Source of the DNA: Azoarcus sp.
Lineage (GTDB): Bacteria > Pseudomonadota > Gammaproteobacteria > Burkholderiales > Rhodocyclaceae
NCBI GenBank assembly: GCA_031546845.1
Contig: JAVBJT010000038.1
Location: 2,387 to 66,386 of the forward strand
DNA length: 64,000 nucleotides
Direction: 5' to 3'
A program made the position numbers and the translations under genes. Shown here one piece after another: positions 1 to 64,000 of this stretch (the stretch's first letter is position 1; each line of letters opens with the position of its first letter). A model generated the notes under the pieces. The model was not told where the DNA came from. It did not search any database and worked only from the letters and a program-made list of their open reading frames with translations.

Positions 1-2005
<2,005 letters not shown>

Positions 2006-2021
2006 GGAAATGATGGAAAAC

Positions 2022-2207
2022 TCAGTGAAAAACGTAGAGAAAGATCATGCCAAGCAGCATGGAGGAAAGGCCGATGAATCGTATCTGCCCATCGGCCATC
2101 TGGGCAAGGCGAAGAAAAGTCTCCCGCCAGGCGGCAGGAGCGACGAAGGGAAGAATGCCTTCGATGATCAGCATCAGCGCAAAAGCAGTCAGCAGTGAGT
2201 TGACCAT
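2022..2207 (-). CDS. DUF2065 small membrane protein (YjeT-like)
   Basis: 61-aa two-TM ORF similar in length/pattern to E. coli YjeT (LEGxxPxxxPxxW motif) located between hflC and hisZ as in many proteobacteria. Confidence 0.7.
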
Positions 2208-2225
2208 CGAAAGGCCATCGAAGAA

Positions 2226-3107
2226 TTAATTTTTCCGCGCCCCTCCGGCGCTCTTCATGAATTTGAAGAAATCCGAACTCGGGTCCAGCACAAGCACGTC
2301 ATCCTTACCGTCGAAACTGCCACGGTAGGCTTCGAGGCTGCGATAAAACGAGTAGAACTCTGGACTTTGGCCGAATGCGTCGGCATAGATCGCGGTCGCC
2401 TTGGCATCGCCCTCGCCCTTGATCTGTTGTGCTTCGCGATAGGCTTCGGCAACGATCACCTCGCGCTGGCGGTCGGCGTCGGCACGAATCTTCTCGGCCT
2501 CGGCAGCGCCCTGCGAACGCAATTCATTGGCGACCCGCTTACGCTCCGCTTCCATCCGGCGATACACCGAATCGGACACCTCGGTCGGCAGATCGACCCG
2601 TTTGATGCGCACGTCGAGAATCTGCACGCCGATCTTGCGCGCATCCTGGTCGGCCTTGGCGCGCATGTCTTCCATGATCTGATCGCGCGCGCCGGACACC
2701 ACATCGTTCACCGTGCGCTTGCCGAACTCCTCGCGCAGACCGGCATTCACCGTTTGCGACAAACGGGTGCGCGCGCGCGCCTCGTCGCCGGCCACCGATT
2801 CGTAATACAACCGAGGCTCAATGATGCGCCACTTGAAGAAGAGATCGACCAGTACGTTCTTCTTCTCGGAGGTGATGAAACGCTCCGGCTCCGCCGTATC
2901 CATGGTCAGAATGCGCTTGTCGAAATAGCGCACGTTCTGGAGCAGGGGTATTTTGACGTTGAGACCGGGCTCATCGATGATTTGCTTGACTTCGCCAAGC
3001 TGAAAGACAATCGCATATTCGCGCTGATCGACGGTGAACAGCGACGTCGAAACGAGTACAACGACAAACAGCAAAATACTGCCGATCAAGGGCATTTTGT
3101 TGCTCAT
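2226..3107 (-). CDS. hflC: HflC, SPFH/band-7 regulator of FtsH
   Basis: 293-aa ORF with N-terminal TM helix and SPFH domain, directly downstream of hflK. Confidence 0.9.
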   Translation of the reverse strand: MSNKMPLIGSILLFVVVLVSTSLFTVDQREYAIVFQLGEVKQIIDEPGLNVKIPLLQNVRYFDKRILTMDTAEPERFITSEKKNVLVDLFFKWRIIEPRLYYESVAGDEARARTRLSQTVNAGLREEFGKRTVNDVVSGARDQIMEDMRAKADQDARKIGVQILDVRIKRVDLPTEVSDSVYRRMEAERKRVANELRSQGAAEAEKIRADADRQREVIVAEAYREAQQIKGEGDAKATAIYADAFGQSPEFYSFYRSLEAYRGSFDGKDDVLVLDPSSDFFKFMKSAGGARKN

Positions 3108-4375
3108 TATCGTTCTCCCCGCTCACGGTTGCGCATCAGATCGCGATTCCGCGGATCGGTACTCGTACCGCTGCTCGGCGGTGTGGACGCGCCATGTGCC
3201 TCCGGCGTCGGCAGGGCGATGGCGGAACCGCCTCCCGAAGCAGACGACTGAAGCAACTTGTCCAACGGCAAAAGCATCAAGTTACCGTTGCCCTTGGCGT
3301 CGATCATGACCTTCGAGGTATTAGACAGAACCTGCTGCATGGTGTCGATATACAGGCGCTCACGCGTCACTTCCGGGGCGCGCCGGTATTCGGTCAGCAC
3401 CTGATTGAAGCGGCTGGCTTCACCTTCGGCGTTGGCAACGATTTTCGCGCGATAGCCGCTGGCTTCTTCGAGAAGACGCGACGCGGTACCGCGCGCACGC
3501 GGGACAACCTCGTTGGCATACGCCTCGCCCTCGCTCTTTTGCCGTTCGCGATCCTGCCCGGCCTTCACCGCGTCGTCGAACGCGGCTTGCACCTGCTCCG
3601 GCGGCTGAGCGTTCTGCATCGTCACACGGCTGATCTGGATACCGGTTTCGTAACGGTCAAGAATCCGCTGCATCGACGCCAGCGCGTCCACGGCGATTTG
3701 CTCGCGCCCCTCGTACAACACGAAATCCATGCGGCTCTTGCCGACCAACTCGCGCATCGCGGTTTCCGCAACCTGCCCGACCGATTCGTCCGGATTACGG
3801 TTGTTGAATACGTATTTTTCCGGGCTGTTGAGCACATACTGCACGGCAAACTGGATGTTGATGATGTTCTCGTCATCGGTCAGCATTAACGATTCGCGCA
3901 ATAGCTTGTTCCGCTCCGAGCCGCGATAACCGACCTCCACCGTGCGTACGCCGGTGAAATCGACGATCTCATGGCTTTCCAGCGGGTAGGGCAAACGCCA
4001 ATGCAAGCCAGGCTCGGTCGTCTCGGCGAATTTGCCCAGGCGCAGCACGACGCCGCGCTGATTGGCATCGACGGTGTAAAAGCCGCTCGCGGCCCAGATC
4101 AGCAGGACCAGCACGATCAAAATACCGATGCCGCCACCGAACTGCTTGGACGAAAAACCCGGCAGATCCGGTCCACCGCCTTGCCGGCCGCCCCCGGAGC
4201 CGCCTTCGCGCCTCTGGCGTTTGCCGCCGAACAGTTCGGAAAGACGACGGTTGAGGTCTTGCCAGACTTCTTCCAGGTCGGGAGGACCTTGCTTGCCACC
4301 ACGGCCATTTTCGCCGCGGTCGCCCCGATCCCCCTTGTCGCCCTGACCACCCCAGCGCGGGTCGTTTAAAGACAT
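3107..4375 (-). CDS. hflK: HflK, SPFH/band-7 regulator of FtsH
   Basis: 422-aa ORF, Gly-rich N-terminus, TM helix, SPFH domain; hflX-hflK-hflC order. Confidence 0.9.
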   Translation of the reverse strand: MSLNDPRWGGQGDKGDRGDRGENGRGGKQGPPDLEEVWQDLNRRLSELFGGKRQRREGGSGGGRQGGGPDLPGFSSKQFGGGIGILIVLVLLIWAASGFYTVDANQRGVVLRLGKFAETTEPGLHWRLPYPLESHEIVDFTGVRTVEVGYRGSERNKLLRESLMLTDDENIINIQFAVQYVLNSPEKYVFNNRNPDESVGQVAETAMRELVGKSRMDFVLYEGREQIAVDALASMQRILDRYETGIQISRVTMQNAQPPEQVQAAFDDAVKAGQDRERQKSEGEAYANEVVPRARGTASRLLEEASGYRAKIVANAEGEASRFNQVLTEYRRAPEVTRERLYIDTMQQVLSNTSKVMIDAKGNGNLMLLPLDKLLQSSASGGGSAIALPTPEAHGASTPPSSGTSTDPRNRDLMRNRERGER

Positions 4376-4386
4376 GAGAACGCCTG

Positions 4387-5544
4387 TTATCCCTGTTGTA
4401 CTGGAAGTTTGTCCACAACATCCGGCATGCTGCCGGCATGGACGATCCGATGCGCTGTTTCGGCCAGCGCGCCTCGCAGAAGACCGAGCCCTTCGCCCGT
4501 TCTCGCGCTCAAAAAAACGCGTTTGATTCTATCACAGTCGCCCCTCTCGACCGCCGCCGCGGCCTGAGTCAAGTCGATCTTGTTCCAAATCATGATCTGC
4601 TCCACGTCCGCCGCGCCGATTTCGGCTAAAACCTGATTCACCGCTGCAATCTGCGCATTTCGATCCTCGCTGGCGGAATCGACCACATGCAACAGCACGT
4701 CGGCCTGCGCGGTTTCTTCCAGCGTGGCGCGAAACGCCGCCACCAAGGCATGCGGCAGATCGCGGATGAATCCGACTGTGTCGGACAGTACAACGTTCCC
4801 ACCCTCCACATAGAAGCGGCGCGAAGTCGTATCGAGCGTGGCGAAAAGCTGGTCGGCGGCATAGCTACCGGCCTTGGTCAGCGCATTGAACAGCGTCGAT
4901 TTACCCGCATTGGTATAGCCGACGAGGGAAACGGACAGCGCATCGCGCCGTTCACGTGCACGCCGCCGCACCCGCCGCTGCTTTTCCAGTTGGGTAAGAC
5001 GCGTCTTCAGCAGCTTGACGCGATTACCCAACAACCGGCGGTCGGTTTCAAGCTGGGTTTCGCCCGGCCCGCGCAGACCGATCCCGCCTTTTTGCCGCTC
5101 AAGGTGAGTCCAGCCGCGCACAAGGCGGGTCGACAAATGCTGAAGCTGCGCCAGTTCAACCTGCAACTTGCCTTCATGGCTGCGCGCGCGTAACGCGAAG
5201 ATGTCGAGAATCAACGCGGTGCGATCGATGACACGGCACGCCAACTCACGTTCGAGGTTGCGCTGCTGCCCTGGAGACAAGGTGTGATTGAAAATCACCA
5301 AGTCCGCATCGTGGACGCGCAGGGCCTCGCCGATCTCGGCAACCTTACCTCGGCCAGCAAACAGAGCCGGATCCGGCGCTGCGCGCCGGCCCTGTACAAC
5401 CGTCTGGACAACCGCGCCGGCACTGCTCGCAAGCAGTTCGAGTTCGGACAAGCATTCCGCAATGGCACCCTGGCCGAAATCCAACTGGACGAGTACCGCC
5501 CGCTCGCCGGTTTCGGGCCGCTCAAACATAGCGAACGGCCACAC
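4387..5544 (-). CDS. hflX: GTPase HflX
   Basis: 385-aa ORF with G-motifs (GYTNAGKST, DTVGF, NKID) and HflX N-terminal domain; downstream of hfq. Confidence 0.9.
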   Translation of the reverse strand: MWPFAMFERPETGERAVLVQLDFGQGAIAECLSELELLASSAGAVVQTVVQGRRAAPDPALFAGRGKVAEIGEALRVHDADLVIFNHTLSPGQQRNLERELACRVIDRTALILDIFALRARSHEGKLQVELAQLQHLSTRLVRGWTHLERQKGGIGLRGPGETQLETDRRLLGNRVKLLKTRLTQLEKQRRVRRRARERRDALSVSLVGYTNAGKSTLFNALTKAGSYAADQLFATLDTTSRRFYVEGGNVVLSDTVGFIRDLPHALVAAFRATLEETAQADVLLHVVDSASEDRNAQIAAVNQVLAEIGAADVEQIMIWNKIDLTQAAAAVERGDCDRIKRVFLSARTGEGLGLLRGALAETAHRIVHAGSMPDVVDKLPVQQG

Positions 5545-5574
5545 CCGGAACTAACCGCCGACGCACAACGGCAT

Positions 5575-5820
5575 TCAGTTTCCGCCCTCGCCATTTTCCT
5601 GCTGCTGGATCGCGATCGGCCGCGACGGCACTACGGTGGAAATGGCGTGCTTGTAGACCATTTGCGTCACGGTATTTTTCAGCAACACAACGTACTGATC
5701 GAAGGACTCGATCTGCCCCTGGAGTTTGATGCCATTCACAAGATAAATGGATACCGGAACATGCTCCCGGCGCAAGGTGTTCAGAAATGGGTCTTGTAAA
5801 AGTTGCCCTTTGTTGCTCAT
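5575..5820 (-). CDS. hfq: RNA chaperone Hfq
   Basis: 81-aa [50 protein letters not shown]... near-identical to canonical Hfq Sm fold. Confidence 0.95.
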
Positions 5821-5930
5821 GGTCGAACCTCGTTACTTACGTTGATGTGGATTAGGGATGTATCAAACTCTCTTCTGCATCGCACAACACAGTATCCGAC
5901 ACATACTGCGGCGCCTCGTTCCCATCATGC

Positions 5931-7259
5931 TCAAAGCTTGCTCGCATAAGGGTTGTGCGCGGTGCGAAACTGGATTCTCAGGGGCGTCCCCTGCAATTTG
6001 AACGCCTCCATGAAAGTACGTTCGAGAAAACGGACATACGCGGCGGGAATATCGTCCAGCGCGTTGCCATGTATCACGATGATCGGGGGATTTGTTCCCC
6101 CCTGGTGCGCATAGCGCAACTTGGGCCGGGCGGTGCCGTGGCGTGGCGGCGCTTGCTTGGCGACCGCGGCCTGCATCGTTCGCGTCAGCCGTGGCGTGGA
6201 CAGATTGGCCATCGCCGCAGCGTAGGCGGCATCGACCGATTTGAGCAGTGCTGCGATGCCCTCGGCTTTCAATGCGGAAATCTGATGCAGACGCGCGAAG
6301 GACAGAAAAGCCAACTTGCGCGTAATGTCTTCCTTCAAGCGCTGGCGGCGATAATCGTCCACCGCGTCCCACTTGTTGATCGCTAGCACCAAGGCACGTC
6401 CGGCATCGAGGATGAAGCCGGCGATATGGGCATCCTGCTCGGAAATATCCTGTGCGGCATCGAGCACCAACACGACCACGTTGGCCCCTTCGATGGCTTG
6501 CAGGGTCTTGATCACGGAAAATTTCTCGACCGCCTCGAAAACCTTGCCGCGCCGTCTCAATCCGGCGGTGTCGATCAGCGTGTAATGCTTTCCGCCACGC
6601 TCGAACGGAATCGAAATCGCATCGCGTGTCGTGCCCGGCAAATCGAACGCGATAACACGCTCCTCGCCAAGCAGGGTATTGACCAAGGTGGATTTACCTA
6701 CATTGGGCCGCCCGACGATCGCCACCTTGGGACCGGCATCGGCATCATCGGCCTCGTCCTCGTCGCGCGGGAATGGCGCCAGCACAAGCTCAACGAGTTG
6801 CTTCACGCCATCGCCGTGCGCGGCCGACACTGCCAGCGGATCACCCAGGCCAAGTGCATGAAAATCCGCCTCAACCATCGCGCGTTCGATGCCCTCGGAT
6901 TTATTCACGACCAGATAAACCGGCCGCCCCGCACGGCGCAGGCGCTCGGCAATCTGCTCATCGTGGGGCGTTCTTCCGGCGCGGCCATCGACCAGGAACA
7001 GCAACACATCGGCCTCGGCGATCGCCTGCTCGGCCTGCCGCGCCATCTCGTGCATGATTCCGTCCTTGGCAACGGGATCGAAGCCAGCGGTATCGACGAC
7101 AAGGTAGGGGCGGTCGCCAACACGGCCCAGGCCGTAATGCCGATCGCGGGTCAGTCCCGGCTGATCGGCGACAAGCGCATCGCGTGTCCTGGTGAGACGA
7201 TTGAACAAGGTCGACTTGCCGACATTGGGCCGCCCGACAAGAACGAGGGTAGGATTCAC
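5931..7259 (-). CDS. der: Ribosome-associated GTPase Der (EngA), tandem G domains + KH-like C-terminus
   Basis: 442-aa ORF with two GxPNVGKST P-loops (residues ~9 and ~185). Confidence 0.9.
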
Positions 7260-7276
7260 TTGCGCGTGCCTGTGTT

Positions 7277-8419
7277 TTAACGCGTTTCGAGTACGGCGAT
7301 TTCGCCGTCGCGGCTCTGTACCACAAAGCCATACCTGAAAGGCCGGGGGTCGGCTGTCACCGCGCTGCTGTCGATACGCAGCCGCGCGGCGAAAGCGCCA
7401 TCCTCGCGGCGCAGCAAATGCACATAGCCTTCGCTGTCACCCACGGCAACGTATTCACCCACGATCAGCGGCCGCGACACGACACGGCGCGCCAACGCAT
7501 CCTGCTTCCACACACTCGCGCCGCTATACACATCGAGCGCGCTCACCGCATCGCGCTCATCGGTAATGACGGCGTAGCGATTATCCCGATCCATGCCGGC
7601 GCTGCTGGAGAAGTCGCGCGACCATAAGGCACTGCCATTATTCACGTCGAAACAAGCAACCCGCCCCTGGTAGGTCACCGCGCACACCTCGCGGCGGCCA
7701 ATCACCGGTGTGCCGGCCACATCGGTAACACGTTCCAACTCGGTGGAGCCGCGCGGTAGCGATACCGACAATTCCCACAGCATGCCACCGTTCGATAGAT
7801 TGACGGCAACCAGCTTACCGCCTGGGAAACCCGCCAACGCGACGCCGCCTTCAAGCAGAACACCCGCGTAGCCATGCAAGCCCAGCGCGGGATTGTCGCG
7901 CCGGAAAACCCAACGGCGCGCGCCGCTCTTGGCATCGAACGCAACCAGGCGGTGATCCGCCCCGCGTACCACGACCAAATCGGCATTGACCGCCGGTGGC
8001 GCCAACACGCCGGTACCGACCGGCGCGCGCCAACGCTCGGTGCCATTGGTCGCGTCGTAAGCGATCACTTCACCGCCGGCTGTCGCCACCACGGCAAGCA
8101 CGCCGTCGCTACCGACACCGGCGGACAACTCCGTTTTGGCCGAAACGCGCCACACCGCGCGCCCATCCTCGAAACGGGCGACAGCGCCATCGTTCGCCGC
8201 GGCATATACGCTGTCACCAACCACCGCGGGGAAGAACACATAGGGGCCGGATTTACCGATATCGGCGGTCCATGCCGGCACCAACCCGGTCGACGGCTGG
8301 AAGTCGACCAGAGGGGTCGGCTTTGGCCCGTCGCTGGAAAACGGATTGAGCGACGAACACGCCGACGACAGCAAAGCGGCACCCAACAACGGCAATAAAC
8401 GGAAACGGGCGCGTCTCAT
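7277..8419 (-). CDS. bamB: Outer membrane protein assembly factor BamB (PQQ-repeat beta-propeller lipoprotein)
   Basis: 380-aa ORF, lipoprotein signal (LLSSACSS), repeated PQQ-like blades; conserved der-bamB-yfgM-hisS order. Confidence 0.8.
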
Positions 8420-8422
8420 CGA

Positions 8423-9073
8423 TCAACCTTCCAAGGACTCGAGTTTCATACGAACGATTTCACGCAATGTCGCAGCCTGCTGATCCGTGTCGCCGGGCAT
8501 GTCGATCACCGCCTGATAGGCGGCGCGCGCCTCGGCGGTTTTACCCTGGGCGGCGAGCAGATCGCCGCGCAGATCGTCGAAGCGAGCCTTGTACGCAGGC
8601 AACGGCGCGGCTTGCAGCCCCGCCAGCGCTTGATCTGTCTGGCCTTGCTGCTGCTGCACCACAGCCAGACGCAGGCGGGCAAGATCACGCAGCGCGGGGT
8701 CCGCGCCTTTACCCACCGCCCATTCGAGCTGCGCCTTGGCGTTATCCAACTCGCCTTTGCGAAACTGGACGCCCGCCGACAATAAAGCGCCCATCTGGGC
8801 ATAAACGGAACCGCCGTACTGCTCGATCAAGCGGCCGGCGCTCTCGCGCGCCTTCTGTGCATCCTCCGCGTCGGCCGCCTGCTGCACGACAAAGTAAATC
8901 GCGCTGGCCTCAACGCCTTGCTTGTTCTGATACCAGCGCCATCCCTGCCAGGCAAACGAACTCAGCGCGGCCACCACCGCCACTGCCGTCACCAGCGTGC
9001 CGTATTGGTCCCACCATGCCTTGAGCGCGGATATCTGTTCCTGCTCTTCCAGGTCATACGCTGCCATCGTCAT
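8423..9073 (-). CDS. YfgM-like TPR membrane protein (ancillary SecYEG-associated protein family)
   Basis: Real start inferred at [21 protein letters not shown] (internal Met of 269-aa listed ORF) followed by TM helix and TPR-like region; start overlaps hisS stop. Confidence 0.65.
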
Positions 9074-10358
9074 CCTCTTCGTAGGTATACAGAAGCCCGG
9101 CCACCGCCTCCGGCAAATCATCGACCGCGATCCGCTGCTGGCCGCCCGGTCCGCGCAAAGGCTTAAGCCCCACCTCGCCGCTCGCCGCCTCATCGTCGCC
9201 GATGATGACCGCCACCGCCGCGCCGCTCGCATCCGCTTTTTTCATTTGCGCTTTGAAACTACCGCCGCCGCAATGCAAGACCACGGCGAAACCGTGCCCG
9301 CGCAGCGCTTCGCCCGCGCGGAAAGCAAGCCGTTGCGCGGCATCGCCCAGATGAACGACATAAGCATCGGGCTGCACATTTTCCGCCTCGCCGCCGGATT
9401 CGCGCCACAACGCAAGCAAGCGCTCGATGCCGATAGCAAAACCCGCGGCCGGTTGCGGTTTGCCGCCAAGCTGGGCGACAAGGCCATCATAACGCCCGCC
9501 GGCACAGATCGTACCCTGCGCACCGAGGCGGTTCGTAACCCATTCGAATACGGTATGGTTGTAGTAATCCAGACCGCGCACCAAGCGGTGATTGATCTGG
9601 AACGGGATACCAGCGTCCGCGAGCCAGGTCCGCACCGCCGCAAAATGCGCGCGGCTGTCGTCGCCCAAGTAATCCATCAACCGCGGCGCGGCTTCGACCA
9701 CGGCGCGCAGGGCGGGATTTTTACTATCGAGAATACGTAACGGGTTGGTGTACAGGCGGCGCTTGCCGTCCTCGTCGAGCTGCTCCGCATGCGACTCGAA
9801 ATAGGCGATCAACGCCTCCCGATGCCGCGCCCGCTCTTCGGCGACACCGAGCGAATTGATTTCGAGGCGCACGTCGTCGATGCCAAGATCGTCCCACAGG
9901 CGCGCGCACATCATCATGTGCTCGGCATCCACATCCGGCCCGGCAAAGCCAAGCGCCTCGACGCCGATTTGGTGAAACTGCCGGTAGCGCCCTTTCTGCG
10001 GACGCTCATGACGGAACATCGGACCGTGGTAATAAAGCCGCTGCGGCCCGCCGGCGGCAACAAGGTTATGCTCGATGGCGGCACGCACGCACGAGGCCGT
10101 GCCTTCGGGCCGCAAGGTCAAGGCCTCGCCGTTGAGCGCATCCTCGAAGGAGTACATTTCTTTTTCGACGATGTCGGTCACTTCGCCAATGGCGCGTGCA
10201 AATAGCGGCGTCGGCTCAACGATCGGCATGCGGATCGGGCGATAGCCGTAACTGCGCAGCCAATCGCGCGCGATATCCTCGAAGTGTTCCCAAATTTCGG
10301 CCTCGTCGGGCAGGATGTCGTTCATCCCGCGCACGGCCTGCAAGGTCTGACTACTCAT
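9054..10358 (-). CDS. hisS: Histidine--tRNA ligase
   Basis: 434-aa class-II aaRS, N-terminal [17 protein letters not shown]... typical HisRS motif 1 region and C-terminal anticodon-binding domain. Confidence 0.9.
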
Positions 10359-11647
10359 TGGCGGGCGTTTTTTCGCTGCTGTTCGTTGTTGTCAATGGCT
10401 TCCGCCTGTTTTTTCATATATCGGGTGGCCACGTAATCGTCAACGATGGCCTTGAATTCAGCGGCGATATTATCGCCACGCAGCGTTACCGTTTTGACGC
10501 CGTCGACAAATACCGGCGCAACCGGTGTCTCTCCCGTGCCAGGCAGTGAAATGCCGATATTTGCATGCTTGCTCTCGCCCGGGCCGTTCACCACACAGCC
10601 CATCACCGCCAGCGTCATGTTTTCGACGCCATCATACCGCTCGCGCCACACCGGCATTTGCGCGCGCACATAAGTCTGAATGCCGGACGCCAGTTCCTGG
10701 AAAAACGTGCTGGAAGTCCGCCCGCAACCCGGGCAGGCTGTAACCATCGGCGTAAACGCGCGCAGCCCCATGGTTTGCAGAATTTCCTGCGCCACCACAA
10801 CTTCCTGGGCGCGGTCGCCATCCGGTTCGGGGGTGAGCGAAATGCGGATCGTATCGCCGATACCTTCCTGCAACAGCACCGCCAGCGCGGCGGTAGACGC
10901 CACAATACCCTTGCTGCCCATGCCGGCCTCGGTCAAGCCGAGGTGCAAGGGGTAATCGCAACGCTGCGCCAGATCGCGATAGACCGCCACCAGATCCTGC
11001 ACGCCCGACACTTTCGCCGACAGGATGATGCTGTCACCCGCCAAACCGTACTCCTCGGCCTTGGCGGCGGATTCCAGCGCGGATACCACCAGCGCCTCAC
11101 GCATGACCGCACCGGCGTCGCGCGGCTCCGCGCGGCGGGCGTTCTCATCCATGATACGCGCGAGAACGGACTGATCCAGACTGCCCCAATTCACCCCGAT
11201 ACGTACCGGCTTATCGTATTTGCACGCAATCTCGACAACAGAGGCAAACTGCGGATCACGCTTGCTGCCGGCACCGATATTGCCCGGATTGATGCGCAGC
11301 TTGGCCAAAGCCTCGGCACAGGCGGGATGATCTGCAAGCAGCCTGTGGCCGTTGTAGTGAAAATCGCCGACCAAGGGCACATCCATGTTCAGCGCCAACA
11401 GGCGATCGCGGATATGAGGCACGGCCTTTGCCGCAGCCTCGTTATTGACCGTGATGCGCACCAATTCCGAACCAGCCCGGGCCAATTCAGCCACCTGCAT
11501 CGCCGTGCCAAGCACATCAGCGGTATCGGTATTGGTCATCGACTGCACGACCACCGGCGCATCGGAGCCGACCATAACGCGACCGACGCGCACCTGGCGG
11601 GTCAAGCGCCGCGGCAGCGGGCCCATCGGTAGTACTTCTCGCGTCAT
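10355..11647 (-). CDS. ispG: 4-hydroxy-3-methylbut-2-enyl diphosphate synthase (flavodoxin) IspG/GcpE
   Basis: 430-aa ORF with VVQSMTNT motif and C-terminal CxxC...C 4Fe-4S cluster ligands (ACPGCGR). Confidence 0.9.
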
Positions 11648-11651
11648 GTTG

Positions 11652-12536
11652 TCACTGCACCGTCAAACGGGCAACGGATACCCGCGTATGAGGAACGAGA
11701 TCGATCGGCTTGCCCTTGTATTCGAGCTGAACATCCTTGGCATTGCCGATAACCAGAGAAAAAGGCCCCGTGCCCTGCACGCTGCGGCGAACACCCGCGC
11801 TTCCGGTGCCTGTATAGACGATTTCGCCCGCGGCATCGCGCACTTCGACCCATGAGTCCCCCGTAAAGATAAATACGAGTCCAGCGCTTTCGATCTGGGC
11901 TTTTTCGGCTGGAGCACCTTCGCTCGTACCAACGGGCGCGGAAACCGGCGCTGCCGAAACAGCCGCCGTGGGCGCTGGAGAAGCAGACGGCGACACAGCG
12001 GAATCCGAGGCCACAAGCGGTAATGTCTCGGAGGGCATTTCCTCGGGGGACTCTTCCTGCGCCAAGCCTGGCTGTGCCGCACCCCCACCAATCACGTTGA
12101 GCGACCGGGCCTGAAACCAATCGAAATACCAACCCGCAAACACAGCAAACAACAAAACCACCACTGCCATGCCCAACGGCTTGGCACTATAGCGCCGATC
12201 ATCGGTCGGCATATCGCCGTGCGCATTGGAAACCGGGGTCAGCTCGGTCGTCGCCGGCGCGGCCTCCACAGGCACATCCGCCAGCAAGGATGCCGCATCC
12301 AACCCAAGGTGCCGCGCGTAGTTGCGCAGAAAACCGCGCACAAAAGCAGGCCCGGGCAGCACATCGTAATCGCCGCTCTCCAAGGCTTCGACTTGGCGGC
12401 GTGAGAGCTTGAGCGCCGCAGCCACGTCGGAAAGTGACTCCCTACGCGCCTCGCGGGCGCGCCGAAGCCGCTCACCCGCGCTCAGCGCGGGCGCACCAGC
12501 CTCCACCGGATCCTGCTCGGGCAACATGGAGCTCAC
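11652..12536 (-). CDS. rodZ: Cytoskeleton protein RodZ (XRE HTH + TM + Pro/Ala-rich periplasmic region)
   Basis: N-terminal HTH ([33 protein letters not shown]), single TM, low-complexity linker, C-terminal domain; ispG neighbour. Confidence 0.75.
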
Positions 12537-13378
12537 TCGTATCGGCCTTGCTGCATCTGCTGATATTCGGGCGACTCGGAAAACCGGCTGCGCAGTTGCG
12601 CGGCATAGCTTGCTTCCGCGTCGCGATTGCCGAGCCGGCGCTCGGTACGCACCCCCAACCAGGCCGACGCGGCGCTCGGCCCCACCCCGCGATGCATGCG
12701 CACCAACCGCTCGTGCGCAACCACGTAGTCACCCCGCTGGTAGGCGATCAGCGCCAACTGGTACAGCGCCTGCGAATTCGTCGGATCGGCATCCACCGCG
12801 CTCGTGAACTGCGCTTCCGCGGCAGGGAAATTATTCTGCTGCAACAAACACATCCCCGCATTGGTGTAGGGACGGGTCTGATAACGGTAATGCGGATTAC
12901 GCGCGGCACGAGCCAGATATCCCAAACCCTCGTCCATCTGCCCCTGCTGACACAGGAACCAGCCATAGCTGTTGTTGAAATCAGGATCGCCCGGCGCGGC
13001 CCGCAGTGCCGTTTCCAAATTTTCGCGCGCTCTTCCCATATCGCCAAGGAACATATAGACGACGCCCGTCAGATGATAGGCCGGTGCGTAGTTGGCGCTT
13101 TCCGCCAGCGCGGCCTTGGCTTCATCTAGCGCGACTTCATAGCGGGCAACGCTGACATAGGCCATGCCCAACTGAACGTGCACCAGCGCTTTCGCGTCGG
13201 CGGGCGAAGCTGCCGCGGCATCGGCCAGCGGCCGGGTTGGCGCCGCGCCGCCACTGAATCCGCCACCTCCGCTATTTCCACCGCCTCCGCTACTTTCGCT
13301 GTTTTTCGTCGGTGTCGTGGCGCAAGCGCCCACAACAATGGCAAGCAGGGCCATCGCAATCGCAGCCGTACGCTTCAT
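12533..13378 (-). CDS. pilW: Type IV pilus biogenesis/stability TPR lipoprotein PilW (PilF)
   Basis: Start inferred at [22 protein letters not shown] (lipoprotein signal) inside the 308-aa listed ORF; TPR repeats; rlmN-pilW-rodZ-ispG synteny. Confidence 0.7.
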
Positions 13379-14574
13379 GAACGCACCTCCAGTGTTTTTT
13401 CCAGACGCACGACGCGCCGCCGGGTCCGGTCCTGCACTTGCCCAGCCAGTTGGCCGCAAGCGGCATCGACATCTTCCCCCCGAGTCTTACGCGTCGTGGT
13501 AATGATGCCAGCATCAGTCAGAATAGCGGAAAAGCGCCGGATACGCTCCACCGGAGAACGACGAAAAACGGAATGCGGAAATGGGTTGAACGGAATCAGA
13601 TTGAATTTGCACGGCACCTCGCGCACCAGTTTGACCAGTTCGCGCGCATGCGCCTCGCCATCGTTGACGGCGTCCAGCATAACGTACTCGAAAGTCACGA
13701 AATCACGCGGCGCGCGGTCAAGATAGCGGCGGCAGGCAGCCATCAACTCCACCAGAGGATATTTACGATTGATCGGCACCAATTGGTCACGCAAGGCATC
13801 GTTCGGCGCATGCAGCGATACCGCCAACGCCACCGGACACTCGTCGCGCAAACGGTCCATCGCCGGCACGACACCGGACGTGGAAACGGTAACGCGACGG
13901 CGCGACAAACCATAAGCATGATCGTCCAGCATCAGGCGCAAGGCGGTAACAACGTTGTCGAAATTCGCCAGCGGCTCGCCCATGCCCATCATCACCACGT
14001 TACTGATGACGCGGTCGTTATCGCACCCATCGCTCTCCCCGGCCGCCATGCCATCCGCAGCCTCCACTTCGCGCGCGGCACCCAGCAGATGATTCGCCAG
14101 CCATAGCTGGCCGATGATCTCGGCAGCCGAAAGATTACGACTGAAACCCTGCTTGCCGGTGGAGCAAAACGCGCAATCCAACGCACAACCAGCCTGCGAC
14201 GACACACATAAAGTACCGCGGCGCGCTTCGGGGATGAACACGGTTTCGACCGCGTTGCCCTGACCGACATCGAGCAGCCACTTGCGCGTGCCGTCAGCCG
14301 ATATCGAATCTCGCACCGGCACCGGCGGGCAAATGCACGCCTCGGCAGCAAGCTTTGCGCGCAGCAATTTGGCGACATCGGTCATGCGAGCGAAGTCGTC
14401 GCAGCCCTCTCGATGCATCCAGCGCATCACCTGGCGGGCGCGGAACGGCTTTTCGCCTAATCCGGCAAACCAAGCGATCAAACCGTCGACATCGAAATCG
14501 AGCAGATTGACCGGAGCCCTCATCGTCGCCATTGCTTCTACCATTCCCGGCTCAAAATTCTGGCTGGCATACAT
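13375..14574 (-). CDS. rlmN: 23S rRNA/tRNA adenine-C2 methyltransferase RlmN (radical SAM)
   Basis: 399-aa ORF with CxxxCxxC radical-SAM motif ([11 protein letters not shown]) and RlmN-type N-terminus. Confidence 0.9.
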
Positions 14575-14619
14575 CGGGCATGCCAGCCACGGAAAAATCC
14601 GCCGGAGCGATGAAATCGA

Positions 14620-15045
14620 TTACTTACCGTAGACATTCATTCCGGGGAAGAAAAACGCCACTTCCACCGCGGCCGTATCCGAACCATCGGAACCATGCAC
14701 GGCATTGGCATCGATGGAGTCGGCGAAATCGGCGCGGATCGTGCCCGGCGCGGCCTTCTTCGGATCGGTGGCACCCATCAGATCGCGGTTTTTCGCAATC
14801 GCGCCTTCGCCCTCGAGCACCTGAATCATCACCGGGCCGGAAATCATGAACGAAACCAGATCCTTGAAAAACGGACGTTCCTTATGCACGGCGTAAAATT
14901 GGCCGGCTTCAGCCTCGGACAAACGCACCAACTTGGCCGCGATGATCTTCAGGCCTGCGTCCTCGAAACGCTGATAAATCTTGCCGATTACGTTCTTGGC
15001 AACGGCATCGGGTTTGATGATGGAAAGGGTGCGTTCAATAGCCAT
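14620..15045 (-). CDS. ndk: Nucleoside diphosphate kinase
   Basis: 141-aa [18 protein letters not shown]...NAVHGSDG with catalytic His motif. Confidence 0.95.
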
Positions 15046-15143
15046 GGAAAAGCTCCGGGATTGTTTGTGACAAAGCAGGCAATTTTAGCAGACTTCGGCA
15101 ACAGCCCGGCACGCACGCCACATCCGGCACGCTTCGCTCCGCA

Positions 15144-15830
15144 TCACGCCTGCTTGCGCTCGGGTGCACCTCGTTCACGCCACCAGGCAACGACGATGGG
15201 CAGCAACGACACCACAATAATGCCGATCACCACAGCGGAAAGATTGTTCTTGATCACCGGCAAATTGCCGAACCAATACCCGAGCATGACCAGCGGTCCC
15301 ACCCAGAGCGCGCCACCGAACACATTGAAGGCGACAAAACGCCGATAGTCCATGCGCGCCATTCCGCCGACGAAAGGCGCAAAGGTACGAATGATGGGCA
15401 TGAAGCGCGCGATAACGATAGTTTTACCGCCGTGGCGCGCATAAAACGCCTGGGTCCGCTCCAGCGCCTTGCGGTTGAAAAAACGGCTGTTCTCCCACTT
15501 TGCGATCCGCGCGCCAAAACGCCGGCCGATGGTGTAATTCACTGTATCGCCCAACACCGCGGCGGCAAACAGCAAGGGAATCAATACCGCGGGGTCCAGT
15601 CCGCCGCCCGCCGCCAACGCGCCCGCCATGAACAACAACGAGTCGCCCGGCAAGAAAGGCGTTACCACCAATCCGGTTTCGCAAAACACGATCGCGAACA
15701 AAATGGCGTAAAGCCAAACGCCGTACTGCGCCAGCAACGCTTCAAGATGCTGATCCAGATGCAGCAGCAAATCGACAAAATGAAAAAACAACTGGACGAA
15801 AAAATCGACAACTTCCATGAACGGACACAC
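15144..15830 (-). CDS. DedA/SNARE-associated family membrane protein
   Basis: Multi-TM ORF with DedA signature region (GLVVTPFLPGDSLLFMAGALAA...RFMPIIRTFAP). Confidence 0.8.
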   Translation of the reverse strand: MCPFMEVVDFFVQLFFHFVDLLLHLDQHLEALLAQYGVWLYAILFAIVFCETGLVVTPFLPGDSLLFMAGALAAGGGLDPAVLIPLLFAAAVLGDTVNYTIGRRFGARIAKWENSRFFNRKALERTQAFYARHGGKTIVIARFMPIIRTFAPFVGGMARMDYRRFVAFNVFGGALWVGPLVMLGYWFGNLPVIKNNLSAVVIGIIVVSLLPIVVAWWRERGAPERKQA

Positions 15831-15898
15831 AAGAAAGAGTGTGTTCGATCATATCCCAACACGCCCCCATAAGCCGCCCTGACCGAGTGGCGCCCCCA

Positions 15899-15944
15899 AC
15901 AAAACGAAAAAGAGGCGGCTCGGCGCTCGCCGAACCGCCTCTTT
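15899..15944 (-). terminator. Rho-independent terminator downstream of dctM
   Basis: GC hairpin gaggcggctcggcgctcgccgaaccgcctc followed on minus strand by T-run (ctttttcgtttt). Confidence 0.6.
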
Positions 15945-15963
15945 CCTCATCGCGCGATCTAAC

Positions 15964-17247
15964 TCAGAGCATGCCCAAAAAGCGTGGCAGCCACAGCGAA
16001 ATCTCGGGCACGTAGGTGACGATCACCAAGAACACCAACATCGTCAGCAGCCACGGCCACACCGCCACGGTCAGCTCCGTGATCCCCATCTTGGTGATAC
16101 CGGAAGCCACATAAAGATTGAGGCCCACCGGCGGATGGCACATACCGACTTCCATGTTCACCACCATGATGATGCCGAAATGCACCGGATGGATACCGAG
16201 CTTGATGGCAATCGGGAACAGGATCGGCGCCAGGATCAGCACAATCGACGAAGGCTCCATGAAATTGCCCGCGATTAGCATCAGGATGTTGGCCATGATG
16301 AGGAAGCCGATCACGCCGACGCCCGTGCCGATCATGGCATCCGCCATGCTCTGCGGAATGCCCTCGTGCGTGAGCAGGAAAGAGAACAGAACCGCGTTGG
16401 TGATGATGTAGAGCAGCATCGCGCTCATGTTGGCGGAGTTCAGCAAAACCTTGGGCACATCCCTCATGCGCAGGTCTTTGTACACGAACACCGCGACAAA
16501 AAAGGCATACGCCGCACTCATCGCCGCCGCTTCGGTCGGCGTGAAATAGCCCTTGTAGATACCGCCCATCACCACGACGATCAGGAACAGGCCCCAGAAG
16601 GACTCCCTGAAGGCTCTCCAGCGCTCCCCCCAGCTTGCCTTCGGCAAACGCGGATAACCAAACTTTTTCGCCCGGTACCACGTCGTGAAGCCAAGGAAAA
16701 CCGCAAGCATCAATCCCGGCACCACGCCGGCCATGAACAGCGCCCCCACCGACGTGTTGGTCGATACCGAATACATGACCATCACGATGGACGGCGGAAT
16801 CAAGATGCCGAGCGCACCGGAAGTCGTGATGACACCGGCGCCGAAGCGGTTGGGAAAGCCTTGCTTGACCATCGCCGGCAGCAAGATGGCGCCGATCGCC
16901 ACCACGGTGGCCGGACTGGACCCCGACACCGCGGCGAACAAGGCGCAAGCCAGCACGCCACCCAAGCCGAGACCGCCATGCCAATGACCGACCATTGCCG
17001 TGGCAAAGTTGATCATGCGTCGCGCCACGCCGCCGTGGGTCAGGAAATTACCGGCAAGAATGAAGAACGGAATCGCCATGATTTCGAACTTCTCTATCCC
17101 GGTAAACAACTTCATTGCCACGGATTCGATCGGCACCTGCGTCATGGCGAACAGAAACGTCAGTACCGTAAGCCCGAGCGAGATGGAGATGGGCATGCCC
17201 GTCAGCATCAGCGTCAGCAGAATAACGAAGATGATTGCGGCGCTCAT
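15964..17247 (-). CDS. dctM: TRAP transporter large permease subunit DctM
   Basis: 427-aa 12-TM ORF with DctM family pattern; 4-nt overlap with upstream dctQ. Confidence 0.9.
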   Translation of the reverse strand: MSAAIIFVILLTLMLTGMPISISLGLTVLTFLFAMTQVPIESVAMKLFTGIEKFEIMAIPFFILAGNFLTHGGVARRMINFATAMVGHWHGGLGLGGVLACALFAAVSGSSPATVVAIGAILLPAMVKQGFPNRFGAGVITTSGALGILIPPSIVMVMYSVSTNTSVGALFMAGVVPGLMLAVFLGFTTWYRAKKFGYPRLPKASWGERWRAFRESFWGLFLIVVVMGGIYKGYFTPTEAAAMSAAYAFFVAVFVYKDLRMRDVPKVLLNSANMSAMLLYIITNAVLFSFLLTHEGIPQSMADAMIGTGVGVIGFLIMANILMLIAGNFMEPSSIVLILAPILFPIAIKLGIHPVHFGIIMVVNMEVGMCHPPVGLNLYVASGITKMGITELTVAVWPWLLTMLVFLVIVTYVPEISLWLPRFLGML

Positions 17248-17963
17248 TGTTTGTCTCCCTTACCGGCGTCATCTTTCTGGGCGCCGTCCCCCGTGCCCAT
17301 ATTCTTGTGAACCAGATCGCGTGGATGAAGGTTGTCGTCCATATCGTAAGGATTCACATCCACCGGCAAGTGCTCTTCATCAATACCATCGACATGACCA
17401 TGATCGTGGTGCGGCAACTCGCCCGACCGCCAGAAATTCGTCAATACTTGCAGAAAGCGAAAGCACATCAAGTAAGACCCCAGCGGCACGGCGGTATAGA
17501 CGATCCAGGTCGGCCATTCCAGGTCAGGCGTTGTCGGCCCTTCGTACAAATCGCCCACATCCAGGCCAAGCCAGGTAAATATCTGGTAATGCGCGCCGTT
17601 TTCCCAGACGAATCTCGCCCCCAGGGTACCGATGATGCCGGTAAATAAGGCGCCGGCCATCAAGCCGAAAATGATGAAACGGCTGCGATTTTTCGCGGAC
17701 AGGCGATTGATGAGCACATCGACGCCGACGTGAATACCGGTACGCACGCCATACGCAGCGCCAAACTTGGCCATCCACACGAACATGATGATCGTCAGTT
17801 CCTGCGCCCAACCCAAATTGATGGACAACAGCCAGTCCTGCACTACGGGAATCGCAACGCCGGATCCGTAGCGGTGCAAAACCGACACGAAAATGATCGT
17901 CGTCGCCGCCCCCATGAGGAAAGCAATAAGCCACTCCTCGAGATGATCGAGTATTTTCAACAT
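17244..17963 (-). CDS. dctQ: TRAP transporter small permease subunit DctQ with unusual ~60-aa acidic/His-rich C-terminal tail
   Basis: 4-TM N-terminal region typical of DctQ; C-terminus ...GELPHHDHGHVDGIDEEHLPVDVNPYDMDDNLHPRDLVHKNMGTGDGAQKDDAGKGDKQ. Confidence 0.8.
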   Translation of the reverse strand: MLKILDHLEEWLIAFLMGAATTIIFVSVLHRYGSGVAIPVVQDWLLSINLGWAQELTIIMFVWMAKFGAAYGVRTGIHVGVDVLINRLSAKNRSRFIIFGLMAGALFTGIIGTLGARFVWENGAHYQIFTWLGLDVGDLYEGPTTPDLEWPTWIVYTAVPLGSYLMCFRFLQVLTNFWRSGELPHHDHGHVDGIDEEHLPVDVNPYDMDDNLHPRDLVHKNMGTGDGAQKDDAGKGDKQ

Positions 17964-17977
17964 AAATTTTTCTCACC

Positions 17978-18015
17978 ACGAAAAACGCCCGCCGATTCCA
18001 CAAAGCCGGCGGGCG
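17978..18015 (-). promoter_or_regulatory. Stem-loop/attenuator-type terminator between dctP and dctQM
   Basis: gcgcccgccggctttgtggaatcggcgggcg hairpin followed by ttttt on minus strand, placed in the 68-bp dctP-dctQ spacer. Confidence 0.5.
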
Positions 18016-18031
18016 CTGAACGGATTGCGAC

Positions 18032-19036
18032 TCAGAGTTTGTTCGGATCGAAACCGGTCGTCTGGTAGATGGATTGAATCAGATCGGCGCCGATGCGCGA
18101 CGCCATCGCCTTATGCACCGGCAGCAACGCCTTCTTGAACGCCATCCGCTCTTCCGGGGTCGGCTGATAGACCTCGGTGCGGCCCGCCTTTTTCACCGCC
18201 TCCAGCGCATGCACGTTTTCTTCCTTGGCGATCTGGTTGGCGTATTCGGTGGATTCCTTCACTGCACGCTCAAGCTGGCTGCGCACATCGGCCGGCAGAC
18301 CGTCCCAGAATTTCTTGTTGGTGATGACGGCATAACCCAGATAACCATGATCGGTCAGCGTCAAATACTTCTGCACCTCGTGCATCTTCTGCGTGTAGAG
18401 GTTGGAAATCGGATTCTCCGTGCCATCCACGACACCGGTCTGCAAAGCCTGATAGACCTCGGAGAACGCCATCACCTGCGGCAAGGCCTTCAACTCACGG
18501 ATTTCTTCTTCAAGCACCTTGGATGACTGAATGCGTATCTTCTTGCCGCGCAGATCTTCCGGCTTTTTGATCGGTGTATTCGCCGAAAAAGACTTGAAGC
18601 CATTGTCCCAATACGCCAACCCTTTGATGCCCTTGGGTTCGAGCTTTGCAAGCAGTTGCTGGCCTACCGCGCCATAAGTGACCTTATGCAGATCTTCGTA
18701 GTTGTCGAAGATGAAAGGCAGATCGAAAACCTCGAATTCACGCACACCCAGCGGACCGAACTTCGCCAGACTGGGCGCCAACATCTGCACCGCGCCCAAC
18801 TGCAAGGCCTCGATTTCCTCTTTGTCCTTGTACAGCGTGCTGTTCGCGTAGACTTCCACCTTCACCGCGCCGTTGGTGTACTTCTCGGCCAGTTCCTTGA
18901 ACCGTTCGGCGGCCTTGCCCTTCGGCGTATCCTGGGCGACAACGTGGCTGAATTTGATCATGATCGGGTCCGCCGCCACGGTAACAGCGGACAAGCCCAT
19001 TGCCACCAAGCCAAACAGAAGCGCGCGAATTTTCAT
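18032..19036 (-). CDS. dctP: TRAP transporter periplasmic C4-dicarboxylate-binding subunit DctP
   Basis: 334-aa ORF with signal peptide and DctP family pattern. Confidence 0.9.
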   Translation of the reverse strand: MKIRALLFGLVAMGLSAVTVAADPIMIKFSHVVAQDTPKGKAAERFKELAEKYTNGAVKVEVYANSTLYKDKEEIEALQLGAVQMLAPSLAKFGPLGVREFEVFDLPFIFDNYEDLHKVTYGAVGQQLLAKLEPKGIKGLAYWDNGFKSFSANTPIKKPEDLRGKKIRIQSSKVLEEEIRELKALPQVMAFSEVYQALQTGVVDGTENPISNLYTQKMHEVQKYLTLTDHGYLGYAVITNKKFWDGLPADVRSQLERAVKESTEYANQIAKEENVHALEAVKKAGRTEVYQPTPEERMAFKKALLPVHKAMASRIGADLIQSIYQTTGFDPNKL

Positions 19037-19236
19037 GTTTCCTCCTTTATTTATGGTGAAGAATGCTCGCAGTCATTGCGTTTTATTCAGCCCGCACCGC
19101 CGCTGACGAACGTGAAACCCTTGCCATTCAGGCACGTGCGCCGGAGCTGAGCATCCAATAAGTATCCTTGCCACATCAACACGGTCGCTATTGTGGTCTT
19201 CCACATGACTGCACAGACCTCGTGAAGTCACACCCC

Positions 19237-21246
19237 ATGAACCGATCCGCCCTCGCACTCGCCCCACCCGCCGCCATGCAAGAACGCTGGTTTCACAACC
19301 TCGCGCCGCTGAGTCTGGCTCTCTGCCTTGCCGCCATCACCGCATTGGTCTGGTTCACGCGCGCATACGACGCCGAAGAGCAACAAGCCACGCTGATCAG
19401 CGACACGTTGTGGATGGAGCAGAATCTGCGCTTTCAACTCGACCGCAACGAAGCACAATTGCAGCAAATCGCGCCAGCGCTACTGAGCGGCGAGCGTCTG
19501 TCGACGCAAGCCGAGGCGCAACTACGCCAGTTGCTGACCCAGGACCGTGGCCTCATCCGTATTTTGTGGCGCGACCAGGACGGACAGTTGGTTGGCGCAT
19601 TGCCACCTATTACAGACAAGCATCTCGCGGACAAACACCCGACCGACGACACCACCACCACCACGCCGGAAGCCCTCTCCCGCCTCACCCGCTCCATCGG
19701 CCACCCGATTTTCGGTTCACCCTACCCAACCGCCGACGGTCAAATCCACTTTGAAGTCAGCATACCGACCTGGTCGGACAGCGCCTTTCTCGGCACGGTG
19801 ATCGGCGTGTATTCACTCTCCGATCTCGTCATGCGCGAATTGCCGTGGTGGTTTTCCGAACGTTATCGGGTGGCCGTGCTCGACGCCGACGGCAAGGAGA
19901 TCGCGGCCAAATCCAAGATCGCACCACTGGCCGCGAACCGCAGCTACACAACAAGCCTCGATCCACCCGGCCACGGCCTCCTGCTGCAGATCACCCCGTA
20001 CAAGAACGAAACTCGCTGGATGCCGCTACTGCTCAGCGCATCCATCATGCTGCTGGGTGGCGTCATCATCTGGAGCATCTGGCAGCTGCGCCGCCAACTC
20101 ACCCGCCGCCAAGCAGCCGAACAAGCGCTGCTTGAAGAATCGGCCTACCGCAAAGCCATGGAGGACTCACTGCTCACCGGATTACGCGCGCGCGATCTCG
20201 ACGGCCAACTGACTTACGTAAACCCGGCCTTTTGCCGCATGACCGGCTACGACGCCGCCGATCTGATCGGCCGCCGACCGCCCCTACCTTACTGGGAGTC
20301 GGACCACGACGAGCGCCGGCGCGAGCTTCAGGAATGCCTGCGCGACACCGGCTCGACACCCAATGGCGTCGAAATCCGTTTTCGTCGCAAGAACGGCGAC
20401 CGCCTCGACGTACTACTGTTCGAAGCGCCGCTGATCGACGCCCAGGGCCGCCATACCGGCTGGATGGGATCCTTGCTCGACATCACCGAGCAGAAACGCA
20501 CGCGCGCGCTGGCCCAGCAGCAGGAAGAGCGCCTGCAAGCCACATCGCGCCTGGTGACAATGGGTGAAATGGCCTCCACTCTGGCGCATGAACTGAATCA
20601 ACCGCTGACCGCCATCGCCAGCTACAGCAGCGGCTGCATAAACCGCCTGGAAGCGGCGGAAATCGACCGCGGAGAACTACACGGCATTCTCGAAAAACTT
20701 GACCGCCAAGCACACCGCGCGGGCGAAATCATCCGCCGTGTGTACGATTTCGTCCGCCGCTCCGAACCAAAACGCGAACTCCTCGACCTCAGCGCCGTAA
20801 TCCGCGATGCCATCGGCCTCATCGAAGCCGACGCACGCAAACGCCGCATGCGCCTTACCACCGAATTTGCACCGCAATTACCGAAAATCGCCGTCGACCC
20901 CGTCATGATCGAACAAGCCATCGTCAATCTCGTGCGTAACGGCATGGACGCAATGCGCGACACCCCGGTGGGACTACGTCATATCCATATATCGACCGCC
21001 CTCGACCCCAGCGCGCTCGAAGGCGGCGCGCTCGTCGTCCGCGTCACCGATTGCGGCTGCGGTATCGACGCCGACACCGCCCGCCACCTCTTTCAACCCT
21101 TCTTCACCACCAAGGAAGAAGGCATGGGCATGGGATTGAACATCTGCCGCTCAATCGCCGAGCTGCACCGCGGCCGCCTGTATTTCGAGCCAACCCCGAA
21201 CGGCGGTACCATTTTTACCCTTTCGCTCCCCCTGACCCTCGCATGA
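19237..21246 (+). CDS. dctS: FixL-like sensor histidine kinase (periplasmic sensing domain, PAS, HisKA, HATPase), DctS/DctB-type
   Basis: Start taken at MNRSALALAPP (internal Met of listed 692-aa ORF); TM-flanked periplasmic region, PAS (LTYVNPAFCRMTGYDAADLIG), H-box (ASTLAHELNQPL), G-boxes; divergent from dctPQM. Confidence 0.7.
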   Translation: MNRSALALAPPAAMQERWFHNLAPLSLALCLAAITALVWFTRAYDAEEQQATLISDTLWMEQNLRFQLDRNEAQLQQIAPALLSGERLSTQAEAQLRQLLTQDRGLIRILWRDQDGQLVGALPPITDKHLADKHPTDDTTTTTPEALSRLTRSIGHPIFGSPYPTADGQIHFEVSIPTWSDSAFLGTVIGVYSLSDLVMRELPWWFSERYRVAVLDADGKEIAAKSKIAPLAANRSYTTSLDPPGHGLLLQITPYKNETRWMPLLLSASIMLLGGVIIWSIWQLRRQLTRRQAAEQALLEESAYRKAMEDSLLTGLRARDLDGQLTYVNPAFCRMTGYDAADLIGRRPPLPYWESDHDERRRELQECLRDTGSTPNGVEIRFRRKNGDRLDVLLFEAPLIDAQGRHTGWMGSLLDITEQKRTRALAQQQEERLQATSRLVTMGEMASTLAHELNQPLTAIASYSSGCINRLEAAEIDRGELHGILEKLDRQAHRAGEIIRRVYDFVRRSEPKRELLDLSAVIRDAIGLIEADARKRRMRLTTEFAPQLPKIAVDPVMIEQAIVNLVRNGMDAMRDTPVGLRHIHISTALDPSALEGGALVVRVTDCGCGIDADTARHLFQPFFTTKEEGMGMGLNICRSIAELHRGRLYFEPTPNGGTIFTLSLPLTLA

Positions 21247-21848
21247 CGCCCACCCACGTCCACATCATCGACGACGATGAAGCTATTCGCGACGCCCTCA
21301 CGTGGCTGTTCAAAACCCGCGACATCGCCAGCCGCGCATGGCCCACCGGCGAAACCTTCATCAACGCCTGGCGGCCCGACTGGCGCGGCTGCATCGTTCT
21401 CGACATCCGCATGGACGGCATGAGCGGCCTCGAGTGCTTCGATGCCCTGCTCGCCCGCGGCAATCAACTACCCGTGATCTTCATCACCGGCCACGGCGAT
21501 GTACCGATGGCTGTCGGCGCACTCAAAAAAGGCGCATTTGATTTCATCGAAAAACCGTTCGACGACAAACACCTCATCACCCAGGTCGAAAAGGCGATCG
21601 AGCACGACACCACACAACACCGCGCCGCAACCGCGCGCGACACCACCGAAACCCGGCTCGCCACGCTCACCGCGCGCGAATACGAAGTCATGAACCGGAT
21701 ACTGGAAGGTAAATACAACAAAGTCATTGCCGACGAGTTGGCGATATCGGTCCGCACCGTGGAAGTACACCGCGCACGCGTATTCGACAAAATGCAGGTG
21801 CGCTCGGCGGTCGAACTGGCGCAATTGCTAACGGCGCGGCATGGCTGA
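21243..21848 (+). CDS. dctR: FixJ/LuxR-family response regulator (REC + LuxR HTH), DctR-like
   Basis: MTPTHVHIIDDDEAIRDAL...C-terminal LTAREYEVMNRILEGKYNKVIADELAISVRTVEVHRARVFDKM; ATGA overlap with kinase stop. Confidence 0.75.
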   Translation: MTPTHVHIIDDDEAIRDALTWLFKTRDIASRAWPTGETFINAWRPDWRGCIVLDIRMDGMSGLECFDALLARGNQLPVIFITGHGDVPMAVGALKKGAFDFIEKPFDDKHLITQVEKAIEHDTTQHRAATARDTTETRLATLTAREYEVMNRILEGKYNKVIADELAISVRTVEVHRARVFDKMQVRSAVELAQLLTARHG

Positions 21849-21886
21849 CGCACACCCCGCCGCGCTTACCCCCACCCCACGTTCAT

Positions 21887-23191
21887 TCACTCGTCCGCAA
21901 CGCCGAACGGCCGCCAGCACGGCAGAACGCCCGGCATGCCAGGCGCGCACGCAAACGCCGCCGCCACGCCAATCCCGCCGATCCACGCCGCCACGCCATC
22001 GATCCGCAGCACCGGCAAACGCTCGCGCATCCACGCCGGCACACCAGCCTCCTGGCACAGATTCTTGAAGCTGCGGCTCGGCCGCCGGGCATCCACACAA
22101 AAACGTAAGCCCGGCGTGCGCGCGCTCAGGCAAACATCATCTGCCTGCGCCAAAAATTCGCGGCCAACCCCAGCGCCAAGCAGCGGCGCAAACTCCACCA
22201 CACCACCAGCCCAGGCAAGCTGCGCTTCGCCGCGCCAATACACCGGAAAAGCTGGCACAGCCACAACCGGCGGCGCCAGCCACACCTTATCCCGATAAAC
22301 GCAGCAGTCCAACGCCCCGAGCGATACATGCAGCGGGCGCAACAAGGCTGCGGCGCGCAACTGCCGCACCGCCTCCCCCAACCGCGCCCGCGATGGCGCG
22401 GGCACACCGAAGCGCCGCGCCTGCCAACGCAACAGATTACCGATGCGCGCATCGCTCAATGCCAGCAAAGCCGCGCGGGAAAGCTCGGCGCCGCCACAGC
22501 CGCGTTCATCGAGCGCGGCCAACTCGTCGAGCAACTCGCCCGCCTCGTGAAAATGATCCGCCGCCCGCGCCAATGCCGGCACGGCGGCCGGAAAGCCCAC
22601 CTCGATCGCCGGCAGCACGCGGTGGCGTAAGTCGTTGCGCGTATAGCGGCGGTCGGCGTTACTCTCATCCTCGACCCATGCCAAATCCTGCGCCCGCGCA
22701 TACGCGGCAATGCGCTCGCGCCGCACCGCGAGCAAAGGGCGCAGGCGCTTGCCTTGCCGCGCCGCCATCGCGCCGGCGCCGCGCAACCCGGTACCACGCA
22801 GTAAGCGGAAAAGCAGCGTTTCGGCTTGATCGTCCTGATGATGGCCCAACACCAGCCAATCGCACTCGACCGTTGCCAAGGCCCGATGGCGCTCGTGGCG
22901 GGCAGCAGCCTCCAGACCTTCCGGATGATTGCGGCGCACATCGACAGGGAAAACGTGCAGCGGCACGTCCACGCGGGCGCACAAACGCGCGCAGAACGCC
23001 TGCCAGGCGTCGGCGTGAGGGCTCAGACCATGATGAACGTGCGCCGCGACCAGTTCATAACCGAAGCGCGGCTGCAAGCGGACGAGCAGATCAAACACAA
23101 CAACGGAATCGACGCCCCCGGAAAGCGCGCAGCACAGTTTGCTGTGCGCCCGGACGCCGGCTTCGTCGAGCACACCGGCAACGATACCGAC
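21887..23191 (-). CDS. tilS: tRNA(Ile)-lysidine synthetase TilS (start codon uncertain)
   Basis: SGGVDS PP-loop and TilS C-terminal domain; listed ORF begins 23389 but would overlap accA by >150 nt; TTG(23191)/GTG(23173)/ATG(23263) candidates. Confidence 0.7.
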   Translation of the reverse strand, partial: VGIVAGVLDEAGVRAHSKLCCALSGGVDSVVVFDLLVRLQPRFGYELVAAHVHHGLSPHADAWQAFCARLCARVDVPLHVFPVDVRRNHPEGLEAAARHERHRALATVECDWLVLGHHQDDQAETLLFRLLRGTGLRGAGAMAARQGKRLRPLLAVRRERIAAYARAQDLAWVEDESNADRRYTRNDLRHRVLPAIEVGFPAAVPALARAADHFHEAGELLDELAALDERGCGGAELSRAALLALSDARIGNLLRWQARRFGVPAPSRARLGEAVRQLRAAALLRPLHVSLGALDCCVYRDKVWLAPPVVAVPAFPVYWRGEAQLAWAGGVVEFAPLLGAGVGREFLAQADDVCLSARTPGLRFCVDARRPSRSFKNLCQEAGVPAWMRERLPVLRIDGVAAWIGGIGVAAAFACAPGMPGVLPCWRPFGVADE

Positions 23192-23228
23192 CAACGCCTC
23201 ATGATCGGCAACGGCCGGCAGCGGCGAA

Positions 23229-24197
23229 TCAGGCGACCCGCTGTTCCTTGAAGCGGCCATAGCCCATGAGCCGCTCCAGGCGCTGCTCCACCAGTTCGGA
23301 CGGCGACATCGAATCGACTTGGCGCAAAGCCTCGGCAAGCGCGCGCTTAAGGCTCTGGGCCATGACGCGATAATCGCGGTGAGCGCCACCCACCGGCTCG
23401 TTGACGATTTTATCGATGAGCCCCAAGGATTTCAGCCGCGCGGCGGTAATACCCATGGTTTCCGCCGCCTCGGCCGCCTTTTCCGCGCTTTTCCACAAAA
23501 TGGAAGCGCAGCCTTCGGGCGAGATCACCGAATAAATCGAATACTGCAGCATCAACACCTGGTCGCCCACGGCGATCGCAAGCGCACCGCCGGAACCGCC
23601 CTCGCCGATGATGGTGCAGATAAGCGGCACCTTCAGCTCGGCCATGGCGTACAGATTGCGGCCAATGGCTTCGGACTGGCCACGCTCCTCGGCGCCAATG
23701 CCAGGATAAGCGCCGGGCGTATCGACAAAAGTAAACACCGGCAGGCTGAATTTCTCCGCCAGCCGCATCAACCGTAGCGCCTTGCGATATCCCTCGGGAC
23801 GCGGCATACCAAAGTTGCGCACGATTTTTTCCTTGGTATCGCGCCCTTTCTGGTGGCCGATGACGACGCAGCTCTGGCCGTTGAAACGGGCCAAACCGCC
23901 GATGATCGCCTTATCGTCGGCGTAAGTGCGGTCGCCGTGCAATTCCTCAAAATCGGTAAAGATGTGCTGCGCGTAATCCAGGGTGTACGGGCGCTGCTGA
24001 TGGCGCGCCACCTGGGCGATTTGCCACGCCGTGAGCTTACTGTAGATATCCTTCGTCAGCGCTTGGCTCTTCGCCTCCAAGCGGGCGATTTCCTCGGAAA
24101 TATCGACCGCCGAATCGTCCTGCACAAACCGCAGCCGCTCGATTTTTTCTTCAAGCTCGGCAACCGGCCGCTCAAACTCCAGAAAGGTGGTTTTCAT
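23229..24197 (-). CDS. accA: Acetyl-CoA carboxylase carboxyltransferase alpha subunit
   Basis: Start inferred at [24 protein letters not shown]; AccA core ([17 protein letters not shown]...). Confidence 0.9.
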
Positions 24198-24630
24198 CAA
24201 ACCGTTCCCAACAAAAAAGTCCGTCATTGTACCGCGCCCGCTCCCGCTAGCGGCCCCCCGTGACAGCGCCGAACGTATACGGCATGATGCAGCACCTTGA
24301 ACAACAGAAGGAGGAGCGGGGTTTTCCGTGCCCCGTCCCATGGGTAGTCGAAGTTCACCGCCAACGCTGTCACTCACCGCCTTGCCCGCGCAATTCATTC
24401 CTGCCGCGCGGACGCACACAGATTCCCGCGCAGTTCCTCGACCCGGCCTTCCCGCAGACGCCGGCGCGCCCGGACGATATCGCCCCGTGCCCGGCAACGG
24501 CGTTACCACGGTAGATCGCTTTCCGTCTTACCTCCCCGCCCCCCGCTCCGCGCTTCACATCGGCCCCGCCGTCGTTCCGCAACGCGCGCCGCGTACCCTG
24601 CCCCCAACATCCCTCCCGGGTAACTGAAAA

Positions 24631-25953
24631 ATGGAAACCCTGTTTCTTGTCGCCCTCGTCTTGCTGAACGGGGTGTTCGCAATGTCGGAAATCGCCCTCG
24701 TCACCGCCCGCCGCGCCCGTCTTGCCAAACTCGCCGAGGGAGGCGACAACGGCGCGGTCGTGGCGATGAAGCTGGGAGAGGATCCAACCCGCTTTCTATC
24801 GACGATCCAGATCGGCATCACCTCGATCGGCATCCTCAACGGCATCGTCGGCGAAGCCGCGCTGGCCGCGCCGTTGGCGCAGTGGCTGTCCGAATTTGGC
24901 CTGCCCCTGCGCGCGTGCCACATCGGGGCGACAGCGCTCGTCGTCATCGTCATCACTTACATCTCCATCGTCATCGGCGAACTGGTGCCCAAGCGGATCG
25001 GCCAGATCAACCCCGAAGGCATCGCCCGGCTGGTGGCAAAACCGATGAACGCGCTCGCCATCGCCTCCCGCCCGTTCGTCGTCCTGTTGACGTTATCGAC
25101 CAATACCCTGCTGCGCCTACTCGGCAAGCGCGACACCGGCGCCCCGAGCGTGACCGAGGAAGAAATCCACGCCATGCTCGAAGAAGGCTCGGAAGCCGGA
25201 GTCATCGAAAAGCATGAACACGAAATGGTGCGCAACGTGTTCCGGCTAGACGACCGCCAGATCGGCTCGTTGATGGTGCCGCGCGCCGACATCCTGTGGA
25301 TCGATCTCAACCAACCGCAGGAAACAAACCTGATGCGGCTGGCCGACTCCGAACACTCCCGCTTTCCCGTATGCCGGGGCGGCCTCGACGATATCGTCGG
25401 CGTGATCGCCGCCAAACAACTGCTCAACCAATCGCTGCGCGGCAACGAATTCGACCTCACCGCCCAGCTACAGCCCGCGATCTACGTACCGGAATCGCTC
25501 ACCGGCATGGAACTGCTCGATCAGTTCCGCACCACCGGCACGCACATGATGTTCGTCATCGACGAATACGGCGAAGTGCTCGGCATCGTAACGATGCAAG
25601 ACGTTCTCGAAGCCGTCACCGGCGAATTCCTGCCACACGACCTCGCCGACTCCTGGGCCATTCAACGCGAAGACGGCTCGTGGCTACTCGACGGCCTGAT
25701 CCCCTTGCTCGAGCTGAAAGACCGGCTCGAACTGAAAACAGTCCCGGAAGAAGAAAAAGGCCGTTACCACACCCTGTCCGGCATGGTTCTCTGGCTACTC
25801 GGGCGCCTGCCCTGCACGGGCGACATCATCACATGGGAACAATGGCGCCTGGAGGTGATCGACATGGACGGCAAACGTATCGACAAAATCCTCGCCACCC
25901 ATCTGCCCAACGGCGACGAAACCACCGCCGCCACCGACAGCCCGCCGGACTGA
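24631..25953 (+). CDS. CNNM/HlyC/CorC family transporter (DUF21 TM + CBS pair + CorC_HlyC)
   Basis: 440-aa ORF, N-terminal 4-TM DUF21, CBS pair, C-terminal transporter-associated domain. Confidence 0.8.
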   Translation: METLFLVALVLLNGVFAMSEIALVTARRARLAKLAEGGDNGAVVAMKLGEDPTRFLSTIQIGITSIGILNGIVGEAALAAPLAQWLSEFGLPLRACHIGATALVVIVITYISIVIGELVPKRIGQINPEGIARLVAKPMNALAIASRPFVVLLTLSTNTLLRLLGKRDTGAPSVTEEEIHAMLEEGSEAGVIEKHEHEMVRNVFRLDDRQIGSLMVPRADILWIDLNQPQETNLMRLADSEHSRFPVCRGGLDDIVGVIAAKQLLNQSLRGNEFDLTAQLQPAIYVPESLTGMELLDQFRTTGTHMMFVIDEYGEVLGIVTMQDVLEAVTGEFLPHDLADSWAIQREDGSWLLDGLIPLLELKDRLELKTVPEEEKGRYHTLSGMVLWLLGRLPCTGDIITWEQWRLEVIDMDGKRIDKILATHLPNGDETTAATDSPPD

Positions 25954-26027
25954 ACCGCTACAGAAAGCATCGGCTCGCAATCTGTTAGACTGAATTTCGT
26001 AAACCTAAACCACGGAGACAAGCATCC

Positions 26028-26699
26028 ATGGAAAATCGCATCACAACCCCCTCCGCTGCCAACAATGCCACCGCCGTCATCTCGACGAACAAGGTCATCC
26101 GCAACACCTACATGCTGCTGTCGATGACGTTGGCGTTCTCGGCGCTGGTCGCCGGCACGGCAATGGCGCTCCAGCTGCCCCACCCCGGCCTGATTCTCAC
26201 GATGGTCGGCTATTTCGGGCTACTCTTCCTCACCACCAAATTCCGCAACAGCAGTTTTGGCATCGTCTGCGTCTTCGCGCTCACCGGCTTCCTCGGCTAC
26301 ACGCTGGGGCCGATTATTTCCTACTACCTCTCGCTCTCCAACGGCAGCCACATCGTCATGCAGGCGCTAGGCGGCACGGCGGTGATTTTCCTTGGGCTGT
26401 CGGGATACGCGCTGACCACGCGCAAGGACTTCTCCTTCATGGGCGGCTTCCTTTGCGTCGGCATCCTGGTGGCCTTCCTCGCCGGTATCGGCGCGATTGT
26501 CTTCAGCATGCCGGCCCTGTCGCTGGCGGTATCGGCCATGTTCATCCTGCTGATGTCGGGCCTGATCCTGTTTGAAACCAGCAACATCATCCACGGCGGC
26601 GAAACCAACTACATCATGGCCACGGTCACGCTGTACGTGGCGATCTACAACATCTTCGTCAGCCTGCTGCAGTTGCTGGGCGTGTTCAACAACGACTGA
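26028..26699 (+). CDS. Bax inhibitor-1/YccA family membrane protein
   Basis: 223-aa 7-TM ORF with BI-1 family pattern. Confidence 0.8.
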   Translation: MENRITTPSAANNATAVISTNKVIRNTYMLLSMTLAFSALVAGTAMALQLPHPGLILTMVGYFGLLFLTTKFRNSSFGIVCVFALTGFLGYTLGPIISYYLSLSNGSHIVMQALGGTAVIFLGLSGYALTTRKDFSFMGGFLCVGILVAFLAGIGAIVFSMPALSLAVSAMFILLMSGLILFETSNIIHGGETNYIMATVTLYVAIYNIFVSLLQLLGVFNND

Positions 26700-26724
26700 G
26701 CACGGCAACACGCGAAAACACAAA

Positions 26725-26752
26725 GGCGGGGATGAAAATCCCCGCCTTTTTT
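26725..26752 (+). terminator. Rho-independent terminator after BI-1 gene
   Basis: ggcggggatgaaaatccccgcc hairpin + tttttt. Confidence 0.65.
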
Positions 26753-26890
26753 CATGCGCCCGCCCCCATAACCGCCAGCCAGCGTTTCAATCGAAAACGG
26801 GCGGATGAAACCGCGAAGCGTTACTCCAGGGATATGCGCAGCTTCCTTAAGTCTTGTACTTTCGCGCGGTATTACCCGGAAGGATTCCGA

Positions 26891-27388
26891 ATGAAGCACA
26901 TGCTTGCGTTGCTGATGTTGTCGGTCGCTATGGCTTCGCATGCTTCTCGCACGGCCGAAACCCAGGCTGCCAAGGCTGCGCCCTCTACACCGGTTGCGGC
27001 GGCGAAATGCGGCGACTTTCTCTCCCGCATTTCGCGCAGGCCTGAACATCTGAAATTCATCGCATGCAAGGATGACGCCTCCGGACAGTTGCACGTTATG
27101 ACTGCCGCCTACAAGGTCAATGGCAGGTTTGCTTCGCGGGTGGAGGATTTTTTCGTCCGGCAGGCCGGCATGCAGCCTTTGCGCTTCCTCTGCTGCGTGT
27201 GGGAAACGGCACCCTCAGGCGATGCGCGCTATGGGCATTTCGATAGCGGTTATGTCTTTCCTGGCAACAATCCCAGCCCCTACGTCGTAAGCATGGGGTC
27301 GGAAGAGACTGTGACCTCGCAGCGGGCGAACTGGGGCGAAATAGAATGGTTCTACGTCGAGGTCACGTTGTATCTCGAAGAACCTTAG
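26891..27388 (+). CDS. Hypothetical secreted protein (signal peptide, 5 Cys), unknown function
   Basis: Start inferred at MKHMLALLMLSVAMASHA (signal peptide) within 218-aa listed ORF; no recognisable family. Confidence 0.5.
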   Translation: MKHMLALLMLSVAMASHASRTAETQAAKAAPSTPVAAAKCGDFLSRISRRPEHLKFIACKDDASGQLHVMTAAYKVNGRFASRVEDFFVRQAGMQPLRFLCCVWETAPSGDARYGHFDSGYVFPGNNPSPYVVSMGSEETVTSQRANWGEIEWFYVEVTLYLEEP

Positions 27389-27403
27389 AGCGCTGCTAGA
27401 GTT

Positions 27404-27488
27404 TGGTGCCCGGAGCGGGAGTCGAACCCGCACGCCTTGCGGCTCCGGATTTTAAGTCCGGTATGTCTACCAGTTTCATCATCCGGGC
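27404..27488 (-). tRNA. tRNA-Leu (anticodon TAA)
   Basis: Minus-strand GCCCGGATGATGAAACTGGTAGACATACCGGACTTAAAATCCGGAGCCGCAAGGCGTGCGGGTTCGACTCCCGCTCCGGGCACCA: cloverleaf with long variable arm, anticodon loop CTTAAAA. Confidence 0.9.
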
Positions 27489-27561
27489 GTGGATGGCGCC
27501 GCCTCAGGGCGGCGCTTGATCGAAGTGTGCTTGCGCTACCAGACCGTGCAATGGGCACGGC

Positions 27562-27822
27562 TCAACGGTTTTGCTCCGGCAGCACGATATTGACTTCCAA
27601 TACTTCGTAATTGTCCTGCTTTTCGAGTTGGACCTTGATGTCGTCCGGGTTGACCGCGACATACTTGGAAATGACGGCGATGAGGTCTTTCTGCAAGGCA
27701 GGCAGAAAGTCGGCCGCCCCGCCACCGCCACTGCGTTCGTGGGCGATCAGCAGGGACAGCCGGTTCTTGGCGATTTCAGCTGTGCGCTTCTTTTCGCCAA
27801 AAATACGGGCGAGCAGGGACAT
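27562..27822 (-). CDS. minE: Cell division topological specificity factor MinE
   Basis: 86-aa [33 protein letters not shown]... Confidence 0.9.
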
Positions 27823-27824
27823 GG

Positions 27825-28638
27825 CTATTTGCCTCCGAACAGGCGCTTGATAAGGCCCGGCTTTTCATAATTGACGAAGCGCAGCTCGCGTTCTTCGCCA
27901 AGGAAGCGGGCGACGATGTCGCCGTAAGCTTCAGCAACGTCGCTGCCTTTGATGTGGATGGCCGGGGTGCCCTGGTTGGAGGCGTGGAGCACGGATTCGG
28001 ATTCGGGAATGACGCCGATCAGCGGAACGCGCAGCAACTCTTGTACATCCTTGTACGAGAGCATTTCGCCTTCCTCGACCCGCTTGGCCGAGTAGCGGGT
28101 GATGAGCAGGTGCTCCTTGACCGGCTCACCACCTTCGCGCGCACGCTTGGATTTGGATTGGAGAATGCCGAGGATGCGGTCGGAGTCGCGTACCGAGGAG
28201 ACTTCCGGGTTGGTGGCCACAATGGCTTCGTCGGCAAAGGTGAGCGCCATGACCGCGCCGCGCTCGATACCGGCGGGCGAGTCGCAGACGACGTAGTCGA
28301 AACCCATATGTTCGAGATCTTTCAGTACCTGCTCGACGCCTTCCTCGGTAAGCGCATCTTTGTCGCGTGTTTGCGAGGCGGGCAGCACGAAGAGGTTTTC
28401 GCAATGCCTGTCCTTGACCAGGGCCTGATTGAGCTTGGCTTCGCCGTTGATGACGTTGACAAGGTCGTACACCACGCGGCGTTCGCAGCCCATGATGAGA
28501 TCGAGGTTGCGCAGGCCGACGTCGAAGTCGATGACGGCGGTTTTGAAGCCGCGCATCGCGAGTCCCGAGGAGAAAGCCGCGCTGGTGGTGGTTTTGCCCA
28601 CTCCGCCTTTGCCCGATGTGACGACGATGACTCTCACG
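27825..28638 (-). CDS. minD: Septum site-determining ATPase MinD
   Basis: GTG start giving (M)[16 protein letters not shown] deviant Walker A; listed ORF has spurious N-terminal extension. Confidence 0.9.
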
Positions 28639-28668
28639 CTGTCCCCTTGTTGAATGATTGGCGCCGCA

Positions 28669-29433
28669 TCAGTCGAGCTGCAGCGGTTCGATGTTGAGTG
28701 TCTGGTTTTCGGCGGTAATGGAAAGTTTCGCTTGCACAAGACGCGCGGCGAGCTTTTCCGGGATGCCGGCTTCAAAGGTGCGATAGACGCCAGCGATGGA
28801 GACCAGTTCCGGGCCGAAATGGGTGGTGATGATACGCGCTGCGGTATCGCCCTGCGCACCGGCAAGCGCGCGGCCGCGCAGCGGGCCGAAGCAGTGGATG
28901 CTGCCGTCGGCGATGACTTCGGCGCCATTACTCATGCCCGCGAGCAGAACAAGGTCGCCGCCGCGCGCGTAAATCTGTTGCCCTGACCGCAACGGCCGGT
29001 CGATGAACAGCGTGCCGGCCTGGATTACGGCAGGCGCTGGCGTTTGAGCAGGCGCGGGTGCTGGTGCGGGCGTTTGGGCCGGCATCACCGGGCGTGACGC
29101 ATCGGCGCGTATTTCTGCGGTGTCGAGTATCGCCAGGCCAGCTTGCCGTGCCGTTTGGGCCAGTGCTGGCGCCAAATTACGCACGCCGATGGGTTGCAAC
29201 TGGTAGCGGCGCAGGAGCGACAGCATGCCGGCCCAGTCGATGCGTTCGGGTACCTGCTTCACCGCGGCAAAATCCAGCACGGTTGCTTCGCCGCTGAAAA
29301 AATCGGGCATGCCGCCGAGCATTTTGTGCATGTCGTCGGCCAGCCGCGCGGGCTCGATTTCATGCAGCACGGCAAGGGTCGCGCCAAGGGCCGTGTTGCG
29401 GAATTCAATCGAGCGGTGAGTGGGAGTCGACAT
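28669..29433 (-). CDS. minC: Septum site-determining protein MinC
   Basis: N-terminal domain, Pro/Ala linker (PAPAPAPAQTPAPA), C-terminal beta-helix domain; minCDE order. Confidence 0.8.
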   Translation of the reverse strand: MSTPTHRSIEFRNTALGATLAVLHEIEPARLADDMHKMLGGMPDFFSGEATVLDFAAVKQVPERIDWAGMLSLLRRYQLQPIGVRNLAPALAQTARQAGLAILDTAEIRADASRPVMPAQTPAPAPAPAQTPAPAVIQAGTLFIDRPLRSGQQIYARGGDLVLLAGMSNGAEVIADGSIHCFGPLRGRALAGAQGDTAARIITTHFGPELVSIAGVYRTFEAGIPEKLAARLVQAKLSITAENQTLNIEPLQLD

Positions 29434-29516
29434 TGGGCAGCGTGATTTCAAAACCTATGGAGTCTAATGACGGACAGGATTTCCGGCAAGGCCGGCGGTG
29501 GTGCGGCGTGCTCGTT

Positions 29517-30392
29517 TCAATGCAGTGTGGGTGGCTGGAACAGCGCGTTTACGTCGTCCAAGCCGAAACGATAAGTGTGGTTGGAAAGATCGTCGCGCAC
29601 CACGATTTCGCCCTGTTCGGCCAATACCGAGCGCACTTGCTCTTCGCCCAAGGCGCGCAGCATCGCGGCAATTTTGGCGGGATCGGCCGGCCAGTGATGG
29701 GTAACGGGGCGCGGGGCATACAGGCGCACCTCTTCTTCGGCGAAGAGGCGCCCTAGCAAGGACTCGGGCGTGAGGCGGAGAAGCTCCTCGGCACGCACAG
29801 TGTGGGCAAGCTGATGGATGCGCGACCAGCCATCGGCGTCGCGCTGATCGGCGCCGGGCAGCGCCTGCACGAACAAGGCCGCTGCCGTGTCGGTGTCGCT
29901 GGCAAGCCACAGGCCGGCGGGTTGTTGCTCGGATTGGGCGAGGTAGTGGCCGAAGGTGGCGGCGATGCTGTCGCCCGTGAGCGGCACCAAGCTCTGATAG
30001 GGCTGGTCGAGCCCTGGCACGTCGAGGCTGAGTTGCAGGCGTCCGTCGCCGACGAGTTCGGGCAGCGTGTGGCCGGCGATTTTGCCTTCGGCCTTGGCAT
30101 AGCCGCGCAAATTGAGCTGCTCGGTGCAATCGACCACCAGCAAGCCGACCGGGCCGTGGCCCTGGACCTGAAAGGTAAGCCGGCCGGATTGCTTGAGGTT
30201 GCCGGCGATGATGGCGGAAACCGCGCTCATCTCACCAAGCAGGCGGGCAACCGGAGCGGCGTAATCGCGGCCGCGCTGCATGGTCTGCCACACGTCGGTC
30301 AGGCGCACCACGGCGCCGCGAATGTCCAATTGCTCGAACAGAAAACGCTGGACGTAACTGGATGGCAGGGTATGGGAAGGCGAAAGGGTCAT
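29517..30392 (-). CDS. hslO: Hsp33 (HslO) family chaperone homologue lacking the C-terminal Cys4 zinc redox switch
   Basis: Start inferred at [31 protein letters not shown] (292 aa); aligns to Hsp33 throughout but CxC...CxxC positions read HxW...DxxS. Confidence 0.65.
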
Positions 30393-30790
30393 GCGTGCGC
30401 TCCAGTTGCAGGCAGGGCGCGGGCCCAGGTTTCGGCGTCGAAGCCGAGCAGGATAGCGCCATCCGGCAGCGCCAACACGGGCCGGCGAATGATGCTGGGG
30501 TGGGCGAGCATCAACGCGATGGCGGCTTGCTCGGTATCCACCGCTTGCTGCGCGGGGTCGAGTTTGCGCCAGGTCGTGCCGCGCGTATTGAGCAGTGCGC
30601 GCCAGCCCAGCTTGGCGCACCAGGCGGCGAGCATGTCGGCGTCGAGACCGTCACGGCGATAATCGTGGAAGCGATAGGCAACACCCCGCCCGGCGAGCCA
30701 GGCGAAGGCTTTTTTCATCGTGTCGCAATTTTTGATGCCGTGGATCACGACTTCATCGCTTGCCGGCTTCACGGGGGTTTTTTCGGTCAT
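30389..30790 (-). CDS. ArsC/Spx family protein, YffB-like
   Basis: 133-aa ORF with [17 protein letters not shown] motif typical of YffB/ArsC-family thioredoxin-fold proteins. Confidence 0.7.
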
Positions 30791-33102
30791 TGGCGGCGGG
30801 CGCGGGCGAAGGCGGCGGCAAGCGCGTTGCCAGCGGGGGGCTCGTCCCGTTTCGATTGCGGTGCATGACCACCGCGCCGTGGCGCTGGGTCGCGTTTATC
30901 GCCGGCATGCGCGCCGCGCGGCGCGACTTCGTCGCTCAAGCGCATGGTAAGCGCGATGCGGTTGCGCGGCAGGTCCACCTCCAGCACCTTGACCTTGACC
31001 ACATCGCCGGCCTTGACGACGGAGTGGGGATCTTTGACGAAACGGTCGGCCAGCGCCGAGATATGTACCAAACCGTCCTGATGCACGCCCACATCGACGA
31101 AGGCGCCGAAGTTGGTGACGTTGGTGACGACGCCTTCGAGCAGCATGCCCGGCGCCAGATCCTTCAAGGTTTCGACACCGTCGCGGAAGGCGGCGGTGCG
31201 GAATTCCGGGCGCGGATCGCGGCCGGGCTTTTCCAGTTCGGAAAGGATGTCGCGCACGGTCGGCAGGCCGAAGCGTTCGTCGGTAAAGGCTTCCGGTTGG
31301 AGCGATTTGAGCAGGCTGGCATTACCCATCAGCTCACGCACGTTCTTTCGCGTGTGGGCGAGCAGCCGTTCGACCACGGGGTAGGTTTCCGGGTGCACCG
31401 CCGAGGCGTCGAGCGGGTTGTCGCCAGCGGGAATGCGCAGAAAGCCAGCCGCCTGCTCGAAGGTTTTCGGCCCAAGCCGGGATACATCGCGCAAGGCTTC
31501 GCGGCTGCGGAAAGGGCCGTTGGCATCGCGATGACCGACAATGCCGGCAGCGAGCGCGGTGTTGAGGCCGGAAATGCGCGCGAGCAACGGGGCGGAGGCG
31601 GTATTCACATCGACGCCGACGGCGTTCACGCAGTCTTCCACCACCGCATCCAGGCTCTTCGCCAGCCAGCCTTGGTTGACGTCGTGCTGATACTGGCCGA
31701 CGCCGATGGATTTGGGGTCGATCTTGACCAATTCGGCGAGCGGATCTTGCAAACGGCGAGCGATGGAGACGGCGCCGCGCAGGGAAACATCCACGTTGGG
31801 GAATTCACGCGCGGCAAGTTCGGAAGCGGAGTAGATCGAGGCGCCCGCCTCGGAAACAACGGCTTTGGTCAGTTGCAGTTCGGGGCGCGCCTTCATCAAG
31901 TCGGCGGCAAGCTTGTCGGTTTCGCGCGACGCGGTACCGTTGCCGATGGCAACCAGTTCGACACTGTGACGCGCGGCCAGCACCGCCAGCGTGGCGAGCG
32001 CGCCATCATAATCACGGCGCGGCTCGAAGGGGTAAACGGTGGCGGTATCGACGAGCTTGCCGGTGCCGTCGACAACGGCCACTTTGACGCCGGTACGAAT
32101 ACCGGGGTCGAGCCCCATCGTGGCCCGTGTTCCGGCTGGCGCGGCAAGCAGTAGATCCTTGATGTTGCGGGCGAAGACGCGGATGGCCTCGATTTCCGCC
32201 CGTTCGCGCAACTGCCCGATCAGTTCGAGTTCGAGATGCAGCGAAATTTTGACCTTCCACGCCCAACGCGCGGTATCGGCCAACCAGCGGTCGGCGGGCC
32301 GACCCTGATCGCGGATACCGAAACGGCCGGCGATGCGGCTTTCACACGGGTGCGGGGCGTTGGGCTGCGCCGGGTCGGTATCCACATCCAGCGCCAGACG
32401 CAGTACGCCTTCGTTACGGCCGCGCAGCAGGGCGAGCGCGCGGTGCGAGGGCATGGCGGCAACCGGTTCGCTGAAATCGAACCAGTCGCGGAATTTGGCG
32501 CCTTCGTTTTCCTTGCCTTCCACCACGCTGGAGCGCAGCTTGCCGTTCTCTTCCAGATAAGCGCGCAACTGGCCGAGTAGCGTGGCGTCCTCGGCGAATT
32601 GTTCGACCAGGATTTGCCGCGCGCCATCGAGCACGCTTTTGACATCGGCAAAACCGGCATCGGCGTTGAAGTACTTTTCCGCCTCGGCCTCGGGTGTCAG
32701 CATCGGGTCGGCTAGCAAACCCTCCGCCAGCGGCGCGAGGCCGGCTTCGCGCGCGATCTGCGCCTTGGTGCGGCGTTTCTGCTTGTACGGCAGGTAAAGG
32801 TCTTCAAGACGCTGCTTGGTTTCGGCGCCGTCGAGGTCGGCACGCAATTCGGCGGTCATCTTGCCTTGCTCTTCGATCGAAGCGATGACGCTGGCGCGGC
32901 GCTCTTCCAGTTCGCGCAGGTAGCCCAGGCGTTCTTCCAGGGTGCGCAACTGCGTGTCGTCGAGGCCGCCGGTGGCTTCCTTGCGGTAGCGGGCGACAAA
33001 GGGAACAGTGGCTCCGCCATCGAGCAATTCCACGGCGGCGACAACCTGGCGGGGCGGAACGCCGATTTCGGCGGCAATACGGTGTTCGATCGAGGGAAGC
33101 AT
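30787..33102 (-). CDS. tex: Transcription accessory protein Tex (YqgF/HhH/S1 domains)
   Basis: Start inferred at [42 protein letters not shown]; C-terminal S1 domain. Confidence 0.85.
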
Positions 33103-33272
33103 GCGGATGGTTCGCGCTGGTGCGCGGAAATCGGACAAAACAGGAAGGGCGCGATGGTGCAGCAATCGCGCGGCTCGGGCAAGTTGGTGGCAGGCGAATA
33201 AACGCGGGCGGGCAAAAATAAAAACCCGCCTTCCACTTCACGGAAGGCGGGCGAGATGCGCGTCGGCGCGAA

Positions 33273-35960
33273 TCAGTCCTGCAGGACCAGCACGCCGTTC
33301 TTGATGGAGTTGTCGTCCGGATCGTTCGACAGAACGAAACCAAGGCTCTGGACGAATTTGAGCATGCGCTCGTTGTTGGCGAGGAAGACACCGTTCATGT
33401 AAGAGATGCCCCGGCCGCGCGCGGTGTCGATCAGCACGCCCATGAGCCGGCGCGCGAGACCGCGATGTTGCCAGTCGTCGGCAACGACGACGGCAAATTC
33501 GCACGATTCGCCATCGGGATTGACCGCGTAGCGGCAGACGCCGATTTCCTTTTCCGCACCCTCGACCACGATGGTGGCGATAAAGGCCATTTCGCGGTCG
33601 TAATCGATCTGGGTCAGGCGCGCGACCATCGCGGGCGGCAGTTCGCGCATGGAGTTCATGAAGCGGTAGTACTTGGTTTCCGCCGACAGATTGCGAACGA
33701 ATTCGACCTCCATATCGGCATCTTCCGGCTTAATCGGGCGAACGGTGATCTGTACGCCGTCCGGCATGGTCCAACGGCTGATGAGGTGCGACGGATAGGG
33801 GTGGATCGCCATGTGGTCGTAGCGATCGGCCGCCGGAGAAACGTTATCGACGACGATGCGCGCATCGACGGCAACGGCGCCATGCTCATCCACGATCAGC
33901 GGGTTGATTTCGAGCGTGTTGATCCACGGCAGTTCGCAGACCATCTCCGACACGCGCAGCAGGACTAGTTCGAGCGCGTCCATGTTGATCGACGGCATGT
34001 TGCGGAATTCGCCCAGCAGCGGATAGACGCGGGTCGAGCGGATCAGGTCGTGCACCAGGTAGTTGTTCAGCGGCGGCAACGCGATGGCGAGATCGCGGTT
34101 GGCCTCGACGCGGTTACCGCCTTCACCGAAGGCGATGACCGGGCCGAACACCGGGTCGCGGCGGGCGCTGACGATCAATTCGCGGCCGTGGCGCTTGAGG
34201 ATCATCGGCTCGATAGCGACGCCGTTGATCGCCGCCTCGGGTAGATTCTTGCGCACTTCGTCGAGAATTTCCTGGTAAGCCGTGCGCACCGCGGCAAGGC
34301 TGCCAAGGTTCAAGCGCACGCCACCGGAGTCGGATTTGTGGATGATCGACGGCGAATCGATCTTCATCACCACGGGCAGGCCGATTTCCTCGGCCAGCAC
34401 CATCGCCTCGGTGGCCGAGCGGGCGATCACCGTCTGCGCGATGGGGATGCGGAAGGCGGCCAGCAGCGCCTTCGATTCCATTTCGTTGAGCGCCTTGCGG
34501 CGCTCGGCCAGCGCGGTTTCGATAACCAGACGGGCGCTTTCGATCGACGGCGGCGACAGATGCGACAACGACGCCGGCGTCTGCATCAGCAGCTTCTGGT
34601 TACGGTAGTAGGCGGAAATGTGGCTGAACAGCTCCACCGCCGGTTCCGGCGTGCGCAGCGTGGGGATGCCGGCCTCGATGAAGGCATGGCGGGCCTTCAG
34701 AACCTGCTCCTCGCCCATCCAGCAGGTCAACACGGGTTTGTCGGCATTCTTTTCCAGGTCGATCACCGCCTCGGCAACACCATCCGGGTCGCTCATCGCC
34801 TGCGGCGTGAGCATGACCAGCGTGCCGTCCACGTTGTCATCCTCCAAGACCGCCGTCAGCGCATTGCGGTAGTGCTCGACACTGGCATCGCCAAGGAAGT
34901 CCACCGGATTGCCGTGCGACCAGCTCGCCGGCAGCACGGCGTTGAGCTTTTCTATCGTGCTCTCGGAAAGCGTCGCCAGCGGAATATCGAGATCGGCCGC
35001 GCGATCGGCCGCCATCACACCCGGCCCGCCGCCATTGGTGATGATCGCCAGACGGTTGCCGCGCGGACGGAAATGGGAGAACAACGCGTTCGCCGCCGAG
35101 TAAAGCTGGCCCATGTTGTACAGACGGATGACGCCGGCGCGACGCAGCGCGGCATCGAACACCGCGTCGTCGCCCGCCTGCGCGCCGGAATGCGACAGGA
35201 TCGCCTGCGATACGCCCGGATGCCGGCCGGCCTTGATCAGCAGCACGGGCTTGACTCGCGCCGCGCCGCGCAGCGCGCTCATGAAGCGGCGGGCATCGCG
35301 GATGCCTTCCACATACAGAAAGATGCTTTCGGTGCGCGCGTCGGAAATCATGTATTCCAGCACTTCGCCGAAATCGATGTCGGACGAGGAGCCGAGCGAA
35401 ACCACGGTGGAAAAACCGACGTTGTTCGGCCTGGCCCAGTCCAGAATCGCCGCGCACAACGCGCCGGATTGAGAAATGAGGCCGATCGTGCCCTTGACCG
35501 CGCTGGCTTGGGCAAACGTGGCATTCAGGCCCAGTTCCGGACGCATGATGCCGATGCAGTTGGGGCCGAGCAGGCGGATACGATGCCTGCGCGCGGCTTC
35601 GACCACTTTACGCTCAAGCAAATTGCCGCGCGGGCCGGTTTCGGAAAAACCCGACGACAACACGATGACGGCTTTCACGCCGGCACGGCCGCAACTATCG
35701 ATAACCGCGGGCACTTTATCCGCGCGGACGGCAATCACCCCGAGATCGAGCCGGTGGGGAACATCCTCCACCGTTTTGTAACAGGGCAGGCCAAGTACCG
35801 ATTCGTGCGCCGGATTGATCGCGAACAAGCGCCCTTTGTAGCCCGCGTCGAGCATATTGCGGATGAGTACGTTGCCAAGAGAGGCTTCTCGCTCGCTGGC
35901 ACCGATGATGGCGACGGATTGAGGTTCGAGCAGAGGGCTGAGGTAATGTTTTTCGTTCAT
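33273..35960 (-). CDS. pat: Protein lysine acetyltransferase Pat (NDP-forming acyl-CoA synthetase-like domains fused to GNAT)
   Basis: Start inferred at MNEKHYLSPLLEPQSVAIIGASE (CoA-binding); C-terminal GNAT motif (WQHRGLARRLM); ~895 aa. Confidence 0.8.
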   Translation of the reverse strand: MNEKHYLSPLLEPQSVAIIGASEREASLGNVLIRNMLDAGYKGRLFAINPAHESVLGLPCYKTVEDVPHRLDLGVIAVRADKVPAVIDSCGRAGVKAVIVLSSGFSETGPRGNLLERKVVEAARRHRIRLLGPNCIGIMRPELGLNATFAQASAVKGTIGLISQSGALCAAILDWARPNNVGFSTVVSLGSSSDIDFGEVLEYMISDARTESIFLYVEGIRDARRFMSALRGAARVKPVLLIKAGRHPGVSQAILSHSGAQAGDDAVFDAALRRAGVIRLYNMGQLYSAANALFSHFRPRGNRLAIITNGGGPGVMAADRAADLDIPLATLSESTIEKLNAVLPASWSHGNPVDFLGDASVEHYRNALTAVLEDDNVDGTLVMLTPQAMSDPDGVAEAVIDLEKNADKPVLTCWMGEEQVLKARHAFIEAGIPTLRTPEPAVELFSHISAYYRNQKLLMQTPASLSHLSPPSIESARLVIETALAERRKALNEMESKALLAAFRIPIAQTVIARSATEAMVLAEEIGLPVVMKIDSPSIIHKSDSGGVRLNLGSLAAVRTAYQEILDEVRKNLPEAAINGVAIEPMILKRHGRELIVSARRDPVFGPVIAFGEGGNRVEANRDLAIALPPLNNYLVHDLIRSTRVYPLLGEFRNMPSINMDALELVLLRVSEMVCELPWINTLEINPLIVDEHGAVAVDARIVVDNVSPAADRYDHMAIHPYPSHLISRWTMPDGVQITVRPIKPEDADMEVEFVRNLSAETKYYRFMNSMRELPPAMVARLTQIDYDREMAFIATIVVEGAEKEIGVCRYAVNPDGESCEFAVVVADDWQHRGLARRLMGVLIDTARGRGISYMNGVFLANNERMLKFVQSLGFVLSNDPDDNSIKNGVLVLQD

Positions 35961-36121
35961 CGCGGGAAGGGCTCGAAAAATGCGGAATGGCGCCGCTAGA
36001 AAAAAGCGCGCAAATTGGACAAGGCGCTTGAAGAATAGTTTGAAAATGATACTGCAGTGCACAATGGAATGCACGAAATGTCCGAATTTACGCGGCTTGG
36101 CGGAATGGCCCGGCATGCGGC

Positions 36122-37906
36122 TCAGTTCCCGAGGGTAAAGCAGAAGCGGGCGCCTTCACCGGGCTTGGAGTATGCCCAGATCACGCCGCCGTGGCGTTGA
36201 ATGATGCGCTGCACAGTCGCCAGGCCAATGCCGGTACCGGCAAATTCGGTAGCGTGGTGCAGGCGGTGGAAAGGGCGAAACAGGTTGGAAGCGAACGCCA
36301 TGTCGAAACCCGCGCCGTTGTCTTCGATACAGAACACACGCTGCTCGCGCTCACGCTCGGCACGAAAGGTAATGCGCGTGACCGGCTCGCGGGAAGAGAA
36401 CTTCCACGCGTTTCTCAGCAGGTTTTCGATCAGCGCGAGGGCGAGCGTGCGATCCGCCGTCACCATCAAACCGTGGGTAATCTCCAGTTCAACAACGCGC
36501 GTGGGCTCCTCTGCGCGTAGCTCATCCATGACCTGCATCACCAGATCGGACAGATCGAAGGTTTCCTTTTGCAGCGGCTCCCGGGTAAGGCGGGCCAGCT
36601 CGATCAATGCGTCAATCAAATGCGCCATGCGCTGCGTGGCTTTGAGAATGCGCTCGATATGCCCGCGCGAATCGTCGTCGAGCCGATCCGCCAGTTCTTC
36701 CTCGAGAATACGCGCAAAGCCATCGATTGCACGCAGCGGCGCGCGCAAATCGTGAGAGACGGAGTAGGAAAAAGCTTCCAACTCGCGGTTGGAGGCTTCC
36801 AGTTCGGTGGTACGCAGGCGGACGCGGGCTTCCAGTTCCTGATTCACATTCTTCAGCGTCAGTTCCGCCACCTTTCGCGCGGAAATATCGGTTAGCGTGC
36901 CGGCAATGCCTTGTGGCGCCTCATCGATATCCAGAACCGGCCGGCAGGCGGCCTCGATCCAGCGGATCTCCCCCTTGCGCGTGCGCAGGCGCAATTCACA
37001 ACGGCATTCCGGCTGCGTGCCGCCGATGACGCCGGCAAATTGGGCTTGTGCGTCGGCGCGATCGTCGGGATGCAGAAAATCGACCAAAGGCTTGCCCAAG
37101 CCCTGATCGACGCGATAGCCGCTGACGACCTGCCAGAAACGGTTGAGAAAAGTCAGGCGGCCTTCCGCGTCGGAACGGAAAATGACCTCATTGACCGATT
37201 CGACCACTTCGGAATAGCGCCGCTGGCTCTCATGCAACGCACGCGCGGTGCCAATCCGCTCGGTCACGTCCCGCCCGATGCCGTGATAACCGGCAAACAC
37301 CCCGCCGCGCGACAAGGGCCGCCCAACGAGTTCGAGGTAGCGGATGCGCCGGTCGGCGCCACGCAGGGAAAAAATCTGCGTCACCGTTTCGCGGTACTTC
37401 AAACTGGCGCGATAAGGCTCCCAGTCGGTCGCGCCGACAATATCGGCGCCTGCCAGATCCCACGGATGCTGGCCAACGAGCGAAACCGGATTCAATCCGG
37501 TACAACCACGAAATCCTCTGCTGACAGCGACATAGCGGTGATCCTCGTCCGTGCGCCACGTCCAGTCCGAAGCCAGCTCGACAACGGCGGCACGCATCCG
37601 CGAGCGCTCGATCAGCTTCGATTGCAGGCGCGTAGCGCGGGCCAGCCCTACCCGATAGCCAACACCCCCAACAAGCGCAAGCCCGATCAACGCCAGAACG
37701 GCCAGCGTCCAGGGATCGCCGTCGATGATAAAACCGTCGGCCAAAGCGGGCAGCGGCATACACAACGGCAGCAACGCGATAGCTTGAACGCACGCCCCGC
37801 TGAGTTGGCGCTTGGAACAGGTGTTATCCACTGTGCATTGATCGTCGAGTCGCCGCGAGAATGTTTTCTCTATACCATAGTTTTCTGCTTTGCAGAGGTG
37901 GCGCAA
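36122..37906 (-). CDS. PAS-domain sensor histidine kinase (TM, 2x PAS, HisKA, HATPase)
   Basis: H-box EAFSYSVSHDLRAPLRAI, N/G boxes (RNAWKF, IEDNGAGFD, GTGIGLATV). Confidence 0.8.
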   Translation of the reverse strand: MRHLCKAENYGIEKTFSRRLDDQCTVDNTCSKRQLSGACVQAIALLPLCMPLPALADGFIIDGDPWTLAVLALIGLALVGGVGYRVGLARATRLQSKLIERSRMRAAVVELASDWTWRTDEDHRYVAVSRGFRGCTGLNPVSLVGQHPWDLAGADIVGATDWEPYRASLKYRETVTQIFSLRGADRRIRYLELVGRPLSRGGVFAGYHGIGRDVTERIGTARALHESQRRYSEVVESVNEVIFRSDAEGRLTFLNRFWQVVSGYRVDQGLGKPLVDFLHPDDRADAQAQFAGVIGGTQPECRCELRLRTRKGEIRWIEAACRPVLDIDEAPQGIAGTLTDISARKVAELTLKNVNQELEARVRLRTTELEASNRELEAFSYSVSHDLRAPLRAIDGFARILEEELADRLDDDSRGHIERILKATQRMAHLIDALIELARLTREPLQKETFDLSDLVMQVMDELRAEEPTRVVELEITHGLMVTADRTLALALIENLLRNAWKFSSREPVTRITFRAEREREQRVFCIEDNGAGFDMAFASNLFRPFHRLHHATEFAGTGIGLATVQRIIQRHGGVIWAYSKPGEGARFCFTLGN

Positions 37907-37995
37907 GGCATATGGATACTGCCGGGATGCGCGCCATACCTACCTATGGCCGTTGGGTTCTTTCCACATCATCGACATAAAGGCTTGCCGACGCC

Positions 37996-39153
37996 ATGCT
38001 CAATACTCGCCTTTCATCCACGCTGTTTATGCTGGCCGCTGGCCTACCCTGCGCCGTTTCGCCCGTGTTCGCCCAAGCTCAGGCGCCAACCCAGGCGGTG
38101 GCGCGCGGCGAAACGGAAACGGTTCGCGCCACCACAATCGTTTGCGGCCTGACGCATCCCTGGGCGCTTGCCTTCCTGCCGGATCGGCGCATGTTGATTA
38201 CGGAACGGCCCGGACGCATGCGCATCCTATCGGCGGACGGCACTTTGTCGGCGCCGCTGGCGGGCGTGCCCAAAGTCCATGCGCAAGGCCAAGGCGGCCT
38301 GCTCGACGTTGTGCTCGGCCCCGGTTTCGGCAGCGACCACGCCATCTTCTTTTCTTACGCCGAACCAACGGCCAACGGCGCGCGCACCGCCGTGGCGCGG
38401 GCAACACTGGATGTGGACGCACTGCGCCTGCGCAACGTCGAACGTATCTTCGCCCAGCGCGACGACCCCGCTGGCGGCAACCACTGGGGCTCCCGCCTAG
38501 TGTTCGGAACCGACGGTAAGCTGTTCGTCACACTGGGCGACCGCTACGATCACCGTGACAAAGCGCAAGACCTCGGCAGCCACCTGGGTAAGATCGTCCG
38601 CATTGAAGCCGACGGCCGCGTGCCGGCGGACAACCCCTTCGCCGGCCGCCCCGGCGTTTTGCCGGAAATCTGGTCTTATGGGCATCGCAACGTGCAAGGC
38701 GCGGCGCTTAACCCGGCCAACGGCGAACTCTGGATCGACGAGCACGGACCACAGGGCGGCGACGAGGTAAACCGCGTATTGGCCGGGCGCAATTACGGCT
38801 GGCCGGTGATTACCCATGGGCGCGAGTACGTCACCGGCTTCAAGATCGGCGAGGGCACCGAGCGCGCCGACGTCGAACCGCCGCTGCTGCAATGGACACC
38901 CTCGACCGCGCCGTCGGGCATGGCCTTTTACACCGGCGACGCCTATCCGCAGTGGAAGGGCAACGTCTTCGTCGGTGCGCTCAAATTCCAAATGCTCGTC
39001 CGCCTGCAACTGGACGGCAACAAAATCGTGCGCGAGGAGCGCCTGTTAAGCAACCTGGGGAAACGCATCCGCGACGTGCGCCAGGGACCGGACGGCAAAC
39101 TGTGGCTGCTGGATGACAGCGACGGTTGCGTGCTACGGCTGGACCCGGCATGA
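37996..39153 (+). CDS. PQQ-dependent sugar dehydrogenase (soluble aldose/glucose dehydrogenase, YliI-like beta-propeller)
   Basis: 385-aa ORF with signal peptide; conserved blocks LTHPWALAFLPDRRMLITERPGRMR, GGLLDV, SYGHRNVQG. Confidence 0.8.
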   Translation: MLNTRLSSTLFMLAAGLPCAVSPVFAQAQAPTQAVARGETETVRATTIVCGLTHPWALAFLPDRRMLITERPGRMRILSADGTLSAPLAGVPKVHAQGQGGLLDVVLGPGFGSDHAIFFSYAEPTANGARTAVARATLDVDALRLRNVERIFAQRDDPAGGNHWGSRLVFGTDGKLFVTLGDRYDHRDKAQDLGSHLGKIVRIEADGRVPADNPFAGRPGVLPEIWSYGHRNVQGAALNPANGELWIDEHGPQGGDEVNRVLAGRNYGWPVITHGREYVTGFKIGEGTERADVEPPLLQWTPSTAPSGMAFYTGDAYPQWKGNVFVGALKFQMLVRLQLDGNKIVREERLLSNLGKRIRDVRQGPDGKLWLLDDSDGCVLRLDPA

Positions 39154-39247
39154 CGATCACGATCAACCGCGGCGGAGCACTACTCAAGGCATTTTCGACC
39201 TTATCCGAAGCGATTCATGAACCTGCGGAGCACAGGAGGAGCATTTC

Positions 39248-39994
39248 TTGAAACCCGTACTTTTGATCACCGGCGCCAGCCGTGGCATTGGCGCTGCCAT
39301 CGCACGGCTGGCGGCACAACGCGGCTTCGCGGTTGTCATCAACTATGCCAGCAAGGCATCCGCCGCCGATGAAGTCGTGCGCGACATTCGCGCCCACGGC
39401 GGCACCGCTGCCGCGATACGGGCCGACGTCGGCGAGGAGGCCCAGGTGCTGGCGATGTTCGAGCGGATCGACACCGAATTCGGCCGTCTGGCCGCACTGG
39501 TGAACAACGCCGGCGTGGTGGATGTGCAGGCGCGCGTGGACGAAATGAGCGCCGAACGCATCGCGCGCATGTTCCGCATCAACGTAATCGGCAGCTTTTT
39601 GTGCGCACGCGAAGCGGTGCGGCGCATGAGCCCGCGCCACGGCGGCGCGGGCGGCGCCATCGTCAACCTCTCCAGCGCCGCGGCGCGCCTCGGCTCACCG
39701 GGCGAGTACGTGGATTACGCCGCGAGCAAAGGTGCCATCGACGCCTTCACCCTCGGTCTGGCGCGCGAAGTGGCGACGGAAGGCATCCGCGTGAATGCGG
39801 TGCGCCCTGGCCTGATCGATACCGAAATCCACGCCAGCGGCGGCATGGCCGACCGTGCCCACGCACTCGCGCCCACGGTGCCGATCAAACGCCCCGGCAC
39901 GGCCGAAGAAGTCGCCCAGGCGGTACTGTGGCTCCTGTCGCCCGAAGCCAGCTATACGACGGGTGCTTTACTCGACGTGACAGGAGGCCGCTGA
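39248..39994 (+). CDS. SDR-family oxidoreductase
   Basis: TGASRGIGAAIA Rossmann motif, NNAG, catalytic YxxxK (YAASKGAID). Confidence 0.85.
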   Translation: MKPVLLITGASRGIGAAIARLAAQRGFAVVINYASKASAADEVVRDIRAHGGTAAAIRADVGEEAQVLAMFERIDTEFGRLAALVNNAGVVDVQARVDEMSAERIARMFRINVIGSFLCAREAVRRMSPRHGGAGGAIVNLSSAAARLGSPGEYVDYAASKGAIDAFTLGLAREVATEGIRVNAVRPGLIDTEIHASGGMADRAHALAPTVPIKRPGTAEEVAQAVLWLLSPEASYTTGALLDVTGGR

Positions 39995-40080
39995 AGCCGC
40001 GCCAAGCCCACTTCTACCGCTTGTTGAATCTCCAACTTCTATCGATCAAAATTGCACCATGCACACTAGCGAGGGCTGAT

Positions 40081-40440
40081 ATGTTTACCGCAGCCATACG
40101 CCGTACCGATCCTGGCGAAGTATTAGGCAAGGCGCTGATCAACGCCGGCAGGGAGCTCGGCCTGACCCAGGCGGCGCTCGGTGCCGTTATCGGCAAGGAT
40201 CGCAGCGCAATCAGCCGTGGCGGTATCGACCCCACAACCAAGTCGGGCGAGCTCGCCCTGCTGCTGATCCGGGCCTATCGCGCCCTGTTCGTGCTGATGG
40301 GCGGCGATTCAACGCAAATGAAACACTGGATGCACACCGGCAACCACCACACCGGTGGCGTGCCGGCTGAACAAATCCGCAGTGTGCAAGGCCTGTTGCG
40401 GGTAGTCGAATATCTCGACGCGATGCGCGGCAAGGCGTGA
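40081..40440 (+). CDS. Xre/MbcA/ParS-type antitoxin (DUF2384)
   Basis: 119-aa ORF starting MFTAAIRRTDPGEVLGKALINAGRELGLTQAALGAVIG (HTH-like) with C-terminal toxin-binding-like region; GTGA start/stop overlap with downstream RES gene. Confidence 0.6.
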   Translation: MFTAAIRRTDPGEVLGKALINAGRELGLTQAALGAVIGKDRSAISRGGIDPTTKSGELALLLIRAYRALFVLMGGDSTQMKHWMHTGNHHTGGVPAEQIRSVQGLLRVVEYLDAMRGKA

Positions 40441-41204
40441 ACTCCAGCGCGCACCTCGACCTCTGGGCACTTGCCGGCGCGCGGGCCAAAGAAGTCGCGC
40501 TCGGTGGCGCCATCCTGCGGCTGGTGGAAAGCCAGGCACAGGTCGCCACCAACCGCCTTGTCGATACGCTGGACGAACAAGCCCTGCTCGAAACCCTGCT
40601 GGAATCCTCCAAACCCCCGCTGGTCGCGGGCACCGAGCGGCTGCACTACCTGCTTGCCACGCCGTTCCGTTACCCGCCGCTGCGCCACGGCTCCCGCTTT
40701 GGCGGGCGCTTTGAACCCAGCCTGTTCTACGGCGCGCGCAAAGCAACAACCGTCCTGGCCGAAGCGGCTTATTACCGTTTGGTTTTTCTCCACGGCATGG
40801 CACAGCCCCCCGCCACACCGCTAAGAACGCAACACACCTTGTTTAGCGCCACAATCCGCTGCAGCCGTGGCCTGCGCCTGCAAGCCGCGCCTTTCGACGC
40901 ATGGTTCGACACCATCACCGACCCGACGGACTATACGGCCACCCAAGCTCTTGGCGGCGCAATGCGCGCAGCGGGCATCGCCGCCTTCGAATACCCTTCC
41001 ACGCGGGATCGCGCGCACGGCATCAACCTTGCCCTGCTCACCCCTGCCGCGCTGGCATCGACACGACCTACCCAGACTCAACCGTGGCTGGCGGAAACCA
41101 CCCCAGCCGGCGTGAATTTTTACAGTACCGAGCACGGCGAGGTTCACCGCTTCGCCCGCGCCGACTTCGAAATCGACGGCAGACTTCCCGCCCCGGCGAT
41201 GTAG
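40437..41204 (+). CDS. RES-domain toxin (NAD+-targeting RES family)
   Basis: 255-aa ORF with R...E...S motif region (PLRHGSRFGGRFEPSLFYGARKATTVLAEAAYY...S); GTG start. Confidence 0.65.
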   Translation: MNSSAHLDLWALAGARAKEVALGGAILRLVESQAQVATNRLVDTLDEQALLETLLESSKPPLVAGTERLHYLLATPFRYPPLRHGSRFGGRFEPSLFYGARKATTVLAEAAYYRLVFLHGMAQPPATPLRTQHTLFSATIRCSRGLRLQAAPFDAWFDTITDPTDYTATQALGGAMRAAGIAAFEYPSTRDRAHGINLALLTPAALASTRPTQTQPWLAETTPAGVNFYSTEHGEVHRFARADFEIDGRLPAPAM

Positions 41205-41252
41205 CATGGCCCTGCTCAACACGCATTTTTCAATGGCGGCAATACGAATCAA

Positions 41253-41798
41253 ATGGTTGAAATAGCTGGACAATCCGCACCGTCACCCTGGGTGGCGCGT
41301 TTTTCACCCCTGATCGCGCCAGGCGGCGAGGTACTCGATTACGCCTGCGGCAGCGGACGGCACGCGCGCTGGCTCGCGCGGCGCGGGTTTCGCGTCGAAG
41401 CGGTAGACCGCGACAGCGCCGCGCTTGAACTGCTGCGCGGCACGCCGGGCGTAAAACCGCGCCGCGCCGATCTGGAAAACGAACCGTGGCCCTACAACGG
41501 CCGCCGCTTCGATGCCGTGGTGGTCACCAACTACCTGTTCCGCCCACGCCTCAATCTACTGCTCGACACACTAAACCCAGGCGGCGTGCTGATCTACGAA
41601 ACCTTCATGATCGGCAACGAACGCTTCGGCAAACCGAACAACCCGGATTTTCTCCTGACGCCAGGGGAATTGCTCCAGCATCTCGCGCCAAACTGGACCA
41701 TCGTCGCCTTCGAACAAGGCGAAATCACCACCCCGCGCGCAGCAGTCGTGCAACGCGTCTGCGCTATTCGGGATGGCGTTGTGCCACGTTTACCTTAG
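41253..41798 (+). CDS. Small class-I SAM-dependent methyltransferase
   Basis: Motif I VLDYACGSGRHARWLARRG and motif post-I/II (FDAVVVTNYL). Confidence 0.7.
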   Translation: MVEIAGQSAPSPWVARFSPLIAPGGEVLDYACGSGRHARWLARRGFRVEAVDRDSAALELLRGTPGVKPRRADLENEPWPYNGRRFDAVVVTNYLFRPRLNLLLDTLNPGGVLIYETFMIGNERFGKPNNPDFLLTPGELLQHLAPNWTIVAFEQGEITTPRAAVVQRVCAIRDGVVPRLP

Positions 41799-41852
41799 AA
41801 CCCGCCTACGATATCCGCAGCAACAATATCCATTCATCACACGGGGCCGACC

Positions 41853-42128
41853 ATGGAAAAGGAAAATGAAAAGGATGACTACAATTTGCTGCACAGCTTT
41901 TCCATGGTGGAAGCCAGCTTGCATTACACCATCAGTGTTTTTGGCAATGAGCTCGCCAGAAGGGAGGGATACAAAGTCCACAGCGGACTCGGCGCGGTTC
42001 ATTACTACCTGTGCGTCAAATTCGGCTGGTTGCCGGAAAGAGTCCGCTCAATGAGTTGGCGCGATCTTCATTTTTTGCTGATAGAAGACATGCATGGCTG
42101 GACTATCCCCAAAGAAGCTCAGCGTTAG
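41853..42128 (+). CDS. Hypothetical protein (91 aa), first ORF of reduced-GC island
   Basis: ORF with plausible RBS; no family recognised; GC drops at ~41.8 kb. Confidence 0.35.
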   Translation: MEKENEKDDYNLLHSFSMVEASLHYTISVFGNELARREGYKVHSGLGAVHYYLCVKFGWLPERVRSMSWRDLHFLLIEDMHGWTIPKEAQR

Positions 42129-42203
42129 CGAAGCCTCCCCCGGAATTTCGTCTGCCAAGGGCGCCCTAAAAGGGGCGTCATTTTTGGAAGGCAGAAAACG
42201 GAG

Positions 42204-42428
42204 ATGCCGAAGCCTACACGTTCGAATTCAAAGAACTGACGGACAAAGCGTAGGTGCAGGGAACTCGGATTGGGCGATCAGACGTTGCGCAACGGGGTCA
42301 AGGCAGCAGCGGACGGCAAGCTAAACGATGCCGGCGGCAGAATCGTGGTGACTGAGGGAAGAGAACTTTCCAGGCTTTGCGCCGAAAATCCCCGGCTCAA
42401 GCGCAGAGCTCCCGCAGCTACGCATTAG
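42204..42428 (+). pseudogene. Decayed IS3-family transposase orfA remnant (frameshifted, internally deleted, no orfB)
   Basis: MPKPTRSNSKN* then in other frames FEFKELTDKA / ELGLGDQTLRNGVKAAADGKLNDAGGRIVVTEGRELSRLCAENPRLKR resembling IS3 OrfA (MPKPTRR.FS.EFK...HTH...leucine zipper ENxRLK). Confidence 0.5.
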
Positions 42429-42713
42429 TCATAATCCGACACCCCAAAGCCATCATTTTTGTATTCAAATCCAAGCAGTTGAGCCCGGAACGTATCGAAG
42501 GTAGCGGCAAGACCAAGAAAGCGTAGCCGCGTGGCGATGTAGACCGACTGCCCCTGCTAGCAAAAGGTGCGTTGAGCACTTACTATTCACTATGCTGTAA
42601 TTATAAGCGCCGCAATGGCCGTGCATAGATGAAGTCCCCAGCGGGGATAACTACAGCGCACAACGATAAATAGAGTTTTCCGACGAAAAACACAACAATT
42701 CAGGAGGAAAGCA

Positions 42714-43850
42714 ATGCACGTATTCAACGAACGCATCCGCAAGCACGCCAAGCATGTCAAAAGCGTCGGTGCGTATTGCAATACAGAAGAAACCACAAAG
42801 CAGGCGCTGATCCTGCCTATGCTCGACATTCTTGGTTTTTCACCGTTCGACCCGACAAAGGTAAAAGCCGAATATGGCGCTGACCTTCCTGGCGTAAAAA
42901 GCAGCGAGCGCATTGATTACGCGCTTTTTTGCCACGGTATGCCGGTAATGCTTATAGCGGTTAAGGCATACAGCGAAACGCTGGAAAATCACTGCCCACA
43001 ACTGGCGCGGTACTTCAATGCAACACCGAAAATGACCATTGCCGCCATCACGAACGGCAGAGAATGGCGCTTTTTTACTGGTCTCAACAACAAGAACGTG
43101 ATGGATGCAACGCCGTTTTTGTCCGTCAGCTTCGAGAACATGGATGGCACGCTGGTTAATCGTCTATCCCGCTTCCGCCATGACGAGTTCCAGCCGGAAG
43201 TTTTACGCATGCTGGCCGAGGAAACGGTGTACCTCAACGCCTTCACCGACGTAATCAGCCAAGCCTTGTGCAAACCGGACGCCGAGTTTGTCCGTTACGT
43301 GGCTGGACGAGCAGGCATCCAGCGTCAGATCAATGCTCGCTTCATCGAGTCGGCCACGCCTATCGTCAAGCAGGCGGTAGAACGGTCGGTCAGTAAAATG
43401 GCGGTATCCGGCCTGACGACAAAACCCATAAATTCAAAGCCGGTTGAAACGACAGATGAACAGCAAGACATTATCGATCCGGACAACCCGAAGATAGTTA
43501 CAACCTATGCCGAGCGGCGTATTTTCGAAGTTGCAAAAAACATTGTTGGCGATGCGGATATCATTGCACGAGACACGGAAAACTATTTCTCTGTCCTGTA
43601 CCAGAACAAGGCCAATCGTTGGTTGCTACGCTACTACGGCAACCGACGGCAACCGACGATTACCGTTTGTGTGCCGATGACGGAAGAAAGAAAGCACGAA
43701 ATTATCCGCGCCGGTTTGCAAATAGGGGCAGGAGATTCCATCCTTCTTCCGCAGCCTGAATATCTGCTGTGTATTCCTGGAATCATCTTTGACGCGCTAG
43801 AACACTGTAAGGATGACGCCAATTTCAAGCGTGCTCAGACCGTAGAATAG
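42714..43850 (+). CDS. Solo protein with type-I restriction enzyme HsdR N-terminal-like (PD-(D/E)xK) domain, unknown C-terminal region
   Basis: NTEETTKQALILPMLDILGF...RIDYALF...PVMLIAVKAY matches HsdR_N pattern (E.TK..I.P.L..LG...D..L....P....E.K) with Glu of ExK replaced by Ala; strong RBS aggagg. Confidence 0.5.
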   Translation: MHVFNERIRKHAKHVKSVGAYCNTEETTKQALILPMLDILGFSPFDPTKVKAEYGADLPGVKSSERIDYALFCHGMPVMLIAVKAYSETLENHCPQLARYFNATPKMTIAAITNGREWRFFTGLNNKNVMDATPFLSVSFENMDGTLVNRLSRFRHDEFQPEVLRMLAEETVYLNAFTDVISQALCKPDAEFVRYVAGRAGIQRQINARFIESATPIVKQAVERSVSKMAVSGLTTKPINSKPVETTDEQQDIIDPDNPKIVTTYAERRIFEVAKNIVGDADIIARDTENYFSVLYQNKANRWLLRYYGNRRQPTITVCVPMTEERKHEIIRAGLQIGAGDSILLPQPEYLLCIPGIIFDALEHCKDDANFKRAQTVE

Positions 43851-43883
43851 CCACCCGGCTGAACACGCTCATTTATGGCGTGG

Positions 43884-43988
43884 TAATCGGAGAAGTACGG
43901 CTGGTGCCAGAAAACGGCACTCTGACCGCAGAAATGCAAAGCGTCGGGCTAGCCGGCGCTTTGCAAATAACGTTGGTTGCGGGGACAG
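43884..43988. repeat. ~105-bp att-like repeat copy A (recombinase 3' tail + degenerate tRNA-fMet 3' end); copy B at 47886-47990
   Basis: ~88% identity to 47886-47990 including ggagaagtacggctgg...ccgcagaaatgcaaagcg...ttggttgcgggg; diverges where copy B enters tRNA T-arm. Confidence 0.6.
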
Positions 43989-44085
43989 AATTCGACCGTT
44001 GTTTGCCTCAAGTAATCAGGTTCGAAGGCTTACGGTAATCCCGTGTGTTTTTTATCTTTGAGCTGCCTACACATGGGCACGCTTC

Positions 44086-44115
44086 TTGACCTTTAGCCGC
44101 AGCCGGGCCTATGCT
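44086..44115 (+). promoter_or_regulatory. Candidate sigma70 promoter (TTGACC-N18-TATGCT)
   Basis: Near-consensus -35/-10 with 18-nt spacer directly upstream of structured region ending in terminator. Confidence 0.4.
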
Positions 44116-44121
44116 CCCCGT

Positions 44122-44207
44122 GTCGCCGATACAGAGGCGACCGGGGGTGAGAGCCCGGACTGCGGCGGCGATGAGCCGCCACACGCGCAAGCTGTGCGGC
44201 TTTTTTG
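44122..44207 (+). ncRNA. Candidate ~85-nt small RNA (three stem-loops, ends in Rho-independent terminator)
   Basis: Hairpins gtcgccgatacagaggcgac, cgggggtgagagcccg and terminator gccgccacacgcgcaagctgtgcggc+tttttt at 44175-44206. Confidence 0.35.
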
Positions 44208-44640
44208 CGCCTTGGTGTGCCTTCTATGGGCGACCGGGCGGAGGGCGCCGCAAGGTGCGCCGGATGCCGTAGCCGGTCTCTCAACCTCCGTTTCGGTCGC
44301 CCACCCGTTTGAGAGCGGGACGGGCGGTTCAGAACCACTTACGGATCTGCACATCATGGCAAACATCGCCCAAGACGCACCCGCGCCCACCTGCACCACC
44401 CAAACCGTCTCCTTCTTCTCCATTTCTCCCGACATCGGCCCGTTGTTCGCCGTGTGCCCAAGCATACCGCTATTGGAAATTCAAGCGGCATCCAACCTGT
44501 TTGCCGCAGCAAGGGACACCGCCTACCGCTACGCGGCGGACCAACGCGGCGATGAGGCTTACGCCCCCGCCTGCCTCATCGAGATGGCGAAAGCGGCTAT
44601 TGAACTTCGATCTTGGCGGACCTCCCAGAAGGAGCAAAAG

Positions 44641-44932
44641 CATGAACGAGTTCATTCGGATCGAAATCCACGATATGGCGGACAGCAGTGTTCAGATCGT
44701 CAATGCCCGCAATCTTTGGGCATTTGTGGAAAGTAAGCGCCAGCTTTCTGGCTGGATAAAAGGCAGAATCATATTGTCAGTCGGCGAGGAAATGTTTGGC
44801 GTCATTTTTTGCAACCTTATCTTGCACCAAGGAACCTCTGGGCCGTTTTATTGGGTTTTAATTACTTATTCTCTTAAGAAATTCGACAGCAATTTGACAG
44901 ATTCTTCTAAATACCTGAGAAAATCAATGTAA
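44641..44932 (+). pseudogene. Possible truncated phage antirepressor AntA-like N-terminal fragment
   Basis: MNEFIRIEIHDMADSSVQIVNARNLWAFVESKRQLSGWIKGRI resembles AntA/AntB N-terminal motif (VNAR.LH.FL..K..FS.WIK.RI); similarity stops where GC collapses; good RBS aaggag. Confidence 0.3.
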
Positions 44933-45657
44933 ACATCATGAAAATAAAGAATATTTACATTTTCATAAGACTTACGCAAACGCAGTTCCGTCTCAAACGA
45001 AATAAAGCAGGAATTAAATACATCTTCTTTGCATATCCATTCATCAAAAAATTTAACTAAATCACGCTCATATATGCCAATAAATAACTGAACCTTTAAT
45101 CGCTTAAAAACACAAGATTGAAGTAATTTTTTATTTTCCAAAAAAAAACCCTTAACAACCTCACTTATTTCTTCATTGTCATTAGAAGATAAAATATCGC
45201 GCACTTTTTCGCAGGAGGATGAAACTCCTTTCATTTCAACCATTAATTCATGAATGATCGCAAAAATCTCTTCAGCCTTCTGAAACCGCTCCTTTCGAGA
45301 TTCAGCAGCCTTTTTATATTGATGCTCTTTTTCAATCATTTCAAACCTTGCTTTTATATCCTTTTCTGAGCGTTTGTGTAGAAACAAATTAGCAATCAAC
45401 ACGGAAAGAAGAGCAAAAACAGCTGCAATGAATTGCACCACTGGAGCGGGAAAATCATTGCCAGTTAGAAATTCGAATATTTTTTCTCTTTCAATATAGA
45501 TTATAAAAATGATTATGGGAACACCAACGTACCATAAAAGCTGACCAAGACAGCGGAGGGAGAGGGCGTAATAATGCTTGTACCCATCAATGAATTTCTT
45601 GCATTGCATGCACCACGGAGGTGTTTCTTTTGGAGGATGAAGGCCTGACTCATTCAT
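44866..45657 (-). CDS. AT-rich (~33% GC) hypothetical membrane protein (CxxC, 2 TM, coiled-coil), foreign origin
   Basis: Start inferred at MNESGLHPPKETPPWCMQCKKF; TM helices VGVPIIIFIIYI and VVQFIAAVFALLSVLIANLFL; Lys/Glu-rich C-terminal half. Confidence 0.45.
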   Translation of the reverse strand: MNESGLHPPKETPPWCMQCKKFIDGYKHYYALSLRCLGQLLWYVGVPIIIFIIYIEREKIFEFLTGNDFPAPVVQFIAAVFALLSVLIANLFLHKRSEKDIKARFEMIEKEHQYKKAAESRKERFQKAEEIFAIIHELMVEMKGVSSSCEKVRDILSSNDNEEISEVVKGFFLENKKLLQSCVFKRLKVQLFIGIYERDLVKFFDEWICKEDVFNSCFISFETELRLRKSYENVNILYFHDVYIDFLRYLEESVKLLSNFLRE

Positions 45658-45985
45658 TTTATTTCCTGTGGACAATAAATAGCATTTACATGTGTGCACT
45701 GGCCCACACATGGCTCAATGCAACTAACGTGAATTATGCAAAAGAAATCGACAACCCGGCAAGGCATTTTCTGATATGTCATTTATATAACGCAGCCTTA
45801 CAGACAGTATAAAAGCTTCCATTTTGCTAGCCGGCCACCTGACCTGCCCGCTTTCTTCGGCCCAATAATTTCTAGGAAGATGGCTCCATATGCGGGAGGA
45901 GCCCATGAGAAAGAGTCGATTCACCGAAGGGAATCGCCCCGTGTTTGAACTGCCCCCCAGAAGTTGGATAGTTACGATCTGCTGA

Positions 45986-46930
45986 TCATGCGGCATTTCT
46001 CAGCCGGAATTCAATCGGGCTGAGCCCTTGCAGTCCGAGCTTGATGCGCTCATGGTTGTAGTAGCGAATGTAATCGCGCACACCAACTTCGAGCTGTGCA
46101 AGGTTGTCGAACTTGGCAAGGTGGAAGAATTCTGCCTTGAGCGTGCCGAAGAAACTCTCAATCGCCGCATTGTCAAAGCAGTTACCTTTTCGGCTCATGC
46201 TCTGTGTGACACCGTAACGCGCAAGCATCGCCCGGTACGGCTGCATCTTGTATTGCCAGCCTTGATCGGAGTGCAGGATTAGCCCGGTAGCAAACCGGGG
46301 AAGTGCCGCCTTAATCGTGCATGAGACCAACTCGAACACGGGGCGTCTGGCCATACGGTGCGCGATGATTTCGCCGTTGTACAGGTCCATGCAAGCTGAC
46401 AAGTAGAGCTTCTACCCCTTGACGTTGAATTCGGTGATATCGGTCACCCACTTCTGGGCGGAAATCGTAGCGCAGAAATCGCGTTGTAGAACATTGGGAA
46501 CGCACACATCGCTGAGACCGTGAGGACGCCGGTAGCGCCTCTTTGCTCGAATCAGAGAGCGTAGCCCCATCTGTTGCATGAGACGCTGTACGCGCTTGTG
46601 ATTAACGGGCTGCGCCAGTGCATTGCACAGCGCTGCTGCAATTCGCCTGTAGCCGTAACGCCCTTTGTGCTCGGTATAAATGGCGCAGATCTGGGCCTTT
46701 ATGTCGCCGTGCTTGTCAGTACGTTGCATAGCCCGGCGCTGATAGTAAAAGGTGCTGCGGGCAAGGTCCGCTACCTGCAACAGGACCTCCAATTTGTGGT
46801 ACCGCCTCAATCCGAGGATGATGCGCGCTTTATCGGCGCAACTGATCTTCTCGCCCGGATCAAGGCATGCAATTTTTTTAAGTAGGCCACCTCCGCGCGC
46901 AACCGCTCGTTCTCTTCGCGCAAGTTGCAC
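45986..46930 (-). pseudogene. IS3-family transposase OrfB (DDE integrase) interrupted by nonsense codon
   Basis: ...FNVKG*KLYLSACMDLYNGEIIAHRM...HSDQGWQY...NCFDNAAIESFFGTLK (DDE motif); TAG replaces expected Glu codon. Confidence 0.75.
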
Positions 46931-47361
46931 ATTGAGTCGGTAGTGACCGTGCTCGGCGGCACGGGGTGAAATCGGGTCGGTTTCATACTGGGGCGCCCTT
47001 GCTTGCAGTTCTCAAGTGCTGCCACTCCATCCATGTCGAGTTTGCGCCGCCAGACCACGACCTGATTGGGATTGCGGATGTCGTAGATCGCAGCCACCTG
47101 TCGACTCGATAGCTGTTCACGATCCTGGTGGGACAGCACCTGCAGCTTGAATTGCGCGCTGTAAACGCTTCGCTTGGGCCGCAAGCCGTCGATGCCATGC
47201 AATCGGTAGTGACTCACCCAGGTGCGAATCTTCTCCTCGGACACCGACCAGCGCCGCGCCAGCAGCTTCGCTCCGCCGTCACCAGCCAGAAAGCTCTTGA
47301 CTACCTTGAGCTTGAACGCTGTTTCGTACTTTGCCATGAAACCCCCTTGAAGTTCGTCCAA
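46807..47361 (-). CDS. IS3-family transposase OrfA
   Basis: MAKYETAFKLKVVKSFLAGDGGAKLLARRWSVSEEKIRTWVSHYRLHGIDGL ... LREENERLRAEVAYLKKL. Confidence 0.8.
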   Translation of the reverse strand: MDELQGGFMAKYETAFKLKVVKSFLAGDGGAKLLARRWSVSEEKIRTWVSHYRLHGIDGLRPKRSVYSAQFKLQVLSHQDREQLSSRQVAAIYDIRNPNQVVVWRRKLDMDGVAALENCKQGRPSMKPTRFHPVPPSTVTTDSMCNLREENERLRAEVAYLKKLHALIRARRSVAPIKRASSSD

Positions 47362-47391
47362 CTTCTGGGGGGCAGTTCAAACACGGGGCGA

Positions 47392-48052
<661 letters not shown>

Positions 48053-48139
48053 TCAGAGAAAGAGCATTCTAGCCTACCTATATATGAAAGGCAAGAGCAA
48101 CCACTAAAAACAGCACCGGATTCGTTCTATTCAAGTTGC

Positions 48140-49507
48140 TCAATCCCCCACAAGCTGCAATTCGAAACCGCCCGACACGGTACCCTCGCTGCGGGTAGCC
48201 GGTTCGCTATGGCGGGAAAATGCCTTGGCGAGATCGGTCAGCCGGCGGGCAACGACCGTGGCAATCTGCTGACGAAACAGTTCAAGCACCTCTTCGCTGG
48301 CCAAGGCCAAAGCCGACGGGTTGATTTCCAGATATGTAAGCGGCGACAACGAGACAGCAGTCATCACATGGCAATGCTCCACGTGGTTCAACCATGCCTG
48401 TTCGCCAAAAACCTCGCCCGCGCCCAACTCCATGACCTTGCGGCCCTCGATCGACAATTCGACCTTGCCTTCGAGCACGATGCCAAATCGCTGGTCCGTG
48501 TTCTGCTCCTGCATCAACAACACTTTCTCGCCAACTTTCCGCCATGAGCAGATACGCAACGTCTCCCACAGCTCGACATCCTCGAAATCGACAAAAAACG
48601 CCAATCTACGCAGCACGGAAAAACGCCCGGACATGACTGACACCGATTGCTCGCTTTCGTCCAAAAGCTTGTAACGAACAGCGGCCAGCTCCTTGGCAAA
48701 ATCGGCGCCATTTTTGTAGCGCGAGTACAAATCTTTTTCCAGCGCTTTGCGAATCACGCTATCCAACTGCTCTGGCACGTCAGGATTGAGCTGCGAAACC
48801 AAAGGCGGGTCGACATTGATGATTTTGTATACCAGTTGCGCAGGGTTCGAGGCGCGAAAAGGCAAGCGACCTGTAAGCAAATGAAACAACACCACGCCAA
48901 GCGAATAGAGATCCGTTTTTTGATTGAGCGGATATCCCTTGATCTGCTCGGGGCTCATATAGGCAGGCGAACCGACCCCCATGATGAAAGTCGAATCCAC
49001 ATCGGTCTTTTTACTGATATTGAGCGCCAGACCGAAATCGGTGATCTTCACATTGTCCTGGTCATCCACCAGGATATTGGCCGGTTTGATATCGCGGTGA
49101 ACGATGCCTTGCCGATACGCATGATCGAGCGCCATGCAGCACTTGAAAACAATGCCGATGGCACGGTGAACCGGCAATAGGCGTTCAAAGGAGCAATAAC
49201 GTTCCAGCGTATCGGCGGGGAAATACTCCATCACCACATAGGCTTGATTCGGCTCCACCACCGCGTCGAAAATACGAATCACGCTGGGATGATTCAAGCG
49301 GCTGGCAACCGCCTGCTCCGCCTTTAAAAGCTTGAGCATGCGACGATTCCACTTGGCTTCGTCCTTGGCTTTGTCATCGAAGCGAACAAACTTTACCGCG
49401 ACCGGTTCGGGGCTATCCGGGTCTTCCGCCAGATAAACCGTCGCCGTGGCTCCGCGCCCCACCTCGCGGACAATTTTGTACTTACCGATTTTTTCAGGGA
49501 TGCTCAT
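48140..49507 (-). CDS. Hanks-type Ser/Thr protein kinase fused to C-terminal cyclic-nucleotide-binding-like domain
   Basis: Start inferred at MSIPEKIGKYKIVREVGRGATATVYLA (Gly-loop), VAVK, HRDIKPANIL, DFG, SPEQ; C-terminal Crp-like beta-roll (FGIVLEGKVELSIEGRKVMELGAGEVFGEQAWL). Confidence 0.75.
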   Translation of the reverse strand: MSIPEKIGKYKIVREVGRGATATVYLAEDPDSPEPVAVKFVRFDDKAKDEAKWNRRMLKLLKAEQAVASRLNHPSVIRIFDAVVEPNQAYVVMEYFPADTLERYCSFERLLPVHRAIGIVFKCCMALDHAYRQGIVHRDIKPANILVDDQDNVKITDFGLALNISKKTDVDSTFIMGVGSPAYMSPEQIKGYPLNQKTDLYSLGVVLFHLLTGRLPFRASNPAQLVYKIINVDPPLVSQLNPDVPEQLDSVIRKALEKDLYSRYKNGADFAKELAAVRYKLLDESEQSVSVMSGRFSVLRRLAFFVDFEDVELWETLRICSWRKVGEKVLLMQEQNTDQRFGIVLEGKVELSIEGRKVMELGAGEVFGEQAWLNHVEHCHVMTAVSLSPLTYLEINPSALALASEEVLELFRQQIATVVARRLTDLAKAFSRHSEPATRSEGTVSGGFELQLVGD

Positions 49508-49752
49508 GTAAACCTGTAACAAATACCGCGCTCTTATATCGCGCAAGGTGTTGCTGTGATTGTGTCATAAAGCGCCATGGTGGCGTCAGTTGAATACATC
49601 ACGGTAGCGTCATACCCGATAAATTGACCGATCGGTAATAATCGCCGCCTTACGCGGCTTCATACCCTTGAATACGAAAGGAAATAGCTGCATCCAAAGT
49701 ATGGTACGCGCTGCACGCTTTTCTAGCCTTTTCTAGCTCTCGGAGTACATCC

Positions 49753-51072
49753 TTGAACGAGTCGATCGATTTACTCATTCACGCCCGCTGGCTCGTCCCG
49801 GTAGAGCCGGCCGGCCTGGTGCTGGAGCATCACTGCGTCGCCATCGCAAACGGCCGCATCGTTGCCGTGTTGCCGCAAGAAACCGCTCGACAGCACTACC
49901 GCGCGACGCGCGAAATCGACCTTGCTCATCACGTACTGATCCCCGGTCTGGTCAACCTGCACACGCACGCGGCCATGAATCTGATGCGCGGCATCGCCGA
50001 CGACCTGCCGTTGATGCACTGGCTGAAAGAAGCGATCTGGCCCGTTGAAGCCAAGCACCTCTCCCCCGCGTTCGTTCGTGACGGCACGCTACTGGCCGCG
50101 GCCGAAATGCTTCGCGGAGGAATTACCACATGTAACGACATGTACTACTACCCTGAGGCCGCCGCCGAAGCGTTCGAGCAACTCGGCATGCGCGCCATTC
50201 TCGGAATCACCGTACTCGATTTCCCAACCCCCTATGCCGTCGATGCCGACGGCTACCTGCGCAACGGCCTGGCCGTTCGCGATGCCTGGTGCGACCATCC
50301 CCGCATTGGCTTTTCCTTGGCCCCGCACGCCCCGTATACCGTCTCCGACGCCACACTCGAACGTATCGCCCATCTTGCCGCCGAGCTGGATTTATCCGTT
50401 CAGATCCACCTCCAGGAAACCGCGGAAGAGGTCCGTGACAGCCTTGCCATCCACGGCGTCACGCCCGCAGCCCGGCTTGAGCGCCATGGCCTGCTCGGCC
50501 CAGGCATGGTGGGCATACATGCGGTTCACCTCGACAAAAACGACATTGAGCGCCTTGCCCGCCATCGCTGCGGCATCGCCCACTGCCCGACCTCCAACAT
50601 GAAGCTGGCCAGCGGTATCGCGCCGGTAACGAAATTACTCGATGCGGGAATGACCGTCGGCCTGGGTAGCGATGGCGCGGCGAGCAATAATCGCCTCGAC
50701 CTCTTTCAGGAAATGCGTCACGCCGCGTTGCTGGCAAAAGTCGCCGGAGGCGATGCAACCGCGATATCCGCGCATACCGCCTTGCATATGGCAACGCTTA
50801 GCGGCGCGCGCGCGCTCCGCCTGGACGACCGCATTGGCTCCATTACCCCTGGCAAGCAAGCCGACTTATGCGCCGTGGCGCTCGATACGCCCGCAACTCA
50901 ACCCTGCTTCGATCCCGTCGCCCATCTTGTCTATGTAGCCGGCCGTGAACAGGTTTCGCATGTATGGGTTGACGGCGAAGCCCGCGTGGATCAAGGTTTT
51001 CCGCTGTTGCAAATTAGCGACAAAGAATTGCTCAGGCTCGCGGCCGTATGGCAAACTAGGATTGTTAGTTGA
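49753..51072 (+). CDS. TRZ/ATZ-family amidohydrolase, 5-methylthioadenosine/S-adenosylhomocysteine deaminase (MtaD)-like
   Basis: Metal-binding HTH (LVNLHTHAAMN), conserved amidohydrolase blocks; mtaD-like gene upstream of ubiG is a common betaproteobacterial arrangement. Confidence 0.75.
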   Translation: MNESIDLLIHARWLVPVEPAGLVLEHHCVAIANGRIVAVLPQETARQHYRATREIDLAHHVLIPGLVNLHTHAAMNLMRGIADDLPLMHWLKEAIWPVEAKHLSPAFVRDGTLLAAAEMLRGGITTCNDMYYYPEAAAEAFEQLGMRAILGITVLDFPTPYAVDADGYLRNGLAVRDAWCDHPRIGFSLAPHAPYTVSDATLERIAHLAAELDLSVQIHLQETAEEVRDSLAIHGVTPAARLERHGLLGPGMVGIHAVHLDKNDIERLARHRCGIAHCPTSNMKLASGIAPVTKLLDAGMTVGLGSDGAASNNRLDLFQEMRHAALLAKVAGGDATAISAHTALHMATLSGARALRLDDRIGSITPGKQADLCAVALDTPATQPCFDPVAHLVYVAGREQVSHVWVDGEARVDQGFPLLQISDKELLRLAAVWQTRIVS

Positions 51073-51174
51073 ACTAAATAAAGCCGGTTCGATCCGAAAC
51101 GAGGAAGGCAGTGGATCTGTTTTCTTCATTTTTTACAGCGGCATTTTCCGGTCTTTCGCCCTTAAGAGGAAACC

Positions 51175-51900
51175 ATGATCAGACAAACCAAGAAACAGAT
51201 GTTCATGCTGGCCGCTATCGCTTCGATCGGCCTGTCTGCCTCCGCTGCATTTGCGCAGGTAAAAGATGTTGTTGTCAGTGGCTCGGGAGAAATTCCGTAC
51301 GTCATCGATGCACGCAACGTCGTCGCCCGTAGCGGTACCGGCCTGTGCTGGCGCACCGGCTATTGGAGCCCGGCTGCGGCGGGCACCGCCATGGCGGGCC
51401 AGTTCCCCGTCGGCTGCGAATGCGACAGCGATATCGTTCCGAAGGAAAAGTGCACGACCGCTGCTGGCACGACTCCCACTGAAAAGGACAAACTGCCGCC
51501 GGGCGCGCGAGTCGACCCGAAATCCGACAAGATCAAGCTGTCCGCCGATGCGCTGTTCGACTTCAACAAGGCCGTGCTGAAGCCCGAAGGCAAAGCCAAG
51601 CTGGACGATCTCGCCGCGCAGTCCAAGAACCTCAAGCTTGAAGTCATCCTGGCCGTCGGCCATACCGACCGCCTCGGCTCCGATTCCTACAACCAGAAAC
51701 TGTCCGAGCGTCGCGCCGCCGCCGTGAAGACCTACCTGGTCAGCAAGGGTGTCGAAGCCAACCGCATCTACACCGAAGGCAAGGGCGAGAAGCAGCCCGT
51801 GACCGGTGCGAAGTGCGACAAAGAGAAGAATCGCAAAGCGCTGATCAGCTGCCTGCAGCCGGATCGCCGCGTTGAGATTGAAGTGGTCGGCTCCAAGTAA
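51175..51900 (+). CDS. OmpA-family protein (C-terminal OmpA-like peptidoglycan-binding domain)
   Basis: Signal peptide; C-terminal [27 protein letters not shown] OmpA-like motif. Confidence 0.8.
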
Positions 51901-51920
51901 GCCCTTCCGCATCGCGAAAA

Positions 51921-51946
51921 GCCCTGCCTCGGCGGGGCTTTTTTCT
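51921..51946 (+). terminator. Rho-independent terminator after ompA-like gene
   Basis: gccctgcctcggcggggc hairpin + ttttttcttttc. Confidence 0.6.
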
Positions 51947-51993
51947 TTTCTGGCCGGATATCCAGCGCCCTTGCACACTGGGAAGCACACGCC

Positions 51994-52698
51994 ATGAATA
52001 CAAGCAATGCCGATCCCGCCGAATTGCAGAAATTCAGCGATCTGGCTCACCGCTGGTGGGATCCAACCTCCGAATTCAAACCCCTGCACGACATCAACCC
52101 ACTACGGCTCGATTGGATTGACGCCAGAACCCAACTCGCCGGCAAGCGCGCTCTGGACGTCGGCTGCGGCGGCGGCATTCTTTCCGAAAGCATGGCGGCG
52201 CGCGGAGCTTGCGTTACCGGCATCGATCTTGGCGAAAAACCGCTTGGCGTCGCCCGCCTCCACCTGCTTGAAAGTGGCCACGATGTCGATTACCGCCTGA
52301 CGAGCGCGGAAGCGTTCGCCGCCGAAAATCCCGCTTGCTTCGATGTCGTCACCTGCATGGAAATGCTTGAGCACGTTCCCGATCCCGCAAGCACAATCGC
52401 CGCGTGCGCGCGCCTGGTCAAACCCGGCGGAGATGTTTTCTTCTCCACCTTGAATCGCAACCTCAAAGCCTATCTGCTCGCCATCATCGGCGCCGAGTAC
52501 GTGCTTGAACTGCTTCCGCGCGGCACGCATGAATACGCGAAATTCATCAAGCCATCCGAACTAGCCTCCTACTGCCGCCAAGCCGGACTCGATCCGGTCG
52601 AGCTCACCGGCATGCATTACAACCCGTTCACCCAAACGTATTCCCTTCAGCCCGACACCAGCGTCAACTATCTTGTTCATGCCCGGATCGCAGCCTGA
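51994..52698 (+). CDS. ubiG: Ubiquinone biosynthesis O-methyltransferase UbiG
   Basis: 234-aa ORF, SAM motif [12 protein letters not shown], UbiG-type N- and C-termini. Confidence 0.9.
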
Positions 52699-52745
52699 AA
52701 TAAGCGGCCGGCATTGACCGGCACCTATTTCAGCGCACCATCGCA

Positions 52746-52791
52746 GGCGGACATAAAATGTCTTGACATTTTATGTCCGCCTACTTACATT
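52746..52791 (+). promoter_or_regulatory. Near-consensus sigma70 promoter (TTGACA-N17-TACATT) embedded in a perfect 17-bp-arm palindrome (candidate operator)
   Basis: ggcggacataaaatgtc-tt-gacattttatgtccgcc (52746-52781); -35 at 52763-52768 is the palindrome centre, -10 at 52786-52791; 40 bp upstream of DUF2170 gene. Confidence 0.5.
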
Positions 52792-52832
52792 GCCCATGTC
52801 GATAACCGACACATTCCTGAAAAGGGGAAACG

Positions 52833-53249
52833 ATGAAATCGCTGCAAGAAAAAATTGCGGGCCTGGATCTGTCGATAAGCATGCGGCTGAGCGGTGCAAC
52901 CGTGGATCTGCAGCCCATTCCGGGGTCGGTGCCGGTCATTCAGGTCGCCATTGGCGGGCGCGAAGAGTTGCCGATTTTCATCACCGCATCCGAGGCTCAA
53001 ATCCTCTGCATCTGCTACTTGTGGACCGATTCGGAAATCGCGCCGGACAAACGTATCGAGCTGCTGGAACTCCTGCTTGACCTCAACCTGTCGATTCCCT
53101 TGTCCTCGTTCGGCAGGGTGGATGGCCGCTACGTGCTGTTCGGCGCGCTCTCCCACGACGCCCGTATGGAAGACATTGCGCAGGATATCGTCGCACTGAG
53201 CGACAACGCGCTCGATGCGCTGGAAGCGCTTTCCGGATATCTCGCTTAA
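52833..53249 (+). CDS. DUF2170 family protein (YjfI-like)
   Basis: 138-aa ORF resembling E. coli YjfI in size/pattern, directly upstream of a PspA-family gene as in yjfI-yjfJ. Confidence 0.55.
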   Translation: MKSLQEKIAGLDLSISMRLSGATVDLQPIPGSVPVIQVAIGGREELPIFITASEAQILCICYLWTDSEIAPDKRIELLELLLDLNLSIPLSSFGRVDGRYVLFGALSHDARMEDIAQDIVALSDNALDALEALSGYLA

Positions 53250-53262
53250 TTAGGAGCCGAAC

Positions 53263-53970
53263 ATGAGTGTGATCGAAAAAATTCTGACTTTACTGCGCGG
53301 CAGTGCTCGCGAACTCGGCGACAGCCTGATCGACGCCAACGCCACGCGCATCTACGAGCAAGAAATCATCGACGCGCGTAATGCCATCCTGCAGGCCAAG
53401 AGCGAATTGACCGGCGTAATGGCCAAGGAAATGCAAAGCGCGCGCGAAATCGAACGCATCCGCGGTGAAATGCTGCGTTTCGAAGCGCTGGCCGTTGAAG
53501 CGCTGGACAAGGGTAAAGAGGCGCTCGCCGAAGAGGTCGCCGGCAAGGTTGCCGAAACGGAAGCCGCACTCGAAGAGCAAACACGCACCCACGCCAGTTA
53601 TGCACTGCAGGTAAGCAAACTGAAAGACTTGATCAAGGCGGCGGAAAACAAGGTGCGCGAACACGAGCGCGAAGTGGCGATGGCACGCACCACGGAAAAC
53701 GTTTACCGCGCTACCCGCTCAATTTCCGATAGCATCGGCGCGAGTGGCTCCAGGTTGGTCAGCGCGCGCGAATCGTTGGAACGCATCAAACGGCGCCATG
53801 AAGACCTCGCCGACCGCATGAGCGCGGCTGAAACGCTAGACAAGGAAATCGGCGTCAAAGCGCTGGAAACGAAGCTTGCCGAAGCAGGCATCGGCGCCGA
53901 CAGCGACCGCAAGCGGCGGGCGATGGAACGCATTCGCGCACGCCAGGCAGCGCCGCGGGACGAGGCATGA
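53263..53970 (+). CDS. PspA/IM30 (ESCRT-III-like) family protein, YjfJ-like
   Basis: 235-aa all-helical coiled-coil ORF with PspA-family N-terminus (MSVIEKILTLLRGSARELGDSLIDANATRIYEQEIIDARNAI). Confidence 0.75.
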   Translation: MSVIEKILTLLRGSARELGDSLIDANATRIYEQEIIDARNAILQAKSELTGVMAKEMQSAREIERIRGEMLRFEALAVEALDKGKEALAEEVAGKVAETEAALEEQTRTHASYALQVSKLKDLIKAAENKVREHEREVAMARTTENVYRATRSISDSIGASGSRLVSARESLERIKRRHEDLADRMSAAETLDKEIGVKALETKLAEAGIGADSDRKRRAMERIRARQAAPRDEA

Positions 53971-54287
53971 CAACACGCAAGCCAGCGCGTTGGCAAGCGT
54001 CGGACGAAGCGATTCGCGCGGTGCAAGTCGCTTTCGATGTGGAAGGCGCGGTGCTTGAAGCAGTCCGCCGCGCCGCCTTCGAAAACAACCTATCCACCTC
54101 GGATCAGATCCGTAGCGTACTTGGCCTTGCCGTGACGCGACGACCAAAGCGCCCGCGCCTCACCGTTTCATTGACGCCGGCCGACTATGAAACGCTGGCC
54201 GCGCGTTACGCTCTGGCGGAAACGGACCGATTAGCCATCAAGGAACACGTCACCGACGAATTGATCCGCTTTGCACGCACAACCTGA
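53967..54287 (+). CDS. Small protein with two ribbon-helix-helix-like half-domains
   Basis: ATGA overlap with pspA-like stop; segments AIRAVQVAFDVEGAVLEAVRRAA...SDQIRSVLGL and RPRLTVSLTPADYETLAARYALAETDRLAIKEHV fit beta-alpha-alpha RHH pattern. Confidence 0.4.
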   Translation: MTTRKPARWQASDEAIRAVQVAFDVEGAVLEAVRRAAFENNLSTSDQIRSVLGLAVTRRPKRPRLTVSLTPADYETLAARYALAETDRLAIKEHVTDELIRFARTT

Positions 54288-54318
54288 AACAGCCTGATAA
54301 CAACAAGGGAGGGCTTTC

Positions 54319-54948
54319 ATGGGCGATCTTGCCGCCGCCGCACTCAGCTATCCGACGGCAATTTACACCGCGCTGCTTGGCGCGGTGGTTTTCTACTGGT
54401 TGCTGGCACTGATCGGCCTGGTCGATTTCGACCATGGCGCGTCCGACTTCGATCTCGATCTGGACGGCGATGTTGGCGATATCGGCACCATCGCCGCCTA
54501 CCTCGTTGCTTTCGGACTCGGTGGCGTACCCTTTTCGATCGTGGTCAGCCTGCTCGTGCTGATCGGATGGACGATATGCTGCCTGTTCGCCATGTGGCTA
54601 TTGCCGCTTGTACCCACTTCCGTGCTGCGGCTGGTGGCGGGCACGGCCGGATTGCTCGGCGCCTTCGCGCTCGCCTTACCACTGACCGCCGCGGCGGTAC
54701 GCCCGCTGCGCAAGCTTTTCGTGACCCACGGCGCAATCTCCAACGCCGCGCTGGTTGGCCAAACTTGCCGCATTCTTACCCGCACCGTGGATGAAAAATT
54801 CGGCCGAGCCGAAGTTTCCGGCCACGGCGCCAGCTATAACATCCGCGTTTATGCCGATACGCCCAATTCCCTTACTCGCGGCTCGACCGCGATCATCGCT
54901 GACTACGATCCAAGCGGTGCGCGCTACCACGTGCGCGCCGAGGAATAA
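54319..54948 (+). CDS. NfeD-like/YqiJ-like inner-membrane protein (TM region + C-terminal OB-fold)
   Basis: 209 aa (same as E. coli YqiJ); 4 TM helices then soluble beta-rich C-terminus (GQTCRILTRTVDEKFGRAEVSGHGASYNIRVYAD...) immediately upstream of flotillin gene. Confidence 0.6.
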   Translation: MGDLAAAALSYPTAIYTALLGAVVFYWLLALIGLVDFDHGASDFDLDLDGDVGDIGTIAAYLVAFGLGGVPFSIVVSLLVLIGWTICCLFAMWLLPLVPTSVLRLVAGTAGLLGAFALALPLTAAAVRPLRKLFVTHGAISNAALVGQTCRILTRTVDEKFGRAEVSGHGASYNIRVYADTPNSLTRGSTAIIADYDPSGARYHVRAEE

Positions 54949-55027
54949 ACGATAACCAACGATAACCGAACCGGGTAACGGTCTATTTTTCCGCCGGGCC
55001 CGCCCGGCTAAATCTGAAGAGGATTTC

Positions 55028-57133
55028 ATGGAACCCATCTACATCTCCATCGGCCTACTGGCCGTTCTGCTGTTCGTGCTGTTCACGATGTTCGCCAAGT
55101 TCTACCGCAAGGTGGAACAAGGCTACGCGATGATCGTCAACACCCTGCGCAGCGAACCGGAGGTGACTTTCACCGGGCGCATGGTGTACCCGATCATCCA
55201 CAAGGCCGAGATGATGGATATCGCGCTCAAGACAGTGGAAATCGACCGCACCGGCAACGAAGGCCTGATCTGCCAGGACAACATCCGCGCCGACATCAAG
55301 GTGAAATTCTTCGTCCGCGTCAACAAGACCGCCGAGGACGTGCTCAAGGTTGCCCAAGGCATCGGCTGTCAGCGCGCCTCCAATCACGAAACGCTGGAAG
55401 AACTGTTTTCGGCCAAATTCTCCGAAGCGCTGAAAACGGTCGGCAAGGCCATGGATTTCGTCGAGCTATATCAGGCGCGCGACCGCTTCCGCGACGAAAT
55501 CATCCGCCAGATCGGTGACGATCTGTCCGGTTACGTGCTCGAAGACGCGGCCATCGATTACCTCGAACAGACGCCGCTTGCCAAACTCGACCCGAGCAAC
55601 ATCCTCGACGCCCAGGGGATCAAGAAGATCACCGAACTGACCGCGCAGGAAAACGTTCGCACCAACGAACTGCGCCGCAACGAGGAAATGCAGATCAAGA
55701 AAAAAGACGTCGAAACCAAGGAAACCCTGCTTGAGCTCGAACGTCAGCAGGCCGACGCCGAGGCGCGTCAGCAACGCGAAATCGCTTCCGTGCGCGCACG
55801 TGAGGAAGCCGAGGCCTCACGCGTCCGCTCCGAAGAGCATACCAAGGCCGAGCTCGCCCGCCTGCAGTCCGAACAATCCATCACCGTGCAACAGGAAAAC
55901 GTGCTGCGCGAAAAGGAAGTCGCCGAAAACAACCGCAAACGCGCCGTCGCGATCGAAGAAGAAAAAGTCATCCGCGCACGCGAACTGGAAATAGTCGACC
56001 GCGAAAAGGAAGTCACCCTGCAACAGATCGACAAGGAAAAAGCGGTCGAAGTGCAGAAGAAGGCCATTGCCGATGTCATCCGCGAACGCATCGTGGTCGA
56101 ACGCACCGTGGCCGAGCAGGAAGAAGCGATCAAAGAACTGCGCGTTGTCGCCGAAGCCGACCGTACGAAGAAATCCACCATCATCCTCGCCGAAGGCCAC
56201 GCCGAAGAAAAGATGGTGATGGAAGTCAAATCCGCCGAAGCGCAGGAACGCCGCGCCCGCCACAAGGCGACCGAGGAACTGACGCTGGCCGAAGCCAAGC
56301 TCAAGGTCGCCGAAAAAGACGCCGAGGCCAAAAAACGCGAAGCGGAAGGCATGGAAGCCATCGCCGCCGCGCCGGGGTTCGCCGCAGCCAAGGTCATGCT
56401 GGTCAACGCCGACGCGAAGGAAAAACAAGGCATGGTCGATGCCAAGGTGAAAATCGCCGAGGCCGAAGCCGTCGCCAAATACGGTCAGGCCGAAGCGGAT
56501 GCCTTGCATGCCCGCATGGAAGCCGAAGCGCAAGGCCAGGAAAAGCTCGGCCTTGCCAATGTCCAGGTACGCACTGCCGATGCCGACGCCACGGTGAAGA
56601 CCGGCTTGGCTGAAGCACAGGTCATCGAGGCGCGTTTCCAGGCCGAAGCCAAGGGGCTGCGGGAAAAATTCGAGGCAATGGCGGCGATGAGCCCGGATAC
56701 CCGCGCGCACGAGGAATTCCGTATGCGGCTTGGCAACGCCCACATCGAAACGCTGAAAACCATCGACGCCCAAGCCGGCATTGCCCGCGAGCAGGCCGAG
56801 GTGCTTGGCACCGCGCTCGGCAACGCCAAGATCGACATCGTCGGCGGCCAGGGCGATTACTTCGAGCGCTTCGTCAATGCGCTCGCCGTCGGCAAGGGTA
56901 TCGACGGCGCCATCGCCAAGAGCAACACCCTACAGATCGCGCTGAAAGACCACCTCACCGGAGAACGCGACCTCGTCGGCGACCTGCAAGGCCTCGTCGG
57001 CGCGCTTGGCAGTTCCACCGGCGAGCTGCAGAACCTCGGCGTCACCGCGTTGCTGGCCAAAATCGCGCGCGATGGCGATGAGACACAGAAAAACGCGCTG
57101 CATACCTTGCTCGACAGCCATCGCAAAAACTGA
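55028..57133 (+). CDS. Flotillin/SPFH (band-7) family protein, YqiK-like, with very long Glu/Ala/Lys-rich coiled-coil (701 aa)
   Basis: N-terminal TM helix, SPFH domain, ~400 aa EA-rich helical repeats. Confidence 0.8.
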   Translation: MEPIYISIGLLAVLLFVLFTMFAKFYRKVEQGYAMIVNTLRSEPEVTFTGRMVYPIIHKAEMMDIALKTVEIDRTGNEGLICQDNIRADIKVKFFVRVNKTAEDVLKVAQGIGCQRASNHETLEELFSAKFSEALKTVGKAMDFVELYQARDRFRDEIIRQIGDDLSGYVLEDAAIDYLEQTPLAKLDPSNILDAQGIKKITELTAQENVRTNELRRNEEMQIKKKDVETKETLLELERQQADAEARQQREIASVRAREEAEASRVRSEEHTKAELARLQSEQSITVQQENVLREKEVAENNRKRAVAIEEEKVIRARELEIVDREKEVTLQQIDKEKAVEVQKKAIADVIRERIVVERTVAEQEEAIKELRVVAEADRTKKSTIILAEGHAEEKMVMEVKSAEAQERRARHKATEELTLAEAKLKVAEKDAEAKKREAEGMEAIAAAPGFAAAKVMLVNADAKEKQGMVDAKVKIAEAEAVAKYGQAEADALHARMEAEAQGQEKLGLANVQVRTADADATVKTGLAEAQVIEARFQAEAKGLREKFEAMAAMSPDTRAHEEFRMRLGNAHIETLKTIDAQAGIAREQAEVLGTALGNAKIDIVGGQGDYFERFVNALAVGKGIDGAIAKSNTLQIALKDHLTGERDLVGDLQGLVGALGSSTGELQNLGVTALLAKIARDGDETQKNALHTLLDSHRKN

Positions 57134-57147
57134 AGAGCAACACGACA

Positions 57148-57711
57148 ATGCGCAAACTTCACTGTACCTGCAGCGCCCATGCGGAACTCGACGGCCATCT
57201 CCTCGCACCCGGCCTTACCGCACAACGCTGCCCGACCTGCGGTAACGTCCTGCTCGCGCTCGACGATTACCGCCGCTGGCGGGAGCGCCAACCCGCCAGT
57301 GGCACAGTGACAACCCCATCGGCGAACGGCGCGAAGCCCGAATCCGGAGCAGCCGCGCAAGCGCGCCATTGCCCCGCCTGCCAGCGCTTGATGAGCCGGC
57401 ACCGTAGCGGCACCGCGCCGGACTTCCACCTCGACCGGTGCAGTCCGTGCCAACTGGTATGGCTGGACGACGGTGAATGGCAGCAACTCGAAGAAGCCGG
57501 CCTTGCCACCCAGCTCGACATCGTGCTGACCGATGCCTGGCAACAGCGCATTCAAGCAGCCGAAATGCAGGCGGGCCGTGACGCCGCGCTGCGCGCCCGG
57601 CTCGGCGATGAAACCTTTGCCGAAGTCCGTCGCCTGCAATCCTGGCTGGATGACCACCCGCAGCGCGCCGCAATCCTTGCCGAACTCAACGTCAAGCGCC
57701 GGGCGGGCTGA
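57148..57711 (+). CDS. Double zinc-ribbon protein (zf-TFIIB-like ribbons)
   Basis: Two CxxC...CxxC units (CPTCGNVLL...; CPACQRLMSRH...CSPCQLVWLDDGEWQQLEE) matching C-P-x-C-G / C-x-x-C-x-G-x-W-L-D pattern. Confidence 0.55.
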   Translation: MRKLHCTCSAHAELDGHLLAPGLTAQRCPTCGNVLLALDDYRRWRERQPASGTVTTPSANGAKPESGAAAQARHCPACQRLMSRHRSGTAPDFHLDRCSPCQLVWLDDGEWQQLEEAGLATQLDIVLTDAWQQRIQAAEMQAGRDAALRARLGDETFAEVRRLQSWLDDHPQRAAILAELNVKRRAG

Positions 57712-57770
57712 TCGCCCCTCCCCGACTTAGACGCCACTACTCCGACACCGCTACGCCGACACGGAAGATC

Positions 57771-60700
57771 ATGTCCGATCCGACCTTTCTCGCAGCCGCC
57801 AATCCCACCGAAACCTTGACGGCCGACAGCGGCAGCTACGAGCTGCTGAAAAAGCGGCTTACCGACCGCGGCGCCACGCTGCAACGGAAAACGCGCAGCC
57901 TCAACGACGCGCGGCTGAAGGAGTTCGGCCGTGCCGAACAATCGCTGGTACTGCGCACCCGCGCCCGCACCGAAAACAACTGCATCGCCCGCGATCTGGT
58001 GTATATCGGCGATCTGCTGCTGTTCGGCTACAACGTCTTCATCGGCCTGCGCAAGGAAATCACCGTCGGCGACGTATTTGCCCTCTACCGCTTCAAGGCC
58101 CAGGGCGACGCCGAGGAACTCGAAGCCGTGCCCACCGCGGGCACCTTCCTTGACGATCCGCGCTTCAATGCCGACTTCCGCGAACTGTACGCCTACTACA
58201 AGCAAGCGAATCTGATTCAGTTGCGCGTACATCAGCAAAAACTGCTGGCCGCCTTCCAGATCGGCGAGCAGGCGCACGACATGCGCGTGTTTCGCTGGGA
58301 GTTGGAAGCCGGCGGCAACATCCGCTACATCGACAATCGCGGCGAGCGCGACATTGCGCTGCCGCCGACACACGATTTCGAATGGACCGTCACCACACGC
58401 GATAACCACGTCGGCGGGAAATATCCCCACATCAATATTCTCGACACCATTTTCGTCGAAACCACGGGTGGCGACCTCACGGTCAAGATTGAGAACAACA
58501 CCGAAAGCGGACTCGGCATTTACGCCGAACCGGTGGAAGATCGCAACCAATCGCTCGCCGACGCGGAAATCGCCTACGCCCGCCTCGGCGCGCTGATCCT
58601 GCTGAAAATCCGTCCCTACCGCGAGAAGGACGAGCGCTTCCTTGTTTTCAACGCGCGCACCCGCCAGGTTGTGCGCATCGACGCCATCGGGCGCTCCTGC
58701 GTACAGTTACCGGAAGACCACGGCATCATCTTTCCCGGCGGTTATTACCTGCAATCCGGCGAACACAAGCGTTTCGACCTTCCCGTCGAAACAGCAGTCG
58801 GCGCGCTGCGCTTCAAGCGCATGCTGCGCTCGCCCAACGGCGAGGACGTGCTTTATGTTTTCTACCAACCGGGCACGGGTCTTTATGCGCTGTTCTCCTA
58901 CAACCTGATCGAAAAAACGCTGAGCGCGCCCATCCTCTGCAACGGCTACGCCCGCTTCGACGACGGCCGATTCCTCGTCTTCCAGGCGGAAGGCCCGGAA
59001 CCGACGCGCAACCACCCGATGCAGTTGTGGCAAACGCCTTTCGCCAGCGACGACTATGCCGCCGACACGAATGGCGCCCAGGGGTTTTTCGCCCGCATCG
59101 GCAACCCCGAACTGGTGCGCGGCATCTCTGAGCTAACCGCCATCGCCCGCGCAGTCGACGAACAAACGCCCACGCGCGCCGCATACGAAGCGCTGATCCA
59201 GCACTGTGAGCGAGCGCTCGACGCCTATTTCTGGCTCGGTGCAGCCGAAACCGACAGCCTGGAAACCGACGTGCGCGCCATTGCCGACGGTGCTCACGCC
59301 ACGCTGAACGAGTTCGACAAAGTCGAAAGCATCCGCCGCGACACCGCGCGCACACTGGCCGATGCCGAAGCGCGCCAGCGCGCTCTTCTCACCGACATCG
59401 CCAGCATGTTGTGGCAGCAGCCAGACGATTTCGTCCGTGCGCTCGGCCTGCTGCGCGAGCAGCGCGGCCGCCTGAAAACACTGGAAGAACTGCGCTACGC
59501 CGATCTGCCCGGCATTGCCACGATGGACCAAGCCCTGTCCACCGAACAGCAACGCATCGGCGAACGCGCCGTGCGTTTCCTGGCCGAAGAGCAAGCCTTC
59601 GACGGCCAACGCCGCGAGCTCGCGCGCATTGCCTCCGCCTTGCCCGCCACCGCAACCAGCACCGACATCGCCACCCTGCTGGCCGAACTCGACCGTATCG
59701 CGGCCGGGCTCGACCTGCTCACCGAGCAGCTCGGCAGCTTGCCCGGTGGGGACGCGGTGGTGCGCACCCGCATCCTCGATAACATTTCGGCCATTTACGC
59801 CGACGTCAACCGATTGCGCGCCGAAGCCCGCAACCGGCGCAAATCACTCGGCGCCACGGAGGCCACGGCCGAATTCGGCGCGCAATTCAAACTCTTCGGC
59901 CAGGCGGTGGAAAACGCGCTGGAACTGGCCGACACACCGGAAAAATGCGACGACGCGCTGACCCGATTGCTCGCCCAGCTTGAAGAACTCGAAGGCCGCT
60001 TCGCCGAACACGAAAACTTCGCCGACGACATCGCAGCCAAGCGCGAATCGGTGTACGAAGCCCTCTCGGCTCGCCGTCAAAGCCTGCTCGAAGCCCGCCA
60101 GCGCCGCGCCCAGGCGCTTACCGACGCAGCAGGCCGTATCCTCGACGGCATTCCACGCCGCATCGCCACATTCGGCGAAATCGAACAAGTACACACCTAT
60201 TTCGCCGCCGATGCGCTCGTCGCCAAACTGCGCAAACAAATCGACGACCTACGCGCGCTCGGCGCCGCGGTCGCCGCCGACGATCTCGACACGCGTCTCA
60301 AAACCGCGCGCGATCAAGCGCTGCGCACCGTGCGCGACCGCCATGAACTGGTCGCCGACGACGGGCAAACGCTGCGCCTGGGGCGCCATACCTTCACCAT
60401 CAACCGGCAATCGCTCGATCTCACGCTGGTGCCCAAGGACAGCTCACTCGCCTTCCATCTCAGCGGCACCGACTACTTCTCACCGGTCGAAGACACGCGC
60501 CTCGATACACTCAAACCCTACTGGGAACAGGCGCTGGTATCGGAAAGCGCGGAACTGTATCGCGCAGAGTATCTTGCCGGCGCACTGCTCGACGCGGTGC
60601 AATCCGGCTCCGGCCCCCTCTCCTGGAACGATCTGCTCGCCCTGTGCGCAGGTAATGGCAACGATCCAGCGCACGGCCGCCGCCTGCTCGATGCCATCCG

Positions 60701-63002
60701 CGAATTCAGCGCCACGCGCTACCAGGAGGGATACCAAAAAGGCGTCCACGATCACGACGCTGTGCATCTCCTCAGCGCGCTGACGACGATGCAGGCCGCA
60801 GCCGGCCTGCTCGTCGACGCCCCCGAAGCGCGCGCCCTCGCCCTCCTCTACTGGCAATATAGCGACGACGCCGAACATGAGGCATTGCAACGCCGAGCCC
60901 GCTCCGCACTGCAGTTGTTTGAACAGTTTGCCGCGCCCGATTGTCTGCAACGCCTCGAACGCGACTGTGCCGAACAACTCACAGCCTTCGCGCCGGGCTT
61001 CGGCTTCACCGCCGCCGACGACACATTGGTCCCCCAGGCCGCGCATTACCTGGTACGCCAACTGGCCTCACCACGCGGCGCCGAAGCCTGGGTCGTCTCC
61101 GGCGCCGGCGCCGATCTTGCTCAAGCCTTGCTGCGCCAACTTGAGCACCGTGGGCAACTCGCGGAATGGCAGCGCGATCTCGACGCCGCGCCATCGGCCG
61201 AACGCTGGCGGCTGGCGCTCGACTGGGTCACCGCTTTCACTACCGCCGATCCGGCCAACCGGTCCGCCCTCCCCTGGATTGCCGACGCCGCCACCCAACT
61301 TGCCGTGCCACTAGAGCGCGCACGGGTCAATGCCAATCTCGACCGCACAATCGACGGCTTGCTCGGTGAACACCCGCGTATCGCCAATGGATCGGCAACA
61401 CTCAACCTGAACGACTTCCGCCGCCGCTATCTGCATCACCACAACGTCGTCGTCCCCGCCTTCGAACGCCTGCAAGCGCTACGCCTGGATATCGTCGCAA
61501 CCGAAAAGCATCGCCTGCGCCTCGGCCAATTCCAAGCCAAACCGCTGTCGTCCTTCGTCCGTAACCGCCTGCTCGACGAAGTCTATCTGCCCATCATCGG
61601 CGACAACCTCGCCAAGCAGATCGGCGCTGCCGGCGACGCCAACCGTACCGACCGCATGGGTCTGCTGCTACTCATCTCGCCACCGGGGTACGGCAAGACT
61701 ACATTGATGGAATACGTCGCCGATCGCCTCGGCCTCATTTTCGTGCGCATCAACTGCCCCACGCTCGGCCACGACACCACCACGCTCGACCCCGCCAGCG
61801 CCCATCACAGCGCCGCGCGCCAGGAATTGGAAAAACTCAATCTCGGCCTGACGATGGGCAACAACGTCATGCTGTATCTGGACGACATCCAGCACACCAG
61901 CCCCGAATTCCTGCAAAAATTCATCGCGCTGGCTGACGGCACCCGTCGCATCGAAGCAGTTCTCGACGGCGAATCCAGAACCTGCGATCTACGCGGCAAA
62001 CGCTTTGCCATCGTCATGGCTGGCAATCCGTATACCGAATCCGGCGACGTATTCAAAATCCCCGACATGCTCGCCAACCGCGCCGATATCTACAACCTTG
62101 GCGACGTACTCTCGGGGCGCGAAAAACTGTTTGCCCTGTCCTACATCGAGAACAGCCTTACCGCTAATCCGCTGCTACAACCATTGGCCGCGCGCGACCC
62201 GAAAGACGTCCATCTGCTGGTACGCATGGCCGAAGGCGAAGAGGTGGCCGCGAGCGACTTCAGCCACGGCTACAGCAGCGCCGAACTGACCGAACTCAGC
62301 ACGCTGATTCAGCGCCTGTTCCGCGCCCGCGACCTGCTGCTGAAGGTCAACCTCGCCTACATCGACTCCGCCGCGCAACATGACGCCTATCGCACGGAAC
62401 CGCCATTCAAGCTACAAGGCAGCTACCGCAACATGACCAAACTCGCCGCGCGCATCACCCCGCTGATGCACGACGACGAACTCGACGCCCTGCTGCGCGA
62501 CCACTATCGCGGCGAAGCACAAACCCTCACGAATGGCGCCGAGGAAAACTTGCTCAAGCTCGCCGAACTGCTCGGTAGCCAGAATGCCGAGGAAGCGGCG
62601 CGCTGGACTGAGATCCGTACCGACTTCGTGCGCAACCGTAAGCTCGGTGGCAGCGACACCGACGGCGCCACACGCATCTCCGCCACGTTGCTCGACGTCG
62701 CTCAAGCGATCGATAAACTGAAAACAGATACTTCCCTTGATCACAGCCTGCGCGCGGGCCTCGCCGAACTCACCGCGACACTGGCCAAACTACAGCCGAC
62801 AATCGAAATCGGCGCGCCCGACACCAGCGGCTTTGCCGATACATTGCGTGAAATGCGTGAGAATTACGACAAAGTACTGCTCCCACTGGTCACCGCAACC
62901 TATCGCAAAATGCGCCTGGATCACTCGCTGTGGGAAGAAATGAAGCGGCTCTCCACGCTCACGGCGCGTCTGGATGAACACTTGTTTTCAGAGGAAAAAT
63001 AA
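57771..63002 (+). CDS. Giant 1743-aa multidomain protein with C-terminal AAA+ ATPase module (Walker A SPPGYGKTT, Walker B VMLYLDD, sensor-1 AIVMAGNPY)
   Basis: Single uninterrupted ORF; N-terminal ~650 aa beta-rich, central ~700 aa helical/coiled-coil, AAA+ core at residues ~1285-1450, ~290-aa helical tail. Confidence 0.6.
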   Translation: MSDPTFLAAANPTETLTADSGSYELLKKRLTDRGATLQRKTRSLNDARLKEFGRAEQSLVLRTRARTENNCIARDLVYIGDLLLFGYNVFIGLRKEITVGDVFALYRFKAQGDAEELEAVPTAGTFLDDPRFNADFRELYAYYKQANLIQLRVHQQKLLAAFQIGEQAHDMRVFRWELEAGGNIRYIDNRGERDIALPPTHDFEWTVTTRDNHVGGKYPHINILDTIFVETTGGDLTVKIENNTESGLGIYAEPVEDRNQSLADAEIAYARLGALILLKIRPYREKDERFLVFNARTRQVVRIDAIGRSCVQLPEDHGIIFPGGYYLQSGEHKRFDLPVETAVGALRFKRMLRSPNGEDVLYVFYQPGTGLYALFSYNLIEKTLSAPILCNGYARFDDGRFLVFQAEGPEPTRNHPMQLWQTPFASDDYAADTNGAQGFFARIGNPELVRGISELTAIARAVDEQTPTRAAYEALIQHCERALDAYFWLGAAETDSLETDVRAIADGAHATLNEFDKVESIRRDTARTLADAEARQRALLTDIASMLWQQPDDFVRALGLLREQRGRLKTLEELRYADLPGIATMDQALSTEQQRIGERAVRFLAEEQAFDGQRRELARIASALPATATSTDIATLLAELDRIAAGLDLLTEQLGSLPGGDAVVRTRILDNISAIYADVNRLRAEARNRRKSLGATEATAEFGAQFKLFGQAVENALELADTPEKCDDALTRLLAQLEELEGRFAEHENFADDIAAKRESVYEALSARRQSLLEARQRRAQALTDAAGRILDGIPRRIATFGEIEQVHTYFAADALVAKLRKQIDDLRALGAAVAADDLDTRLKTARDQALRTVRDRHELVADDGQTLRLGRHTFTINRQSLDLTLVPKDSSLAFHLSGTDYFSPVEDTRLDTLKPYWEQALVSESAELYRAEYLAGALLDAVQSGSGPLSWNDLLALCAGNGNDPAHGRRLLDAIREFSATRYQEGYQKGVHDHDAVHLLSALTTMQAAAGLLVDAPEARALALLYWQYSDDAEHEALQRRARSALQLFEQFAAPDCLQRLERDCAEQLTAFAPGFGFTAADDTLVPQAAHYLVRQLASPRGAEAWVVSGAGADLAQALLRQLEHRGQLAEWQRDLDAAPSAERWRLALDWVTAFTTADPANRSALPWIADAATQLAVPLERARVNANLDRTIDGLLGEHPRIANGSATLNLNDFRRRYLHHHNVVVPAFERLQALRLDIVATEKHRLRLGQFQAKPLSSFVRNRLLDEVYLPIIGDNLAKQIGAAGDANRTDRMGLLLLISPPGYGKTTLMEYVADRLGLIFVRINCPTLGHDTTTLDPASAHHSAARQELEKLNLGLTMGNNVMLYLDDIQHTSPEFLQKFIALADGTRRIEAVLDGESRTCDLRGKRFAIVMAGNPYTESGDVFKIPDMLANRADIYNLGDVLSGREKLFALSYIENSLTANPLLQPLAARDPKDVHLLVRMAEGEEVAASDFSHGYSSAELTELSTLIQRLFRARDLLLKVNLAYIDSAAQHDAYRTEPPFKLQGSYRNMTKLAARITPLMHDDELDALLRDHYRGEAQTLTNGAEENLLKLAELLGSQNAEEAARWTEIRTDFVRNRKLGGSDTDGATRISATLLDVAQAIDKLKTDTSLDHSLRAGLAELTATLAKLQPTIEIGAPDTSGFADTLREMRENYDKVLLPLVTATYRKMRLDHSLWEEMKRLSTLTARLDEHLFSEEK

Positions 63003-63040
63003 ACCGAGGCGCTTTGCTCGACCTCCATCGGCTGAGGCAG

Positions 63041-63766
63041 TCAGAAACGCAGGTCGAGTTTCAGTTCAACATCCGGGCTGCGCTCGCCGTTTTCAAGATT
63101 CATGTCCCACCCCATGCGATAGTGCAGTGTGGCGCCATCGCGAATGAAGTAGCGGCCGCTCAGTTGGGGCGTCATCTGGTCGATGCTGACCTGGGGACGC
63201 GAGCCATCTCGGCGGAGTGCGCCTTGCCCATTCAATCCCAGTGAAACCGAGTTGTTCAGCGCATAGGATGTGGTGAGCGTGTAGTTTGCGCCGAGCCCGG
63301 GACCATCTGTATCGGCGAGCTTTCCGAGCGACATGTCCGCATCGAGGGCGAGCCCGCCCTGTTGCATTCTGAAGGTCGGCTTCAACGCGAGCCCCCAGGC
63401 CGATGCGTCCCGCTGTCGGCTAGCATGCACGCCCAGATCGAACTTACCCGGCAGTATGCCGTCGAGCCCGTCGACACGCAGTTTCTGGTCGACGGTCAGC
63501 CGGCTGAACTGCGGCGCGCTGCCTTCCTGCGAGGTTGTGGCGAGGTCGAAGCGCGTCCGGCCGATATCGCCAGGCGGCAGTTCAAGATGCATCCCCAGTT
63601 CGTCCGTGCCGCCAGACTCTCCGGAACTACCCGCGCGCAGGCTGAGCCGCGGATCATCGTCATACGTTGAAAGCAGGCGCGGAGACAACTGATCGGCCGC
63701 GAACACAGGTGCGACAAACGCAAAACCAATCAGCAATGGAATGAAAATATGGAAAATCGGCCACAT
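63041..63766 (-). CDS. Hypothetical outer-membrane beta-barrel protein (signal peptide, C-terminal Phe)
   Basis: 241-aa ORF; signal peptide MWPIFHIFIPLLIGFAFVAPVFAA; alternating amphipathic strands; terminal ...LKLDLRF. Confidence 0.5.
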   Translation of the reverse strand: MWPIFHIFIPLLIGFAFVAPVFAADQLSPRLLSTYDDDPRLSLRAGSSGESGGTDELGMHLELPPGDIGRTRFDLATTSQEGSAPQFSRLTVDQKLRVDGLDGILPGKFDLGVHASRQRDASAWGLALKPTFRMQQGGLALDADMSLGKLADTDGPGLGANYTLTTSYALNNSVSLGLNGQGALRRDGSRPQVSIDQMTPQLSGRYFIRDGATLHYRMGWDMNLENGERSPDVELKLDLRF

Positions 63767-63849
63767 TGAAGTGGGAAGACTATCGTATCGCGCGCTCTAC
63801 TCTCGTTACAGAATTTGTCAGTCCGATACAGTGCCTACATCCGAACATA

Positions 63850-63899
63850 ACGTGCTTTCCAAAGCACAAACCCCTCAGGCCTAGAGGACTGAGGGGTTT
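63850..63899 (-). terminator. rRNA operon terminator hairpin downstream of 5S rRNA
   Basis: aaacccctcaggcctagaggactgaggggttt inverted repeat immediately 3' of the 5S gene on minus strand. Confidence 0.5.
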
Positions 63900-63913
63900 G
63901 TAGTTATGGGGTA

Positions 63914-64000
63914 GTCTGACGATGACCTACTTTCACGAGAGCGGATCTCACTATCATCGGCGCGGTCCTGTTTCACGGTCCTGTTCGGGATGGGCAGGGG
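63914..64000 (-). rRNA. rrf: 5S ribosomal RNA, 3' portion (5' end beyond window)
   Basis: Minus-strand CCCATCCCGAACAGGACCGTGAAACAGGACCGCGCCGATGATAGTGAGATCCGCTCTCGTGAAAGTAGGTCATCGTCAGAC matches the conserved 5S core (CCGAAC...GTGAAAC...GCCGATGGTAGTG...GAGAGTAGG). Confidence 0.8.

Follow-up and report, generated by a model that had tools for sequence, protein, structure and literature searches.

Operons that join PspA, a flotillin and a giant AAA+ ATPase have been described previously. A class combining CesT/Tir-PspA, a TM-band-7-flotillin, a novel AAA+ ATPase and YqiJ/YuaF was defined by Ravi et al. (mSystems 2024; preprint 2020; PMC11237479), who proposed ESCRT-like membrane dynamics and ATP-dependent membrane and assembly dynamics for it and drew the ESCRT-III/Vps4 parallel for PspA-AAA+ associations. 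Their analysis was purely comparative, and the main text of the paper mentions no ribbon-helix-helix (RHH) regulator, operator or zinc-ribbon gene for this operon group (PMC11237479). The experimental example is bacABCDEF of P. aeruginosa (PA3732-PA3727 / PA14_16140-16200; Mace 2008, PMC2587700; 2024, PMC10948618). RT-PCR placed bacA-F on one transcript, and a bacA mutant overproduced BacB-F 6 to 13.5-fold (PMC10948618); biofilm, rhamnolipid and virulence phenotypes have been reported for bac, as well as induction by osmotic stress (PMC2587700). In B. subtilis, pspA-ydjGHI encodes PspA together with YdjI, an SPFH protein on which PspA depends to reach the membrane (PMC8581546), and the operon has zinc-ribbon-containing partners (YdjG) according to Ravi et al. 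(PMC11237479).

The locus analysed here lies in a 64-kb stretch of Azoarcus sp. DNA (the window) and has the same five-component architecture as the Ravi class: a chaperone, a PspA, a membrane protein, a flotillin and a giant ATPase. The operon class is therefore already described and not new, and the earlier note's view of an undescribed system does not stand. Seven co-directional ORFs were found on the + strand. They are g1 (52833-53249; 138 aa), a DUF2170, YjfI-BacA-like putative chaperone (CesT/Tir fold); g2 (53263-53970; 235 aa), a PspA/IM30 family protein of the YjfJ type; g3 (53967-54287; 106 aa), a single-chain tandem RHH protein and predicted autorepressor; g4 (54319-54948; 209 aa), a putative YqiJ/YuaF (NfeD-like) inner-membrane protein; g5 (55028-57133; 701 aa), a YqiK-type flotillin; g6 (57148-57711; 187 aa), an accessory soluble zinc-ribbon protein; and g7 (57771-63002; 1743 aa), a giant soluble DUF3686/DUF7902/AAA+ ATPase. 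Their promoter/operator, with palindromes and -35/-10 elements, occupies 52745-52791 on the same strand. The tight packing previously noted was confirmed for all seven genes, with gaps from g1 to g7 of 13, -4, 31, 79, 14 and 59 nt, the -4 gap being an ATGA overlap that sets the g3 start on the stop codon of g2. ubiG lies 5′ of the operon (51994-52698; TIGR01983, 274 bits), a housekeeping flank, and no mobile-element signature was seen in the flanks.

Gene order is the same as in bac, which runs DUF2170 (BacA), PspA-like (BacB), TM protein (BacC), ~76-kDa flotillin-like protein (BacD) and large ATPase (BacE). Compared to bac, the window operon adds g3 and g6 and has no downstream PLD-type sixth gene, g1 does without the ~65-aa N-terminal extension of BacA, and the promoter resembles sigma-70 promoters and carries an operator, in contrast to bac, for which a sigma-54 site was proposed. 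No good GG-N10-GC (-24/-12) was found by reading the 134-nt region 5′ of g1. A PLD homologue, as would correspond to BacF, was found nowhere in the whole 64-kb window; this feature is optional, and membership of the class is not excluded by it. In four gammaproteobacterial loci (L098, L105, L145 and L074), the first gene passes the BacA equivalog cutoff (323-348 bits), the order is BacA-PspA-YqiJ-flotillin-giant(-PLD), and a DUF3686 giant ATPase takes fifth place; the L105 BacA matches the crystal structure 8q8o at E=3e-52. The link between the bac ATPase and the DUF3686 giant was drawn through these loci. The B. subtilis operon differs in that it has no giant AAA+ ATPase, DUF2170 chaperone or YqiJ-like protein, and YdjI has no membrane anchor of its own while g5 has an N-terminal TM segment. 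In E. coli, g1, g2 and g5 are homologous to YjfI, YjfJ and YqiK, respectively, and g4 probably to YqiJ. The pairs do sit apart there, as claimed before, with yqiJK at 3.19 Mb and yjfIJ at 4.41 Mb; no DUF3686 ATPase follows yqiK, and yjfIJ is joined to polyamine-related genes.

As in the bac class, a DUF2170 gene is directly followed, after 13 nt, by a PspA_IM30 gene. g1 matches DUF2170 (PF09938, 97.6 bits), the DUF2170 crystal structure 8q8o (E=2e-8) and E. coli YjfI (E=4e-10). Against the NCBIfam BacA equivalog NF050185 it scores 45.7 bits, below the cutoff of 300, with profile positions 84-202 alone matched. The PspA assignment of g2 held up in the HMM check (PF04012, 104 bits), and the protein shares 28% identity with E. 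coli YjfJ (E=6e-17). The accessory protein g6 (Zn_ribbon_TFIIB, PF13453, 30 bits) combines two CxxC...CxxC ribbons with a VWLDxGEW motif and a helical C-terminus; a g6 gene was found in 47 of 114 loci, in 45 of them alongside PspA.

The bac class also includes a band-7/flotillin protein that is anchored in the membrane and has a coiled coil. In g5, a single N-terminal hydrophobic (TM) segment precedes an SPFH/band-7 domain, and a long coiled coil rich in Ala and Glu is also present. The single protein scored 17 bits against Pfam Flot, below the cutoff of 27; however, Band_7 matches were obtained for its orthologues, and a profile of 29 orthologues matched E. coli YqiK with a probability of 99.9 (hhalign, E=5.7e-34), so that the flotillin call of the earlier note was upheld. 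Support for g4 is weaker. Three hydrophobic stretches are followed by a soluble domain at the C-terminus, and the proposed likeness of g4 to YqiJ was recovered by hhalign (probability 60, E=8.5e-5). Among its orthologues, 7/28 matched YqiJ_N and 2/28 NfeD in Pfam, and its top PDB match, YuaF, was weak (E=0.73).

The giant ATPase g7 carries the N-terminal DUF3686 that, together with AAA+, typifies the bac-class giant. DUF3686 spans aa 37-487 (nt 57879-59231; 659 bits) and DUF7902 aa 608-692 (nt 59592-59846; 84.5 bits) in Pfam searches, and a long helical region leads from there to the AAA+ core at ~aa 1296-1445 (nt 61656-62105). The AAA+ of the Ravi class has been described as coiled coil plus beta-propeller (PMC11237479), and DUF3686 is the reported propeller. 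The core has Walker A PPGYGKTT, Walker B LYLDDIQH and the motif GNPYTESG. Walker B has DD, where DE is usual, and this is invariant across the family, leaving the hydrolysis properties of g7 uncertain. No hydrophobic segment was found in g7, while g4 and g5 carry such segments, and no PDB sequence relative was found; PDB and E. coli comparisons gave matches around the P-loop alone, and the AF2 model (pLDDT 49) was too low in confidence for use.

Linkage of this ATPase to its neighbours was followed in loci from two collections, the 80 top-scoring matches of each, and in four additional spot checks. In this biased sample, YqiJ-like and flotillin genes immediately precede the giant gene, in the same orientation, in 124 of 130 loci (95%), and the linkage spans four phyla. 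This bears out the expectation that PspA, flotillin, the NfeD/YqiJ-like protein and the giant AAA+ form a conserved unit whose linkage recurs in other genomes. None of the refuting conditions named in the earlier note was borne out: linkage recurs, the homologous P. aeruginosa operon is co-transcribed (PMC10948618), and the PspA and flotillin calls stand. DUF2170 and PspA were also present in 70/114 loci (61%). The trio of YqiJ-like protein, flotillin and giant ATPase occurs without PspA in Natronoglycomyces (Actinobacteria) and Lachnospiraceae (Firmicutes), and a Flavobacterium locus (Bacteroidota) combines CesT_Tir_1 and PspA with the trio. Among these loci are examples of the shortened flotillin-YqiJ-AAA+ form and of the HKD phospholipase D that Ravi et al. 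mention as optional. The evolutionarily fixed core is thus the trio of g4, g5 and g7, and g1-g2, the DUF2170 chaperone and PspA, is a facultative front module. Taken together, the difference between 95% and 61% linkage and the persistence of the trio in other phyla argue that the ATPase is primarily a flotillin partner and not a dedicated Vps4 for PspA.

At the 5′ end, the palindromic promoter previously noted was confirmed as an inverted repeat with perfect 18-nt arms (52745-52762 and 52765-52782) around TTGACA-17-TACATT. Within it lie two 13-bp palindromes, GACATnnnATGTC, at 52750-52762 and 52765-52777, spaced 15 nt apart, which make up two copies of the operator motif GACAT-N3-ATGTC. The downstream copy forms the -35 TTGACA (52763-52768), and the -10 TACATT follows at 52786-52791, giving a sigma-70-like promoter. 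A sigma-70 scan of 12 kb found the palindromic site alone, but its count of 2 equals the chance expectation of 2.2, so the scan by itself is no evidence; the evidence lies in the 65 related loci where the site is conserved. GACAT-N3-ATGTC has exactly 2 matches in 64 kb (0.02 expected) and 107 in 3.2 Mb (~3 expected), nearly all at related operon promoters. The motif is found 5′ of DUF2170 in 65/65 g3-containing loci and in 0/10 PspA loci without g3 (Fisher p=1.2e-12); in all 65 it makes TTGACA, and TAnnnT is located 16-18 nt away in 61 of them. Most g3 loci are betaproteobacterial, and the association is partly phylogenetic.

g3 is a tandem RHH protein whose gene accompanies the PspA module: of the 62 loci that have it, 61 also have PspA. 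Each chain has two beta-alpha-alpha units, a fold that pairs into a two-stranded sheet, and the family (~2600 proteins) stands on its own, with no Pfam model. Single-chain tandem RHH proteins are also known in F-plasmid TraY, archaeal-virus AvtR and engineered single-chain Arc, but identity to these is only 14-20%, and g3 sits in a PspA operon, not on a plasmid or in a virus. g3 is probably the protein that binds the operator. This predicted small DNA-binding repressor of the operon, with its palindromic operator, looks new, as neither is described in the literature searched.

We consider it likely that the seven genes and their promoter form a self-contained operon of the bac/Ravi class that regulates itself and serves membrane maintenance (envelope stress). 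In such an operon, g3 would repress transcription by occluding the -35 region. The membrane-anchored flotillin and its YqiJ/NfeD-like partner may form an inner-membrane scaffold on the cytoplasmic side, to which the giant ATPase could dock via its N-terminal DUF3686 and coiled-coil regions, and its single AAA+ ring would then assemble, disassemble or remodel that scaffold. The DUF2170 chaperone is predicted to keep PspA soluble; PspA, once delivered to the scaffold, may seal or reshape damaged membrane, by analogy with B. subtilis, where YdjI is the functional precedent for an SPFH protein that recruits PspA, and g6 may act as a zinc-ribbon adaptor, by analogy with the zinc-ribbon proteins of the pspA-ydj operon. 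HflK/C forms an SPFH cage that encloses the AAA+ protease FtsH, a precedent for an SPFH scaffold and an AAA+ machine at the inner membrane. FtsH is a classic AAA protease with a membrane anchor, whereas g7 is soluble, lacks a protease domain and shows no relationship to FtsH beyond the P-loop. A more specific version of the model, offered tentatively as one possibility, makes g7 the first dedicated ATP-driven assembly/disassembly machine for bacterial flotillin (SPFH) scaffolds, conserved from Proteobacteria through to Actinobacteria and Firmicutes; PspA would be a plug-in effector that seals the membrane, and in Betaproteobacteria a tandem-RHH repressor of a kind not described before would act on GACAT-N3-ATGTC over the -35. 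In this version, transcription might also respond to how much PspA is available, given that translation of g3 would be coupled to the PspA stop. To our knowledge, no energy-consuming partner has been demonstrated for bacterial flotillins or PspA. The operon class supplies a candidate, and the data point to flotillin/YqiJ, not PspA, as the constant partner of the ATPase.

The earlier note had instead likened the ATPase to Vps4, and g7 could be a bacterial analogue with the PspA polymer as its dedicated substrate and the flotillin as just a platform. As with ESCRT-III and Vps4, an ESCRT-III-superfamily protein is encoded with an AAA+ ATPase, making ATP-driven polymer remodelling possible, here and in the 61% of related loci with PspA, and Ravi et al. 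made the same comparison (PMC11237479). The Walker A half of the core also matches classic-clade AAA proteins, including Rix7/NVL/p97 in the PDB, with PF00004 found in 101/101 members; yet PF00004 covers only positions 1-72 of 131, and the second half goes to AAA_5, which covers 2-127 of 139 and thus the whole core in the same 101 members. g7 is ~four times larger than Vps4, has DUF3686/DUF7902, and contains no MIT domain (Pfam scan, E<=0.01). Its linkage tracks flotillin rather than PspA: PspA is not nearby in 44/114 loci (~40%), or in 26/42 (~60%) of the more diverse metagenome loci, and the actinobacterial and Firmicutes trios do without it, whereas flotillin/YqiJ is missing in only 6/130. 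PspA could come from elsewhere in such genomes, but the dedicated Vps4 role is weakened overall and seems unlikely to us. Large P-loop ATPases, membrane proteins and phospholipase D genes are a common combination in defence systems, and the operon might be read as an envelope-targeted anti-phage or other conflict system, the more so as a PLD gene lies 3′ of the giant gene in 42/134 related loci and, in one MAG (L009), the giant gene adjoins PIN-toxin and Cas-like genes. None of the seven proteins has a significant match in PADLOC 2.0 (best scores E=0.001, for the BrxC coiled-coil region against PspA, and E=0.0068, for the IetA P-loop), however, and neither the housekeeping flank (ubiG), where no mobile-element signature was seen, nor the biofilm, rhamnolipid, virulence and osmotic-induction data for P. 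aeruginosa (PMC2587700) fit this reading, which the earlier note had raised and which now appears highly improbable. Least probable of all is that g7 is a 'DNA repair ATPase' (NCBI, Pfam name) placed beside membrane genes by chance. Only database names speak for it, against same-strand flotillin/YqiJ adjacency in 95% of loci and across four phyla; no DNA-repair domain or neighbour was found, and the RuvB_N/ruvB matches cover the P-loop only (17 bits, cutoffs 27 to 299). The label, borne by thousands of DUF3686 proteins, is probably misleading.

A different regulator, either g6 or one encoded in trans, might also bind the operator, with g3 serving as an antitoxin-like protein, an adaptor or in some other role. 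Four loci (L080, L137, L128 and L132) have the operator while g3 is absent within the fetched 25 kb, a g6-like zinc-ribbon gene divergently adjoins the operator in L128 and L132, and the Pfam family name of g6 is 'transcription factor zinc-finger'. Many operator loci have no g6, though (e.g., L001, L007, L020, L024, L026, L035, L041, L045, L052, and L072), and the 65/65 versus 0/10 association with g3, together with its RHH fold, a DNA-binding fold matched most closely by the structures of TraY, Arc and AvtR, all DNA-binding proteins, makes another binder rather improbable. With g3 as the probable binder, the small repressor and 13-bp operator of the betaproteobacterial variant provide a simple genetic handle, by which induction conditions and regulon membership are directly testable.

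The seven co-directional genes that follow ubiG (51994-52698; TIGR01983, 274 bits) are a real, conserved operon, a betaproteobacterial variant of one that has been met before. After a 134-nt spacer, the + strand carries a DUF2170 gene, g1 (52833-53249; Pfam DUF2170, 97.6 bits), a PspA/IM30 gene, g2 (53263-53970; Pfam PspA_IM30, 104 bits), a tandem ribbon-helix-helix (RHH) gene, g3 (53967-54287), and a YqiJ-like gene, g4 (54319-54948), the last two called from the ORF map and lacking a Pfam match. These are followed by a flotillin gene, g5 (55028-57133; sub-threshold Pfam Flot match only), a zinc-ribbon gene, g6 (57148-57711; Pfam Zn_ribbon_TFIIB, 30 bits), and the giant ATPase gene, g7 (57771-63002; Pfam DUF3686, 659 bits, aa 37-487; DUF7902, aa 608-692; AAA P-loop, aa ~1296-1425). 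Successive gaps are 13, -4, 31, 79, 14, and 59 nt. ORF mapping, Pfam, and profile comparisons thus agree with the array as described in an earlier note made from the sequence alone.

The g1 protein matches E. coli YjfI and the DUF2170 structure 8q8o, and g2 is 28% identical to E. coli YjfJ (E=6e-17). A g4 profile matched YqiJ with probability 60 (E=8.5e-5), some g4 orthologues match YqiJ_N or NfeD, and the top PDB match, B. subtilis YuaF, was non-significant. For g5, phmmer and a profile search of PDB sequences found nothing; a 29-sequence profile aligned with E. coli YqiK over 416 columns (hhalign probability 99.9, E=5.7e-34). Hydrophobicity analysis placed three hydrophobic stretches in g4 and one at the N-terminus of g5, with none in g1-g3, g6, or g7. 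As the earlier note stated, yqiJK and yjfIJ occupy separate loci in E. coli, 1.2 Mb apart.

Operons joining CesT/Tir-PspA, a TM-anchored band-7/flotillin protein, a novel AAA+ protein (coiled coil and beta-propeller), a YqiJ/YuaF-like 3TM protein, and sometimes an HKD phospholipase D (PLD) were described by Ravi et al. (PMC11237479; preprint 2020), where the CesT/Tir member is DUF2170/YjfI and abbreviated flotillin-YqiJ(-AAA+) operons have a wider distribution. The P. aeruginosa bac cluster (PA3732-PA3729), whose PspA-like protein is osmotically induced, has been tied to phenotypes affecting biofilms, swarming, rhamnolipids, and virulence (PMC2587700), and PA3728 has been listed as an "ATPase" (PMC8190622). 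RT-PCR has since shown the operon to comprise six genes, bacABCDEF; BacB-F are overproduced 6 to 13.5-fold in a bacA mutant, and a BacA crystal structure exists (PMC10948618). The first protein of four related loci (L098, L105, L145, and L074) scores 323-348 bits, above the cutoff of the NCBIfam BacA equivalog (L105 against 8q8o, E=3e-52). These loci follow the order BacA-PspA-YqiJ-like-flotillin-DUF3686 giant, with a PLD gene (the bacF position) next in two; BacE can therefore be taken to be the DUF3686 ATPase. The module had been put forward as possibly undescribed, which the published operon class (PMC11237479) and bac studies (PMC2587700; PMC10948618) do not bear out: the central interpretation overlaps with existing comparative genomics, and experiments on a homologous operon have been published, so the system is of a kind already known. 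The window operon departs from Pseudomonas bac in encoding a predicted autoregulator of the tandem-RHH type, which comes with a defined operator, and a zinc-ribbon protein; its promoter is of the sigma-70 type, and no PLD gene is present.

Conservation of the gene neighborhood was assessed in 80 genome and 80 metagenome loci, the best matches of each collection, which were searched with iterated HMMs built from the window proteins. The proposed linkage of the giant protein family to flotillin, NfeD-like, and PspA genes was found to differ in depth between partners. YqiJ-like and flotillin genes lie directly upstream of the giant gene on the same strand in 124 of 130 loci (95%) with at least 3.6 kb of upstream sequence; DUF2170 and PspA are also present in 70 of 114 loci (61%) with at least 6.2 kb upstream (53/71 genomes vs. 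16/42 metagenome loci). The flotillin/YqiJ pair is thus the ATPase's constant partner and PspA a frequent add-on. The accessory genes accompany PspA, which is alongside in 61 of the 62 loci with g3 and 45 of the 47 with g6. A PLD gene was found 3′ of the giant gene in 42/134 loci, and none in the window, by plain tblastn; iterated PLD and flotillin HMMs gave out-of-frame matches inside the giant gene. A third protein search confirmed the trio of YqiJ-like protein, flotillin, and giant ATPase in four distant lineages (HMM E from 1e-19 to 1e-264): Natronoglycomyces (Actinobacteria; 212 aa, Band_7, giant), Lachnospiraceae (211 aa, 692-aa flotillin, giant), a further distant contig with PspA 6 kb away, and Flavobacterium tegetincola, where CesT_Tir_1 and PspA precede the trio. 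Flanking genes differ between genera, being ubiG in the window and in its closest relative, the Azoarcus MAG locus L004 (91% identity), and a LysR gene or xanthine permease at other loci, so the unit acts like a cassette. Some layouts depart from the common order. At L144 (~5500-7900), DUF2170-PspA-g3-g6 diverges from YqiJ-flotillin-giant, and the operator occupies the intergenic stretch that both halves share. In the Azoarcus MAG locus L009 (7763-8149 and 2552-4270), the giant gene is detached from flotillin/YqiJ and adjoins an ORF with a PIN domain (VapC-like) and others that by eye appear Cas-related, a layout that may reflect rearrangement or mis-assembly. In about a dozen loci (e.g., L003, 9171-9410; also L011, L013, L026, and L071), a small ORF of ~79-84 aa, absent from the window, separates the flotillin gene from the zinc-ribbon gene or follows the giant gene.

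The ATPase g7 belongs to a large family, with more than 6050 matching proteins and 860 cluster representatives at 50% identity for the N-terminal 700 aa. Its AAA+ motifs (Walker A PPGYGKTT, Walker B LYLDDIQH, and GNPYTESG...PDMLANRAD) are invariant across 18 sequences of down to 32% identity. Walker B, at 61875-61898 (aa 1369-1376), has Asp-Asp where Asp-Glu is usual. In all 101 sampled members, PF00004 matched over the first half only and AAA_5 over the whole core. Against PDB, phmmer with g7 found nothing, and a core profile aligned only ~35-70 residues around Walker A of Rix7/NVL/p97, midasin, ClpE, and RuvB; hhalign to E. coli FtsH, RavA, ClpX, Lon, RuvB, PspF, and McrB was just as local and could not tell the clades apart. 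An AF2 model of the C-terminal 563 aa, built from a 6-sequence alignment, was unreliable (pLDDT 49). No MIT domain, protease domain, or membrane segment was found in g7. Literature searches by the name "DUF3686" returned none, and those on BacE or a YqiK-ATPase nothing beyond the papers cited here. In one family member, P0426 (1876 aa), the DUF3686-AAA+ body is fused to ankyrin repeats at its N-terminus, and the most distant trio examined (L175, 1-3978) has ankyrin-repeat genes upstream.

The palindromic promoter noted earlier at the 5′ end of the array is real and of a conserved sigma-70 type, and can now be read as an operator pair overlapping the -35. It consists of two copies of GACATnnnATGTC (52750-52762 and 52765-52777), the only ones in 64 kb (0.02 expected); the second supplies the -35 TTGACA, with TACATT 17 nt downstream, and transcription is predicted to start ~7 nt past 52791. 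Related loci totalling 3.2 Mb contain 107 copies of the motif vs. ~3 expected, nearly all a short way upstream of these operons. In non-redundant loci whose DUF2170 upstream region could be read, it was present within 250 nt in 65/65 loci encoding g3, mostly from Betaproteobacteria, and in 0/10 DUF2170-PspA loci without g3 (Fisher p=1.2e-12). Thirty-seven of the g3 loci have one copy, 27 have two (at 15-nt spacing in 19), and one has three; one copy forms TTGACA in 65/65, with TAnnnT 16-18 nt downstream in 61/65. The g3 protein contains two RHH-like sequence repeats, and its orthologues give weak RHH Pfam matches; the family, for which Pfam has no model, comprises ~2600 proteins, of which UniRef labels some "RHH CopG domain". 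Ravi et al. make no mention of an RHH for this operon group in their main text (PMC11237479). We infer that g3 is the operon's repressor and acts by occluding the -35. In four loci, the operator is present but the 25 kb fetched contain no g3. L137 (6564-7106) and L080 (6448-6999), of gammaproteobacterial type, have a gene for a rhomboid-like membrane protein inserted after PspA and before the YqiJ-like gene; both lack DUF2170 and g3, yet two GACATnnnATGTC operators flank the -10 upstream of PspA. At L128 and L132 (~6350-7200), only a g6-like zinc-ribbon gene is divergent.

PspA polymers remodel membranes. B. subtilis PspA is recruited to the membrane by an SPFH protein, YdjI (PMC8581546). In P. 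aeruginosa, bac is a single transcript under negative control involving BacA (PMC10948618). In the window operon, g4 and g5 could build a membrane scaffold on which g7 would dock and which it would remodel with ATP; g1 would chaperone g2 for delivery to the scaffold, g6 might serve as adaptor, and g3 would keep the promoter shut until stress. Speculatively, the ATGA that couples g3 to the PspA stop might allow feedback between PspA and g3 levels. NCBI annotates thousands of g7-family proteins as "DNA repair ATPase", and the Pfam entry for DUF3686 reads "ATPase involved in DNA repair", a role for which neither gene context nor domain content gives any support. A defence function, offered as an alternative in the earlier note, finds no support either, as no component matches a known defence system in PADLOC.

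GC content is uniform, there is no sign of a foreign island, and an Rfam search found no RNA element. The top-ranked + strand terminator-like hairpin (54366-54387; 9-bp stem with 7 GC pairs, then a T-rich tail) was rejected as an internal terminator because it lies within g4 sequence coding for the first TM segment and because g4-g5-g7 linkage is conserved; it is probably incidental. A convergent 241-aa ORF 3′ of g7 (63041-63766, - strand), with a signal-peptide-like N-terminal hydrophobic segment, has no Pfam or NCBIfam match and no operon-adjacent homologue in 163 related loci, and is apparently unrelated to the module. Directly after the ubiG stop, an imperfect inverted repeat (52695-52733; 19-nt arms, 74% complementary), within which a terminator-like match falls on the - strand (52722-52707), may be a ubiG terminator that insulates the operon.
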